Shown here: one piece after another, positions 1 through 14,166 of the stretch
How the letters are laid out: each line of letters starts with the position of its first letter
How positions within the stretch are numbered: position 1 is the stretch's first letter
DNA from: a virus
Strand: one strand, 5' to 3'
Virus genome (UHGV): UHGV-0065581
Length of the DNA stretch: 14,166 bases
Notes under the pieces: generated by a model
Database searches by the model: none
What the model was told of the DNA's origin: nothing
The model's input: the letters and a program-made list of their open reading frames with translations, nothing else
Made by a program: the position numbers and the translations under genes

Positions 1-80
1 TGTTTGGGCTGCTGACATATCTGACTAACCTGTATTTCAAAATCAGAGAAGACAAGCGTAAGGCTGCACGGGGAGAGTAA
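1..80 (+). CDS. Pinholin (phage 21 S21-like class II holin), C-terminal end only; start lies upstream of the window
   Basis: Frame 3 is open from the window edge to TAA at 78-80 and reads FGLLTYLTNLYFKIREDKRKAARGE*. This matches my recollection of the charged C-terminal tail of S21-type pinholins, and a pinholin is the expected partner of the SAR endolysin downstream. Confidence 0.55.
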   Translation, partial: FGLLTYLTNLYFKIREDKRKAARGE

Positions 81-84
81 TTCA

Positions 85-436
85 ATGACTCAAAACTATG
101 AAGTGATTGTGAAAGGGATCCGCAATTTTGAGAATAAAGTTACGGTAACTTTAGCGTTACGGGACAAAAAAACGCTTTGACGGTGAAATTTTTGACCTGG
201 ACATCTCGCTGGACCGTGTTGAAGGTGCCGCGCTGGAGTTTTATGAGGCAGCAGCCAGAAGGAGCATCAGACAGGTCTTCCTGGATGTTGCTGCCGGGTT
301 ATGTGAAGGGGATGAGCAGTCGCCGGAAAAGCGCCCCGTAATTTTAGAGGCGCAGAATGTATGGATAACCTACAAAGGAAAGCTACCGGGAAGAATTACT
401 GGTTCTCTGAAGACTCCTCCGGAATCACAACCTTAA
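85..436 (+). pseudogene. YdfR-like (DUF1327-type) lysis-cassette accessory gene, split by a frameshift in an A7 run
   Basis: ATG at 85 follows a GGGGAGAG Shine-Dalgarno and reads MTQNYEVIVKGIRNFENKVTVTLALRDKKTL* (stop at 178-180). The +1 frame is open from 155 to TAA at 434-436 and reads RFDGEIFDLDISLDRVEGAALEFYEAAARRSIRQVFLDVAAGL...PESQP with no ATG/GTG/TTG. Removing one A from the run at 166-172 fuses the two into a single ~116-aa protein. The N-terminus resembles E. coli Qin prophage YdfR as I remember it. Confidence 0.6.
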
Positions 437-499
437 GTCACTGACCGGAACAGATAAACCTGTCCGTGGGCAGAAACCGATAAATCCTGATAAATATCC

Positions 500-1033
500 A
501 TGAACGCAAAAATCAGATACGGCCTGTCGGCTGCCGTTCTGGCACTGATTGCCGTCGGTGCGCCCGCGCCTGATATTCTCGACCAGTTTCTGGATGAAAA
601 AGAAGGTAACCACACAACGGCATACCGCGATGGGTCCGGCATCTGGACCATCTGTCGGGGTGCCACGATGGTGGATGGAAAACCCGTTTTTCCCGGTATG
701 AAACTGTCGAAGGAAAAATGCGACCAGGTCAACGCCATTGAGCGTGATAAGGCGCTGGCATGGGTGGAGCGCAATATTAAAGTACTACTGACCGAACCAC
801 AAAAAGCGGGTATAGCGTCATTCTGTCCCTATAACATTGGCCCCGGTAAGTGTTTCCCGTCGACGTTTTATAAGCGGCTGAATGCCGGTGATCGTAAGGG
901 CGCATGCGAGGCGATTCGCTGGTGGATAAAAGATGGTGGGCGCGATTGCCGCATACGTTCAAATAACTGCTATGGACAGGTTATTCGTCGTGACCAGGAA
1001 AGCGCATTAGCCTGTTGGGGGATAGAGCAGTGA
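500..1033 (+). CDS. SAR endolysin (phage lysozyme, T4-lysozyme-like glycoside hydrolase with N-terminal signal-anchor-release segment)
   Basis: 177-aa ORF. N-terminal weakly hydrophobic segment [18 protein letters not shown], then the catalytic signature [22 protein letters not shown] (Glu, 8 residues, Asp, 5 residues, Thr). Overall similarity to E. coli cryptic-prophage lysozymes (RrrD/RrrQ-like) from memory. Confidence 0.9.
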
Positions 1034-1491
1034 GCAGAGTCGCCGCGATTATTTATGCTTTGGTTATCTGCATCATCGTCTGCCTGTCGTGGGCGGTCAA
1101 TCATTACCGTGATAACGCCATCGCCTACAAAGAACAGCGTGATAAAAAAGTCAGTGAGCTGAAGCAGTCGATCGCCACCATCGCTGACATGCAGCAGCGT
1201 CAGCGTGATGTTGCTGCACTCGATGCAAAGTACTCGAGAGAATTAGCCAATGCGAAAGCTGAAAATGAAACTCTGCGCGCTGATGTTGCCGCTGGTCGTC
1301 GTCGGTTGCACATCAAAGCAGTCTGTCAGTCAGTGCGTGAAGCCACCACCGCCTCCGGCGTGGATAATGCAACCAGCCCCCGACTGGCAGACACCGCTGA
1401 ACGGGATTATTTCACCCTCAGAGAGAGGCTGATCACTATGCAAAAACAACTGGAAGGAACCCAGAAGTATATTAATGAGCAGTGCAGATAG
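1030..1491 (+). CDS. Rz: Rz i-spanin (inner-membrane spanin subunit)
   Basis: From GTG at 1030, which overlaps the endolysin stop (GTGA), the ORF reads [29 protein letters not shown]... and ends ...QKYINEQCR, closely resembling lambda Rz (about 153 aa). One N-terminal TM helix followed by a coiled-coil periplasmic domain. The supplied ORF track starts the frame earlier, at 1015. Confidence 0.9.
1250..1432 (+). CDS. Rz1: Rz1 o-spanin (outer-membrane lipoprotein), fully embedded in the +1 frame of Rz
   Basis: 60-aa [63 protein letters not shown] with lipobox LVVVGC and a proline-rich mature region; near-identical to lambda Rz1 from memory. An alternative start is the ATG at 1265. Confidence 0.85.
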
Positions 1492-1494
1492 AGC

Positions 1495-1512
1495 TGCCCA
1501 TATCGATGGGCA
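1495..1512. other. Short hairpin (TGCCCAT-atcg-ATGGGCA) between the convergent Rz and bor genes; possible bidirectional terminator or RNA end-protecting element
   Basis: 7-bp inverted repeat with a 4-nt loop read directly from the sequence, lying between the Rz stop (1489-1491) and the bor stop (1523-1525). No strong U-tract follows. Confidence 0.3.
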
Positions 1513-1522
1513 ACTCATGCAA

Positions 1523-1816
1523 TTATTGTGAGCAATACACACGCGCTTCCAGTGGAGTATAAATGCCTAAAGTAATAAAACCGAGAAATCCATTTACGAA
1601 TGTTTGCTGGGTTTCTGTTTTAACAACATTTTCTGCGCCGCCACAAATTTTGGCTGCATCAACAGTTTTCTCCTGTCCAATTCCCGAAACGAAGAAATGA
1701 TGGGTGATGGTTTCCTTTGGTGTTACTGCTGTCGGTTTGTTTCCAACAGTAAACGTCTGTTGAGCACATCCTGTAATAAGCATTGCCAGAGCGGCAGAAA
1801 ACAACATTTTTTTCAT
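1523..1816 (-). CDS. bor: Bor outer-membrane lipoprotein (lambda Bor / Iss family, serum-resistance associated)
   Basis: Minus-strand ORF. From the ATG at 1816-1814 it encodes 97 aa: MKKMLFSAALAMLITGCAQQTFTVGNKPTAVTPKETITHHFFVSGIGQEKTVDAAKICGGAENVVKTETQQTFVNGFLGFITLGIYTPLEARVYCSQ. Lipobox LITGC. Near-identical to lambda Bor from memory. The ORF track extends the frame 16 codons further upstream, to 1864. Confidence 0.9.
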   Translation of the reverse strand: MKKMLFSAALAMLITGCAQQTFTVGNKPTAVTPKETITHHFFVSGIGQEKTVDAAKICGGAENVVKTETQQTFVNGFLGFITLGIYTPLEARVYCSQ

Positions 1817-1996
1817 CTTATTATCCTGCATTGTTAAAAACGGCAGAATCCTATGTGACAACAATTAAACGATAGTTAAATGGATTGATGAAAATTAAAA
1901 CTATATAGGTGGATGCTCAGCCTATCGGAGGTAGTCAGGATTTGAATGTCAGTCTGTTGTCGGCATTCTGGCAATGCAATTTGGATAAAGCGGGGA

Positions 1997-2119
1997 TTAA
2001 AAAGATAGAGGCGAGCCGGTCAGGTAGAAATGAATCAGGCTCAAAGTGAAGCGGAAAAGGTCTGTGGCACAAGCTGATGCAGCCATAATTACAGCCTGAT
2101 GATTTGTGGAATGAAACAT
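1997..2119 (-). CDS. Hypothetical 40-aa protein with a consensus Shine-Dalgarno, in the bor-HNH intergenic pocket
   Basis: Minus-strand ATG at 2119-2117 is preceded by AAGGAGGT (complement of 2125-2132) with a 5-nt spacer. It reads MFHSTNHQAVIMAASACATDLFRFTLSLIHFYLTGSPLSF, stop TAA (complement of 1997-1999). It is below the 60-aa cut-off of the ORF track. The C-terminal half is hydrophobic. Confidence 0.35.
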   Translation of the reverse strand: MFHSTNHQAVIMAASACATDLFRFTLSLIHFYLTGSPLSF

Positions 2120-2200
2120 GTTGAACCTCCTTAATTGATGTTATTCGAGTGATGAAGGCATTCTGTCCTTCTATAGTGTCCAGTAAATCAAACAGGAAAC

Positions 2201-2220
2201 TTGTCCAACGTGTTGGACAA
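2201..2220. promoter_or_regulatory. Perfect palindrome TTGTCCAAC-gt-GTTGGACAA; candidate operator or protein-binding site
   Basis: 9-bp inverted repeat arms separated by 2 bp, read directly from the sequence. It sits in non-coding DNA about 120 bp upstream of the HNH start and about 80 bp upstream (minus-strand sense) of the small ORF at 2119. Confidence 0.4.
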
Positions 2221-2341
2221 GCCTCTCCATTAGTGAGTTGTATTGATCACAACTCTACAAAGAATTCATTACTGGGTAGATGAAAATAGTTTCACTATGA
2301 ATGGAGGAGGCTATGTCGGTGGCTTCTTCATTGGAGTACAT

Positions 2342-2692
2342 ATGCCCCCACGAATCCCACGCGCCTGCCGTAAGCGTGGATGTGCAGGTACAACCACAGA
2401 CAGTTCTGGTTACTGCGATAAACATCGTGGCGAAGGATGGGTACAGCATCAACGCGGACTGAGCCGCCACCAGCGTGGCTATGGCTCGAAATGGGATGCC
2501 ATACGTGCGCGCATACTGAAGCGTGATAATCATCTGTGTCAGAACTGCCTGCGCAATGGGAGAGCCGTTGAAGCCAGAACTGTGGACCACATCATTCCGA
2601 AAGCTCATGGTGGCACGGATGCAGACAGTAACCTGCAGAGTCTGTGCTGGCCCTGTCATAAAGCAAAAACAGCGCGCGAACGCATCAATTGA
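2342..2692 (+). CDS. HNH endonuclease, terminase-associated (HK97 gp74-like)
   Basis: From the ATG at 2342 (GGAG 5 nt upstream) it reads MPPRIPRACRKRGCAGTTTDSSGYCDKHRGEGW...DHIIPKAHGGTDADSNLQSLCWPCHKAKT, carrying a Cys-rich zinc-binding N-terminus and the H-N-H motif. It lies directly upstream of the small terminase. The ORF track starts at 2243, but that N-terminal extension has no good RBS and does not look like protein. Confidence 0.85.
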   Translation: MPPRIPRACRKRGCAGTTTDSSGYCDKHRGEGWVQHQRGLSRHQRGYGSKWDAIRARILKRDNHLCQNCLRNGRAVEARTVDHIIPKAHGGTDADSNLQSLCWPCHKAKTARERIN

Positions 2693-2839
2693 TAACAGTT
2701 CCCATCTGTAGGGGAGGGGCAGGTCAAATCTCTGCAACCCTGGCTGCTCAGTACCGCCGCCTGACCCTTCCTCACATCGCCGCAGGTTCGAAAACTTTTT
2801 TTGGAAATGTGAACAAACGATTGATAGGTAAGACCGATT

Positions 2840-3322
2840 ATGTCAGGACCTCCGAAAACCCCGCCACACCTGCATTTGATTCGAGGCAACCCCTCAAAGC
2901 GCCCCGTTAAAGACCACAAAAAAACCGCTAAAAAGGATGAAAAAGGTCTTCCTAAAATTCCGCAGCATTTAGGGGCTCAGGGGAAGTACTGGTTCAGGCG
3001 AATGGCGGAAGAGCTGAATGCGGAAGGGATCATTTCTCAGCTTGATGCGCGTGCGCTCGAGTTGCTGGTGGAAGCCTACACCGAATATCGGCATCACTGC
3101 GAAACACTCGATGTTGAGGGGTATACCTACCGCACGGAAACGCAGAGCGGTGATGTACTGATTAAGGCGCACCCCGCGGCGGCAATGAAAGCGGATGCCT
3201 GGAAGCGGATCCGGGCAATGCTTGCAGAGTTTGGTATGTCACCGGCAAGCCGGGCTAAAGTAAATATCGCCGGACCGGATGATGTTGATCCGCTGGCGGA
3301 GCTTTTAAAAGCGAGAGACTGA
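2840..3322 (+). CDS. terS: Terminase small subunit, P27 family
   Basis: 160-aa ORF with a basic, Pro-rich N-terminus (PPKTPPHLHLIRGNPSKRPVKD) and a C-terminus ending FGMSPASRAKVNIAG, typical of P27-family small terminases. Its stop overlaps the large-terminase start (TGATG). Confidence 0.85.
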   Translation: MSGPPKTPPHLHLIRGNPSKRPVKDHKKTAKKDEKGLPKIPQHLGAQGKYWFRRMAEELNAEGIISQLDARALELLVEAYTEYRHHCETLDVEGYTYRTETQSGDVLIKAHPAAAMKADAWKRIRAMLAEFGMSPASRAKVNIAGPDDVDPLAELLKARD

Positions 3323-5079
3323 TGGCAAAAGTGGCTGACGGGATCCGCTACGCCGAACGTGTTGTTGCAGGAGAAATTGTTGCTGGCGAATTTGTCCGCC
3401 TGGCCTGCCAGCGTTTTCTTGATGATCTGAAGTACGGCGAAAAGCGGGGGATTTATTTCAGTGAACCCCGTGCGCAGCACATCCTGAATTTCTACAAATT
3501 TGTGCCTCATGTAAAAGGGGCACTGGCAGGCCAGCCCATTGAGTTGATGGACTGGCATGTATTTATCCTCATTAATATTTTTGGTTTTGTCATTCCGCTG
3601 GTCAATGAAGAGACCGGGGAAGTTGTCATGCGCAGCGATGGCAGCGGACGTCCGGTGATGGTGCGCCGGTTCCGGACGGCGTACAACGAAGTCGCCCGTA
3701 AAAACGCAAAATCAACTCTGTCATCGGGTATCGGCCTGTATATGACGGGGGCAGATGGTGAAGGCGGAGCTGAGGTGTATTCAGCCGCAACCACGCGTGA
3801 CCAGGCCAGAATCGTGTTTGAAGACGCCAAAAATATGGTCAGAAAAGCCAGGTCGACACTCGGGCGGTTGTTTGATTTCAACAAGCTGGCGATTTACCAG
3901 GAGCAGAGCGCATCAAAATTTGAACCGCTTTCTTCGGATGCAAACAACCTGGATGGTCTGAACATCCACTGCGCCATTATTGATGAGCTGCATGCACATA
4001 AAACCCGTGACGTGTGGGACGTTCTGGAAACGGCAACCGGTGCCCGTCTGCAGTCCCTTTTATTTGGTATCACCACGGCAGGGTTTAACAAGGAAGGGAT
4101 TTGTTACGAGCAGCGTGATTACGCCATCAAGGTATTGCGTGGCTATAACAGCGACGTGGAGGGCGCTGTAAAAGACGACTCTTACTTTGCGATCATTTAC
4201 ACGCTTGATGAGGGAGATGATCCGTTTGATGAAACGGTCTGGCAGAAAGCGAATCCTGGCCTGGGCATCTGTAAACGCTGGGATGATCTGCGTCGTCTGG
4301 CGAAAAAAGCGAAAGAACAGGTCTCTGCGCGGGTGAATTTTTTTACCAAACACATGAATGTGTGGGTAACAGCAGAGTCTGCCTGGATGGACATGATTAA
4401 GTGGGAGAAGTGCGAATACATTGCCCCACGACATGAGCTGAAAACGTATCCCATGTGGGTCGGCGTTGACCTTGCTCATAAGATTGATATCTGTGCGGCG
4501 GCAAAACTCTGGCGAACGGATAACGGGCATGTTCATGCCGATTTTAAATTCTGGCTTCCGGAAGGACGGCTGGAACGATGCTCGCGGCAGCAGGCAGAAC
4601 TTTACCGGAAGTGGGCGGAGATGGATAAGCTGATTCTGACGGATGGTGATGTTATCGATCATGCTCAGATAAAAAGTGACTTACTGGAATGGATTGGTGG
4701 TGAAAACCTCAGGGAACTGGGATTTGACCCGTGGAGCGCAATGCAGTTCAGCCTGGCACTGGCTGAAGAAGGGATACCGCTGGTGGAGGTTCCGCAGACG
4801 GTCCGCAATCTGTCAGAGGCCATGAAGGAAACGGAATCACTGGTCTATGCCGGGCGTTTCCATCACAGCAATCATCCGGTCATGAACTGGATGATGTCTA
4901 ACGTTACGGTAAAACCGGACAAAAACGACAATATCTTCCCGAATAAATCCACGCTGGAAGCCAAAATCGACGGCCCTGTTGCGATGTTTACAGCAATGAG
5001 CCGGATGCTGGTCAATGGTGGTGAACCGGAGCTGGATCTGTCTGAACATCTGGTCAGCGTGGGCATCCGCTCGCTTTAA
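3322..5079 (+). CDS. terL: Terminase large subunit (ATPase and nuclease)
   Basis: 585-aa ORF immediately after terS, with a nucleotide-binding region near residue 100-130 (ARKNAKST) and an acidic nuclease-like C-terminal half. Size and position match the HK97-type large terminase. Confidence 0.9.
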
Positions 5080-5090
5080 CCGAGGTCATT

Positions 5091-5291
5091 ATGTTTCTGA
5101 TAATTCTCGCGCCACTGGTGGGCGTGCTGGGTGCGCTTTTGCTGGCGTATGGTGCCCGGCGGGTTTTGTTGTTGCCGGGGTGCTGTGCCTGTTCTGGTCG
5201 TGGCTGGTGGCGCGATATCTCGACCGTACACAGCCGTCTGTCGGCGGAGGTAAATAGTGTTCTTTTCGGGATTATTTCAACGAAAAAGTGA
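5091..5291 (+). CDS. Hypothetical small hydrophobic protein between terL and portal; reading frame and extent uncertain
   Basis: ATG at 5091 with GAGG 5 nt upstream begins [24 protein letters not shown] (a TM-like helix). The -1 frame over 5150-5257 also encodes a TM-like segment ([32 protein letters not shown]) whose TAG stop overlaps the portal GTG start. See findings. Confidence 0.3.
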
Positions 5292-6498
5292 CGCGCCGGT
5301 GACCACGCCAGCAGAGCTGGCGGATGCCATCGGGTTGTCTTACGACACCTATACCGGAAAGCAGATCAGCAGTCAGCGGGCCATGCGACTGACGGCGGTT
5401 TTTTCCTGCGTCAGAGTGCTGGCAGAGTCGGTCGGGATGTTGCCCTGCAATCTGTATCACCTGAACGGCAGCCTGAAACAGAGGGCCACCGGCGAACGTC
5501 TGCATAAGCTGATCTCCACGCATCCCAATGGCTATATGACGCCGCAGGAGTTCTGGGAGCTGGTGGTCACCTGTCTGTGCCTGAGGGGAAACTTTTACGC
5601 CTACAAAGTGAAAGCATTTGGCGAAGTGGCTGAACTGCTGCCCGTCGATCCCGGTTGTGTAGTACCGAAGCTTAACAGTCGCTGGGAACCGGTCTATCAG
5701 GTCACATTCCCGGACGGTTCCACGGATGTACTGAGCCAGGAAGATATCTGGCATGTGCGCACGCTGACGCTGGACGGTCTGGTGGGACTGAATCCCGTCG
5801 CCTATGCCCGCGAGGCAATATCGCTGGCAGCAGCGACCGAAGAGCACGGGGCCAGACTGTTCAGCAATGGTGCGGTGACGTCCGGTGTGTTGCGTACAGA
5901 ACAGACGCTGTCGGATCAGGCTTATGAGCGCCTGAAGAAAGATTTTGAAGAGCGTCACACCGGGCTTGGCAATGCTCACCGCCCGATGATCCTTGAGATG
6001 GGGCTGGACTGGAAGTCGATGGCGCTGAACGCCGAGGACAGCCAGTTCCTGGAAACCCGCAAGTTTCAGCTTGAAGAAATCTGTCGTCTGTTCCGGGTGC
6101 CGTTGCACATGGTGCAGAACACCGATCGCGCCACCTTCAACAATATCGAAGAGCTGGGGCTGGGATTTATCAACTATTCACTGGTGCCGTATCTGACCCG
6201 CATCGAACAGCGGATCAACACCGGACTGGTACGAAAAAGTAAGCAGGGCGTTTATTACGCCAAATTTAACGCCGGGGCGTTACTGCGCGGGGATATGAAG
6301 TCCCGTTTTGAAGCCTACGCCACCGGGATCAACTGGGGAATTTACTCTCCCAATGACTGCCGCGACCTGGAAGATATGAATCCGCGTCCCGGTGGGGATG
6401 TCTATCTCACACCGATGAACATGACCACGAAACCCTCCGATGGCAGTAAAGCCGGTAAGCAGAAGGATAACGCCAATGCAGACGAAACAACGTCTTGA
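5257..6498 (+). CDS. Portal protein, HK97 family
   Basis: 413-aa ORF from GTG at 5257 with GGAGG 6 nt upstream. Position after the large terminase, size and acidic C-terminus fit a portal protein. Confidence 0.88.
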   Translation: MFFSGLFQRKSDAPVTTPAELADAIGLSYDTYTGKQISSQRAMRLTAVFSCVRVLAESVGMLPCNLYHLNGSLKQRATGERLHKLISTHPNGYMTPQEFWELVVTCLCLRGNFYAYKVKAFGEVAELLPVDPGCVVPKLNSRWEPVYQVTFPDGSTDVLSQEDIWHVRTLTLDGLVGLNPVAYAREAISLAAATEEHGARLFSNGAVTSGVLRTEQTLSDQAYERLKKDFEERHTGLGNAHRPMILEMGLDWKSMALNAEDSQFLETRKFQLEEICRLFRVPLHMVQNTDRATFNNIEELGLGFINYSLVPYLTRIEQRINTGLVRKSKQGVYYAKFNAGALLRGDMKSRFEAYATGINWGIYSPNDCRDLEDMNPRPGGDVYLTPMNMTTKPSDGSKAGKQKDNANADETTS

Positions 6499-7126
6499 TG
6501 TACCGCTGAGTCTGAAATCTGTCAGTGACTCCGGTGAGTTTGAAGGGTATGGCTCCGTCTTTGGTGTAAAGGACAGCCACGATGATGTGGTGATGTCCGG
6601 GGCATTTGCTGCTTCCCTGCGGGCGTGGAGTGACAGAAAAGCGTTACCTGCGCTGCTCTGGCAGCACCGCATGGATGAACCCATCGGTGTTTACACCGAA
6701 ATGAAGGAAGACGATGTCGGGCTTTACGTCAGGGGACGGTTGCTTATTGATGATGATCCCCTCGCAAAACGCGCACATGCACACATGAAGGCCGGTTCGT
6801 TAACCGGCCTTTCTATTGGGTACGTCCTGAAAGACTGGGAATACGACCGGAGCAAAGAAGCCTTTCTGCTGAAAGAAATCGACCTCTGGGAAGTCAGCCT
6901 GGTGACGTTCCCGTCTAACGACGAGGCGCGGATCAGCGACGTCAAGAACGCACTGGCCCGCGGGGAAATCCCCGAACAGAAAAAAATCGAAAGAGTCCTG
7001 CGTGATGTCGGACTCTCCCGTACCCAGGCCAAAGCATTCATGGCCGGGGGCTATGGCGCACTGTCCCTGCGCGACGCTGAGGATGTGGGCTCTGCACTGA
7101 ATGCACTGAAAAATCTGAACTTCTAA
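6476..7126 (+). CDS. Prohead maturation protease, HK97 family
   Basis: The ORF track gives 6440-7126. The ATG at 6476 (AAGGA upstream) gives MQTKQRLDVPLSLKSVSDSGEFEGYGSVFGVKDSHDDVV..., a typical prohead-protease N-terminus. It overlaps the portal 3' end and precedes the capsid gene, which is the conserved HK97 gene order. Confidence 0.82.
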   Translation: MQTKQRLDVPLSLKSVSDSGEFEGYGSVFGVKDSHDDVVMSGAFAASLRAWSDRKALPALLWQHRMDEPIGVYTEMKEDDVGLYVRGRLLIDDDPLAKRAHAHMKAGSLTGLSIGYVLKDWEYDRSKEAFLLKEIDLWEVSLVTFPSNDEARISDVKNALARGEIPEQKKIERVLRDVGLSRTQAKAFMAGGYGALSLRDAEDVGSALNALKNLNF

Positions 7127-7140
7127 TCAGGAGAAATACG

Positions 7141-8346
7141 ATGACGGTTGATATTAAAGATGTCGAACAGGTCGCGCAGGAGCTGCAGCAGAAGTTTGAC
7201 GACTTCAAAGCAAAGAACGACAAGCGCGTGGATGCGATTGAGCAGGAAAAAGGCAAACTTGCCGGGCAGGTGGAAACCCTGAACGGGAAACTCAGCGAGC
7301 TGGAAAACCTCAAAAGCGATCTTGAAAAAGAGCTGCTTGAGCTGAAACGTCCGGCAGGTGGTGCGCAAAATAAACTGGCCACCGAGCATAAAGAAGCGTT
7401 TGTGGGCTTCCTGCGTAAAGGCCGTGAAGATGGTCTGCGCGATCTGGAGCGCAAGGCATTACAGGTGGGCACCGATGAAGACGGCGGCTATGCCGTGCCG
7501 GAAGCACTGGATCGCAACATTCTCACCCTGCTGAAAGATGAAGTGGTGATGCGCCAGGAAGCCACGGTGATCAGCGTTGGTGGTTCCGACTACAAAAAAC
7601 TGGTGAATCTGGGCGGCACGGCTTCCGGATGGGTTGGCGAGACTGAAGCGCGCTCCCAGACTGCCACCTCAAAACTGGGCCTGATTGAACCGTTCATGGG
7701 GGAAATCTACGGTAACCCGCAGGCCACCCAGAAAATGCTGGATGATGCCTTTTTCAACGTGGAAGCATGGATCAACAGCGAGCTGGCAACCGAATTTGCC
7801 GAACAGGAAGAAATTGCCTTTACCACCGGCGATGGTACCAAGAAGCCGAAAGGGTTCCTGGCGTATGAGTCCACGGATGAAACAGACAAGGTCCGGGCGT
7901 TCGGCAAACTTCAGCATATTGTATCCGGCGAAGCGACGGCGGTGACCGCAGATGCCATTATCAAACTGATTTACACGCTGCGTAAGGCACACCGCACTGG
8001 CGCGAAGTTCATGATGAACAACAACAGTCTGTTTGCCATCCGTCTGCTGAAAGACAGTGAGGGTAACTATCTGTGGCGTCCGGGGCTGGAGCTGGGGCAG
8101 CCGTCCTCTCTGGCGGGTTACGCTATCGCTGAAAACGAACAGATGCCGGATATTGCCGCTGATGCGAAAGCCATTGCATTTGGTAACTTCAAACGAGGTT
8201 ACACCATCGTTGACCGTATCGGTACCCGCATTCTGCGTGACCCGTACACCAATAAACCGTTTGTCGGTTTTTATACCACCAAGCGCACCGGCGGCATGCT
8301 GGTCGATTCGCAGGCCATCAAACTGCTGAAGATTGCAGCGGCGTAA
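7141..8346 (+). CDS. Major capsid protein, HK97 fold, with N-terminal coiled-coil delta (scaffolding) domain
   Basis: 401-aa ORF with AGGAG upstream. The first ~100 aa are highly charged coiled coil (delta domain), followed by a capsid-like body. It follows the protease as in HK97. Confidence 0.9.
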   Translation: MTVDIKDVEQVAQELQQKFDDFKAKNDKRVDAIEQEKGKLAGQVETLNGKLSELENLKSDLEKELLELKRPAGGAQNKLATEHKEAFVGFLRKGREDGLRDLERKALQVGTDEDGGYAVPEALDRNILTLLKDEVVMRQEATVISVGGSDYKKLVNLGGTASGWVGETEARSQTATSKLGLIEPFMGEIYGNPQATQKMLDDAFFNVEAWINSELATEFAEQEEIAFTTGDGTKKPKGFLAYESTDETDKVRAFGKLQHIVSGEATAVTADAIIKLIYTLRKAHRTGAKFMMNNNSLFAIRLLKDSEGNYLWRPGLELGQPSSLAGYAIAENEQMPDIAADAKAIAFGNFKRGYTIVDRIGTRILRDPYTNKPFVGFYTTKRTGGMLVDSQAIKLLKIAAA

Positions 8347-8353
8347 TCATTCA

Positions 8354-8381
8354 GGGGGCGCAGAAGTGCGCCCCCTGTTCT
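8354..8381 (+). terminator. Stem-loop GGGGGCGCA-gaag-TGCGCCCCC followed by a weak T-rich stretch, directly after the capsid gene
   Basis: Perfect 9-bp GC-rich stem with a 4-nt loop, starting 8 nt after the capsid stop codon; followed by TGTTCT. Confidence 0.55.
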
Positions 8382-8397
8382 GACAGGTGAAAGAATC

Positions 8398-8586
8398 ATG
8401 ATCCTGAAACAAGATCTGAAATGGTCACCGGACGGTATGCGTGTTGAGATTATTCGGGCCGGTGAGTATGAAGATAAAGAATTACCCGAACGGGTACGAG
8501 AAATTGCCACTGCAGCTGGGATTGTCTCTGATAAGAGAACACCTGTTGCGCGGGGGGCTGATAAGTCTAAAAAACAGCATTCATAG
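8398..8586 (+). CDS. Hypothetical protein (62 aa) between capsid and head-tail connector genes
   Basis: ATG with AGGTGA upstream; MILKQDLKWSPDGMRVEIIRAGEYEDKELPERVREIATAAGIVSDKRTPVARGADKSKKQHS. It fills the gap between neighbouring genes. No family recognised. Confidence 0.45.
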   Translation: MILKQDLKWSPDGMRVEIIRAGEYEDKELPERVREIATAAGIVSDKRTPVARGADKSKKQHS

Positions 8587-8597
8587 AGGTTGCCCAA

Positions 8598-8903
8598 ATG
8601 ATGCCCACTCTGGAAGAGCTTCGTGTTCAGTGCCGGATTGATGATGACAATGAACAGGAGAATTCTCTTCTTATGATGTATCTGGCTGCTGCCAGGGAAG
8701 AGGCTGAAAAGTTTTTAAACCGGACGCTTTACGATGAAACTGTTTCTGAGCAGGATACGACCGGGCTTGTAATAACACCTCTGATAAAACTGCGTCTTAT
8801 GCAACTGGTTGGCTACTGGTACGAGAACAGGGAAATGCAGGATGCAGTGCCTGATTTTTTCTATACCGGACTGCGGATGTATCGATTTCATCCCGGAACA
8901 TAG
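8598..8903 (+). CDS. Head-tail connector protein (gp6-like)
   Basis: 101 aa starting MMPTLEELRVQCRIDDDNEQENSLL..., the characteristic N-terminus of gp6-like head-tail connector proteins; located after the capsid gene. Confidence 0.75.
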   Translation: MMPTLEELRVQCRIDDDNEQENSLLMMYLAAAREEAEKFLNRTLYDETVSEQDTTGLVITPLIKLRLMQLVGYWYENREMQDAVPDFFYTGLRMYRFHPGT

Positions 8904-8911
8904 GAGGATTC

Positions 8912-9250
8912 ATGCAGGCAGGAAGATTACGTGATCGTGTGGTTATTCTGAATGCCACCACCGTTCGGTCTCCGTCAGGGCACCCTGTGGAAACAATGAC
9001 GGAGGGGGCAACCATATGGGCAGAAGTTAAGGGGATCAGTGGCAGGGAGAGAATATCCGGAGGCGCAGAAACTGCTCAGGCTACAGTGAGGGTCTGGATG
9101 AGATTCCGGCGAGATGTAACAGCAACTTCATGTCTGAAAGTGCTGACTGGTGCATTCAAAGGCGCGATTCTGAGTATAGACGGTCCGCCGATACCGGATG
9201 CTCGTGCCACACGGCTTGAGATACTCTGTTCTCAGAAGGGGAATGTGTGA
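8912..9250 (+). CDS. Head closure / head-tail adaptor protein
   Basis: 112 aa starting MQAGRLRDRVVILNATTV..., typical of head-tail joining proteins; AGGAGG RBS; conserved position. Confidence 0.75.
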   Translation: MQAGRLRDRVVILNATTVRSPSGHPVETMTEGATIWAEVKGISGRERISGGAETAQATVRVWMRFRRDVTATSCLKVLTGAFKGAILSIDGPPIPDARATRLEILCSQKGNV

Positions 9251-9696
9251 TGGATTTCAGTCTTGATTTTTCAGGTCTGGCGGATATTGCACGGGATCTG
9301 GAGACGCTCAGCAGGGCAGAAAACAATAAGGTACTGCGCGATGCCACCCGTGCCGGTGCTGAAGTTATGCGGGATGCAGTTGTTGAACGTGCGCCGGAGC
9401 GAACCGGGAAACTGAAGAAAAATGTGGTTGTTCTCACTCAGCGTTCAAAGCGTCGGGGGGAAATTATCTCGGGTGTCCACATTCGTGGACGGAACCTGCG
9501 AACCGGAAACAGTGATAACAGCATGAAAGCCAGTGATCTCCGAAATGCGTTTTACTGGCGCTTTGTGGAGCTGGGAACGATAAACATGCCCGCGCATCCG
9601 TTCATTCGCCCGGCTTTCGATACGACAGAGGAACTGGCAGCACAGATTGCCATACAGCGAATGAATCAGGCTATTGATGAGGTCTTAAGTAAATGA
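9250..9696 (+). CDS. HK97 gp10-like neck / tail-completion protein
   Basis: About 148 aa; contains FYWRFVELGT...PAHPFIRPAF, which resembles the HK97 gp10 family signature. Its start overlaps the preceding stop (TGATG). Confidence 0.75.
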   Translation: MDFSLDFSGLADIARDLETLSRAENNKVLRDATRAGAEVMRDAVVERAPERTGKLKKNVVVLTQRSKRRGEIISGVHIRGRNLRTGNSDNSMKASDLRNAFYWRFVELGTINMPAHPFIRPAFDTTEELAAQIAIQRMNQAIDEVLSK

Positions 9697-10037
9697 GAGA
9701 GACCACACTGTATTCCCTGCTGTCTCAACTGGCCGGAGGACAGGTTTATCCTTATGTGGTCCCGCTGACGGAGGGAAAGCCTGCGGTATCTCCGCCATGG
9801 CTGGTGTTTTCTGTGGTGTCTGACACTGCGTCTGATGTGCTTGATGGTCAGGCTGAATCCAGAATTACCGTGCAGATCGATGTCTGGGCAACAGTACCTG
9901 ATGACGCAGATGATATCCGTGAGCAGGCGCTTGATGCGGTAAGGCAACTTGCACCCTCCGTTATTTCTAAAACTCAGGGTTATGATCCTGATTCCCGTCT
10001 GAGCAGAGCCACGCTTGAATTTCAGGTAATAGCCTGA
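9693..10037 (+). CDS. Tail terminator / tail-completion protein (DUF3168-like)
   Basis: 114 aa, MRETTLYSLLSQLAGGQVYPYVVPLTEGKPAVSPPWLVFSVVSD...; pattern and position immediately before the major tail gene; ATGA overlap with the upstream gene. Confidence 0.65.
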   Translation: MRETTLYSLLSQLAGGQVYPYVVPLTEGKPAVSPPWLVFSVVSDTASDVLDGQAESRITVQIDVWATVPDDADDIREQALDAVRQLAPSVISKTQGYDPDSRLSRATLEFQVIA

Positions 10038-10057
10038 GGTCGTTAATGATTTTACCC

Positions 10058-10084
10058 ACCCGCCGCTGGCGGGTTTTTTATTTT
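10058..10084 (+). terminator. Intrinsic-terminator-like hairpin ACCCGCC-gct-GGCGGGT followed by TTTTTTATTTT, upstream of the major tail gene
   Basis: GC-rich 6-7 bp stem with a short loop and a long T-tract on the + strand, located between the tail-terminator stop (10035-10037) and the major tail start (10097). Confidence 0.55.
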
Positions 10085-10096
10085 CAGGAGACGAGT

Positions 10097-10801
10097 ATGT
10101 CCTCTAATTTTGAGCGTTCGCAACTGACGAAAATTATGATTTCGTCTGCACCGGTAACAGCAGAAACCCTGGATTCTGCCAGCTATCTTGGCCTGAGCTG
10201 TACAATCAAAGAGGTGCAGTTTACCGCAGGACAAAAGCAGGATATTGATGTCACCACGCTGTGTTCTGTTGAGCAGGAAAATATTAACGGCCTTGGTGCT
10301 GCTTCAGAGATTTCCATGTCAGGCAACTTTTACCTCAATGCTGCCCAGAACGCGTTGCGCAGTGCCTATGACAATGACACCACGTATGGCTTTAAAGTTA
10401 TTTTTCCGTCAGGCAACGGATTTACCTTTATGGCAGAGGTGCGTCAGCATACCTGGTCTGTAGGAACTAATGGTGTTGTGGCTGCAACGTTTTCCCTGCG
10501 CCTGAAAGGTAAACCTGTGCTGACGACAGAGCCGCTGAAAGTGAAGGTCGATTTAAAAAGCACGCTGCGGGTTGCTTCCGGATCGAAACTTGAAATGGCG
10601 GTTGAGGCTGCGGGTGGTGTGCCGCCTTATTCTTATGTCTGGAAGAAAGGTAGTTCTCCTGTTTCCGGACAGACGGCGGCAACATTCAGTAAGGCATCGG
10701 CAGTATCCGGTGATGCGGGTGCATATACCTGCGAGATTTCTGATTCAGCAAGCCCGGTTAACAAAGTGACCTCTACTTCCTGCACTGTTACCGTCAGTTA
10801 A
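10097..10801 (+). CDS. Major tail (tube) protein with C-terminal Ig-like domain
   Basis: ATG at 10097 with AGGAGA upstream; MSSNFERSQLTKIMISSAPVTAETL... The C-terminal ~80 aa (GGVPPYSYVWKKGSSPVSGQTAATFSKASAVSGDAGAYTCEISDSASPVNKVTSTSCTVTVS) has an Ig-like (Big_2-type) pattern, as in the lambda gpV C-terminus. The ORF track starts at 10046, inside the terminator hairpin. Confidence 0.85.
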   Translation: MSSNFERSQLTKIMISSAPVTAETLDSASYLGLSCTIKEVQFTAGQKQDIDVTTLCSVEQENINGLGAASEISMSGNFYLNAAQNALRSAYDNDTTYGFKVIFPSGNGFTFMAEVRQHTWSVGTNGVVAATFSLRLKGKPVLTTEPLKVKVDLKSTLRVASGSKLEMAVEAAGGVPPYSYVWKKGSSPVSGQTAATFSKASAVSGDAGAYTCEISDSASPVNKVTSTSCTVTVS

Positions 10802-11187
10802 TGAGGATAGATGTGATGACTAAAAATATCCGTAATCTGGCACTGGCAACGATGTCGGGGTTTCGTCATAAAACTGTTGATGTGCCTGAATGGGAAGGGG
10901 CAACGGTTGTATTACGGGAACCTTCTGCAGAAGCCTGGTTGCGCTGGCAGGAGATCGTTAAAGCAAAAGATGATGAGACACCGTTATCCGTTGCGGAGCG
11001 CGCCCGCCGAAATCTGGAAGCGGATGTTGAACTGTTCATCGATGTTCTGTGTGATACCGGACTGCAACCTGTATTTTCAGAGGATGATCGTGAACAGGTG
11101 ATTGCCGTGTATGGCCCGGTGCATGCGCGGCTTCTTCGGCAGTCTCTGGAACTGATCAGTGATGCCGGCGAGGTTAAAAAAAAGTAG
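10801..11187 (+). CDS. Tail assembly chaperone (gpG-like), zero-frame product
   Basis: ORF directly after the major tail gene (TAATG overlap), ending EVKKK* at a slippery A-run. Alternative start ATG at 10816. Position and acidic character fit the G chaperone. Confidence 0.75.
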   Translation: MRIDVMTKNIRNLALATMSGFRHKTVDVPEWEGATVVLREPSAEAWLRWQEIVKAKDDETPLSVAERARRNLEADVELFIDVLCDTGLQPVFSEDDREQVIAVYGPVHARLLRQSLELISDAGEVKKK

Positions 11188-11501
11188 CGCTTCCGGGGAT
11201 GCGTTTTCTGATGATGCTGGCGCTCAGGATGGGGCGCACATTGTCAGAGTTACGCCGGGAAATGTCCGCATCAGAAATCATGATGTGGGCAGAATTTGAC
11301 AGGTTCAGCCCGCTGGGGGACGAACGGGCTGATATCCGGGCTGCCCAGATTGTTTCAGCTGTTTACGGTGCGCAGGGGGTGGGAGAAGGAGCAGACAGAA
11401 GGCGTATCAGATCCATTTGCTGGACTGGAAAACGCGCTTTTAATAGTGTCTCAGTGAGTCAACATAACCGCTTCGGCGGTTTTTTTTCGTCCGGAGAATG
11501 A
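10801..11501 (+). CDS. Tail assembly chaperone GT-like fusion, made by programmed -1 ribosomal frameshift at A AAA AAG (11178-11184)
   Basis: The -1 frame carries TAA at 11175-11177, immediately before the slippery heptamer, and is then open to TGA at 11499-11501 (…KKVALPGMRFLMMLALRMGRTLSELRREMSASEIMMWAEFDRFSP...). This is the conserved G/GT arrangement between the major tail and tape measure genes. Confidence 0.7.
11178..11184 (+). promoter_or_regulatory. -1 programmed frameshift slippery heptamer A AAA AAG
   Basis: Canonical X XXY YYZ motif (same heptamer as E. coli dnaX) at the last codons of the G-like ORF, within an 8-A run at 11176-11183. Confidence 0.7.
11466..11487 (+). terminator. 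Terminator-like hairpin AACCGC-ttcg-GCGGTT with a T8 tract, inside the 3' end of the GT extension and 11 nt before the tape measure start
   Basis: 6-bp stem with a UUCG-type tetraloop and a run of eight T, read directly from the sequence. It overlaps codons NRFGGFFSS of the -1 frame. Confidence 0.5.
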
Positions 11502-14166
11502 GTGTGGCGACATTACGTGAACTGATTATTAAAATCTCGGCAAATTCCCGGTCATTCCAGTCAGAGATCTCCCGGGCTTCGCGTATGGGGCAGGATTACT
11601 ACCGTACCATGCAGAACGGAGGCCGGCAGTCCGCTGCTGCATCCCGTGAAATGCGGCGTGCACTGGCAGAAGTGACGGATCAGATAAATACAGCTAAATC
11701 TTCGGCACTGAATATGGCGGGGGCATTTGCCGGAGCTTTTGCTACCGGTCATCTTATTTCTCTCGCCGATGAGTGGAATTCAGTAAATGCCCGTCTGAAG
11801 CAGGCCTCACAGTCCAGTGATGATTTTCAGTCATCACAGCGTGAATTAATGGCGATCAGCCAGAGAACGGGGACGGCGTTTTCTGATAACGCCAGCCTTT
11901 TTGCCCGCTCTGCAGCTTCCATGCGGGAGTATGGCTACAGTTCTGAGGAGGTACTGAAAGTCACCGAGGCGATCTCCACGGGCCTGAAATTATCCGGTGC
12001 CAGTACAGCAGAAGCCAGTTCGGTGATCACGCAGTTCAGTCAGGCACTGGCGCAGGGAGTGCTGCGCGGTGAAGAGTTTAACTCGGTGAATGAGAACGGC
12101 GATCGTGTTATTCGTGCGCTGGCTGCGGGAATGGGTGTTGCCCGTAAGGATCTGAAGGCCATGGCGGATAACGGAAAACTGACCGCCGATAAGGTTGTTC
12201 CTGCACTGATTAGTCAGCTTGGGGCGTTGCGTGATGAATATGCAGCAATGCCTGATACTGTTTCATCCTCTGCAACCAAAGTTGAAAACGCCTTTATGGC
12301 CTGGGTTGGTGGTGCGAACGAGGCAAGCGGAGTGACAAAGACACTCACCGGGGTGTTGAATGGTGTTGCAGACAATATTGATACCGTGGCTGCTGCAGCT
12401 GGCGCACTGGTTGCCGTCGGGGTAGCCCGATATTTTGGCAATATGGCGTCGTCTGCTGGATCTGCAACTGCCGGATTAATTACTGCAGCCAGAAACGAAG
12501 TGGCTCTTGCTGAAGTGCAACTTCGGGGGACACAGATAGCAACCGCCAGGGCGCGTGCGGCGGTTTATCGTGCGCAACAGGCGGTTGTTGCTGCTCGCGG
12601 TACCGAAAGGCAGGCCGCAGCAGAAGCGAAGCTGACAGCTGCCCAGGCGTCACTTACCCGTAATATTGCGGCCAGAACAGCGGCACAGACAACGCTGAAT
12701 ACTGTCACGTCAGTGGGGAGTCGTCTGTTAAGTGGTGCGCTGGGGGTGGTTGGTGGTGTGCCGGGACTCGTCATGCTGGGGGCGACGGCCTGGTACACGA
12801 TGTATCAGAATCAGGAGCAGGCCAGAGAATCTGCACGACAGTATGCCGCAACAATCGACGAAATTCGCCAGAAAACGTCGGCAATGTCGCTTCCTGAAGC
12901 GTCAGATAATGAGGAAAAGACGCGGCAGGCACTTGATGAACAAAACAGGTTAATTGACGAGCAGAAAAGTAAGATTAAATCCTTACAGGAAAAAATTGCT
13001 GGCTATCAGTATGTGCTGGCAAACCCGGGCTGGACAACCGATAACGGTTTTATGATTAACCACATGACGTCGGTAAAAACTGTCACAGAAGGGCTTGCAG
13101 AAGCAACAAATCAACTGGCAGTTGAACAGTCCCGTCTCACACAAATGCAGGGCAAAGCGCAATCCATTCAGGATGTGCTTGCCGGGCTGGAGGAGCGACG
13201 GGTGGCGTTGATCCGTCAACAGGCAGCGGAACAAAACAAAGCGTATCAGTCCCTGTTGATCATGAATGGGCAGCATACCGAGTTTAATCGCCTTCTCGGG
13301 CTCGGTAATGAATTACTTCAGCAGCGACAGGGGCTGGTGAATGTACCGTTACGGCTACCACAGGCAACCCTGGATGATAAACAGCAGACCGCACTGAATA
13401 ACAGCGAGCGCGAACTGGCTCTGTCCCGCCTGAAGGGGGAAGCTCGTGAGCGTGCCCGCCTGGGTTATGCTGCGGATGATCTCGGCTTTGTGGGAGAGGC
13501 GTATCAGACAGCCAGACAGAATTATATCAATAACTCACTGGATGCCTGGCGAAATAATCAGGCAAATAAACCCAAAGCGCATAAAAAGACCGAAGCGGAA
13601 AAAACAGAAGATATTTATAAACGGCTGATTAAACAGCAAAAAGAACAAATAGCACTGGCAGGGCAGAATACTGAACTGGCTAAGATGAAATATCAGGTCA
13701 GTCAGGGCGAATTATCAACCCTGTCAGAAGCGCAGAAAAAAACGCTTTTGCAGAATGCAGCACTCATTGACCAGAAAAAGATTCGTGAGCAGCTTGCTGC
13801 GTATGAGAGCAGTCTGGCGGACAGTAATGCCAGTGCCCGGGCATCTGACGAAGCGCAGTTGCTGGGATATGGTGAAGGCTCACGGATGCGTGAACGACTC
13901 CAGGAAATGTGGAGTATCCGGCAGGCGTTTGAGCAGAAAAATAACGAGCTGCTGAGACAGTATCAGGCCGGAGAAATTGAAGAAGCCCTGTGGAAACAGG
14001 AGAAAGAACTGAATAAAAAATATCTGGAAGAGCGTCTCAGCGATCAGCAGGATTATTATGCAAAGGCTGATGCTTTACGCAGTAACTGGAATGCCGGACT
14101 CCAGGAGGGACTGACGAACTGGGCAGACAGTGCCACCGATTATGCTTCGCAGGCGGCAGATGCTGT
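11498..14166 (+). CDS. Tail tape measure protein, N-terminal ~889 codons; continues beyond the window
   Basis: ATG at 11498 (GGAGA upstream, ATGA overlap with the GT stop) opens a frame that reads MSVALRELIIKISANSRSFQSEISRASRMGQDYYRTMQNGG... The ORF track lists no stop-terminated ORF in this frame to the window end, consistent with an unbroken frame. Ala/Gln-rich helical composition and position after G/GT are typical of tape measure proteins. Confidence 0.85.
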   Translation, partial: MSVATLRELIIKISANSRSFQSEISRASRMGQDYYRTMQNGGRQSAAASREMRRALAEVTDQINTAKSSALNMAGAFAGAFATGHLISLADEWNSVNARLKQASQSSDDFQSSQRELMAISQRTGTAFSDNASLFARSAASMREYGYSSEEVLKVTEAISTGLKLSGASTAEASSVITQFSQALAQGVLRGEEFNSVNENGDRVIRALAAGMGVARKDLKAMADNGKLTADKVVPALISQLGALRDEYAAMPDTVSSSATKVENAFMAWVGGANEASGVTKTLTGVLNGVADNIDTVAAAAGALVAVGVARYFGNMASSAGSATAGLITAARNEVALAEVQLRGTQIATARARAAVYRAQQAVVAARGTERQAAAEAKLTAAQASLTRNIAARTAAQTTLNTVTSVGSRLLSGALGVVGGVPGLVMLGATAWYTMYQNQEQARESARQYAATIDEIRQKTSAMSLPEASDNEEKTRQALDEQNRLIDEQKSKIKSLQEKIAGYQYVLANPGWTTDNGFMINHMTSVKTVTEGLAEATNQLAVEQSRLTQMQGKAQSIQDVLAGLEERRVALIRQQAAEQNKAYQSLLIMNGQHTEFNRLLGLGNELLQQRQGLVNVPLRLPQATLDDKQQTALNNSERELALSRLKGEARERARLGYAADDLGFVGEAYQTARQNYINNSLDAWRNNQANKPKAHKKTEAEKTEDIYKRLIKQQKEQIALAGQNTELAKMKYQVSQGELSTLSEAQKKTLLQNAALIDQKKIREQLAAYESSLADSNASARASDEAQLLGYGEGSRMRERLQEMWSIRQAFEQKNNELLRQYQAGEIEEALWKQEKELNKKYLEERLSDQQDYYAKADALRSNWNAGLQEGLTNWADSATDYASQAADA

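Follow-up and report, generated by a model that had tools for sequence, protein, structure and literature searches.

The viral genome UHGV-0065581, a stretch of 14,166 nt analysed here at its full length and called the window, carries between its holin and endolysin genes a ydfR gene (85-436) that is split into two reading frames by one extra A in a short homopolymer. The sequence is that of a lambdoid Escherichia prophage of the HK97-like kind, and the split gene, part of its late lysis operon, is very likely a real allele in which a YdfR-family accessory gene has lost its function. Replication slippage would have extended a six-base run (A6, codons Lys28-Lys29) to seven (A7). Translation from ATG 85 would then change frame after Lys29 and stop at TGA 178-180, giving a 31-residue peptide that comprises only the first two predicted beta-strands, while the remaining 87 codons, intact and startless, would go untranslated. 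The lesion would be tolerated, the gene being dispensable.

One gene in two frames

The features that bear on this reading are the following.

1-80, + strand: 3' end of a class II (phage P21 S-type) holin gene (PF04971 Phage_holin_2_1, E 1.5e-8)
70-77, + strand: Shine-Dalgarno-like GGGGAGAG of ydfR, read from the sequence, overlapping the end of the holin gene and upstream of ATG 85
85-180, + strand: truncated ydfR frame, 29 authentic YdfR residues and 2 out-of-frame residues (TL), then TGA
166-172, + strand: A7 homopolymer, the frameshift site, from alignment to three phages
173-436, + strand: downstream portion of ydfR, lying in the +1 frame, 87 codons (173-433, RFDGEIF...PESQP) and TAA 434-436
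500-1033, + strand: endolysin R, intact (phage lysozyme PF00959, E 1.5e-23)
1030-1491, + strand: Rz spanin, intact (PF03245, E 1.8e-49; coordinates mapped from the annotation of locus L150)
1250-1432, + strand: Rz1 embedded in Rz, intact (PF06085, E 2.8e-20)

An earlier note on this DNA had described a start at ATG 85, a stop after 31 codons, an A7 run at 166-172 and a startless +1 frame behind it, and every one of these coordinates is borne out by the sequence. The 31-aa product of the first frame is MTQNYEVIVKGIRNFENKVTVTLALRDKKTL, and its stop, TGA 178-180, lies six bases past the run. The +1 frame is open over 155-433 (93 codons, 87 of them YdfR, from CGC 173) and contains no ATG, GTG or TTG in that interval, according to a listing of ORFs of at least 20 aa and a reading of the codons by eye. 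Removing one A from the run yields a continuous protein of 116 aa, in keeping with the approximate length foreseen in the note, and the junction peptide of the restored frame is DKKRFDGEIFDLDISLDR. At the run, relatives read either A6 (GAC AAA AAA CGC, D K K R) or AAAGAA (D K E R), and GGGGAGAG is unchanged in the alignment with intact A6 relatives. The locus therefore combines a single-base homopolymer length change relative to intact orthologues with a premature stop, as is characteristic of a pseudogene. A 31-aa protein has been called here in several assemblies; annotation should instead merge 85-180 and 173-436 into one pseudogene.

The surrounding genes form a recognisable lysis cassette. 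The holin fragment (residues encoded by 3-80, stop TAA 78-80) covers positions 43-63 of the 64 in the PF04971 profile, and in relatives the holin is annotated as a gene of 216 nt that ends 4 nt before ydfR. Endolysin R has a hydrophobic, Ala/Gly-rich N-terminus, an E-8-D-5-T catalytic motif read from the translation, and the PDB relatives 7m5i, 3hde/3hdf and 4zpu (RrrD), a resemblance by which it is probably of the SAR type. An S21-like holin together with a lysozyme bearing a SAR-like N-terminus and the catalytic motif is the signature of a P21-type pinholin/SAR-endolysin cassette, and the flanking genes agree with the pinholin and SAR endolysin previously described, through their PF04971 and PF00959 matches and the resemblance of R to SAR endolysins. 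The order holin-ydfR (85-436)-R is the same in the Qin prophage of K-12 and in phage and prophage relatives. After Rz/Rz1 come bor/iss, an HNH endonuclease, a P27-type small terminase and the large terminase, with HK97-type head and tail genes farther downstream according to the annotation of the E. coli 23AR0998 prophage. Because the lysis (holin, endolysin, Rz/Rz1), packaging and head genes are open, ydfR appears to be dispensable and its lesion tolerated.

The gene that adjoins Rz/Rz1 downstream, bor/iss (1523-1816, - strand; increased serum survival lipoprotein), is replaced in other A7 prophages by a GNAT acetyltransferase or a DUF1398 gene, which marks the site as a slot for variable cargo.

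Homology across the junction

The resemblance to YdfR/DUF1327, initially proposed for the N-terminus, holds over nearly the whole Pfam profile. The repaired protein matches DUF1327 (PF07041) at positions 1-92 of 93 with 143.3 bits (E 2.8e-42), well above the gathering threshold of 25 bits, and so belongs to the family. Taken alone, the N-terminal piece matches positions 1-29 (42.5 bits, E 7.8e-11) and the C-terminal piece positions 30-92 (89.6 bits, E 1.5e-25), so that the junction sits exactly between profile positions 29 and 30. Since the two pieces match adjoining stretches of one profile, the split is not a chance juxtaposition of frames, and the break falls exactly at the A-run. Homologues that bridge the junction, whose absence the earlier note had named as grounds for abandoning its reading, are thus present both in Pfam and among protein relatives.

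The nearest of these relatives are intact 116-aa proteins annotated as 'YdfR family', with 97-98% identity to the repaired protein. A search of 5.8 billion protein clusters returned 318 relatives, essentially all from Escherichia or Shigella. PHROG 2091 and PHROG 406, both labelled 'unknown function', match residues 1-113 of the repaired protein; NCBIfam and PADLOC searches with YdfR gave no match.

Three phages, vB_EcoS-640R1, vB_EcoS-611R1 and PhiR49_2, are 97.5-98.3% identical to positions 1-520 of the window and carry an intact 351-nt YdfR-family CDS between holin S and lysozyme R. The sole indel in the alignment with these phages is their A6 against the A7 of the window. The comparison with related phages and prophages that had been suggested thus turns out one way, with A6 and an intact gene as the usual condition and A7 in the minority.

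The best known member of the family, YdfR of E. coli K-12 (b1555), lies in the same slot of the cryptic prophage Qin, between the class II holin gene essQ and the lysozyme gene rrrQ. It belongs to the same Pfam family and is 80% identical and 96% similar to the repaired window protein over residues 1-74. The K-12 gene is intact and encodes 103 aa with a different C-terminal tail, whereas the window copy is frameshifted. Furthermore, K-12 reads AAAGAA (Lys-Glu) where the window has its A-run, and therefore has no slippage-prone tract at this position.

Frequency of the run-length alleles

Alleles were counted in 5,426 complete E. coli genomes by the best match to exact-flank queries, namely a 60-mer for A6, a 61-mer for A7 and a 59-mer for A5. 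The A6 query was the best match in 1399 records, against 22 for A7 and 2 for A5. An A8 query of these genomes drew no match, probably owing to low-complexity masking of the run. Exact scans of IMG/VR returned A7 three times and neither A5 nor A8, and the A6 scan of the same database showed a six-base run in all matches listed. The compared loci, nearly all from IMG/VR, included at least 114 A6 copies and at least 8 AAAGAA copies, and four A7 copies were present in metagenome contigs. Among GTDB species representatives A7 was absent, E. coli, E. albertii and E. ruysiae all having the six-base run. Overall, A7 makes up roughly 1-2% of copies (about 1.5%) and A6 about 98-99%, a proportion seen across genomes and IMG/VR alike, and the suspicion that A6 is the normal state is thereby substantiated.

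Truncation was rare among the A6 copies of an unselected IMG/VR sample: nearly all were full length (104, 114, 116 or 174-183 aa, or longer fusions), and only 2 of about 100 were cut short elsewhere in the gene. This suggests that ydfR is normally maintained and that the A-run is its main weak point.

RefSeq (PGAP) labels the gene 'YdfR family protein; frameshifted' in nine of nine A7 copies inspected, including EC042_RS07115 of E. coli 042. Identical alleles are thus already flagged in public annotation, and the A7 ydfR is a known and ordinary pseudogene, the finding being real but ordinary. The earlier note ranked a pseudogene or a sequencing error above expression by slippage, an order that still stands. 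At this point, the window adds one more prophage accessory gene lost, in all likelihood, by homopolymer slippage, which by itself matters little.

Two A7 copies illustrate how the same lesion occurs in different surroundings. EC042_RS07115 and AM468_RS22490 (AR_0089) share with the window the same A7, at the same codon, and the same 31-codon frame. However, both have prophage contexts and 3' ends unlike those of the window. In 042 the gene is a variant of 316 nt with a SASA esterase gene as its neighbour, and in AR_0089 the place of bor/iss, downstream of Rz, is taken by a GNAT acetyltransferase gene.

Recurrence of A7 and the origin of the window allele

When the run itself was removed from the sequences, 139 ydfR copies collapsed into 76 haplotypes, nine of which carry A7. 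Three of these A7 haplotypes also exist with A6, without any other difference in 345 nt. In the 890 nt compared, divergence between A7 backgrounds reaches 14%, and within ydfR itself they differ at up to 79 of 345 positions. Haplotypes so divergent, some of them shared between the two states, require at least five independent changes from A6 to A7, and the distribution of A7 over nine haplotypes, three of them also found as A6, points to a recurrent slippage mutation, as opposed to a conserved signal for recoding. Shifted copies are few, scattered and nested among intact alleles, which is the distribution of a pseudogene.

The window copy can be placed within this diversity. Over 85-348 its ydfR is the same as that of the AR_0089/FDN-4 group, including A7 and a rare G at position 103 (G103; Leu7Val, L7V). 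Its only departures from this group, at 349, 361 and 388, agree with a common A6 haplotype. The full window haplotype is unique among the compared loci, one substitution from the nearest A6 copy and three from the nearest A7 copy. As judged from these shared positions, the A7 allele of the window is more likely an inherited or recombinant copy of a circulating allele. An independent event in the window was considered, its nearest neighbour over 890 nt being an A6 allele, and was given up in view of the shared G103 and A7. Locus L128, taken at one stage as identical to the window, was dropped, as it ends about 45 nt past the run.

These data also bear on whether the extra A exists at all. If it were a sequencing or assembly error, the true genome would have A6 and an intact ydfR, and the seventh A would be a homopolymer miscall. 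The lesion is indeed a one-base length change in a homopolymer, the closest long relatives are all A6, and two further homopolymers, at 2796 and 11480, also differ in length from those of the nearest complete-genome relative. However, 22 complete genomes have the same A7, that of E. coli 042 among them, as do assemblies from Logan, ENA and NCBI, and in the window it is linked to the rare G103 exactly as in the circulating haplotype. This linkage, with identity to a circulating group over 85-348, argues against a one-off sequencing error. The T7 at 2796 and the T8 at 11480 recur in relatives as well (3 of 20 and 1 of 2, respectively), and a 16-bp deletion elsewhere in the window is not a homopolymer artefact and points to real decay. 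A real A7, at about 1.5% of copies, is probably commoner than a miscall at one given six-base run in a finished assembly. Finally, the exact 31-aa product of the window has been called on 29 contigs (NCBI, ENA, Logan) and its L7 version on 32, while single intact YdfR sequences reach contig counts of 585, 973 and at least 999; occurrence on 29 independent contigs makes a real allele more likely than an error. The earlier suggestion of a sequencing error was thus retained as an option, but for an allele that circulates and recurs a one-off error is unlikely, and I regard a miscall in the window as improbable.

Could the shifted gene still be expressed?

If the A7 allele is real, it might still produce wild-type YdfR in a reduced and regulated amount through recoding, either because RNA polymerase drops one A by slippage or because tRNA-Lys slips by +1. 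The geometry allows this, since a tRNA-Lys moving from AAA 169-171 to 170-172 re-pairs perfectly and restores DKKRFDG, and the downstream frame is still intact. Furthermore, insertions (A7, 22 records) outnumber deletions (A5, 2 records). A shift by -1 would be no rescue and was discarded, as it enters the wrong frame, a 54-codon ORF at 177-341.

Known genes of the programmed-frameshift or slippage kind include prfB, with a +1 shift, dnaX and IS1, with A-rich -1 sites, and phage tail G/GT. The window resembles them in having an A-rich run where two frames overlap and in the perfect +1 re-pairing open to tRNA-Lys. It differs in that its shifted layout is not conserved in the family, that no stimulator specific to it is apparent, that A6 is the norm, and that it needs a +1 shift on a plain Lys-Lys run. 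Programmed frameshift sites are conserved across a family, but A7 is rare (about 1.5%), sporadic and nested within A6 haplotypes, and many family members, K-12 included, read AAAGAA and have no run at all. No conserved two-frame arrangement was seen among the homologues, about 98-99% of which have a single frame with A6 or AAAGAA. The flanks of A7 and A6 alleles are identical, so that a stimulatory element specific to A7 is unlikely; a weak GGGA 4 nt upstream of the shift codon is likewise identical in A6 alleles. For RNA polymerase to slip efficiently in E. coli, a run needs some 9 bases or more; for ribosomes to shift efficiently by +1, the A site must hold a slow codon or a stop, aided by a stimulator, as is the case for prfB. 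The asymmetry between insertions and deletions, once reduced to independent events, is about 5-6 against 1, which with such small numbers is not significant. Recoding is thus very unlikely as an account of the window gene, and a frameshifted pseudogene is preferred, from which the perfect +1 re-pairing (DKKRF) could possibly yield a trace of full-length YdfR.

The recurrence of A7 also invites the view that the tract is a contingency (phase-variable) switch, by which changes between A6 and A7, frequent enough to be useful to prophage populations, would set YdfR to ON or OFF. It would account for recurrent independent events and for the three haplotypes found in both states without any other change. 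However, the OFF state makes up about 1.5% of copies, A8 is absent from IMG/VR, A5 is nearly absent overall, and the pattern fits mutation striking the most mutable position of a gene under weak selection. Known contingency tracts are, moreover, much longer than 6-7 A, a length at which slippage is infrequent. Such a switch is extremely unlikely.

A related conjecture would have the A6 tract act as a recurrent ON/OFF or leaky site, at which A7, with its at least five origins and its excess over A5, gives a low dose of wild-type YdfR and so tunes a late protein that binds RNase E. If this were true, +1 slippage of tRNA-Lys or slippage of RNA polymerase would tune a late lambdoid phage protein. 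I mention it as a long shot, highly unlikely to be correct. The pseudogene reading accounts for the recurrence of A7 as repeated mutation of a slippage-prone run.

By records alone, A7 (22 records, at least five independent events) far exceeds A5, whose 2 records stem from a single study and whose product would end in 54 out-of-frame residues.

Other indels in the prophage

None of the compared loci or complete E. coli genomes is identical to the window, and its closest relative is the prophage of E. coli 23AR0998, with 99.1% identity over 11.4 kb. The two differ by four short indels in 14 kb and, besides these, by an unaligned break near 11378, where 23AR0998 is about 33 bp longer. The first indel is the A7 against A6 at 166 in ydfR. 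The second is T7 against T8 at 2796, in the intergenic region between the HNH and terS genes, where relatives have T7 in 3 of 20 cases and T8 in 17. The third is a 16-bp deletion at 5155 that frameshifts the gene of a 60-aa hydrophobic protein, and the fourth is T8 against T7 at 11480, near the 3' end of a gpT-like ORF (11199-11501), with T8 found in one of two relatives.

At the deletion point (about 5155) the window reads GGTG/CCCGG, the slash marking the junction, against GGTGCCTGGCTGATTTATCCCCCGG in five of five relatives, and the small gene is split into an N-terminal part in the frame of 5091 and a C-terminal part in the frame of the ORF 5015-5257. A deletion of 16 bp is not a homopolymer artefact and suggests that small accessory genes of this prophage are undergoing real erosion. 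The large structural, packaging, head and lysis genes of the window are all still open.

The small gene with the deletion occupies 5091-5257 of the window, between the large terminase and portal genes.

What intact YdfR may do

An AlphaFold2 model of YdfR, built from a 30-sequence alignment (mean pLDDT 57; about 65-85 for residues 5-66; below 50 for the tail), predicts strands at 5-14, 18-27 and 34-43, a helix at 50-72 and a disordered tail. Intact YdfR would be a small cytoplasmic protein with a three-strand-plus-helix N-terminal domain and a variable, disordered tail. A Foldseek search of PDB with this low-confidence model returned nothing at E <= 0.001, and a profile search of PDB sequences with YdfR gave no significant match.

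The earlier note called the function of the family unknown, which needs amending in part. A two-hybrid screen brought up K-12 YdfR (Gopel et al., RNA Biol 2026, PMC13232886), and in that work residues 1-72 suffice to bind RNase G and the N-terminal (catalytic) half of RNase E, a region covered by the 80% identity of the repaired window protein to K-12 YdfR. Along with Strep-YdfR, Rne(1-598) and DNase-resistant nucleic acid, reported as RNA, were purified, and overexpression of YdfR alters few transcripts and leaves growth unimpaired (PMC13232886). The link to RNase E comes from one paper and an overexpressed K-12 protein (PMC13232886), and for the family as a whole the statement stands to the extent that its function is barely known.

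Set against the model, the 31-residue product of the window would end after predicted strand 2 and could not contain the RNase E-binding surface. As a working inference, YdfR may be a dispensable late protein with a link to host RNA decay, inactivated in the window; it might modulate host RNA decay late in infection rather than lysis itself, an idea so far unproven. Natural A7 alleles in prophages that are otherwise open suggest that YdfR is dispensable for prophage maintenance, and this apparent dispensability bears on the 2026 report of RNase E binding (PMC13232886).

Tails and fusions in the family

The DUF1327 N-terminal domain occurs with very different C-terminal tails, in proteins of 104, 114, 116, 176 and 183 aa. 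The long-tailed forms of 176-183 aa include the proteins P0021 and P0044, PHROG 1085 (296 positions) is a further example of this variation, and in six loci (L034, L068, L098, L100, L101 and L114) the ORF runs for more than 233 codons without a stop. The family thus looks modular, with a conserved N-terminal domain of about 75 aa and swappable tails. In seven proteins (P0015, P0032, P0039, P0081, P0091, P0109 and P0118) the holin domain PF04971 is fused to DUF1327, and these fusions probably arose through mutation or miscalling within the 4 nt that separate the end of the holin gene from the start of ydfR.

Follow-up and report, generated by a model that had tools for sequence, protein, structure and literature searches.

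What does a lambdoid phage keep in the widest gap between its late genes? The window, by which we mean the whole 14,166-nt stretch analyzed here, covers a complete lambdoid late region, in which such a gap separates R, Rz, and bor from HNH, terS, terL, and portal. The gap extends from 1817 to 2341 (525 bp), since the start codon of bor/iss lies at 1816 on the minus strand and HNH has its ATG at 2342, and it is the widest inter-gene gap of the window; the original prediction had called it the largest stretch with no ORF of 60 aa or more. Because ORFs of at least 60 aa in a mechanical ORF list (1523..1864, 1604..1837, 2243..2692, and 2255..2737) intrude at both edges, the strictly ORF-free part is 1865-2242. 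In three genomes annotated with PGAP (NCBI), no feature is recorded in 1817-2341. The pocket had also been described as AT-richer than its flanks, and this holds: GC is 0.39-0.43 across approximately 1650-2400 vs 0.50-0.56 on either side, with bor being as AT-rich as the pocket itself.

Composition of the pocket and the Rz1 relic

The pocket is a three-part mosaic rather than a spacer, and it consists of a bor upstream block, a relic of an Rz1 gene, and a cassette on the minus strand. Among relatives, its mosaic blocks are polymorphic in presence and absence and are not conserved base for base, which contradicts the simple conserved spacer that had been considered as the alternative. The left block (1817..1931, minus strand) is the lambda-type upstream region of bor/iss, including its promoter and 5' UTR. 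It is 99.1% identical (query positions 1-115) to the sequence located directly upstream of bor in lambda, 434, and many lambda-like phages, and it is present in 2,663 E. coli genomes. At its end, at approximately 1931, lies a recombination joint. The opposite edge of the pocket (2246..2341, plus strand) is formed by the sequence upstream of HNH; it varies across 53 variants and includes the HNH ribosome site GGAG (2333-2336), which can be read directly.

Between these parts, positions 1930..2049 (plus strand) retain approximately 39 codons from the 3' end of a dead o-spanin gene, which was of the 'overlapped' SfIV/SfV type (Rz1/LysC family). The translation of this segment matches PHROG 3001 ('Rz-like spanin') with E = 8e-8 over the C-terminal ~39 residues only, and the segment aligns collinearly with the last part of Rz1 in SfIV, where the gene is intact and its product itself matches Pfam PF23793 LysC (2e-15). 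The SfIV protein has the lipobox LLTGC, whereas the segment in the window has neither a lipobox nor the N-terminal part and is thus not a complete lipoprotein gene; since the lipobox-bearing part has been replaced by the lambda-type bor upstream sequence, we regard 1930-2049 as a relic. The dead Rz1 end was left behind when lysis modules were swapped, and together with the bor upstream region it makes up the part of the pocket outside the cassette. The plus-strand ORF 1909-2049, which appears as a 'DUF4347 fragment' in some phage records, is actually this same Rz1 relic, as indicated by the PHROG 3001 match and the collinearity with SfIV. The window also has a lambda-type Rz of its own at 1015-1491.

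A packaging-related site had been among the elements expected in the pocket. In the HK97/SfIV-type module, cos is located downstream of HNH, and the SfIV genome ends 58 bp past this gene; therefore, the packaging site does not lie in the pocket.

Phage-type promoters and a small ORF on the minus strand

The minus-strand cassette (1997-2245) comprises, in the direction of transcription, a T7-type promoter-like 23-mer, a 13-bp hairpin, a K1E-type 21-mer, a 52-nt leader, the ribosome site AAGGAGG, and a 40-codon ORF. These elements are all present in the sequence, and the promoters match those of real phages exactly or nearly so. The 21-mer ATTTACTGGACACTATAGAAG (2168..2188, minus strand) is a promoter of the SP6-family (K1E-type) single-subunit RNA polymerase class, identical to four promoters of phage K1E (K1E positions 13925, 15932, 24431, and 41717). 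It agrees, as a sequence match, with the SP6/K1E consensus from -17 to +4, including the invariant core GACACTATAGAAG, and its predicted +1 is G2171 on the minus strand. With the K1E matrix it scores 35.3 bits, which is the top of the range of K1E's own promoters (27.3-35.3), while the runner-up in the window reaches 4.1 bits. Chance is ruled out by the exact identity with K1E and by the 31 bits that separate this 21-mer from every other site in 14 kb. The SfIV homolog of this 21-mer, ATTTAGGTGACACTTTAGAAG, is the SP6 consensus with one mismatch. BLAST matches to 2168-2218 were found only in intergenic promoter regions of Klebsiella Molineuxvirinae, in the same direction of transcription.

Upstream of this promoter, positions 2196..2225 (minus strand) are predicted to fold into a hairpin of 13 pairs (-18.3 kcal/mol), followed by a U-rich tract. 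Its core is a palindrome at 2200-2221 with perfect 10+10 arms, which co-vary among variants (CCAA/TTGG to CTCA/TGAG, a compensatory change). Two inverted repeats had been reported in the pocket; this palindrome is real, while the remaining repeats are weak. The same phage-typed hairpin precedes promoters of SP6 and K1E at a distance of 10-13 nt; its form is GTCCAAC..GTTGGAC in SP6 and GTCTCAC..GTGAGAC in K1E.

The second promoter-like element, CAATACAACTCACTAATGGAGAG (2223..2245, minus strand), is a T7-type (Studiervirinae-like) 23-mer with a predicted +1 at 2228, located 57 nt upstream of the K1E-type site on the same strand. Its score of 22.4 bits lies below the weakest genuine T7 promoter (the matrix was built from 17 annotated T7 promoters, which span 26.0-39.2 bits), and the runner-up in the window scores 1.1. 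Homologous sites elsewhere reach 26.2 bits in SfIV, 29.8 in an IMG/VR variant, and 31.7 in Klebsiella ST101phi6.1; in the O157 lineage, the site has a core change and scores 17.2 bits. KP34-type promoters were found neither in the window nor in the E. coli and Shigella variants. A scan of 1400-2900 for sigma-70 promoters found none, and no terminator occurs between the 40-codon ORF and bor, the sole terminator-like hairpin being upstream of the ORF. Two features of the pocket go beyond the earlier, sequence-only description: about 120 bp of it are the dead end of Rz1, and the promoters of the cassette are of the lytic-phage single-subunit type, not of the host type.

The K1E-type transcript would start with a 52-nt 5' leader (2120..2171, minus strand), which opens with a 5-bp stem-loop (GAAGG/CCUUC) according to folding. 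This leader is the best-conserved non-coding segment of the pocket: among 53 unique variants, 2120-2167 has 5 variable sites in 48 nt vs 24 in the next 60 nt. It carries the Shine-Dalgarno sequence AAGGAGG (2126..2132, minus strand), read directly from the sequence 6 nt from the ATG at 2119 and kept in every variant except one lineage (AAGGAAG). A small ORF with a consensus ribosome site had been part of the original prediction. The minus-strand combination AAGGAGG-N6-ATG 2119 is indeed conserved, while the plus-strand GGAGGAG-N5-ATG at 2313 (ORF 2301/2313..2462) proved spurious, its ATG and ribosome site being lost in the EC28 and SfIV variants. Another plus-strand ORF, 2149-2283, has no ribosome site, changes freely, and was rejected.

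The 40-codon ORF (1997..2119, minus strand) encodes MFHSTNHQAVIMAASACATDLFRFTLSLIHFYLTGSPLSF and is open, with the same length, in all 53 unique DNA variants. Its two halves evolve differently. The C-terminal half is invariant and common to all ten 40-residue database proteins retrieved, and the N-terminal half is hypervariable, with 25 nonsynonymous changes vs 1 synonymous. The invariant half lies opposite the conserved spanin end, so that Rz1, where it is still used, could impose part of this conservation. In the part overlapping the Rz1 relic, 6 of the 9 variable sites fall on third positions of the ORF and second positions of Rz1, a marginal bias (p ~0.04). Such a third-position bias in the conserved half of the ORF would be opposite to what a constraint from the overlapping Rz1 frame imposes.

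The peptides of E. coli and Shigella are moderately hydrophobic (best 19-residue Kyte-Doolittle windows of 1.4 and 0.9) and have charged D and R residues in the middle of the sequence. Searches of Pfam, PHROGs, and NCBIfam with the small peptides returned no match, and a large-database protein search returned only unnamed E. coli mini-proteins. In PADLOC, none of six small proteins had a match at E <= 1. The expectation of a small regulatory RNA was not supported by the Rfam covariance search, which covered 1300-3000 on both strands at E <= 1 and yielded nothing except a chance miRNA match inside bor. A toxin-antitoxin-like element fared no better, as neither an antisense-RNA antitoxin nor a promoter for one was found in the pocket region, nor was a sigma-70 promoter.

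Distribution, variants, and analogous cassettes in Klebsiella phages

The cassette is a variable accessory element that is widespread in prophages of E. coli and Shigella. It is present in 626-632 of 5,426 complete E. coli genomes (~12%), the HNH gene being present in 936-1,011, and about one-third of the E. coli prophages with this HNH gene do not carry it. In SfV, which has no cassette, just 26 bp separate the Rz1 stop from the HNH start, whereas SfIV and the window contain an insert of ~290 bp. The moron that had been expected in the pocket is thus matched by a moron-like accessory cassette, which includes a small ORF and is absent from SfV and from that third of the HNH-bearing prophages. 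At 58 loci upstream of HNH in other genera, the pocket is kept in none, apart from weak relic matches; a loose motif scan of these loci was too noisy for use.

The promoter variants differ chiefly at positions -8 to -12, which we take to be the specificity region of T7-family promoters. The forms found there are ACTGG, ACTTG, AATGG, and AGGTG, the last being that of SP6. Prophage variants have either K1E-type or SP6-type specificity bases together with hairpins of the matching phage type, and this pairing is internally consistent in each lineage. The overall divergence among variants is 0-15%; at so low a level, preserved promoters are weak evidence of selection.

A comparable cassette occurs in five Klebsiella temperate phages, in the same slot and the same orientation. 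These cassettes contain a T7-type promoter (up to 31.7 bits), a hairpin of the SP6 type, an SP6-like site, and, at 0-2 mismatches, the KP34 promoter TAATGTTACAGGAGTA, which has been defined by experiment. The promoters are followed by a strong ribosome site and then by hydrophobic ORFs of 37-38 residues, whose best 19-residue Kyte-Doolittle windows are 1.5-2.3. The Klebsiella ORFs are unrelated in sequence to the 40-codon ORF of E. coli and similar to it in size and hydrophobicity. As promoters of three polymerase subfamilies occur in one array, a single donor phage is excluded.

Proposed function and alternative explanations

We propose, with about even confidence, that the minus-strand cassette is a trap, in which transcription by the polymerase of an invading Autographiviridae phage leads to the synthesis of a small membrane-active peptide. 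Host RNA polymerase would not be expected to read the cassette, while the single-subunit RNA polymerase of such an invader could do so, starting from tandem promoters (+1 at 2228 for the T7-type and at 2171 for the K1E/SP6-type), with a terminator-like hairpin between them, that are aimed at a 40-codon gene with putatively strong translation. As long as the lysogen is not infected, the cassette would stay silent, given that it has no sigma-70 promoter and that the hairpin may block read-through from upstream. Upon infection by a K1E/K1-5/SP6-like phage, or possibly a T7-like one, newly made polymerase would transcribe the cassette, and a small, partly hydrophobic peptide would be produced early in infection. 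It could damage the membrane or otherwise abort or exclude the invader, and sister lysogens would be protected. From sequence data we infer each of the decisive events, namely that the invader's polymerase transcribes the cassette, that the peptide is translated and active, and that any anti-phage effect follows. As no terminator is present past the ORF, transcripts would run into bor, and the real product could be something other than the peptide. T7-like infections degrade host DNA, so the time available for the cassette to act would be limited.

More tentatively, and with somewhat less than even confidence, this proposal may be extended to enteric temperate phages in general. They may carry 'polymerase tripwires', that is, arrays of T7-like, SP6/K1E-like, and KP34-like promoters that are located past the lysis genes and control a tiny peptide with membrane activity, so that the polymerase of the invader triggers the defence. 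The variable specificity bases and the hypervariable N-terminus of the peptide would then record an arms race. Should the cassette respond to infection in this way, it would represent a natural defence in which the invader is sensed by its own transcription enzyme, a trigger that is hard for a phage to lose and that has so far been mainly an engineering idea. It would also account for the unannotated gap that recurs in ~12% of complete E. coli genomes, O157:H7 and ExPEC lineages among them, and would predict which lysogens resist therapeutic phages of the K1E/K1-5/SP6 type and the T7 type. A search rule would follow as well: an array of promoters for a foreign polymerase, succeeded by a mini-ORF with a strong ribosome site.

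The cassette shares features with several known systems. With the promoters of Molineuxvirinae (SP6, K1E, K1-5, and the Klebsiella SP6-like phages), it has in common the K1E 21-mer, the hairpin type, and the 10-13-nt spacing, and SP6 gp20 and K1E gene 18 likewise have a leader of ~50 nt and a strong ribosome site after the promoter. Unlike those promoters, it resides in a temperate lambdoid prophage, the window containing no gene for a single-subunit RNA polymerase; it is also directed against the prophage late operon, occurs together with a promoter from another subfamily, and has a leader and an ORF unrelated to any Autographiviridae sequence found. Full-text literature searches turned up no description of this cassette. 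The closest precedent is the T7-like islands of Chen and Schneider, reportedly enterobacterial chromosomal elements with two or three tandem T7-family promoters and no cognate polymerase gene, for which a response to infection by a T7-like phage has been presumed. They are said to be 4-13 kb long and bounded by direct repeats, to carry their own tyrosine integrase, and to have promoters driving several phage-related genes, possibly as satellites. The window shares with them two tandem T7-family promoters (2245..2223 and 2188..2168) and the lack of an annotated polymerase ORF (in identical prophages). Unlike these islands, it offers a cassette of ~250 bp with one 40-codon ORF in a full lambdoid late region, and not a 4-13-kb element with integrase and repeats.

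Similar to lambdoid morons (lambda bor and lom), the cassette is an extra AT-rich, putatively independently transcribed unit between conserved modules, present or absent among relatives, and it adjoins bor in the classic moron slot past the lysis genes. Classic morons have a host-type promoter and a terminator and are expressed from the prophage, whereas neither a sigma-70 promoter nor a downstream terminator was found for the cassette, whose promoters belong to foreign phage polymerases. Type I toxins (Hok, TisB, Ldr, and Ibs) are partly or strongly hydrophobic peptides of ~40 residues that stay silent until triggered, as proposed for the cassette; in contrast to them, no antisense RNA antitoxin was found for it, it has no family match, and its peptide is only moderately hydrophobic. 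Among the defence systems catalogued in PADLOC, no component matches this peptide. In Lactococcus, engineered 'triggered suicide' cassettes use a phage-inducible promoter to drive a lethal gene, which is the same logic as that of the proposed trap. In our proposal, the trigger is promoter recognition by the invader's own polymerase, and we know of no natural system with such a trigger established.

Another explanation, which we consider unlikely though worth serious weighing, is that the cassette is inert debris, that is, an SP6/K1E-like fragment caught by illegitimate recombination in a mixed infection and now hitch-hiking with the widespread HNH-terminase module. The captured piece, to which we give the same low weight, would comprise the hairpin, promoter, leader, ribosome site, and first codons of, e.g., SP6 gp20 or K1E gene 18, and the 40-codon ORF would be accidental, running on into Rz1 antisense. 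At SP6 14286 and K1E 15932, the same elements indeed follow one another in the same way (a hairpin, 13 nt, the promoter, a leader of ~50 nt, a ribosome site, and ATGTT), the second half of the ORF is antisense to the end of the spanin gene, the copies diverge little, and the pocket has other recombination scars (the joint at ~1931 and the Rz1 relic). However, no similarity between the leader or the ORF and any Autographiviridae genome could be detected, the match being limited to 53 nt around the promoter, and one donor cannot account for the tandem of T7-type and SP6-type sites or for the T7-/SP6-/KP34-type arrays of Klebsiella. Lineages that differ in phage type while each remains internally consistent, a leader conserved beyond its flanks, and Klebsiella promoters that also precede small ORFs, comparable in size and hydrophobicity although unrelated in sequence, argue in the same direction.

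The best-conserved non-coding segment being the leader, the product might instead be RNA, an improbable reading in our opinion. Here, the invader's polymerase or rare host transcription would yield a long minus-strand RNA, acting as antisense to the prophage's own lysis/late mRNA (Rz1, Rz, R, S) or as mRNA for bor, or the leader would serve as a decoy or regulator. The lack of a terminator between the ORF and bor, the SfIV-type transcript being antisense to an intact Rz1, and an N-terminal half of the ORF that evolves free of codon constraint are consistent with it. The conserved perfect AAGGAGG-N6-ATG, the length fixed at 40 codons across variants, and the lack of an Rfam match speak against it, and because the downstream context differs between lineages (bor in the window, Rz1 in SfIV), there is no common antisense target. 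The least probable reading is satellite-like parasitism, in which the promoters would let the prophage or a sub-element exploit the transcription or replication of the invader for its own spread. T7-family promoters can prime replication, they occur here in tandem with no polymerase gene nearby, and the T7-like promoter islands, for which Chen and Schneider reportedly put forward this idea, offer a precedent. Nevertheless, the promoters face the 40-codon ORF, away from the packaging and head genes, their site is a complete lambdoid late region and not a small integrase-bounded island, and no Autographiviridae-like packaging signal or origin was identified. Only slightly less improbable is a plain spacer composed of gene relics together with the promoter of bor and the sequence upstream of HNH, in which promoter matches are inconsequential as the relevant phages never meet these lysogens. 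The pocket is unannotated by PGAP and matches no known RNA or protein family, as such a spacer would; yet its 21-mer is identical to that of K1E, with a 31-bit margin over other sites, and K1E and its relatives are phages of E. coli, the species in which ~12% of complete genomes carry the cassette.

A mosaic gap in the late region of the prophage

The window represents the late region of a lambda-like E. coli prophage, in which the genes for endolysin (500-1033), lambda-type Rz (1015-1491) and bor/iss (1523-1816, minus strand) are followed by those for an HNH endonuclease (2342-2692), a P27-family small terminase (2840-3322) and a large terminase (3322-5079), with portal, head and tail genes downstream. 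The 525-bp gap claimed in the original prediction between the bor and HNH start codons (1817-2341) is real, and PGAP annotates no feature within it in three independent genomes. It is also AT-rich, as had been stated, with a GC content of 0.39-0.43 vs. 0.50-0.56 on either side. The reported lack of ORFs of 60 aa or more holds for 1865-2242; this is the strictly ORF-free part, since mechanical ORFs of at least that length intrude at both edges. A perfect 10+10 palindrome is located at 2200-2221. The Rfam search returned nothing relevant in the pocket, and a sigma-70 scan of 1400-2900 revealed no promoter-like site. A plus-strand ORF at 2301-2462 (ATG at 2313, textbook GGAGGAG ribosome site) runs across the HNH start in another frame; the EC28 and SfIV variants lose both its ATG and its ribosome site, so it is unlikely to be a gene. 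A packaging site had also been suggested for the pocket; this proposal is rejected because the cohesive ends of this HK97/SfIV-type packaging module are expected outside it, after the HNH gene at about 2693-2839: the linear genome of Shigella phage SfIV ends 58 bp past its HNH stop codon, which maps to about 2750.

Judged by its sequence, the pocket is a mosaic. Positions 1817-1931 share 99% identity with the bor upstream sequence of lambda, 434 and many relatives, and this lambda-type block is present in 2,663 E. coli genomes. The bor/iss upstream block (1817-1941) also has 653 matches at ~85% identity on E. coli plasmids, which correspond to the iss region on large plasmids of the ColV type, so this block moves independently of the cassette described below. 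The remainder (about 1930-2341) is 85% identical to the SfIV stretch between the Rz/Rz1 genes and the HNH gene. In SfIV and the related phage SfV, the Rz1 o-spanin gene is of the 'overlapped' kind, extending beyond the Rz end, and its product contains a lipobox (LLTGC) and matches Pfam LysC. Positions 1930-2049 are collinear with the final ~39 codons of this Rz1, and their translation matches the PHROG 'Rz-like spanin' (E = 8e-8). With a lambda-type Rz already encoded in the window, this segment is a dead gene end, a remnant from the exchange of an SfIV-type block for a lambda-type block of lysis genes plus bor. Since only 26 bp separate the Rz1 stop from the HNH start in SfV, 2050-2341 (~290 bp) is an insertion common to SfIV and the window.

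Promoters of lytic-phage type and a 40-codon ORF

Searched with sensitive BLAST settings, 1925-2341 had short matches (at 2168-2218) to Klebsiella phages of the Molineuxvirinae, a subfamily of the Autographiviridae, all in intergenic regions whose transcription direction corresponds to the minus strand of the window. A scan of the SP6 and K1E genomes identified a K1E-type 21-mer, ATTTACTGGACACTATAGAAG, at 2188..2168 (minus strand), identical to four K1E promoters, one of which precedes the major capsid gene. Its score on a matrix derived from the K1E sites is 35.3 bits, the top of their range, with the runner-up within 14 kb at 4.1; the homologous SfIV site departs from the SP6 consensus at one position. 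Comparison with SP6 and K1E indicates that the palindrome just upstream is a phage element too: GTC(C/T)AACG(T/C)GTTGGAC occurs in SP6 at about 6085, 6250 and 14255, in each case 10-13 nt upstream of a promoter, and GTCTCAC(A/G)TGTGAGAC in K1E at about 6795, 6975 and 15900, at the same distance upstream of a promoter. These palindromes are phage-specific, two of the three in each genome lying just past the RNA polymerase gene, and they may be early terminators. In the prophage variants, the hairpin is of either SP6 or K1E type, with both arms altered together. The promoter and hairpin of the cassette are, by sequence, members of the SP6/K1E promoter family.

A T7-group promoter-like site, CAATACAACTCACTAATGGAGAG, lies 57 nt upstream of the K1E-type site (2245..2223, minus strand). 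On a matrix of 17 annotated T7 promoters it scores 22.4 bits, below T7's own range of 26-39, with the next best site in the window at 1.1; its homologs reach 26.2 bits in SfIV and 29.8 bits in another variant.

Downstream of the predicted K1E-type start at G2171, a 52-nt leader (minus strand) begins with a small stem-loop, and a ribosome site, AAGGAGG, is found 6 bases before the ATG at 2119. This ATG opens a 40-codon ORF (2119 to 1997, minus strand), whose 3' end lies within the antisense of the Rz1 relic. Its length is 40 codons in every DNA variant, and all ten 40-residue database proteins retrieved have an invariant C-terminal half in common, and their N-terminal halves are mosaic and hypervariable. 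The first 20 codons (2060-2119) accumulated 25 distinct nonsynonymous changes vs. 1 synonymous, and the last 20 only 2 vs. 8, which suggests diversifying selection or no codon constraint in the N-terminal part. Mosaic recombinants in these first 20 codons, beside the invariant C-terminal half, occur among the variants. The last 17 codons overlap the opposite-strand Rz1 frame, and six of the nine variable sites are ORF third and Rz1 second positions, a bias that is the reverse of that expected from Rz1 constraint alone; in the relic upstream of the overlap, variation favors Rz1 third positions. This pattern supports translation of the minus-strand ORF, with small counts, p of about 0.04 and lineages that are not independent. 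Searches of Pfam, PHROGs, PADLOC and NCBIfam gave no match to the peptide, which is only moderately hydrophobic. Just downstream of bor, within the Rz 3' end, a terminator-like hairpin is followed by TTGTTTTTGC (1450-1464, minus strand); it is likely the bor terminator and could plausibly serve as the first stop for cassette transcripts.

Distribution and a parallel in Klebsiella phages

The cassette (1997-2230) is present in 626-632 of 5,426 complete E. coli genomes, and the HNH gene in 936-1,011. IMG/VR was scanned twice (about 100 contigs); the scan anchored on the relic only yielded 53 unique variants, every one with the cassette. Among them, conservation is highest in the leader and ribosome site, and variation is greatest in the hairpin-to-HNH region and the first half of the ORF. 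The main differences between promoter variants are at -8 to -12 (ACTGG, ACTTG, AATGG, AGGTG); some variants carry GACAGTATAGG, a form also used by K1E itself. The T7-type site, hairpin type and SP6/K1E-type site have been recombined in several combinations. In one IMG/VR contig (2675903654_000015, near 6008-6060), the left hairpin arm and everything upstream, including the T7-type site, give way to unrelated sequence at a different junction, with the K1E-type promoter and ORF still intact.

Five Klebsiella temperate phages (RCIP0114, PDP110P1, ST13-OXA48phi12.5, Kp4864-1 and ST101-KPC2phi6.1) present an independent parallel, with a cassette in the same slot that immediately follows the Rz1/LysC stop and is antisense to Rz1/LysC. 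Its elements are, in order, a hairpin, a T7-type promoter (TAATGCGACTCACTATAGAGAGA in ST101phi6.1, 31.7 bits), a hairpin of SP6 type (CTTGTCCAACACGTTGGACA; intact in three of these phages), an SP6-like site and the strong KP34 promoter, TAATGTTACAGGAGTA, which one phage matches exactly and the other four with 1-2 mismatches. The latter promoter was experimentally defined for the KP34 polymerase (PMC6834552). Next come a ribosome site, which is strong except for a weaker one in Kp4864-1, and an ORF of 37-38 residues. The encoded sequences differ between phages and are hydrophobic (best 19-residue windows 1.5-2.3), and the Kp4864-1 peptide has a C-terminus in common with that of the window. A further conserved block, ATAAGTTACACAA(T/G)AGAA, follows the KP34-type promoter and precedes the ribosome site (L172, 1395-1415; L068, 1695..1675, minus strand; columns about 233-252 of alignment A2, all Klebsiella cassette sequences); its score on the SP6 matrix is 12-13 bits, and it may represent a fourth promoter class.

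Possible role and relation to known systems

The identity of the cassette parts by sequence is secure. The simplest interpretation is that these cassettes exist for transcription by the RNA polymerase of an Autographiviridae phage during infection. In uninfected cells, the lack of a host-type promoter and the upstream hairpin with its U-rich tail would keep the cassette silent; upon infection, the polymerase of the invader would transcribe it, so that the mini-protein would be made early in infection, and we infer that this protein could act in abortive infection or exclusion. The chances that the proposed mechanism is right or wrong are about equal. Alternatively, the cassette could be an inert capture of lytic-phage DNA; however, the Klebsiella array joins promoters of three polymerase subfamilies and so is no fragment of any single lytic phage. 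The functional product might instead be RNA, antisense to lysis genes, or bor mRNA, or the element might exploit the invader in a satellite-like manner. Each of these three alternatives explains the multi-subfamily arrays together with the conserved leader, ribosome site and ORF less well than does a mini-protein produced by the invader's polymerase.

The expectation of a moron or small element in the pocket is borne out in placement and presence/absence, in which the cassette resembles a moron, but the defining host-type promoter and terminator are absent. No antisense RNA was found either, so the cassette is not a type I toxin-antitoxin locus. Foreign-polymerase promoters in tandem, pointing at a mini-gene, were unexpected content, and their proposed function is directly testable. 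Full-text literature searches found no description of the cassette. The nearest precedent we know of is that of Chen and Schneider, who in 2006 reportedly described small, integrase-bearing islands in enteric genomes that contain T7-like promoters in tandem and proposed that these islands are satellites; the cassette differs from these islands in size, context and target. The present locus may be among the sites picked up by their scans.

Follow-up and report, generated by a model that had tools for sequence, protein, structure and literature searches.

In 2006, Chen and Schneider reportedly described 12 clusters of tandem T7-like promoters in prophage-like islands of enterobacteria that encode no matching polymerase, and proposed that these islands are satellites; the islands reportedly measure 4-13 kb and carry a tyrosine integrase and 17-24-bp terminal direct repeats, and their promoters would transcribe 2-5 phage-related proteins. 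In Lactococcus, Djordjevic et al. reportedly fused, in 1997, a promoter of phage phi31 to a lethal restriction cassette. We know of no naturally occurring equivalent that relies on promoters for phage polymerases, and our literature search found no description of the cassette reported here.

We analyzed a stretch of 14,166 nucleotides (the window) from the virus genome UHGV-0065581, which represents the late region of a lambdoid prophage and stops short of the prophage ends. On the evidence of sequence comparisons, the window contains a predicted promoter array for foreign polymerases in front of a selected micro-gene, an arrangement that the initial annotation of this DNA had missed. The genes are ordered endolysin, Rz/Rz1, bor/iss (minus strand), an unannotated gap of 525 bp, HNH endonuclease, and small and large terminase subunits. 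Positions 1930-2340 are 85% identical to the DNA that separates the lysC/Rz1-type o-spanin gene from HNH in Shigella phage SfIV, which does not carry bor. As the prophage has its own lambda-type Rz/Rz1 (1015-1491) and bor upstream, the lysC relic lies at a mosaic junction near position 1930; on the plus strand, a 46-codon ORF (1909-2049) represents the C-terminal part of the lysC/Rz1-type o-spanin, ending in NLDKAGIKKIEASRSGRNESGSK and a stop codon. Across different lambdoid backbones the slot of the cassette is constant, i.e., lysis genes, the cassette on the opposite strand, and terminase genes. The only ORF in sense orientation downstream of the promoters is the one with 36-40 codons, after which the DNA is antisense to lysis genes or, in the window, carries bor. 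The GC content falls to 0.37 at 2101-2300, where the promoter array is located, versus about 0.5-0.56 in the flanking genes, which is consistent with a foreign origin. Homologous DNA was found in 750 of 5426 complete E. coli genomes (about one in seven), including ST131 strains such as EC958. The RefSeq/PGAP annotation calls nothing in the gap that contains the ORF; precisely this ORF is listed as a "hypothetical protein" in one GenBank phage record, ON470612. Another gap (2692-2840) separates HNH from the small terminase subunit gene; HK97-type cos sites are located between these two genes, and the linear SfIV record stops 58 bp past HNH.

Table 1. Features of the cassette and the adjoining spanin relic; positions are those of the window.
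Feature	Position	Strand	Remarks
Small ORF (presumed payload)	1997..2119	-	ATG to TAA, 40 codons; encodes MFHSTNHQAVIMAASACATDLFRFTLSLIHFYLTGSPLSF
Shine-Dalgarno sequence AAGGAGGT	2132-2125	-	5-nt spacer TCAAC before ATG
Leader, 52 nt	2120..2171	-	5' stem-loop; contains the Shine-Dalgarno sequence
Leader stem-loop GAAGG-ACAGAAUG-CCUUC	2171-2154	-	RNA fold with 5-bp stem
Vectrevirus (SP6-like)/K1-5 consensus promoter ATTTACTGGACACTATAGAAG	2188-2168	-	exact; predicted start G at 2171
Hairpin CTTGTCCAAC-AC-GTTGGACAAG with U-rich tract	2221-2200	-	terminator-like; between the two promoters
T7-group (Studiervirinae, Berlinvirus-type) promoter-like CAATACAACTCACTAATGGAGAGG	2245..2222	-	predicted start G at 2228
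Relic 3' end of lysC/Rz1-type o-spanin gene	1930..2049	+	aligns with full lysC of SfIV and other prophages

The array in the window consists of two promoter-like elements with predicted starts 57 nt apart. Promoters for single-subunit phage polymerases of the T7/SP6 class cover about 21-23 bp (-17 to +4/+6) and combine a specificity region, a TATA-like segment at -4..-1 and an initiating G, a pattern to which both elements conform. With up to 3 mismatches to the SP6 consensus allowed, the K1-5-type element was the sole hit in the window, and shuffled sequences gave none. Its sequence is identical to 4 promoter copies in E. coli phage K1-5, which has about 8 near copies as well, and K1-5, K1E and other Vectrevirus records hold 6-9 copies per genome. 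A search of IMG/VR gave 64 copies of the exact 21-mer within this cassette and another 46 outside it, 45 of the latter in Vectrevirus promoter contexts; the DNA that follows the one remaining copy, near the end of a contig (L238, 77-97), is not the cassette leader and corresponds to no known Vectrevirus context. A transcript initiated at 2171 is predicted to reach the Shine-Dalgarno sequence after 39 nt. As some cassette promoters show a substitution in -4..-1 (TTTAG, TACAG) and some T7-type copies an A>G change at -6, some of these promoters may be weak.

The T7-group element differs from TAATACAACTCACTAATGG by one mismatch, which was equalled in 0 of 200 shuffles. Promoter phi9, annotated in the Yersinia phage Yepe2 (Berlinvirus) as TAATACAACTCACTAATGGGAGA, likewise shows one mismatch with 2245-2227 over -17..+2 and is matched exactly from -16 on by some cassette variants; the T7-type element of SfIV is 1 nt off Yepe2 phi17 and matches T7-group promoters in 316 phage records. 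The hairpin, which has perfectly complementary arms of 10 nt and was flagged as terminator-like by the scan, separates the ORF from the T7-type promoter and could end transcripts that come from this promoter. Among 8 hairpin variants, 96% of cells were paired and two pairs showed compensatory double changes, with U-G wobbles tolerated only in the minus-sense RNA. The palindrome TTGTC(C/T)AACACGTT(G/A)GACAA is repeated, mostly in intergenic positions (e.g., after polymerase and primase genes), in the genomes of SP6-like phages (Molineuxvirinae), i.e., at 6387, 7814, 8794, 14655, 15381 and 27474 in VLCpiA2a, at about 7 sites in UAB_Phi78 and at 9568 in K1-5; in these phages it may serve as a terminator, be cut by RNase III or bind a protein. 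Klebsiella phage VLCpiA2a natively has the hairpin-promoter pair immediately after its polymerase gene, with 91% identity over 47 nt. The presence of multiple hairpin copies in SP6-like phages, together with this native pair, indicates that the parts were probably captured from such phages. One a-type locus has kept the K1-5 promoter and the ORF, with unrelated DNA (CCATCGGAAACGATG…) in place of its T7-type promoter and half its hairpin.

Across related cassettes, the promoter versions covary with phage group. SfIV-type cassettes carry ATTTAGGTGACACTTTAGAAG, which is one mismatch from the SP6/Zindervirus consensus and differs from the window promoter at -12..-10, positions that, judging from T7-class promoters, are taken to determine specificity; a 32-nt match to one UAB_Phi78 promoter was seen in its flanks. 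The type b version, TCAATAGTGGCGAGTATAGAAC, is the one that serves as promoter in the SP6-like Klebsiella phage VLCpiA2a, which has about 12 copies. A further element, TTAATGTTAC(A/C)(C/G)GAGTAGGAA, is added in types b-e; this is a Drulisvirus motif that is present 3 times in KpV41, where it is found directly after the polymerase gene, and exactly over 21 nt in the Klebsiella prophage ST13-OXA48phi12.5. As for the T7-type elements in types b-e, their specificity regions are T7-like, K11-like or of another kind; these cassettes hold three or four promoter-like elements within about 170 nt. Type b-e cassettes occur in Klebsiella prophage records, among others; this host matching rests on phage-database records, most IMG/VR loci carrying no host names. 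In type b-e cassettes, another palindrome, TTGTCTCTTATAAGAGACAA, precedes the T7-type promoter (e.g., within 1380-1590 of locus L256), and an extra promoter-like sequence, ATAAGTTACACAATAGAA, is found in types b-e just before the Shine-Dalgarno sequence; the latter matched nothing in KpV41. The cognate polymerase is not encoded in the window, the largest ORF of which encodes a 585-aa terminase. Similarly, the complete SfIV genome (39.7 kb) shows no polymerase among its 54 annotated genes, and its two cassette promoters are its only such promoter matches.

The initial annotation had reported a 40-codon minus-strand ORF (2119 to 1997) with a Shine-Dalgarno sequence at 5-nt spacing, all of which was confirmed on the sequence, and had suggested that conservation in related phages and the pattern of synonymous substitutions be examined. 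We retrieved related loci via an 18-nt piece of the leader, which leaves the ORF itself unconstrained, and obtained 89 complete cassettes representing 38 distinct sequences and 14 different peptides; genome contigs searched with the same 18-nt piece gave only chance matches in unrelated taxa. All 38 distinct a-type sequences contained AAGGAGGT, the ATG and an open 40-codon frame. In the site-by-site analysis (n = 37; one sequence with a rearranged upstream region was omitted), the ORF was intact in 37 of 37 a-type sequences and it was also intact in 12 of 12 distinct type b-e sequences, i.e., in 49 distinct cassettes with none broken. The 12 distinct type b-e sequences have a strong Shine-Dalgarno sequence, an ATG, an ORF of 36-38 codons and a clear hydrophobic stretch. 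The leader, Shine-Dalgarno sequence and ATG represent the least variable part of the cassette (12-14% variable sites), the Shine-Dalgarno sequence and ATG being identical across all a-type cassettes, and codons 2-20 represent the most variable part (41% of sites). In this N-terminal half, pN/pS was ~3, with 9, 10 and 5 variable sites at codon positions 1, 2 and 3, respectively; these values show no purifying selection there, and neutrality fits them as well as an arms race would.

The final 53 nt of the small ORF are an antisense reading of the lysC tail, from which the hydrophobic half of the peptide stems. The two frames are in a register in which codon position 3 of the ORF corresponds to position 2 of lysC and position 2 of the ORF to the lysC wobble position. 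Within the C-terminal 17 codons of a-type cassettes, all 7 coding changes are synonymous for the ORF (P ~8e-5) and non-synonymous for LysC, in which they cause replacements such as K/R, S/N, G/D and S/L; type b adds three further tail changes of the same kind. Comparisons of types c and d, which included codons outside lysC, gave pS of 0.81-0.92 and pN of 0.26-0.30 (pN/pS ~0.3), indicating purifying selection on the ORF. Judged by these substitution patterns, the small ORF is a selected coding sequence, i.e., a conserved small gene, that was probably born by overprinting the tail of the spanin gene. This finding also supports the earlier suggestion that the ORF is independent of the plus-strand late operon; its orientation, as had been noted, is the same as that of bor/iss (1523-1816).

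Other candidates around the ORF were rejected. About 65 of 80 loci with lysC relatives have no such antisense ORF, so that lysC does not give rise to it as a matter of course. A plus-strand ORF over the promoter array (2149-2283) is open in 28 of 37 a-type sequences and broken in the other 9, with a pN/pS of 0.75, and was not retained as a gene. A 17-nt likeness of the small ORF to the beginning of the K1-5 and UAB_Phi78 spanin genes was taken as chance (E = 0.49). In the protein database, five peptide variants, each from 1-2 contigs, have a normal N-terminus and a frameshifted or fused C-terminus; the existence of these rare variants suggests that the cassette decays occasionally. On the plus strand, i.e., in the late transcript, 2123-2133 carries AACCTCCTTAA, containing ACCTCCTTA, which we take to be the 3' end of 16S rRNA; this is a by-product of the Shine-Dalgarno sequence on the opposite strand and has no conserved partner nearby.

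Some properties that had been attributed to the ORF from its sequence fared less well. The Shine-Dalgarno octamer had been regarded as improbable by chance, but it occurs once in the window versus 0.37 times expected and at least once in 65 of 200 shuffles. The hydrophobic C-terminal half proved to be moderate; the best 19-residue Kyte-Doolittle window of the peptide scores 1.40, below the usual transmembrane level, as compared to 0.90 in the SfIV peptide and >2.0 in types b-e. A small toxic or membrane-active payload, as had been envisaged, is plausible. On the other hand, the more specific reading as a type I toxin or a moron expressed by the host found no support, as no sigma-70-like promoter was detected on either strand in 1500-2900 (2.7 expected in shuffles) and an Rfam scan of the same region at E <= 10 gave chance matches only. 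Neither search thus revealed an antisense sRNA antitoxin with its own promoter, an antisense transcript having been among the proposed checks. A moron is typically an autonomous unit with a sigma-70 promoter of its own and, downstream, a terminator; the only terminator-like hairpin here is located upstream of the ORF. A hok-like mRNA fold, in which the Shine-Dalgarno sequence would pair with CCUCU near the 3' end, was rejected as its energy is no better than that of shuffles (z = 0.05). When six peptide types were scanned against Pfam, PADLOC and PHROGs, nothing meaningful was found; the window peptide showed no homolog in these collections and no PADLOC defence model matched the peptides scanned.

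Expression by a foreign polymerase is favoured because the promoters match those of phages (the K1-5-type one exactly), their specificity is switched between cassettes, neither a cognate polymerase nor a sigma-70-like promoter was found, the hairpin covaries in a way that suits only the minus-sense RNA, the slot is shared by unrelated lambdoid backbones, and the ORF is selected. The ORF is thus probably switched on only when a T7-like or SP6-like virus attacks the cell. From these comparisons we infer promoter activity, translation, toxicity and a defensive outcome, and we lean towards a "promoter trap", in which a small and probably harmful peptide would be made only upon infection by an Autographiviridae phage and would lead to abortive infection. 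The ORF would be the payload of a cassette that lies in lambdoid prophages between lysis and packaging genes and points toward the lysis genes. As the cassette lacks a promoter for the host polymerase, the payload would be silent in an uninfected lysogen; its tandem promoters would respond to no polymerases other than the single-subunit ones that virulent Autographiviridae encode, the hairpin between them would block read-through, and the leader would provide a 5' stem-loop and a consensus ribosome-binding site in the manner of a pET vector. Once a matching podophage makes its polymerase, the ORF would be strongly transcribed and translated, and the C-terminally hydrophobic peptide of 36-40 residues would harm the cell or block the invader, through membrane damage or premature lysis, so that the infection is aborted and sibling lysogens are protected. 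In a broader form, which we put forward more tentatively and which falls just short of what we would call probable, the cassette may be a natural immune module by which temperate phages that live in Escherichia, Shigella and Klebsiella keep a silent micro-gene behind a stack of exact promoters for the polymerases of podophages preying on these hosts; the stack would be exchanged or tuned by host genus, and the polymerase of the invader would itself write the suicide or blocking signal.

We consider each of several other explanations less likely than defence by a harmful or blocking peptide. The prophage might borrow the polymerase of the invader for its own benefit rather than for defence, like a satellite, in order to express bor/iss, to keep its own lysis genes silent through antisense transcription or to sustain leftward transcription over a long distance. 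Such a use would agree with the downstream position and same orientation of bor/iss in the window and with the reported proposal by Chen and Schneider (2006) that tandem T7-like promoters in enterobacterial islands mark helper-dependent satellites. However, SfIV and types b-e lack bor, the transcript past the small ORF would be antisense to the spanin, endolysin and holin genes, and the features that are conserved are the Shine-Dalgarno sequence, the ATG and the ORF itself; moreover, T7-like phages degrade the host DNA, which would leave little gain for a resident prophage, and we regard this use as unlikely. It also seems improbable that the cassette is a functionless relic, i.e., a scrap of intergenic DNA from an SP6- or T7-like phage that entered by illegitimate recombination, with the ORF arising as an accident of the reversed spanin tail. 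Consensus-grade promoters have been kept for three or four phage groups with their specificity positions cleanly swapped, the hairpin shows compensatory changes, substitutions favour the frame of the small ORF over that of LysC, the pN/pS between types c and d is low, and the small ORF is unbroken in all distinct cassettes while the plus-strand ORF over the array is broken in 9 of 37. These observations weigh against a relic even though the hairpin and promoter are native to the region after the VLCpiA2a polymerase gene, the GC content dips over the array, an antisense reading of a charged tail would yield a hydrophobic one, and the N-terminal half of the ORF shows no purifying selection.

Expression of the ORF by the host, as a small membrane peptide or type I toxin made in the same way as bor, was the view of the initial annotation, and the small size of the ORF, its strong Shine-Dalgarno sequence, its hydrophobic C-terminus, its position in a typical moron slot and its co-orientation with bor all agree with it, as does the late transcript, which would be a natural antisense RNA. 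We nevertheless assign this view a low probability, given the lack of sigma-70-like promoters in a region in which shuffles would yield some, the upstream rather than downstream location of the terminator-like hairpin, the absence of an Rfam family and an mRNA fold no better than that of shuffled sequences. Finally, the cassette might act at the RNA level or as a decoy, by titration of the polymerase, by collisions or through a functional RNA, in which case translation of the ORF would be incidental. The greater conservation of the promoter array and leader as compared to the N-terminal half of the ORF, as well as the stacking of up to four promoter-like elements in Klebsiella-type cassettes, would fit such a role, but a single chromosomal copy would be a poor polymerase sponge, and the invariant Shine-Dalgarno sequence and ATG and the frame-specific substitutions indicate translation; this role, too, appears to have only a small chance of being correct.

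If the proposed defence by an infection-induced peptide is true, the cassette would represent an anti-phage system without a sensor protein, in which the activity of the invader's polymerase is sensed through a DNA promoter sequence alone and in which the effector is a peptide of ~40 residues, a size missed by annotation pipelines. It would also explain the unannotated homologous DNA in the E. coli genomes mentioned above, it predicts phage escape through altered polymerase or promoter specificity, and therapy with K1-5/K1E-type and T7-type phages could be affected. In addition, the locus would present a small gene that has apparently arisen by overprinting the tail of a spanin gene.

Compared to the islands reported by Chen and Schneider, the cassette is similar in that at least two tandem T7/SP6-class promoters occur in phage-related DNA with the matching polymerase absent. 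It differs from them in its location at the lysis-packaging junction of full-size lambdoid phages (e.g., SfIV) and in that it drives one ORF of 36-40 codons instead of 2-5 protein genes. Like bor and other lambdoid morons, it is flanked by the lysis module and the packaging module, runs opposite to the late operon and has a low GC content; unlike the cassette, in which no such promoter was found, morons have their own sigma-70 promoter, a downstream terminator and expression in the lysogen. The proposed action resembles that of hok/sok, a type I toxin-antitoxin system, against T4, as a small hydrophobic peptide would be unleashed by infection. However, the trigger of hok/sok is decay of the antisense RNA after host transcription is shut off, while the trigger proposed here is positive, i.e., the polymerase of the invader, and neither a host promoter nor an sRNA gene of the type I kind was found. 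As in the phi31 suicide cassette, a lethal gene would be placed under a promoter that is activated by an infecting phage only; the phi31 cassette, on the other hand, is man-made and uses a phage transcriptional activator that acts on the host polymerase. The layout is that of a pET cassette or the T7 gene 10 leader, with a phage-polymerase promoter, a 5' stem-loop, an AAGGAG-type Shine-Dalgarno sequence at optimal spacing and an insulating upstream terminator, and, like pET, the cassette is predicted to be silent without the polymerase; unlike pET, it is natural, prophage-borne and equipped with multiple promoters, and its payload is a micro-ORF.

Follow-up and report, generated by a model that had tools for sequence, protein, structure and literature searches.

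The window, by which we mean the whole 14,166-nucleotide stretch of the virus genome UHGV-0065581 that was analysed, spans a lysis-packaging junction, the gene layout of which we derived from the open reading frames of the window and from the annotation of the near-identical phage record ON470612. Endolysin and Rz genes on the plus strand are followed, after two minus-strand reading frames, by plus-strand HNH, terminase, portal and head genes. The inverted repeat studied here lies between the 40-aa ORF of the minus strand (1997–2119) and the HNH (2342–2692) and terminase (2840–5079) genes, as the initial annotation had it; the HNH start is ~140 nt downstream of the repeat. The features of the region are as follows (arrows give the direction of reading):

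500–1033, plus strand: endolysin gene
1015–1491, plus strand: Rz gene
1523–1816, minus strand: bor lipoprotein gene, mapped onto the window from the ON470612 annotation; the next gene on the strand of the small ORF
1997–2119 (2119->1997), minus strand: hydrophobic ORF of 40 codons, MFHSTNHQAVIMAASACATDLFRFTLSLIHFYLTGSPLSF, the presumed payload; annotated as hypothetical in ON470612
2126–2132 (2132->2126), minus strand: Shine-Dalgarno sequence AAGGAGG, 6 nt upstream of the ATG; invariant in nine divergent versions
2166–2188 (2188->2166), minus strand: promoter B, a 23-mer resembling SP6-group (Vectrevirus/K1E-type) promoters, ATTTACTGGACACTATAGAAGGA; predicted start at the G at 2171
2196–2225, minus strand: extended 13-bp RNA hairpin, GAGGCUUGUCCAA-CACG-UUGGACAAGUUUC; approximately +4 to +33 of the predicted promoter-A transcript
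2200–2221, no strand assigned: core inverted repeat, CTTGTCCAAC-gt-GTTGGACAAG; found by direct reading and by a repeat finder
2223–2245 (2245->2223), minus strand: promoter A, a 23-mer resembling T7-group (Berlinvirus-type) promoters, CAATACAACTCACTAATGGAGAG; predicted start at the G at 2228
2235–2255, no strand assigned: second inverted repeat, GAGTTGT-N7-ACAACTC; one arm is promoter A from -13 to -7, the other lies just upstream of promoter A
2342–2692, plus strand: HNH gene
2840–5079, plus strand: terminase gene
downstream of the terminase gene, plus strand: portal and HK97-type head genes

The sequence at 2200–2221 is CTTGTCCAAC-GT-GTTGGACAAG, that is, two 10-nt arms (2200–2209 and 2212–2221) separated by a 2-nt spacer. 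The repeat had been described as a perfect 20-bp palindrome at 2201–2220: while its arms are indeed 100% complementary, and are one base longer on each side than had been given, the central GT is not self-complementary, and the element is therefore, strictly speaking, not a 20-bp palindrome but a perfect inverted repeat of 10+10 nt around a 2-nt spacer. The repeat finder ranks it third-longest among the inverted repeats of the 14-kb window. Its 16-bp core, GTCCAACRYGTTGGAC, is common to the copies in phage SfIV, in Klebsiella phages and in SP6-like phages. Elsewhere in the window the half-site is absent. When the core was searched for with up to three mismatches, SfIV (39.8 kb) and the first 50 kb of ON470612, a prophage-bearing record of 53 kb, yielded one copy each and no more.

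The dyad is flanked by two promoter-like sequences that the initial annotation did not notice. Promoter A shares 18 contiguous identical bases with the annotated φ9 promoter of Yersinia phage Yepe2, a Berlinvirus; AATACAACTCACTAATGG is identical to the annotated Yepe2 φ9, and the SfIV allele of promoter A is identical to Yepe2 φ17 at 23 of 24 positions. It also matches the promoters of ~39-kb T7-like phages. The 23-mer has the layout of T7-group (Studiervirinae) promoters, extending from -17 to +6 with the specificity region at -12 to -8 and an initiating GG, and each of its deviations from the Berlinvirus consensus recurs in some natural Yepe2 promoter. Furthermore, the annotated Yepe2 promoters have 5' leader hairpins at the very position that the hairpin takes relative to promoter A. 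We predict that promoter A is a promoter for a single-subunit phage RNA polymerase of the T7 group.

Promoter B conforms to the consensus of SP6-group (Molineuxvirinae) promoters (~23 bp, -17 to +6). Positions 2188->2167 are identical, 22 of 22, to the K1E promoters at 13925 and 24431, and in K1E/K1-5-like phages matches of 28–29 nt with 96–97% identity are found at six to nine places per genome; 200 shuffles of the window yielded no match within two mismatches. By the same kind of comparison, promoter B is a predicted promoter for a single-subunit RNA polymerase of the SP6 group. The two promoters are arranged in tandem on the minus strand within 80 bases of each other, with predicted start sites 57 nt apart, and both face the 40-codon ORF; no third phage promoter was found in the window. 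We detected no σ70-like promoter for either the small ORF or the HNH gene between 1400 and 3000. There is no gene for a phage-type RNA polymerase among the 71 annotated features of the first 50 kb of ON470612 (72 features in the whole 53-kb record), nor among the annotated features of SfIV.

The second inverted repeat, GAGTTGT-attgatc-ACAACTC at 2235–2255, is present as had been described, and it overlaps promoter A. On the plus strand its pairing has survived one T-A to C-G change, with G·U intermediates, as judged from four haplotypes only, a pattern that may reflect either conserved pairing or mosaic recombination, both of which fit.

RNA starting from the predicted G at 2228 of promoter A would begin with GGAGAGGCUUGUCCAACACGUUGGACAAGUUUCC; its calculated fold is a stem of 13 bp closed by a loop of 4 nt. 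The calculated stability of this fold is approximately -20 kcal/mol on the minus strand, and the fold of the other strand is 6 kcal/mol weaker. To avoid circularity in testing the pairing, we turned to six E. coli genomes in which identity over the region is only 86–96% and which were picked without regard to the dyad. Among nine distinct versions from E. coli and Shigella, 94.9% of the pair cells are paired, as compared to 32–49% in controls in which the partner was shifted by one to three columns, and none of 500 shuffles reached the covariation score of the hairpin. Two pairs have changed on both sides and five on one side only, the latter through wobble. The double changes, C-G to U-A and A-U to C-G, were seen in three of these distinct sequences. 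In O157:H7 BB24-1, IAI39, 1916D6 and WL297, GTCTCAC..GTGAGAC replaces GTCCAAC..GTTGGAC, altering two adjacent pairs on both sides. At the five wobble positions G·U alternates with G-C or A-U, and the flanking G·U pairs of the window are G-C or A-U elsewhere. The element thus shows the compensatory and wobble pairing among homologues that is characteristic of a conserved RNA hairpin. Had the dyad been missing or degenerate in related prophages, this would have indicated chance symmetry; since pairing is instead kept by compensatory and wobble changes in versions that are 86–96% identical, the dyad is more than chance symmetry.

On which strand, and in which form, does the element act? Seventeen pair cells are G·U or U·G on the minus strand only and would be C·A mismatches on the plus strand. 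In 1916D6 and WL297 the innermost position of the arm is unpaired (C opposite A), as a loop base would be, and one copy found independently of the palindrome (locus L153) has a 3-nt centre and a U·G pair. The G·U cells, the variable centre and the unpaired loop base favour a hairpin of minus-strand RNA (or single strand) over a duplex site for a dimer. The suggestion that the repeat might be an RNA structure on the late transcript is thus supported as to structure but not as to strand. From these substitution patterns, we favour the view that the dyad is the stem of a conserved minus-strand hairpin situated between two phage promoters. No known RNA family matches the hairpin at the Rfam gathering score, the sole weak match being an irrelevant snoRNA (E = 0.67). 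The resemblance of the CCTGTTT that follows the hairpin to the class II pause signal of T7 (ATCTGTT-like) was considered and rejected: SfIV has CCTACTT at this place, so the motif is not conserved.

The 40-codon ORF is preceded by the strong Shine-Dalgarno sequence listed above and is exactly 40 codons long in 14 of 14 alleles. Its two halves have evolved differently. In codons 24–40 all differences from the window are synonymous (pN = 0, pS = 0.07–0.22), and these changes fall on second positions of the spanin frame on the opposite strand, indicating that the constraint acts on the small ORF. Codons 2–23 have undergone mainly non-synonymous change (pN 0.28 versus pS 0.13), which implies that half of the peptide is unconstrained and counts against the explanation that we prefer below. 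The window peptide is hydrophobic (GRAVY 0.67), as are all peptides of the cassette (GRAVY 0.45–1.5), and the Klebsiella, L129 and L153 peptides share the loose motif I..I...C...K.YG. Neither the ORF nor its counterparts match a family in Pfam, NCBIfam, PHROGs or PADLOC, a protein database search with the ORF returned only unnamed or 'hypothetical' E. coli entries, and tblastn found no homologue of the peptides in lytic phages. Finally, there is no terminator-like site on the minus strand between 1997 and 1865, and a phage polymerase reading through would probably co-transcribe bor. Transcripts continuing further would enter the lysis genes in antisense, the purpose of which is not obvious and which is a further point against that explanation.

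The region is present in 633 of 5426 complete E. coli genomes (~1 in 9; about 634 records), including ST131 and O157:H7, and Shigella carries the cassette as well. Scanning a viral contig collection for the 16-bp core (GTCCAACGNGTTGGAC) returned relatives of the window together with unrelated contexts, and scanning for the T7-type promoter core plus the dyad returned 72 viral contigs. A scan that asked for the two promoter cores, with the dyad not required, returned 59 viral contigs, all of which contain the hairpin except for three chance matches (L154–L156); L153, the fourth new locus of this dyad-free scan, is a true cassette. In the metagenome scan the long stem is found only in true cassettes, and ~70 chance matches are devoid of it. 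A scan of one genome per species for promoter A plus the dyad gave no hits. After removal of duplicates, the divergent versions comprise the window/SfIV type, a Klebsiella type, L066 and L129, and L153. All share one architecture: promoter A, the hairpin core, promoter B, a strong Shine-Dalgarno sequence and a hydrophobic ORF of 36–44 codons. The cassette is always placed in antisense between the end of the spanin genes and the small terminase gene, of which there are three different types. The temperate phages in which it recurs infect at least two host genera.

The Klebsiella type consists of TTAATGCGACTCACTATAGGAGA, the hairpin and ATTTAATAGTGGCCAGTATAGAAGGG, and is carried by temperate phages of Klebsiella, ST101-KPC2phi6.1 being one of them. 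Of its promoters, the T7-type one resembles T7 φ9, and promoter B matches three to six sites per genome in 44–46-kb Klebsiella podophages, from which we conclude that promoter specificity goes with the lytic phages that infect the host genus. The Klebsiella hairpins are limited to the core and have no strand bias, which is a point against our preferred explanation. Some lineages have acquired point changes in a promoter (CTCGCTA in O157 and IAI39, TACAG in RM10466), and one copy (L092) has an insertion of the IS66 family at +4 of promoter B. The foreign DNA that follows promoter B in L092 is this IS66-family insertion and does not represent another cargo. The promoter changes and the insertion suggest decay or counter-selection and likewise count against our preferred explanation.

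The hairpin itself is shared with lytic phages. In the genome of SP6 (NC_004831) there are nine copies of GTCYAAC-RY-GTTGGAC (with up to three mismatches), seven of them intergenic and three located 7–15 nt upstream of SP6 promoters, and SP6-like metagenomic contigs of ~44 kb contain the core several times per genome. In these phages, too, the compensatory variant GTCTCAC/GTGAGAC occurs, at a position homologous to SP6 8547; lytic and prophage copies thus have in common the identical 16-bp core, the frequent position a few bases upstream of an SP6-type promoter, and the variant. Unlike the hairpin of the window, that of SP6 lies on the phage's own polycistronic transcripts and its stem is sometimes ~25 bp long: the copies at 8547, 9383 and 30569 form extended imperfect stems of about this length, 30–40 nt ahead of start codons. 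Six of the nine SP6 copies have U·G on the sense strand; over twelve lytic loci the sense-strand wobble bias is weak (7 versus 3). The hairpin was not found in K1E or Yepe2. It is plausible that in SP6-like phages it serves as a processing element of the RNase III type or as a stabilising element. To our knowledge, this repeated intergenic hairpin, GTCYAAC-NN-GTTGGAC, has no published name.

How could a lambdoid prophage make use of such a unit? We think it reasonably probable that a superinfecting podophage, T7-like or SP6-like, supplies the polymerase that transcribes the cassette, and that the product is a small membrane peptide. Read on the minus strand, the proposed cassette would comprise promoter A (2245->2223), the hairpin (2225->2196), promoter B (2188->2166), a 5' leader, AAGGAGG and the ORF (2119->1997). 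Because a single-subunit RNA polymerase is not among the products of the prophage, the cassette would remain silent until a podophage infects. A T7-like (Berlinvirus-type) or SP6/K1E-like podophage infecting the lysogen would bring about the synthesis of its own polymerase, and whichever of the two enzymes is made would transcribe the small ORF and, probably, bor downstream of it. Placed at the 5' end of the promoter-A transcript, the hairpin would most likely stabilise or process the RNA in the manner of natural T7-group leaders; the hairpin-then-promoter module is also the one found between the genes of SP6-like phages themselves. The likely outcome would be a burst of a small membrane-active peptide, by which the infection is aborted or excluded. 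The hairpin lies outside the promoter-B transcript, which counts against this explanation in the case of infection by an SP6-type phage. A full-text literature search returned no experimental work on such promoters firing or on an effect of the peptide.

In a wider form of this explanation, which we put forward tentatively, temperate phages of E. coli, Shigella and Klebsiella would possess an infection sensor made of nucleic acid only: the promoters of the invader are mimicked, no protein sensor is involved, the hairpin is borrowed from the invader, and the peptide, made once the foreign polymerase appears, either kills the cell or shuts it down, or else blocks the invading phage. One promoter would be provided for each of the two main families of podophage polymerases that prey on the host.

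The near-invariance of the hairpin sequence implies a sequence-specific partner, and is a point against our preferred explanation as it stands. The hairpin, as RNA or DNA, could accordingly be the site for a sequence-specific factor of an SP6-like invader or of the host, for instance an RNase III-type site or a regulator site, in which case the prophage copy would plug the transcript into the RNA-processing or regulatory circuit of the invader. The core is conserved far more strictly than a hairpin needed for stability alone would require, the extended stems at SP6 8547, 9383 and 30569 resemble the RNase III sites of T7, and the U·G pairs on the sense strand of most SP6 copies point in the same direction; but the 13-bp stem of the window is short for RNase III, the wobble bias over the lytic contigs is weak, and K1E, a phage with promoters identical to that of the window, has no hairpin. 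We consider this reading rather unlikely.

Somewhat less likely still is that the hairpin acts as an insulator or intrinsic terminator. Together with the U-rich tail UUUCCUGUUUGAUUU, it would stop host RNA polymerase arriving from the antisense strand of the HNH and terminase genes, so that a lysogen would not express the small ORF as long as it is uninfected, whereas phage polymerases would read through. The stem is stable and is located immediately upstream of the ORF leader, and a relaxed terminator scan flags the site on the minus strand (13 pairs). However, the U-run of the tail (UUUCCUGUUUG) is interrupted and in part is promoter-B sequence from the AT-rich upstream end, none of the Klebsiella, L066, L129 and SP6 copies has a U-tract after the hairpin, and no minus-strand gene or promoter that would need terminating was found upstream. 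Such a role could coexist with the main explanation, and the hairpin is possibly also a weak insulator against the host polymerase.

We attach an equally low probability to the idea that the cassette is a relic of recombination or a mobile module, that is, an SP6-like hairpin-plus-promoter unit that was copied into temperate phages by recombination and that either has no function of its own or serves only as a stretch of homology over which they can recombine with lytic phages. The repetition of the core in SP6 and in SP6-like contigs, its repeated position just ahead of an SP6 promoter, the variant hairpin at a homologous SP6-like position, and the promoter mutations and IS insertion in some prophage copies would all be expected of a relic. 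A relic would not, however, keep two promoter classes, a compensated hairpin, an invariant Shine-Dalgarno sequence and an intact ORF across versions, and its promoter type would not be expected to go with that of the podophages of the local host. No homologue of the peptides was found in lytic phages.

Finally, we regard as highly improbable the initial proposal of an operator for a dimeric DNA-binding protein, or of a packaging site for terminase or a host factor near cos: while perfect dyad symmetry of operator length, and symmetric double changes from GTCCAAC/GTTGGAC to GTCTCAC/GTGAGAC that a co-evolving dimer could also explain, would suit an operator, the stem extends through G·U pairs that are mismatches in duplex symmetry, and the element is common to phages with unrelated repressor and immunity regions and with three types of small terminase. 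Each prophage has only one copy (first 50 kb of ON470612; SfIV) and the spacing is 2 or 3 nt (3 nt in L153), which is not the arrangement of several copies with fixed half-site spacing expected of CI/Cro-type repressor operators; as to cos, the SfIV genome ends 58 nt beyond the HNH stop, which puts ~530 nt between its end and the dyad. A P2 Ogr/P4 δ site (TGT-N12-ACA) was likewise rejected: the window fits this pattern, SfIV has CGT-N12-ACA, and both phages encode Q-type antiterminators but no Ogr-like gene.

Several known systems come close to the locus. Chen and Schneider reportedly described, in 2006 (Nucleic Acids Res 34:1133), tandem T7-like promoter regions ('T7 islands') in enterobacterial prophage-like DNA, with two or three T7-like promoters within 150–620 bases, islands of 4–13 kb and no polymerase gene; the islands are said to be such that two to five phage-related proteins would be transcribed. 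As in the cassette, tandem promoters of the T7 supergroup are located on one strand of prophage-like enteric DNA with no gene for a cognate polymerase; the cassette differs in that its predicted start sites are 57 nt apart, in that it resides in a lambdoid prophage and in that it has a 40-codon ORF. Given that the cassette is carried by O157:H7 and Shigella, whose genomes are of the sort scanned in the 2006 study, the locus very likely belongs to the T7-island kind. The hairpin and its link to SP6-like phages, the host-matched promoters in Klebsiella and the hydrophobic cargo may be additions to the 2006 description.

A T7-group promoter combined with a 5' stem-loop is familiar from the φ10 leader of T7. 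The leaders of Yepe2 φ9, φ10 and φ17 have, like the window, a 23-bp promoter and a hairpin that starts within a few bases of +1; in the window, however, the hairpin sequence is that of the SP6 group, and the unit is found in a temperate phage that has no such polymerase. Lambdoid morons such as bor and lom are independent transcription units inserted in the late operon, and they use host σ70 promoters and are expressed in the lysogen. The cassette resembles them as a small separate unit that lies on the opposite strand, beside bor, where the lysis and packaging genes meet, and differs in having only phage-polymerase promoters and no detected σ70 promoter. In its length (36–44 residues), its hydrophobic stretch and its presumed conditional expression, the cassette peptide resembles type I toxins such as Hok, Ldr and TisB, and might by analogy be toxic; unlike these, it has no evident antisense RNA antitoxin and no sequence similarity to known toxin families. 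Of the parts of a type I toxin-antitoxin system the hydrophobic 40-mer is present, whereas neither an antisense promoter nor a known RNA family was found. Closest in design logic to what we propose for the prophage cassette are engineered suicide cassettes, in which a phage-specific promoter drives a lethal gene.

If our explanation is true, the cassette would be a natural case of a virus being detected through its own orthogonal transcription machinery, a logic used in synthetic biology and one that the full-text literature searched does not establish as a natural anti-phage defence. K1E, a relative of K1-5, belongs to the capsule-specific phages considered as candidates for therapeutic use against extraintestinal E. 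coli; with the cassette present in ~1 in 9 E. coli genomes and promoter B identical to K1E promoters, it could affect the success of phage therapy. The cassette also provides the tandem T7-like promoter regions reported in 2006 with a role that can be tested, and it draws attention to the conserved hairpin of SP6-like phages.

The plus-strand ORF that ends at 2049 is a relic of a LysC/Rz1-like o-spanin gene, of which it retains the 3′ end; the gene is complete in phage SfIV and in some E. coli prophages. This remnant and the small minus-strand ORF of the cassette overlap in antisense. Lambda-like sequence (the bor region, 98.5% identity to lambda) takes over in the window left of ~1931, and we therefore place a mosaic junction near this position. 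The remnant and two further inverted repeats are listed below.

135-153, ahead of the lysis genes: TAAAGTTAC-g-GTAACTTTA, a 9+9 inverted repeat without mismatches
1909-2049, plus strand: ORF ending at 2049, o-spanin gene remnant
8352-8377: longest inverted repeat of the window, CAGGGGGCGCA-N4-TGCGCCCCCTG

The major capsid gene (7141-8346) is followed, 6 nt past its stop codon, by the repeat at 8352-8377, which probably acts as a post-capsid terminator or as a stabilising hairpin. As for the cohesive-end site, we expect it between the HNH stop and the start of the small terminase gene (2693-2839); the genome record of SfIV runs to 58 nt past its own HNH stop and starts 67 nt ahead of its own small terminase gene.

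Copies of the hairpin core were also observed within coding sequence of the lytic phage SP6, at 7071 and 17752. One such copy lies in the primase/helicase gene, where it codes for ..MSNVLDK.. and is kept across SP6-like contigs, and K1E has a degenerate core at the same place (8005). The full hairpin is absent from K1E; TTGTCTAACATG, which corresponds to the hairpin's left half in SP6, is found at 13913-13924 of the K1E genome, abutting the -17 edge of a promoter that is identical to promoter B (SP6-group) of the window.

The divergent cassettes of Klebsiella temperate phages (L038, L015 and L086 among others) are preceded by an additional perfect palindrome, GTCTC(C/T)TATAAGAGAC, which lies ~25 nt before the T7-type promoter and is seen in the Klebsiella versions only.

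In the cassette of the viral genome IMGVR_UViG_2778261354_000001, promoter B (SP6-type) carries an insertion of an IS66-family (ISEc22-like) element exactly at +4, which separates the small ORF from both promoters. The copies in O157:H7 (L159), IAI39 (L163) and RM10466 (L160) carry point changes inside the promoters, with the hairpin and the ORF intact. Among these lineages promoter A (T7-group) is altered from CTCACTA to CTCGCTA, and promoter B either from TATAG to TACAG or from CACTATAGAA to CAGTATAGGA; such changes could reflect decay or altered specificity.

Follow-up and report, generated by a model that had tools for sequence, protein, structure and literature searches.

Between the large terminase (terL) and portal genes of the virus genome UHGV-0065581, two hydrophobic helices are encoded in two different reading frames. 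This raises the question of whether the locus holds a small membrane-protein gene expressed through a ribosomal frameshift or one that has been broken. We examined it within the window, i.e., the whole 14,166-nt stretch of DNA that was analysed, and compared it with related prophages.

Layout of the terL–portal interval

Coordinates read from the sequence bear out the layout described in an earlier note on this DNA (Table 1). There are 177 nt between the TAA of terL (5077–5079) and the GTG of the portal gene (5257). As had been described, an ATG at 5091, preceded by a good ribosome-binding site, opens a frame encoding a transmembrane (TM) helix. A second such helix lies in the -1 frame and ends at a TAG (5255–5257) that has one base in common with the portal GTG. 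The continuation of the ATG frame, which stops at a TGA (5289–5291), does overlap the portal gene by 35 nt, and this tail consists of Cys/Arg-rich out-of-frame codons. Hydrophobicity analysis found a single hydrophobic segment left in the ORF that now stands. The same note regarded a gap of this size as unusual for an HK97-type module; annotated relatives indicate the opposite, as a filled terL–portal interval is the rule in this phage lineage.

Table 1. Features of the terL–portal interval of UHGV-0065581, with positions counted from the first nucleotide of the window.
Feature	Position	Strand	Basis
Large terminase gene, 585 aa, intact, stop TAA 5077–5079	3322–5079	+	ORF list; Pfam TerL_ATPase/TerL_nuclease on same contig; RefSeq annotation of 99.1%-identical prophage
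Ribosome-binding site GAGG, 5 nt before ATG 5091	5082–5085	+	Sequence; GAGG columns invariant in six-sequence alignment of relatives
5' remnant of PHROG 502 gene, codons 1–22, TM helix 1, ATG frame	5091–5156	+	Sequence shared at 100% with the E. coli AR_0089 and PEC41 copies; residues 1–22 match PHROG 502
Junction of 16-nt deletion (CCTGGCTGATTTATCC missing), W23-L-I-Y-P27 and one base lost	5154–5157	+	Alignments; junction 24-mer searches
3' remnant of same gene, P28–K60 and TAG, TM helix 2 and basic tail, -1 frame relative to ATG	5156–5257	+	Alignments; frame arithmetic
ORF now standing, 66 aa, TM1 plus 44 out-of-frame Cys/Arg-rich residues, extending 35 nt into portal gene	5091–5291	+	ORF list; translation
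GGGTTTT, incidental heptamer, in phase with helix-2 frame	5161–5167	+	Alignment; frame arithmetic
Portal Shine-Dalgarno GGAGG, inside C-terminal Gly-Gly codons of small gene	5245–5249	+	Sequence; G58/G59 invariant in family alignment
HK97-type portal gene, 413 aa, GTG start, intact	5257–6498	+	ORF list; RefSeq annotation of 99.1%-identical prophage; PF04860

A 16-nt deletion separates the two frames

By BLAST, 26 phage records and 1,415 records of E. coli complete genomes matched the interval. In every annotated match a gene of 183–186 nt occupies the terL–portal gap, and all aligned relatives carry it as one continuous ORF of this length. The encoded 60–61 aa are uninterrupted in every relative examined, including ST64B sb3, phiP27 L37, the E. 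coli protein WP_000478567.1, and copies from Klebsiella, Enterobacter, and Buttiauxella. The earlier note had proposed comparing the homologous interval in related prophages, where an intact single-frame ORF was indeed conserved rather than absent. Both remnants in UHGV-0065581 share every nucleotide (100% identity) with the corresponding halves of the intact E. coli prophage gene of 183 nt, and their identity to the copies of ST64B and P27 is about 90%. The full identity to the E. coli halves means that the two-frame pattern is not a product of chance.

Alignments with these relatives show that UHGV-0065581 alone lacks 16 nt, CCTGGCTGATTTATCC, at 5154/5155, where a CC microhomology makes the exact placement ambiguous. 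The lost bases encode W23-L-I-Y-P27, the most conserved motif of the family and the turn between the two helices, together with one further base. Removal of these five codons plus one base explains why the frames of helix 1 and helix 2 differ by one. ST64B Sb3, phiP27 L37, and WP_000478567.1 represent the same gene in the same slot, beginning 11 nt after terL and with a stop codon overlapping the portal start; unlike them, UHGV-0065581 has lost the W-L-I-Y-P turn codons and its frame is broken.

The deleted allele was found in this DNA only. Among the 1,415 E. coli records, the highest identity across the 421-nt interval was 96.3%, which equals the cost of the 16-nt gap, so that the deletion is present in none of them. 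A 24-mer spanning the deletion junction had no exact match in 185,579 representative genomes, IMG/VR, or JGI metagenome contigs. Only one contig on record encodes the 66-aa product, namely ENA ERZ1690225 NODE_686, which is this same DNA.

Comparison with the protein family led to the same picture. The intact E. coli protein matched PHROG 502 with E = 1.6e-27 over model positions 3–57, whereas the match of the 66-aa product was restricted to residues 1–22 (model positions 3–24, E = 1.4e-4). The product thus falls short of the whole model of about 58 positions, although the two remnants jointly cover all of it but the deleted turn. Two TM helices joined by a G-A-W-x-I-Y-P-P-A-G turn are the hallmark of the family, and this architecture is missing here with the loss of W23–P27. 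The position directly 5' of an HK97-type portal gene, with a stop/start overlap, is retained by the 3' remnant. UHGV-0065581 thus holds a broken rather than a working member of PHROG 502.

We therefore conclude with high confidence that the interval is a damaged copy of a known, conserved phage membrane-protein gene, split by a 16-nt deletion and requiring no recoding. The earlier note had proposed a small two-TM membrane protein either disrupted by or expressed through a -1 shift near GGGTTTTG, or else split by a single-base error. Its two-TM gene, the disruption, and the native stop overlapping the portal start all stood, but the cause and position did not, as the lesion is a 16-nt deletion at 5154/5155, upstream of GGGTTTTG. 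The two-frame feature is a private deletion allele of an already annotated gene, and as such ordinary. There is no recoding event here, and annotation should mark a frameshifted pseudogene of a known gene.

Origin of the deletion

The contig carrying the deletion, ENA ERZ1690225 NODE_686, is a SPAdes-style metagenome contig of low coverage (2.54x). We compared it with the closest complete prophage, in E. coli 23AR0998, which is 99.1% identical and differs from UHGV-0065581 by five indels. Three of the five are 1-nt differences in homopolymer run length, at 166, 2796, and 11480. These run-length variants also occur in the complete genomes AR_0089 and APEC O1, indicating that they are polymorphisms rather than private errors. 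The remaining indels are the 16-nt deletion and one of 32 nt (GTCAAAGTGCCACTGAATGATGCGCTTCTTCA) at 11378, within the tail-assembly T gene (ORF 11199–11501), where it exchanges the final 35 aa of T for out-of-frame sequence. APEC O1, 042, and CE10 match the flanks of the 32-nt deletion with 100% identity, and all three keep the 32 nt. Hundreds of E. coli genomes match these flanks at 99% or more, and wherever one of them was aligned or listed, the 32 nt were present.

Both private deletions break the frame and both have a 2-nt microhomology. Collapse during de Bruijn assembly was considered as their source and rejected, since it needs a repeat of about k-1 nt, as against the 2 nt found at each deletion; at least one read must therefore have carried each of them. 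As a separate observation, the sizes of the deletions, 16 and 32 nt, are both powers of two, but the start of the 16-nt deletion lies off any 16-nt boundary counted from the contig start, and we base no conclusion on these sizes.

Other damaged alleles of the small gene have been deposited. E. coli PEC41 (AC13O1_RS09440, NZ_CM168023.1 1920329–1920501) has independently lost 10 nt (GCCTGGCTGA) from the same inter-helix loop, and RefSeq marks this allele as a frameshifted pseudogene. The PEC41 allele resembles that of UHGV-0065581 in being a small, frame-breaking deletion in the same loop of the same gene. It differs in its end-points and length, and in lying in a degraded prophage with a truncated portal gene and a replaced terL, whereas the neighbouring head genes of UHGV-0065581 are intact. 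Several further frameshifted or internally deleted alleles of the small gene are present in public protein sets. Together with PEC41, these indel alleles suggest that the repeat-rich, GC-rich inter-helix loop is prone to small deletions.

On balance, we lean towards the 16-nt deletion being a real inactivating mutation in a decaying prophage. That it is instead an artefact of library preparation or amplification, taken up into a metagenome assembly of 2.5x coverage, falls only a little short of an even chance.

Alternative explanations for the two frames

Three other explanations take the two frames, or the ORF that now stands, differently. We consider it very improbable that the 66-aa ORF is a functional new variant of the protein. 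The ribosome-binding site, start codon, and TM1 are all kept and the frame is open, but the exact product comes from that one contig, and its tail consists of conserved codons read out of frame. Independent frameshift alleles elsewhere (P0130, P0093, P0096, P0106) enter this same frame, each at a point of its own, and no post-deletion substitutions point to adaptation.

Programmed -1 ribosomal frameshifting at GGGTTTTG (5161–5168), fusing helix 1 to helix 2, has a slimmer chance still. A -1 change of frame is indeed what would be required, and GGGTTTT lies near the switch point. However, aligned relatives all encode the protein in a single frame, leaving nothing to recode, and about 1,400 matching E. 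coli records all keep the 16 nt. The heptamer is also out of phase: it is in register with the helix-2 frame (frame 1), while the ATG frame (frame 2) reads CGG GTT TTG rather than X_XXY_YYZ, so that it cannot carry ribosomes from helix 1 to helix 2. All intact relatives contain GGGTTTT as well and read straight through it as ordinary codons (A-G-F-V). Nor would the fusion restore the protein, because joining TM1 to TM2 without the invariant W-x-I-Y-P turn yields one continuous hydrophobic stretch. The hybrid protein, for which the earlier note had put forward TM topology prediction as a check, would thus be missing W23, Y26, and P27 and would not be the native hairpin. The two-frame arrangement occurs in a single contig, its junction being absent from all collections searched, and Rfam had no match across 4800–5600.

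A canonical -1 site does occur elsewhere in the same DNA. The sequence A_AAA_AAG at 11178–11184 lies directly before the TAG of the tail chaperone gene, and the -1 frame leads into the T ORF. The tail chaperone frameshift of the lambda G/GT type resembles the small gene in that two overlapping frames are joined by a -1 change. It differs in having an in-phase X_XXY_YYZ just before the 0-frame stop; the small gene lacks an in-phase heptamer, and none of the relatives examined shows its two-frame state.

A single-base sequencing error, such as a homopolymer miscall near 5155–5175, would fit the low coverage of the contig and its 1-nt homopolymer differences from the closest relative at 166 and 2796, but we give it next to no credence, as the contig differs here from every relative by exactly 16 nt of complex sequence, not by one base, and the 1-nt variants at 166, 2796, and 11480 are common to complete E. 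coli genomes.

The intact gene encodes a conserved, predicted membrane hairpin

The intact gene is a small phage membrane-protein gene of an ordinary kind, carried by thousands of related prophages. PHROG 502 is annotated as "membrane protein" and filed under 'moron / host takeover'; its named members include ST64B Sb3 ("membrane protein"), phiP27 L37, an SfII "putative integral membrane protein", and E. coli WP_000478567.1. Each of 48 diverse members tested matched the PHROG 502 model (48/48). A database search gave 163 clusters when a 90% identity cut-off was applied. Of the 120 that were listed, 81 have a length of exactly 60 aa, and the genera represented are Escherichia, Shigella, Salmonella, Citrobacter, Klebsiella, Enterobacter, Yersinia, Hafnia, and Buttiauxella. 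An HMM search of 1.84 billion representative proteins recovered 399 representatives at E <= 1e-3. Many of these contain the motif [YF]GAWxIYPPAG[FY]I, and in some the hairpin is duplicated in tandem (P0155, P0179, P0183, P0193).

Invariant positions of the family include P8, G11, G14, G21, W23, Y26, G30, G35, C38, W41, S42, G58, and G59. In the turn G-A-W-x-I-Y-P-P-A-G, W23 and Y26 are invariant while P27 and P28 are conserved in at least 90%. The codons of G58 and G59 carry the GGAGG Shine-Dalgarno sequence of the portal gene, which would suit the view that the interval is a non-coding spacer or structured RNA governing portal translation, its hydrophobic frames being incidental. Distant orthologues make this view exceedingly improbable: synonymous sites are saturated (dS about 0.7–3) while amino acids are conserved (dN 0.11–0.22; dN/dS 0.04–0.22), which indicates purifying selection on the peptide rather than on an RNA, and the peptide motif outlasts nucleotide identity across phyla with no Rfam match.

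For the intact protein, AlphaFold2 predicted helices at residues 2–25 and 27–57 with a break at Y26/P27 (mean pLDDT 75). Charged residues (R47, D50, R51, and K60) are confined to the C-terminal tail, a distribution that under the positive-inside rule suggests a hairpin with both termini in the cytoplasm (N-in/C-in) and the aromatic-proline turn at the periplasmic face. For the intact protein, Pfam and NCBIfam searches yielded nothing beyond sub-threshold hydrophobic noise, and a sequence search of the PDB found no relative of it. Foldseek against viral models returned only uncharacterised helical hairpins at E >= 0.09, a result of little information given that the query is itself a 60-aa hairpin. 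A literature search for Sb3, L37, and a membrane protein between terminase and portal found nothing on the function of the protein.

Assignment as a class II holin was considered and rejected, as the gene is not part of the lysis cassette, located at the start of this DNA, and matches no holin family. The filing of PHROG 502 as a moron would lead one to expect a promoter and terminator of the gene's own, and these were not in evidence. The only promoter-like match is weak (9 of 12), spans 5076–5104, and ends inside the ORF, and no + strand terminator flanking the small gene was found in this DNA. The lack of a convincing flanking promoter or terminator argues against a classical moron. The small gene follows terL by 11–12 nt and overlaps the portal gene.

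The small gene is linked to the portal gene across distant phages

We surveyed the neighbourhood of the small gene in more divergent phages. In Enterobacter, Buttiauxella, and a divergent E. coli copy (62% identical), the gene order is HNH – TerS (P27 family) – TerL – [60 aa] – portal – protease – capsid, and at each of these loci the stop of the small gene and the start of the portal gene overlap by 1 nt. Klebsiella phi6.3 has the core terL – [61 aa] – portal. A motif search of IMG/VR supplied 80 loci, in 76 of which a portal-frame start codon could be assigned close to the stop of the small ORF. The overlap is 1 nt in 51 of these 76 loci and 4 nt in eight, while a gap of 0–3 nt is found in another 11; at a few loci, the portal gene lies 137–831 nt downstream rather than abutting.

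The overlap persists where the portal is only 26–41% and TerL only 21–38% identical to those of UHGV-0065581. Some loci pair the small ORF and portal gene with a TerL of a different type. Several have extra genes between TerL and the small ORF, which shows that the small ORF is linked to the portal gene rather than to terL. Genomes of Reyranella, Sphingopyxis, Shinella, Rhodoferax, Serratia, Edwardsiella, Pseudaeromonas, and Geobacter share this arrangement, with a 1-nt overlap in most of these genomic loci. Micromonospora and Ruminococcaceae have it with slightly larger overlaps, of 4 and 23 nt, respectively. It thus spans Alpha-, Beta-, and Gammaproteobacteria, Geobacter, Micromonospora, and Ruminococcaceae. 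The recurrence of a stop/start overlap across such distantly related phages suggests a portal-linked role. This membrane hairpin is absent from Pfam and filed as a moron by PHROGs, but few genes in a very large HK97-like clade are tied as closely to the portal.

Consequences of the deletion and a possible role at the portal

These observations can be combined into a model of how the intact and deleted alleles would be expressed. The intact gene belongs to the late operon and its translation terminates on the portal start codon, while its product would be a 60-aa inner-membrane hairpin comprising TM1, a tight turn, TM2, and a short basic tail. Because its stop overlaps the portal start, portal translation is expected to be coupled to that of the small gene. 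The 16-nt deletion, with its 2-nt microhomology, eliminated the turn and put the codons that follow out of frame. Ribosomes that initiate at ATG 5091 would then make TM1 and a nonsense tail before terminating 35 nt inside the portal gene, leaving helix 2 stranded in the -1 frame. As these ribosomes would pass the Shine-Dalgarno sequence and start codon of the portal gene, coupling by termination and reinitiation should be lost on the deleted allele. Portal synthesis would then depend only on de novo initiation at GGAGG-N7-GTG. Should the deletion prove real, it would be a natural knock-out of a putative portal-partner factor.

Two well-known phage proteins bear on what such a factor might do. 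Lambda gpW is a soluble head-completion protein, and its gene is likewise a small ORF in this slot, between terminase A and portal B. The likeness ends there, as the small protein here is a hydrophobic two-TM hairpin rather than soluble, and a Pfam scan of the intact protein at E<=10 listed no gpW family. A homologous 60-aa hairpin in Escherichia phage vB_EcoM-606R7 (ON470580.1) is labelled 'head-tail joining protein W', probably through transfer of the label by position from lambda. T4 gp40 is a small membrane factor for assembly of the gp20 portal initiator. This is a functional analogy only, with no homology claimed, but it would explain why a membrane hairpin is tied to a portal gene.

By gene linkage and by analogy with T4 gp40, the hairpin could work with the portal at the inner membrane, most plausibly by localising, anchoring or nucleating assembly of the portal or procapsid. 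Extended to the family, PHROG 502 proteins would be dedicated membrane partners of HK97-type portals, i.e., hairpins of 50–70 aa whose translation is coupled to the portal among phages of Proteobacteria, Geobacter, Actinobacteria, and Firmicutes, and which could tether portal or procapsid assembly to the inner membrane or nucleate it there. We put this forward as a speculative proposal that is rather unlikely to hold in full. The PHROGs category of 'moron / host takeover' implies a different role and counts against it, and a membrane step is not known to be required for HK97-type heads.

Other genes in the window

Two further loci in the window deserve mention. A YdfR-family gene (about 85–436), 3' of the holin gene, is frameshifted by an A7 run at 160–166, where most relatives have A6. 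The same A7 allele is present in E. coli AR_0089, whose gene RefSeq marks as 'frameshifted', indicating a shared polymorphism at a slippery run rather than a private error. An iss gene (increased serum survival, encoding a Bor-like lipoprotein) lies at about 1522–1815 on the minus strand, between the lysis cassette and the HNH endonuclease gene. The closest E. coli prophage also has iss in this slot; among other close relatives, the slot is missing in SMS-3-5, and AR_0089 carries a GNAT acetyltransferase gene there.

Follow-up and report, generated by a model that had tools for sequence, protein, structure and literature searches.

The stretch of viral DNA analyzed here (UHGV-0065581; 14,166 nucleotides, referred to as the window) has its genes arranged as in a lambdoid late operon of HK97 type: lysis, terminase, portal, protease, capsid, connectors, major tail, G, T and tape measure. 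The features located around the boundary that separates the tail assembly chaperone from the tape measure gene are collected in Table 1, together with the cargo genes found at the same boundary in related loci. The slippery heptamer was found just upstream of the stop codon of G (TAG, 11185-11187), and the T frame, corresponding to Phage_tail_T (PF06223), started at 11184 and differed from the G frame by -1. Two features of the lambda G/GT type were found here: a slippery heptamer close to where G ends, and an overlapping -1 frame with a T domain.

The N-terminus of the tape measure protein, MATLRELIIKISANS (MATLREL...), was common to HK544 and HK97-type relatives, and the start codon was GTG in the window and ATG in several relatives. 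A preliminary description of this DNA, made from the letters alone, had placed a hairpin 11 nt before a tape measure ATG; an ATG does exist at 11498, 10 nt past the T-run, but the start shared with the relatives is the GTG at 11504. The GC content of the spacer in front of this start was 48% (read from the identical spacer of locus L001). No promoter-like site was found by scanning the + strand between position 5104 and the hairpin.

Table 1. Features at the chaperone/tape measure boundary of the window, and cargo genes found at the equivalent place in related loci.
Feature	Position or size	Strand	Basis
Second intrinsic-terminator-like site, CCCGCC-GCT-GGCGGG + T6	10059-10079	+	Scans; HK97 annotation at homologous place
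Tail assembly chaperone G gene	10816-11187	+	Annotation of relatives; Pfam PF06222 (Phage_TAC_1), E = 2e-58
Slippery heptamer A AAA AAG for -1 G-to-GT frameshift	11178-11184	+	Sequence reading
Junction of 32-bp deletion (GTCAAAGTGCCACTGAATGATGCGCTTCTTCA in relatives)	11378-11379	+	Alignment with vB_EcoS-689R5 and Evi
Aberrant out-of-frame tail of T' ORF (VGEGADRRR...NRFGGFFSSGE, then stop)	11379-11501	+	Frame reading
Native T-frame stop TGA of intact relatives	11455-11457	+	T CDS end of 689R5 and Evi maps here
Ancestral intergenic spacer, 46 nt, without cargo ORF	11458-11503	+	Native T stop to tape measure start
Terminator hairpin AACCGC-UUCG-GCGGUU, C(UUCG)G tetraloop	11466-11481	+	Sequence reading, terminator scan, folding
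T8 run (U-tract)	11480-11487	+	First two T pair within the stem, six T beyond
GGAG Shine-Dalgarno of tape measure gene	11493-11496	+	Sequence reading; folding
Tape measure gene, start GTG, runs off window end	11504-14166	+	N-terminus homology
Cargo: YebO-like protein, HK97 gp15 type	61-62 aa		PF13974
Cargo: membrane protein with zinc ribbon	110-114 aa		PF13248
Cargo: lipoproteins, at least five different	113-137 aa
Cargo: secreted protein	113 aa
Cargo: TPR protein	296 aa
Cargo: two-gene cassette

The stem of the hairpin consisted of six Watson-Crick pairs, all perfect and four of them G-C, and the hairpin by itself reached -8.0 kcal/mol when folded as RNA. The U-tract followed the stem directly and without interruption, on the same strand as all structural genes, and the complete unit of hairpin and T-run ended 5 nt before the tape measure Shine-Dalgarno. 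Since the U-tract lies upstream of the GGAG, a transcript ending there would lack the ribosome-binding site of the tape measure gene. On the complementary strand there was no T-run after the stem, only AA being present upstream of the core, which indicates that the terminator is unidirectional in the window.

Chance occurrence was evaluated by a strict scan (stem perfectly Watson-Crick paired over 6 bp or more, four or more of the pairs being G-C; loop of 3-8 nt; run of at least six T, at least four of them beyond the stem). Exactly two sites were obtained in the window, both on the + strand, namely the hairpin at 11466-11487 and the site at 10059-10079. Dinucleotide-preserving shuffles of the window gave a mean of 0.007 strict sites, with 7 of 1000 containing at least one and 0 of 1000 containing two. 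A looser terminator scan of the window displayed no overall enrichment (19 sites vs. 14.2 ± 3.6 expected from shuffles), and no Rfam family was found anywhere in the window at gathering thresholds. The site at 10059-10079 was preceded by the tail completion gene and followed by the major tail gene, which starts at ATG 10097. This second terminator stands alone before the major tail gene, in the window as in HK97, an instance of cargo-less terminators being kept in such late operons.

The hairpin and T-run at 11466-11487 are a real terminator signal and not a chance hairpin. Its assignment as a terminator-type hairpin is well supported by its anatomy, the chance control and the comparison with relatives presented below, termination itself being predicted. 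The initial identification of an intrinsic-terminator-like hairpin with a UUCG loop and a T8 run was thus borne out by these three lines of evidence.

The 32-bp deletion and the apparent coding overlap

As compared with the related phages vB_EcoS-689R5 and Evi, the window lacked 32 bp within T; the missing segment was flanked by the near-repeats CAGGGGG and CAGTGGG. In an alignment of 5.3 kb with PhiR49_2, this 32-bp gap was the sole gap block. Since 32 bp is not a whole number of codons, the T frame is shifted from this point onward. The TGA at 11455-11457 was out of frame in the window, and the stretch 11380-11457, read in the other frame, translated as WEKEQTEGVSDPFAGLENALLIVSQ followed by the stop, which is the genuine T C-terminus. 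The aberrant tail of the T' ORF crossed the hairpin and ended at TGA 11499-11501.

The deletion junction was not found in any other sequence, the window being alone among 96 junction sequences compared, and searches for it gave 0 matches in IMG/VR and 0 in 5,426 complete E. coli genomes. In the search of complete E. coli genomes, every match listed across the deletion point contained the extra 32 bp, and in a second search the same occurred in 20 of the 20 matches listed. As far as these comparisons reach, the deletion is private to the window among the related sequences checked.

The T product was affected as well. The Pfam Phage_tail_T match of the T' of the window covered profile positions 1-38 of 73 and ended at residue 60, as compared to positions 1-69 of 73 in the intact T of a relative, and this truncation of the profile match is due to the 32-bp deletion. 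The T domain expected of an intact G/GT chaperone was thus incomplete in the window and, judging from the profile match, the deletion destroys its C-terminal half. Considering what the T domain does when lambda-type tails are assembled, GT is probably inactivated and the prophage tail-defective.

The deletion also accounts for the coding overlap of the hairpin. The preliminary description had presented the hairpin as embedded in coding sequence, and an ORF in the T frame (11199-11501) does span it; this overlap arises because the private frameshifting deletion extends the upstream T frame. In 689R5 and Evi the native T stop was separated from the hairpin by 8 nt, and since T ends before the hairpin in the intact relatives, the hairpin was ancestrally intergenic.

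With this arrangement restored, the structural and positional properties of intrinsic terminators were present: a G+C-rich hairpin with a short loop, an uninterrupted U-tract and, in the ancestral arrangement, a location between genes, 8 nt past the native T stop. Canonical E. coli intrinsic terminators share with the window the G+C-rich stem, the stable tetraloop, the U-tract and, considering the intact relatives, the position after a stop codon. The hairpin of the window differs from them in that its stem is among the shorter and weaker ones, and in that it lies inside a long operon expected to be antiterminated, so that it should be conditionally silent.

The chaperone/tape measure junction in related prophages

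Loci were selected by their related tape measure N-termini; 80 came from IMG/VR and 9 from GTDB species representatives, further ones being taken from phage and E. coli records. In these loci we measured how far the tape measure start lies from the T stop. A cargo-less spacer of 45-47 nt was found in 65 related loci, not counting the window. In the remaining loci the spacers were 277-982 nt long, AT-rich (30-40% GC) and occupied by unrelated cargo ORFs, with at least eight unrelated genes represented at this junction. Altogether, 29 distinct spacers were compared, coming from E. coli, Klebsiella, Leclercia, Enterobacter, Pseudescherichia, Superficieibacter, and Pantoea. A G+C-rich hairpin with a T-run ended 28 of the 29; the exception was a cargo-less Pantoea locus (L090) with a spacer of 28 nt, in which the same hairpin was present with a TGCG loop and the T-run had decayed to TATTT.

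Twelve stem-loop sequences besides that of the window were recognized at the junction, with complementarity kept in all of them. Across these hairpins the stem ended 15-23 nt before the tape measure start; folding energies elsewhere ranged from -8.9 to -19.3 kcal/mol, the hairpin of the window (-8.0 kcal/mol) being the weakest. The sequence past the T-run was of two backbone types (CGTCCGGAGAA... and ATKGGTGAAAAT...), each of them occurring with several different hairpin-cargo pairings. As both backbones occur with varied hairpins and cargo, the hairpin belongs to the cargo side and travels with the cargo. RNAalifold predicted no pairs on a MAFFT alignment of 15 junctions, because the hairpins share no homology and do not align in register; stems were instead tabulated from the loop outward. 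Neither a moron nor a hairpin or terminator was found at the T/tape measure junction of HK022, which presented a 19-nt spacer and a different tail module. Taken together, the spacers compared indicated that HK97-type tail modules have a moron slot at the chaperone/tape measure junction.

The closest likeness to the hairpin of the window was found in loci carrying the zinc-ribbon cargo, where the core AACCGC-TTCG-GCGGTT and the T-run were identical to those of the window. These were L004 and six similar loci from E. coli (L035 among them) and L088, L089, and L091 from Leclercia and Enterobacter; in the E. coli ones, the sequence from the T-run to the tape measure start was also identical to the window. 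Unlike the window, the zinc-ribbon loci had about 400 nt of AT-rich cargo upstream of the hairpin (38-39% GC, encoding 110-114 aa, PF13248). In addition, an A-run lengthened their stem to 7-9 bp (-8.9 to -10.7 kcal/mol), as compared with only AA in the window, and through this A-run their terminator appears to be bidirectional. At the left junction, the difference between the window and the cargo-bearing loci began within T, approximately 35 nt before its 3' end, and a difference reaching so far into T points to a mosaic replacement rather than a clean deletion. A consensus scan revealed no sigma-70 promoter before the zinc-ribbon cargo in L004; a promoter belonging to the cargo itself is assumed here from the moron concept.

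A terminator at this place has also been annotated in well-known phages. The GenBank record of HK97 (NC_002167) lists putative terminators on either side of the major tail gene and another behind gene 15 ("moron product"), the last of them immediately preceding the tape measure gene, and in the HK544 record (JQ086374) a "rho-independent terminator" is annotated immediately upstream of the tape measure gene. The position matches that of the window, as in each case the terminator is the final element ahead of the ribosome-binding site of the tape measure gene, on the same strand. The stem of HK97 and HK544 ends 17-22 nt before the start and, as in the window, a G+C-rich stem of (A)nCCGC type with a short loop is followed by a T-run; the tape measure N-terminus of HK544 is 92% identical to that of the window. 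The differences concern the stem-loop itself (GACCCGC-TATCAA-GCGGGTT in HK97 and HK544 vs. AACCGC-TTCG-GCGGTT), which is shorter and weaker in the window (-8.0 vs. -12.4 kcal/mol), and the cargo, as the terminator of HK97 and HK544 trails a 62-aa YebO-like gene and that of the window trails none. Moreover, the spacer of the window, with only 46 nt, leaves no room for a promoter. According to these records, a terminator at this position has been annotated since the HK97 genome, and the window is another sequence variant of it, without cargo.

The first element to be termed a moron was HK97 gene 15, located between the tail chaperone and tape measure genes, and morons come equipped with a promoter and a terminator of their own, through which they are expressed while the prophage is repressed (PMC3594210, which summarizes the moron concept of Juhala et al. 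2000). In P22-like phages, a variable "ant moron" slot, sometimes empty, precedes the tailspike gene in a conserved late operon and may influence read-through into the structural gene that follows (PMC2629481). The P22-like slot resembles the junction of the window in being a single hot spot, with differing cargo or empty, within a conserved late operon; it belongs to another phage group and differs in junction and cargo, no sequence relationship being claimed. The moron treated in PMC10884400 lies at another junction and was left aside. We have used the Juhala/Hendrix definition of a moron, that is, an extra gene with its own promoter, its own terminator and deviant composition. The window had no extra gene and no promoter of its own, and it had the 3' terminator; deviant composition was seen for the cargo of the relatives (30-40% GC), the spacer of the window being only 46 nt long. 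As judged from its sequence, the window holds the terminator component of a moron only and is not itself a moron.

A probable orphan terminator and the alternative readings

The exact hairpin was present in 75 of the 96 junction sequences compared, with T-runs of T7 in 22, T8 in 50 and T9 in 3 of them. A separate, flank-anchored scan of IMG/VR, which overlaps the set of 96, gave an identical hairpin in 115 of 115 cargo-less copies (T7 in 32, T8 in 78, and T9 in 5). No stem variation of the kind that would test for selection was found in these 115 copies; what varied was the length of the T-run and 5 nt upstream. The copies were closely related, with flanks 96-100% identical, so that the invariance of the hairpin carries no statistical weight and, with so little divergence, constraint is not separable from recent ancestry. 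The invariance of the hairpin in well over 100 cargo-less copies could come from selection for its own function, and not from a recent ancestor shared by the copies.

In our opinion, the hairpin is probably the rho-independent terminator of the chaperone/tape measure moron slot, left as an orphan with the cargo absent and read through with the help of Q in lytic growth. Under this explanation, the hairpin and U-tract of the nascent RNA would release ordinary RNA polymerase at about 11487-11490. As release would occur upstream of the tape measure Shine-Dalgarno, transcription from stray or moron promoters in the lysogen would be kept out of the tail genes; during lytic growth, the late-operon polymerase modified by the phage Q antiterminator would pass the terminator. 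In lambda, Q-modified polymerase reads through intrinsic terminators. The close relative PhiR49_2 carries cI, cro, and the Q antiterminator gene upstream of lysis and the late operon; the window starts downstream of the cI/cro/Q region, and Q itself lies outside it. With the late operon of the relative located downstream of Q, strong attenuation in lytic growth would not be expected. Given that there is no cargo gene and no promoter upstream, little specific is left for the terminator of the window to stop. Most simply, the orphan would be the scar of a cargo loss or exchange; regarding the direction of evolution, cargo may have been lost leaving its terminator behind, or a backbone terminator may have predated the cargo.

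The preliminary description had proposed that the hairpin attenuates transcription into the long tail genes, marks the 3' end of a major-tail/chaperone transcript or influences tape measure initiation. We regard a selected attenuator or mRNA 3'-end stabilizer as possible although unlikely: some polymerases would stop at 11487 even with Q, or the hairpin would shield processed upstream RNA from 3' exonucleases, and in both cases the mRNA of tube and chaperone would exceed that of tape measure and tail tip. Tape measure and tail-tip proteins are needed in few copies per virion, tube and chaperone being abundant, and the site lies exactly at the boundary between the high-copy (tube, G) and low-copy (tape measure, tip) genes. 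The tube/G/GT segment is enclosed by this site and the terminator at 10059-10079, the putative terminators of HK97 likewise flank its major tail gene without cargo, and the hairpin remained intact and invariant in the cargo-less copies. Against attenuation, the statistical argument from invariance fails for the reason given above, and other cargo-less junctions do without a working terminator, HK022 having no hairpin and the Pantoea locus a decayed T-run. In addition, the hairpins differ by cargo and not by backbone, and from lambda biology the Q-modified polymerase would be expected to pass intrinsic terminators.

We consider it improbable that the hairpin, instead of being a scar, belongs to the phage backbone as a selected dual throttle, stopping non-antiterminated polymerase and refolding over the Shine-Dalgarno in read-through mRNA, and serves in addition as a fixed right-hand docking boundary for moron exchange. 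If true, the two actions of the throttle would keep the amounts of tape measure and tail-tip protein low.

A translational throttle, in which the read-through mRNA would refold by pairing 11471-11479 with 11487-11496 and thereby hide the tape measure Shine-Dalgarno and keep its translation low, is likewise improbable. The alternative 9-bp helix was the minimum-energy fold in a 71-nt context, and in a 160-nt context pair probabilities were about 0.91-0.95, the GGAG being able to pair with 11471-11474; the Leclercia and Enterobacter loci could still form the pairing via a C-to-U change that gives a G-U pair (sequences read by eye). The two folds were, however, nearly isoenergetic, so that the context chosen decides between them, and the 71-nt region was no more stable than its shuffles (z = -0.31). 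The cargo-bearing loci with A/U-extended stems favor the terminator hairpin, no consistent equivalent occurred among the other hairpin types, and a UUCG loop beside a GGAG motif makes the complementarity trivial. Viewed as a terminator/antiterminator attenuator with mutually exclusive folds, the window type has a competing helix over the Shine-Dalgarno, and no sensor or leader peptide was evident.

A chance inverted repeat beside a T-run in a real coding region, without terminator competence, is very improbable: the lack of enrichment in the loose scan and the ORF covering the hairpin in the window as given would be compatible with it, but the strict scan (two sites against 0.007 expected), the twelve other stem-loop sequences at the equivalent position in relatives and the origin of the covering ORF as a frameshift artefact all speak against it.

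The first reading of this DNA is therefore partly supported by the comparisons made: a predicted terminator is indeed there, its context would be a moron slot, and roles in attenuation or translation appear less likely. The value of the finding is mainly corrective, as what looked like a terminator inside a gene is a normal intergenic terminator over which a private deletion has extended a reading frame. If the orphan terminator were selected, it would bear on structural-gene dosage in antiterminated late operons, although nothing demands selection. In E. coli prophages, terminators that lack cargo at this place are common: of 5,426 complete E. coli genomes, 876 gave a match to the junction region. 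In the context of the survey, the site belongs to a busy moron slot with at least eight unrelated cargo types; many of these are envelope proteins, which could be candidates for superinfection exclusion.

Deletion in the T frame and homopolymer variation

The T frame, the -1 frame of the G/GT tail chaperone, carried a frameshifting deletion of 32 bp at 11378|11379, flanked by the near-repeats CAGGGGG and CAGTGGG; the deletion ends the match to the Pfam T domain at position 38 of the 73-position profile. The deletion was private to the window, and its junction found no match either in IMG/VR or in 5,426 complete E. coli genomes. Tail assembly is probably defective in this prophage.

Of all A or T homopolymers in the window, the two longest were the T-run of the terminator-like hairpin preceding the tape measure gene (T8, 11480-11487) and the A8 at the frameshift site (11176-11183). 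The length of the former was polymorphic among otherwise identical copies, relatives displaying T7 (n = 22), T8 (n = 50), or T9 (n = 3), and a second, overlapping sample from a flank-anchored IMG/VR scan 32, 78, and 5 copies, respectively; such variation is typical of homopolymer slippage.

Terminator-like site and mosaic segments upstream

A second strict terminator-like site, with perfect stem, short loop and T-run, was located ahead of the major tail gene (see table), at a place homologous to that of a putative terminator annotated in the HK97 record. The ATG at 10097 is the homologue of the HK97 major tail start and is provided with an AGGAG Shine-Dalgarno sequence. In the records of close relatives the major tail CDS begins at the equivalent of 10046, thus spanning the hairpin, and this start has probably been mis-called.

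The head module is mosaic: blastn of the portal-protease-capsid segment (5021-8901) against PhiR49_2, a close relative with an intact T, gave no match, and the segments on either side of it, covering lysis, terminase, and tail, were 93-96% identical to this phage. Two minus-strand ORFs and an adjoining hairpin look like a reverse-oriented insert within the late operon; PhiR49_2 has two hypothetical minus-strand genes annotated at the corresponding place.

Hairpins and minus-strand ORFs in the window
Feature	Position	Strand	Location
CCCGCC-GCT-GGCGGG + T6	10059-10079	+	Between tail completion gene stop (10037) and ATG 10097
13-bp hairpin	2196-2225	-	Adjoins minus-strand ORFs, Rz-small terminase interval
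ORF	1523-1864	-	Between Rz and small terminase gene
ORF	2255-2737	-	Between Rz and small terminase gene

Cargo at the T|tape-measure junction

Among the related loci, a 287-bp contig (L095, NZ_JAGEMM010000121.1, coverage 0.9) labeled Microvirga antarctica contained a fragment with 82% identity to this enterobacterial tape measure gene, and probably represents contamination of that assembly.

The T|tape-measure junction is a moron hot spot (loci L003-L005 and L078-L094; position equivalent to 11458-11465). At least eight unrelated cargo types, all of them AT-rich, were found there, including a YebO/gp15-like protein, a zinc-ribbon membrane protein, several lipoproteins, a 113-aa secreted protein, a TPR protein, and a two-gene cassette. 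To our knowledge, gp15, the HK97 moron product, is the only one with a tested function. Since most of the types are envelope proteins, these are plausible candidates for superinfection exclusion.
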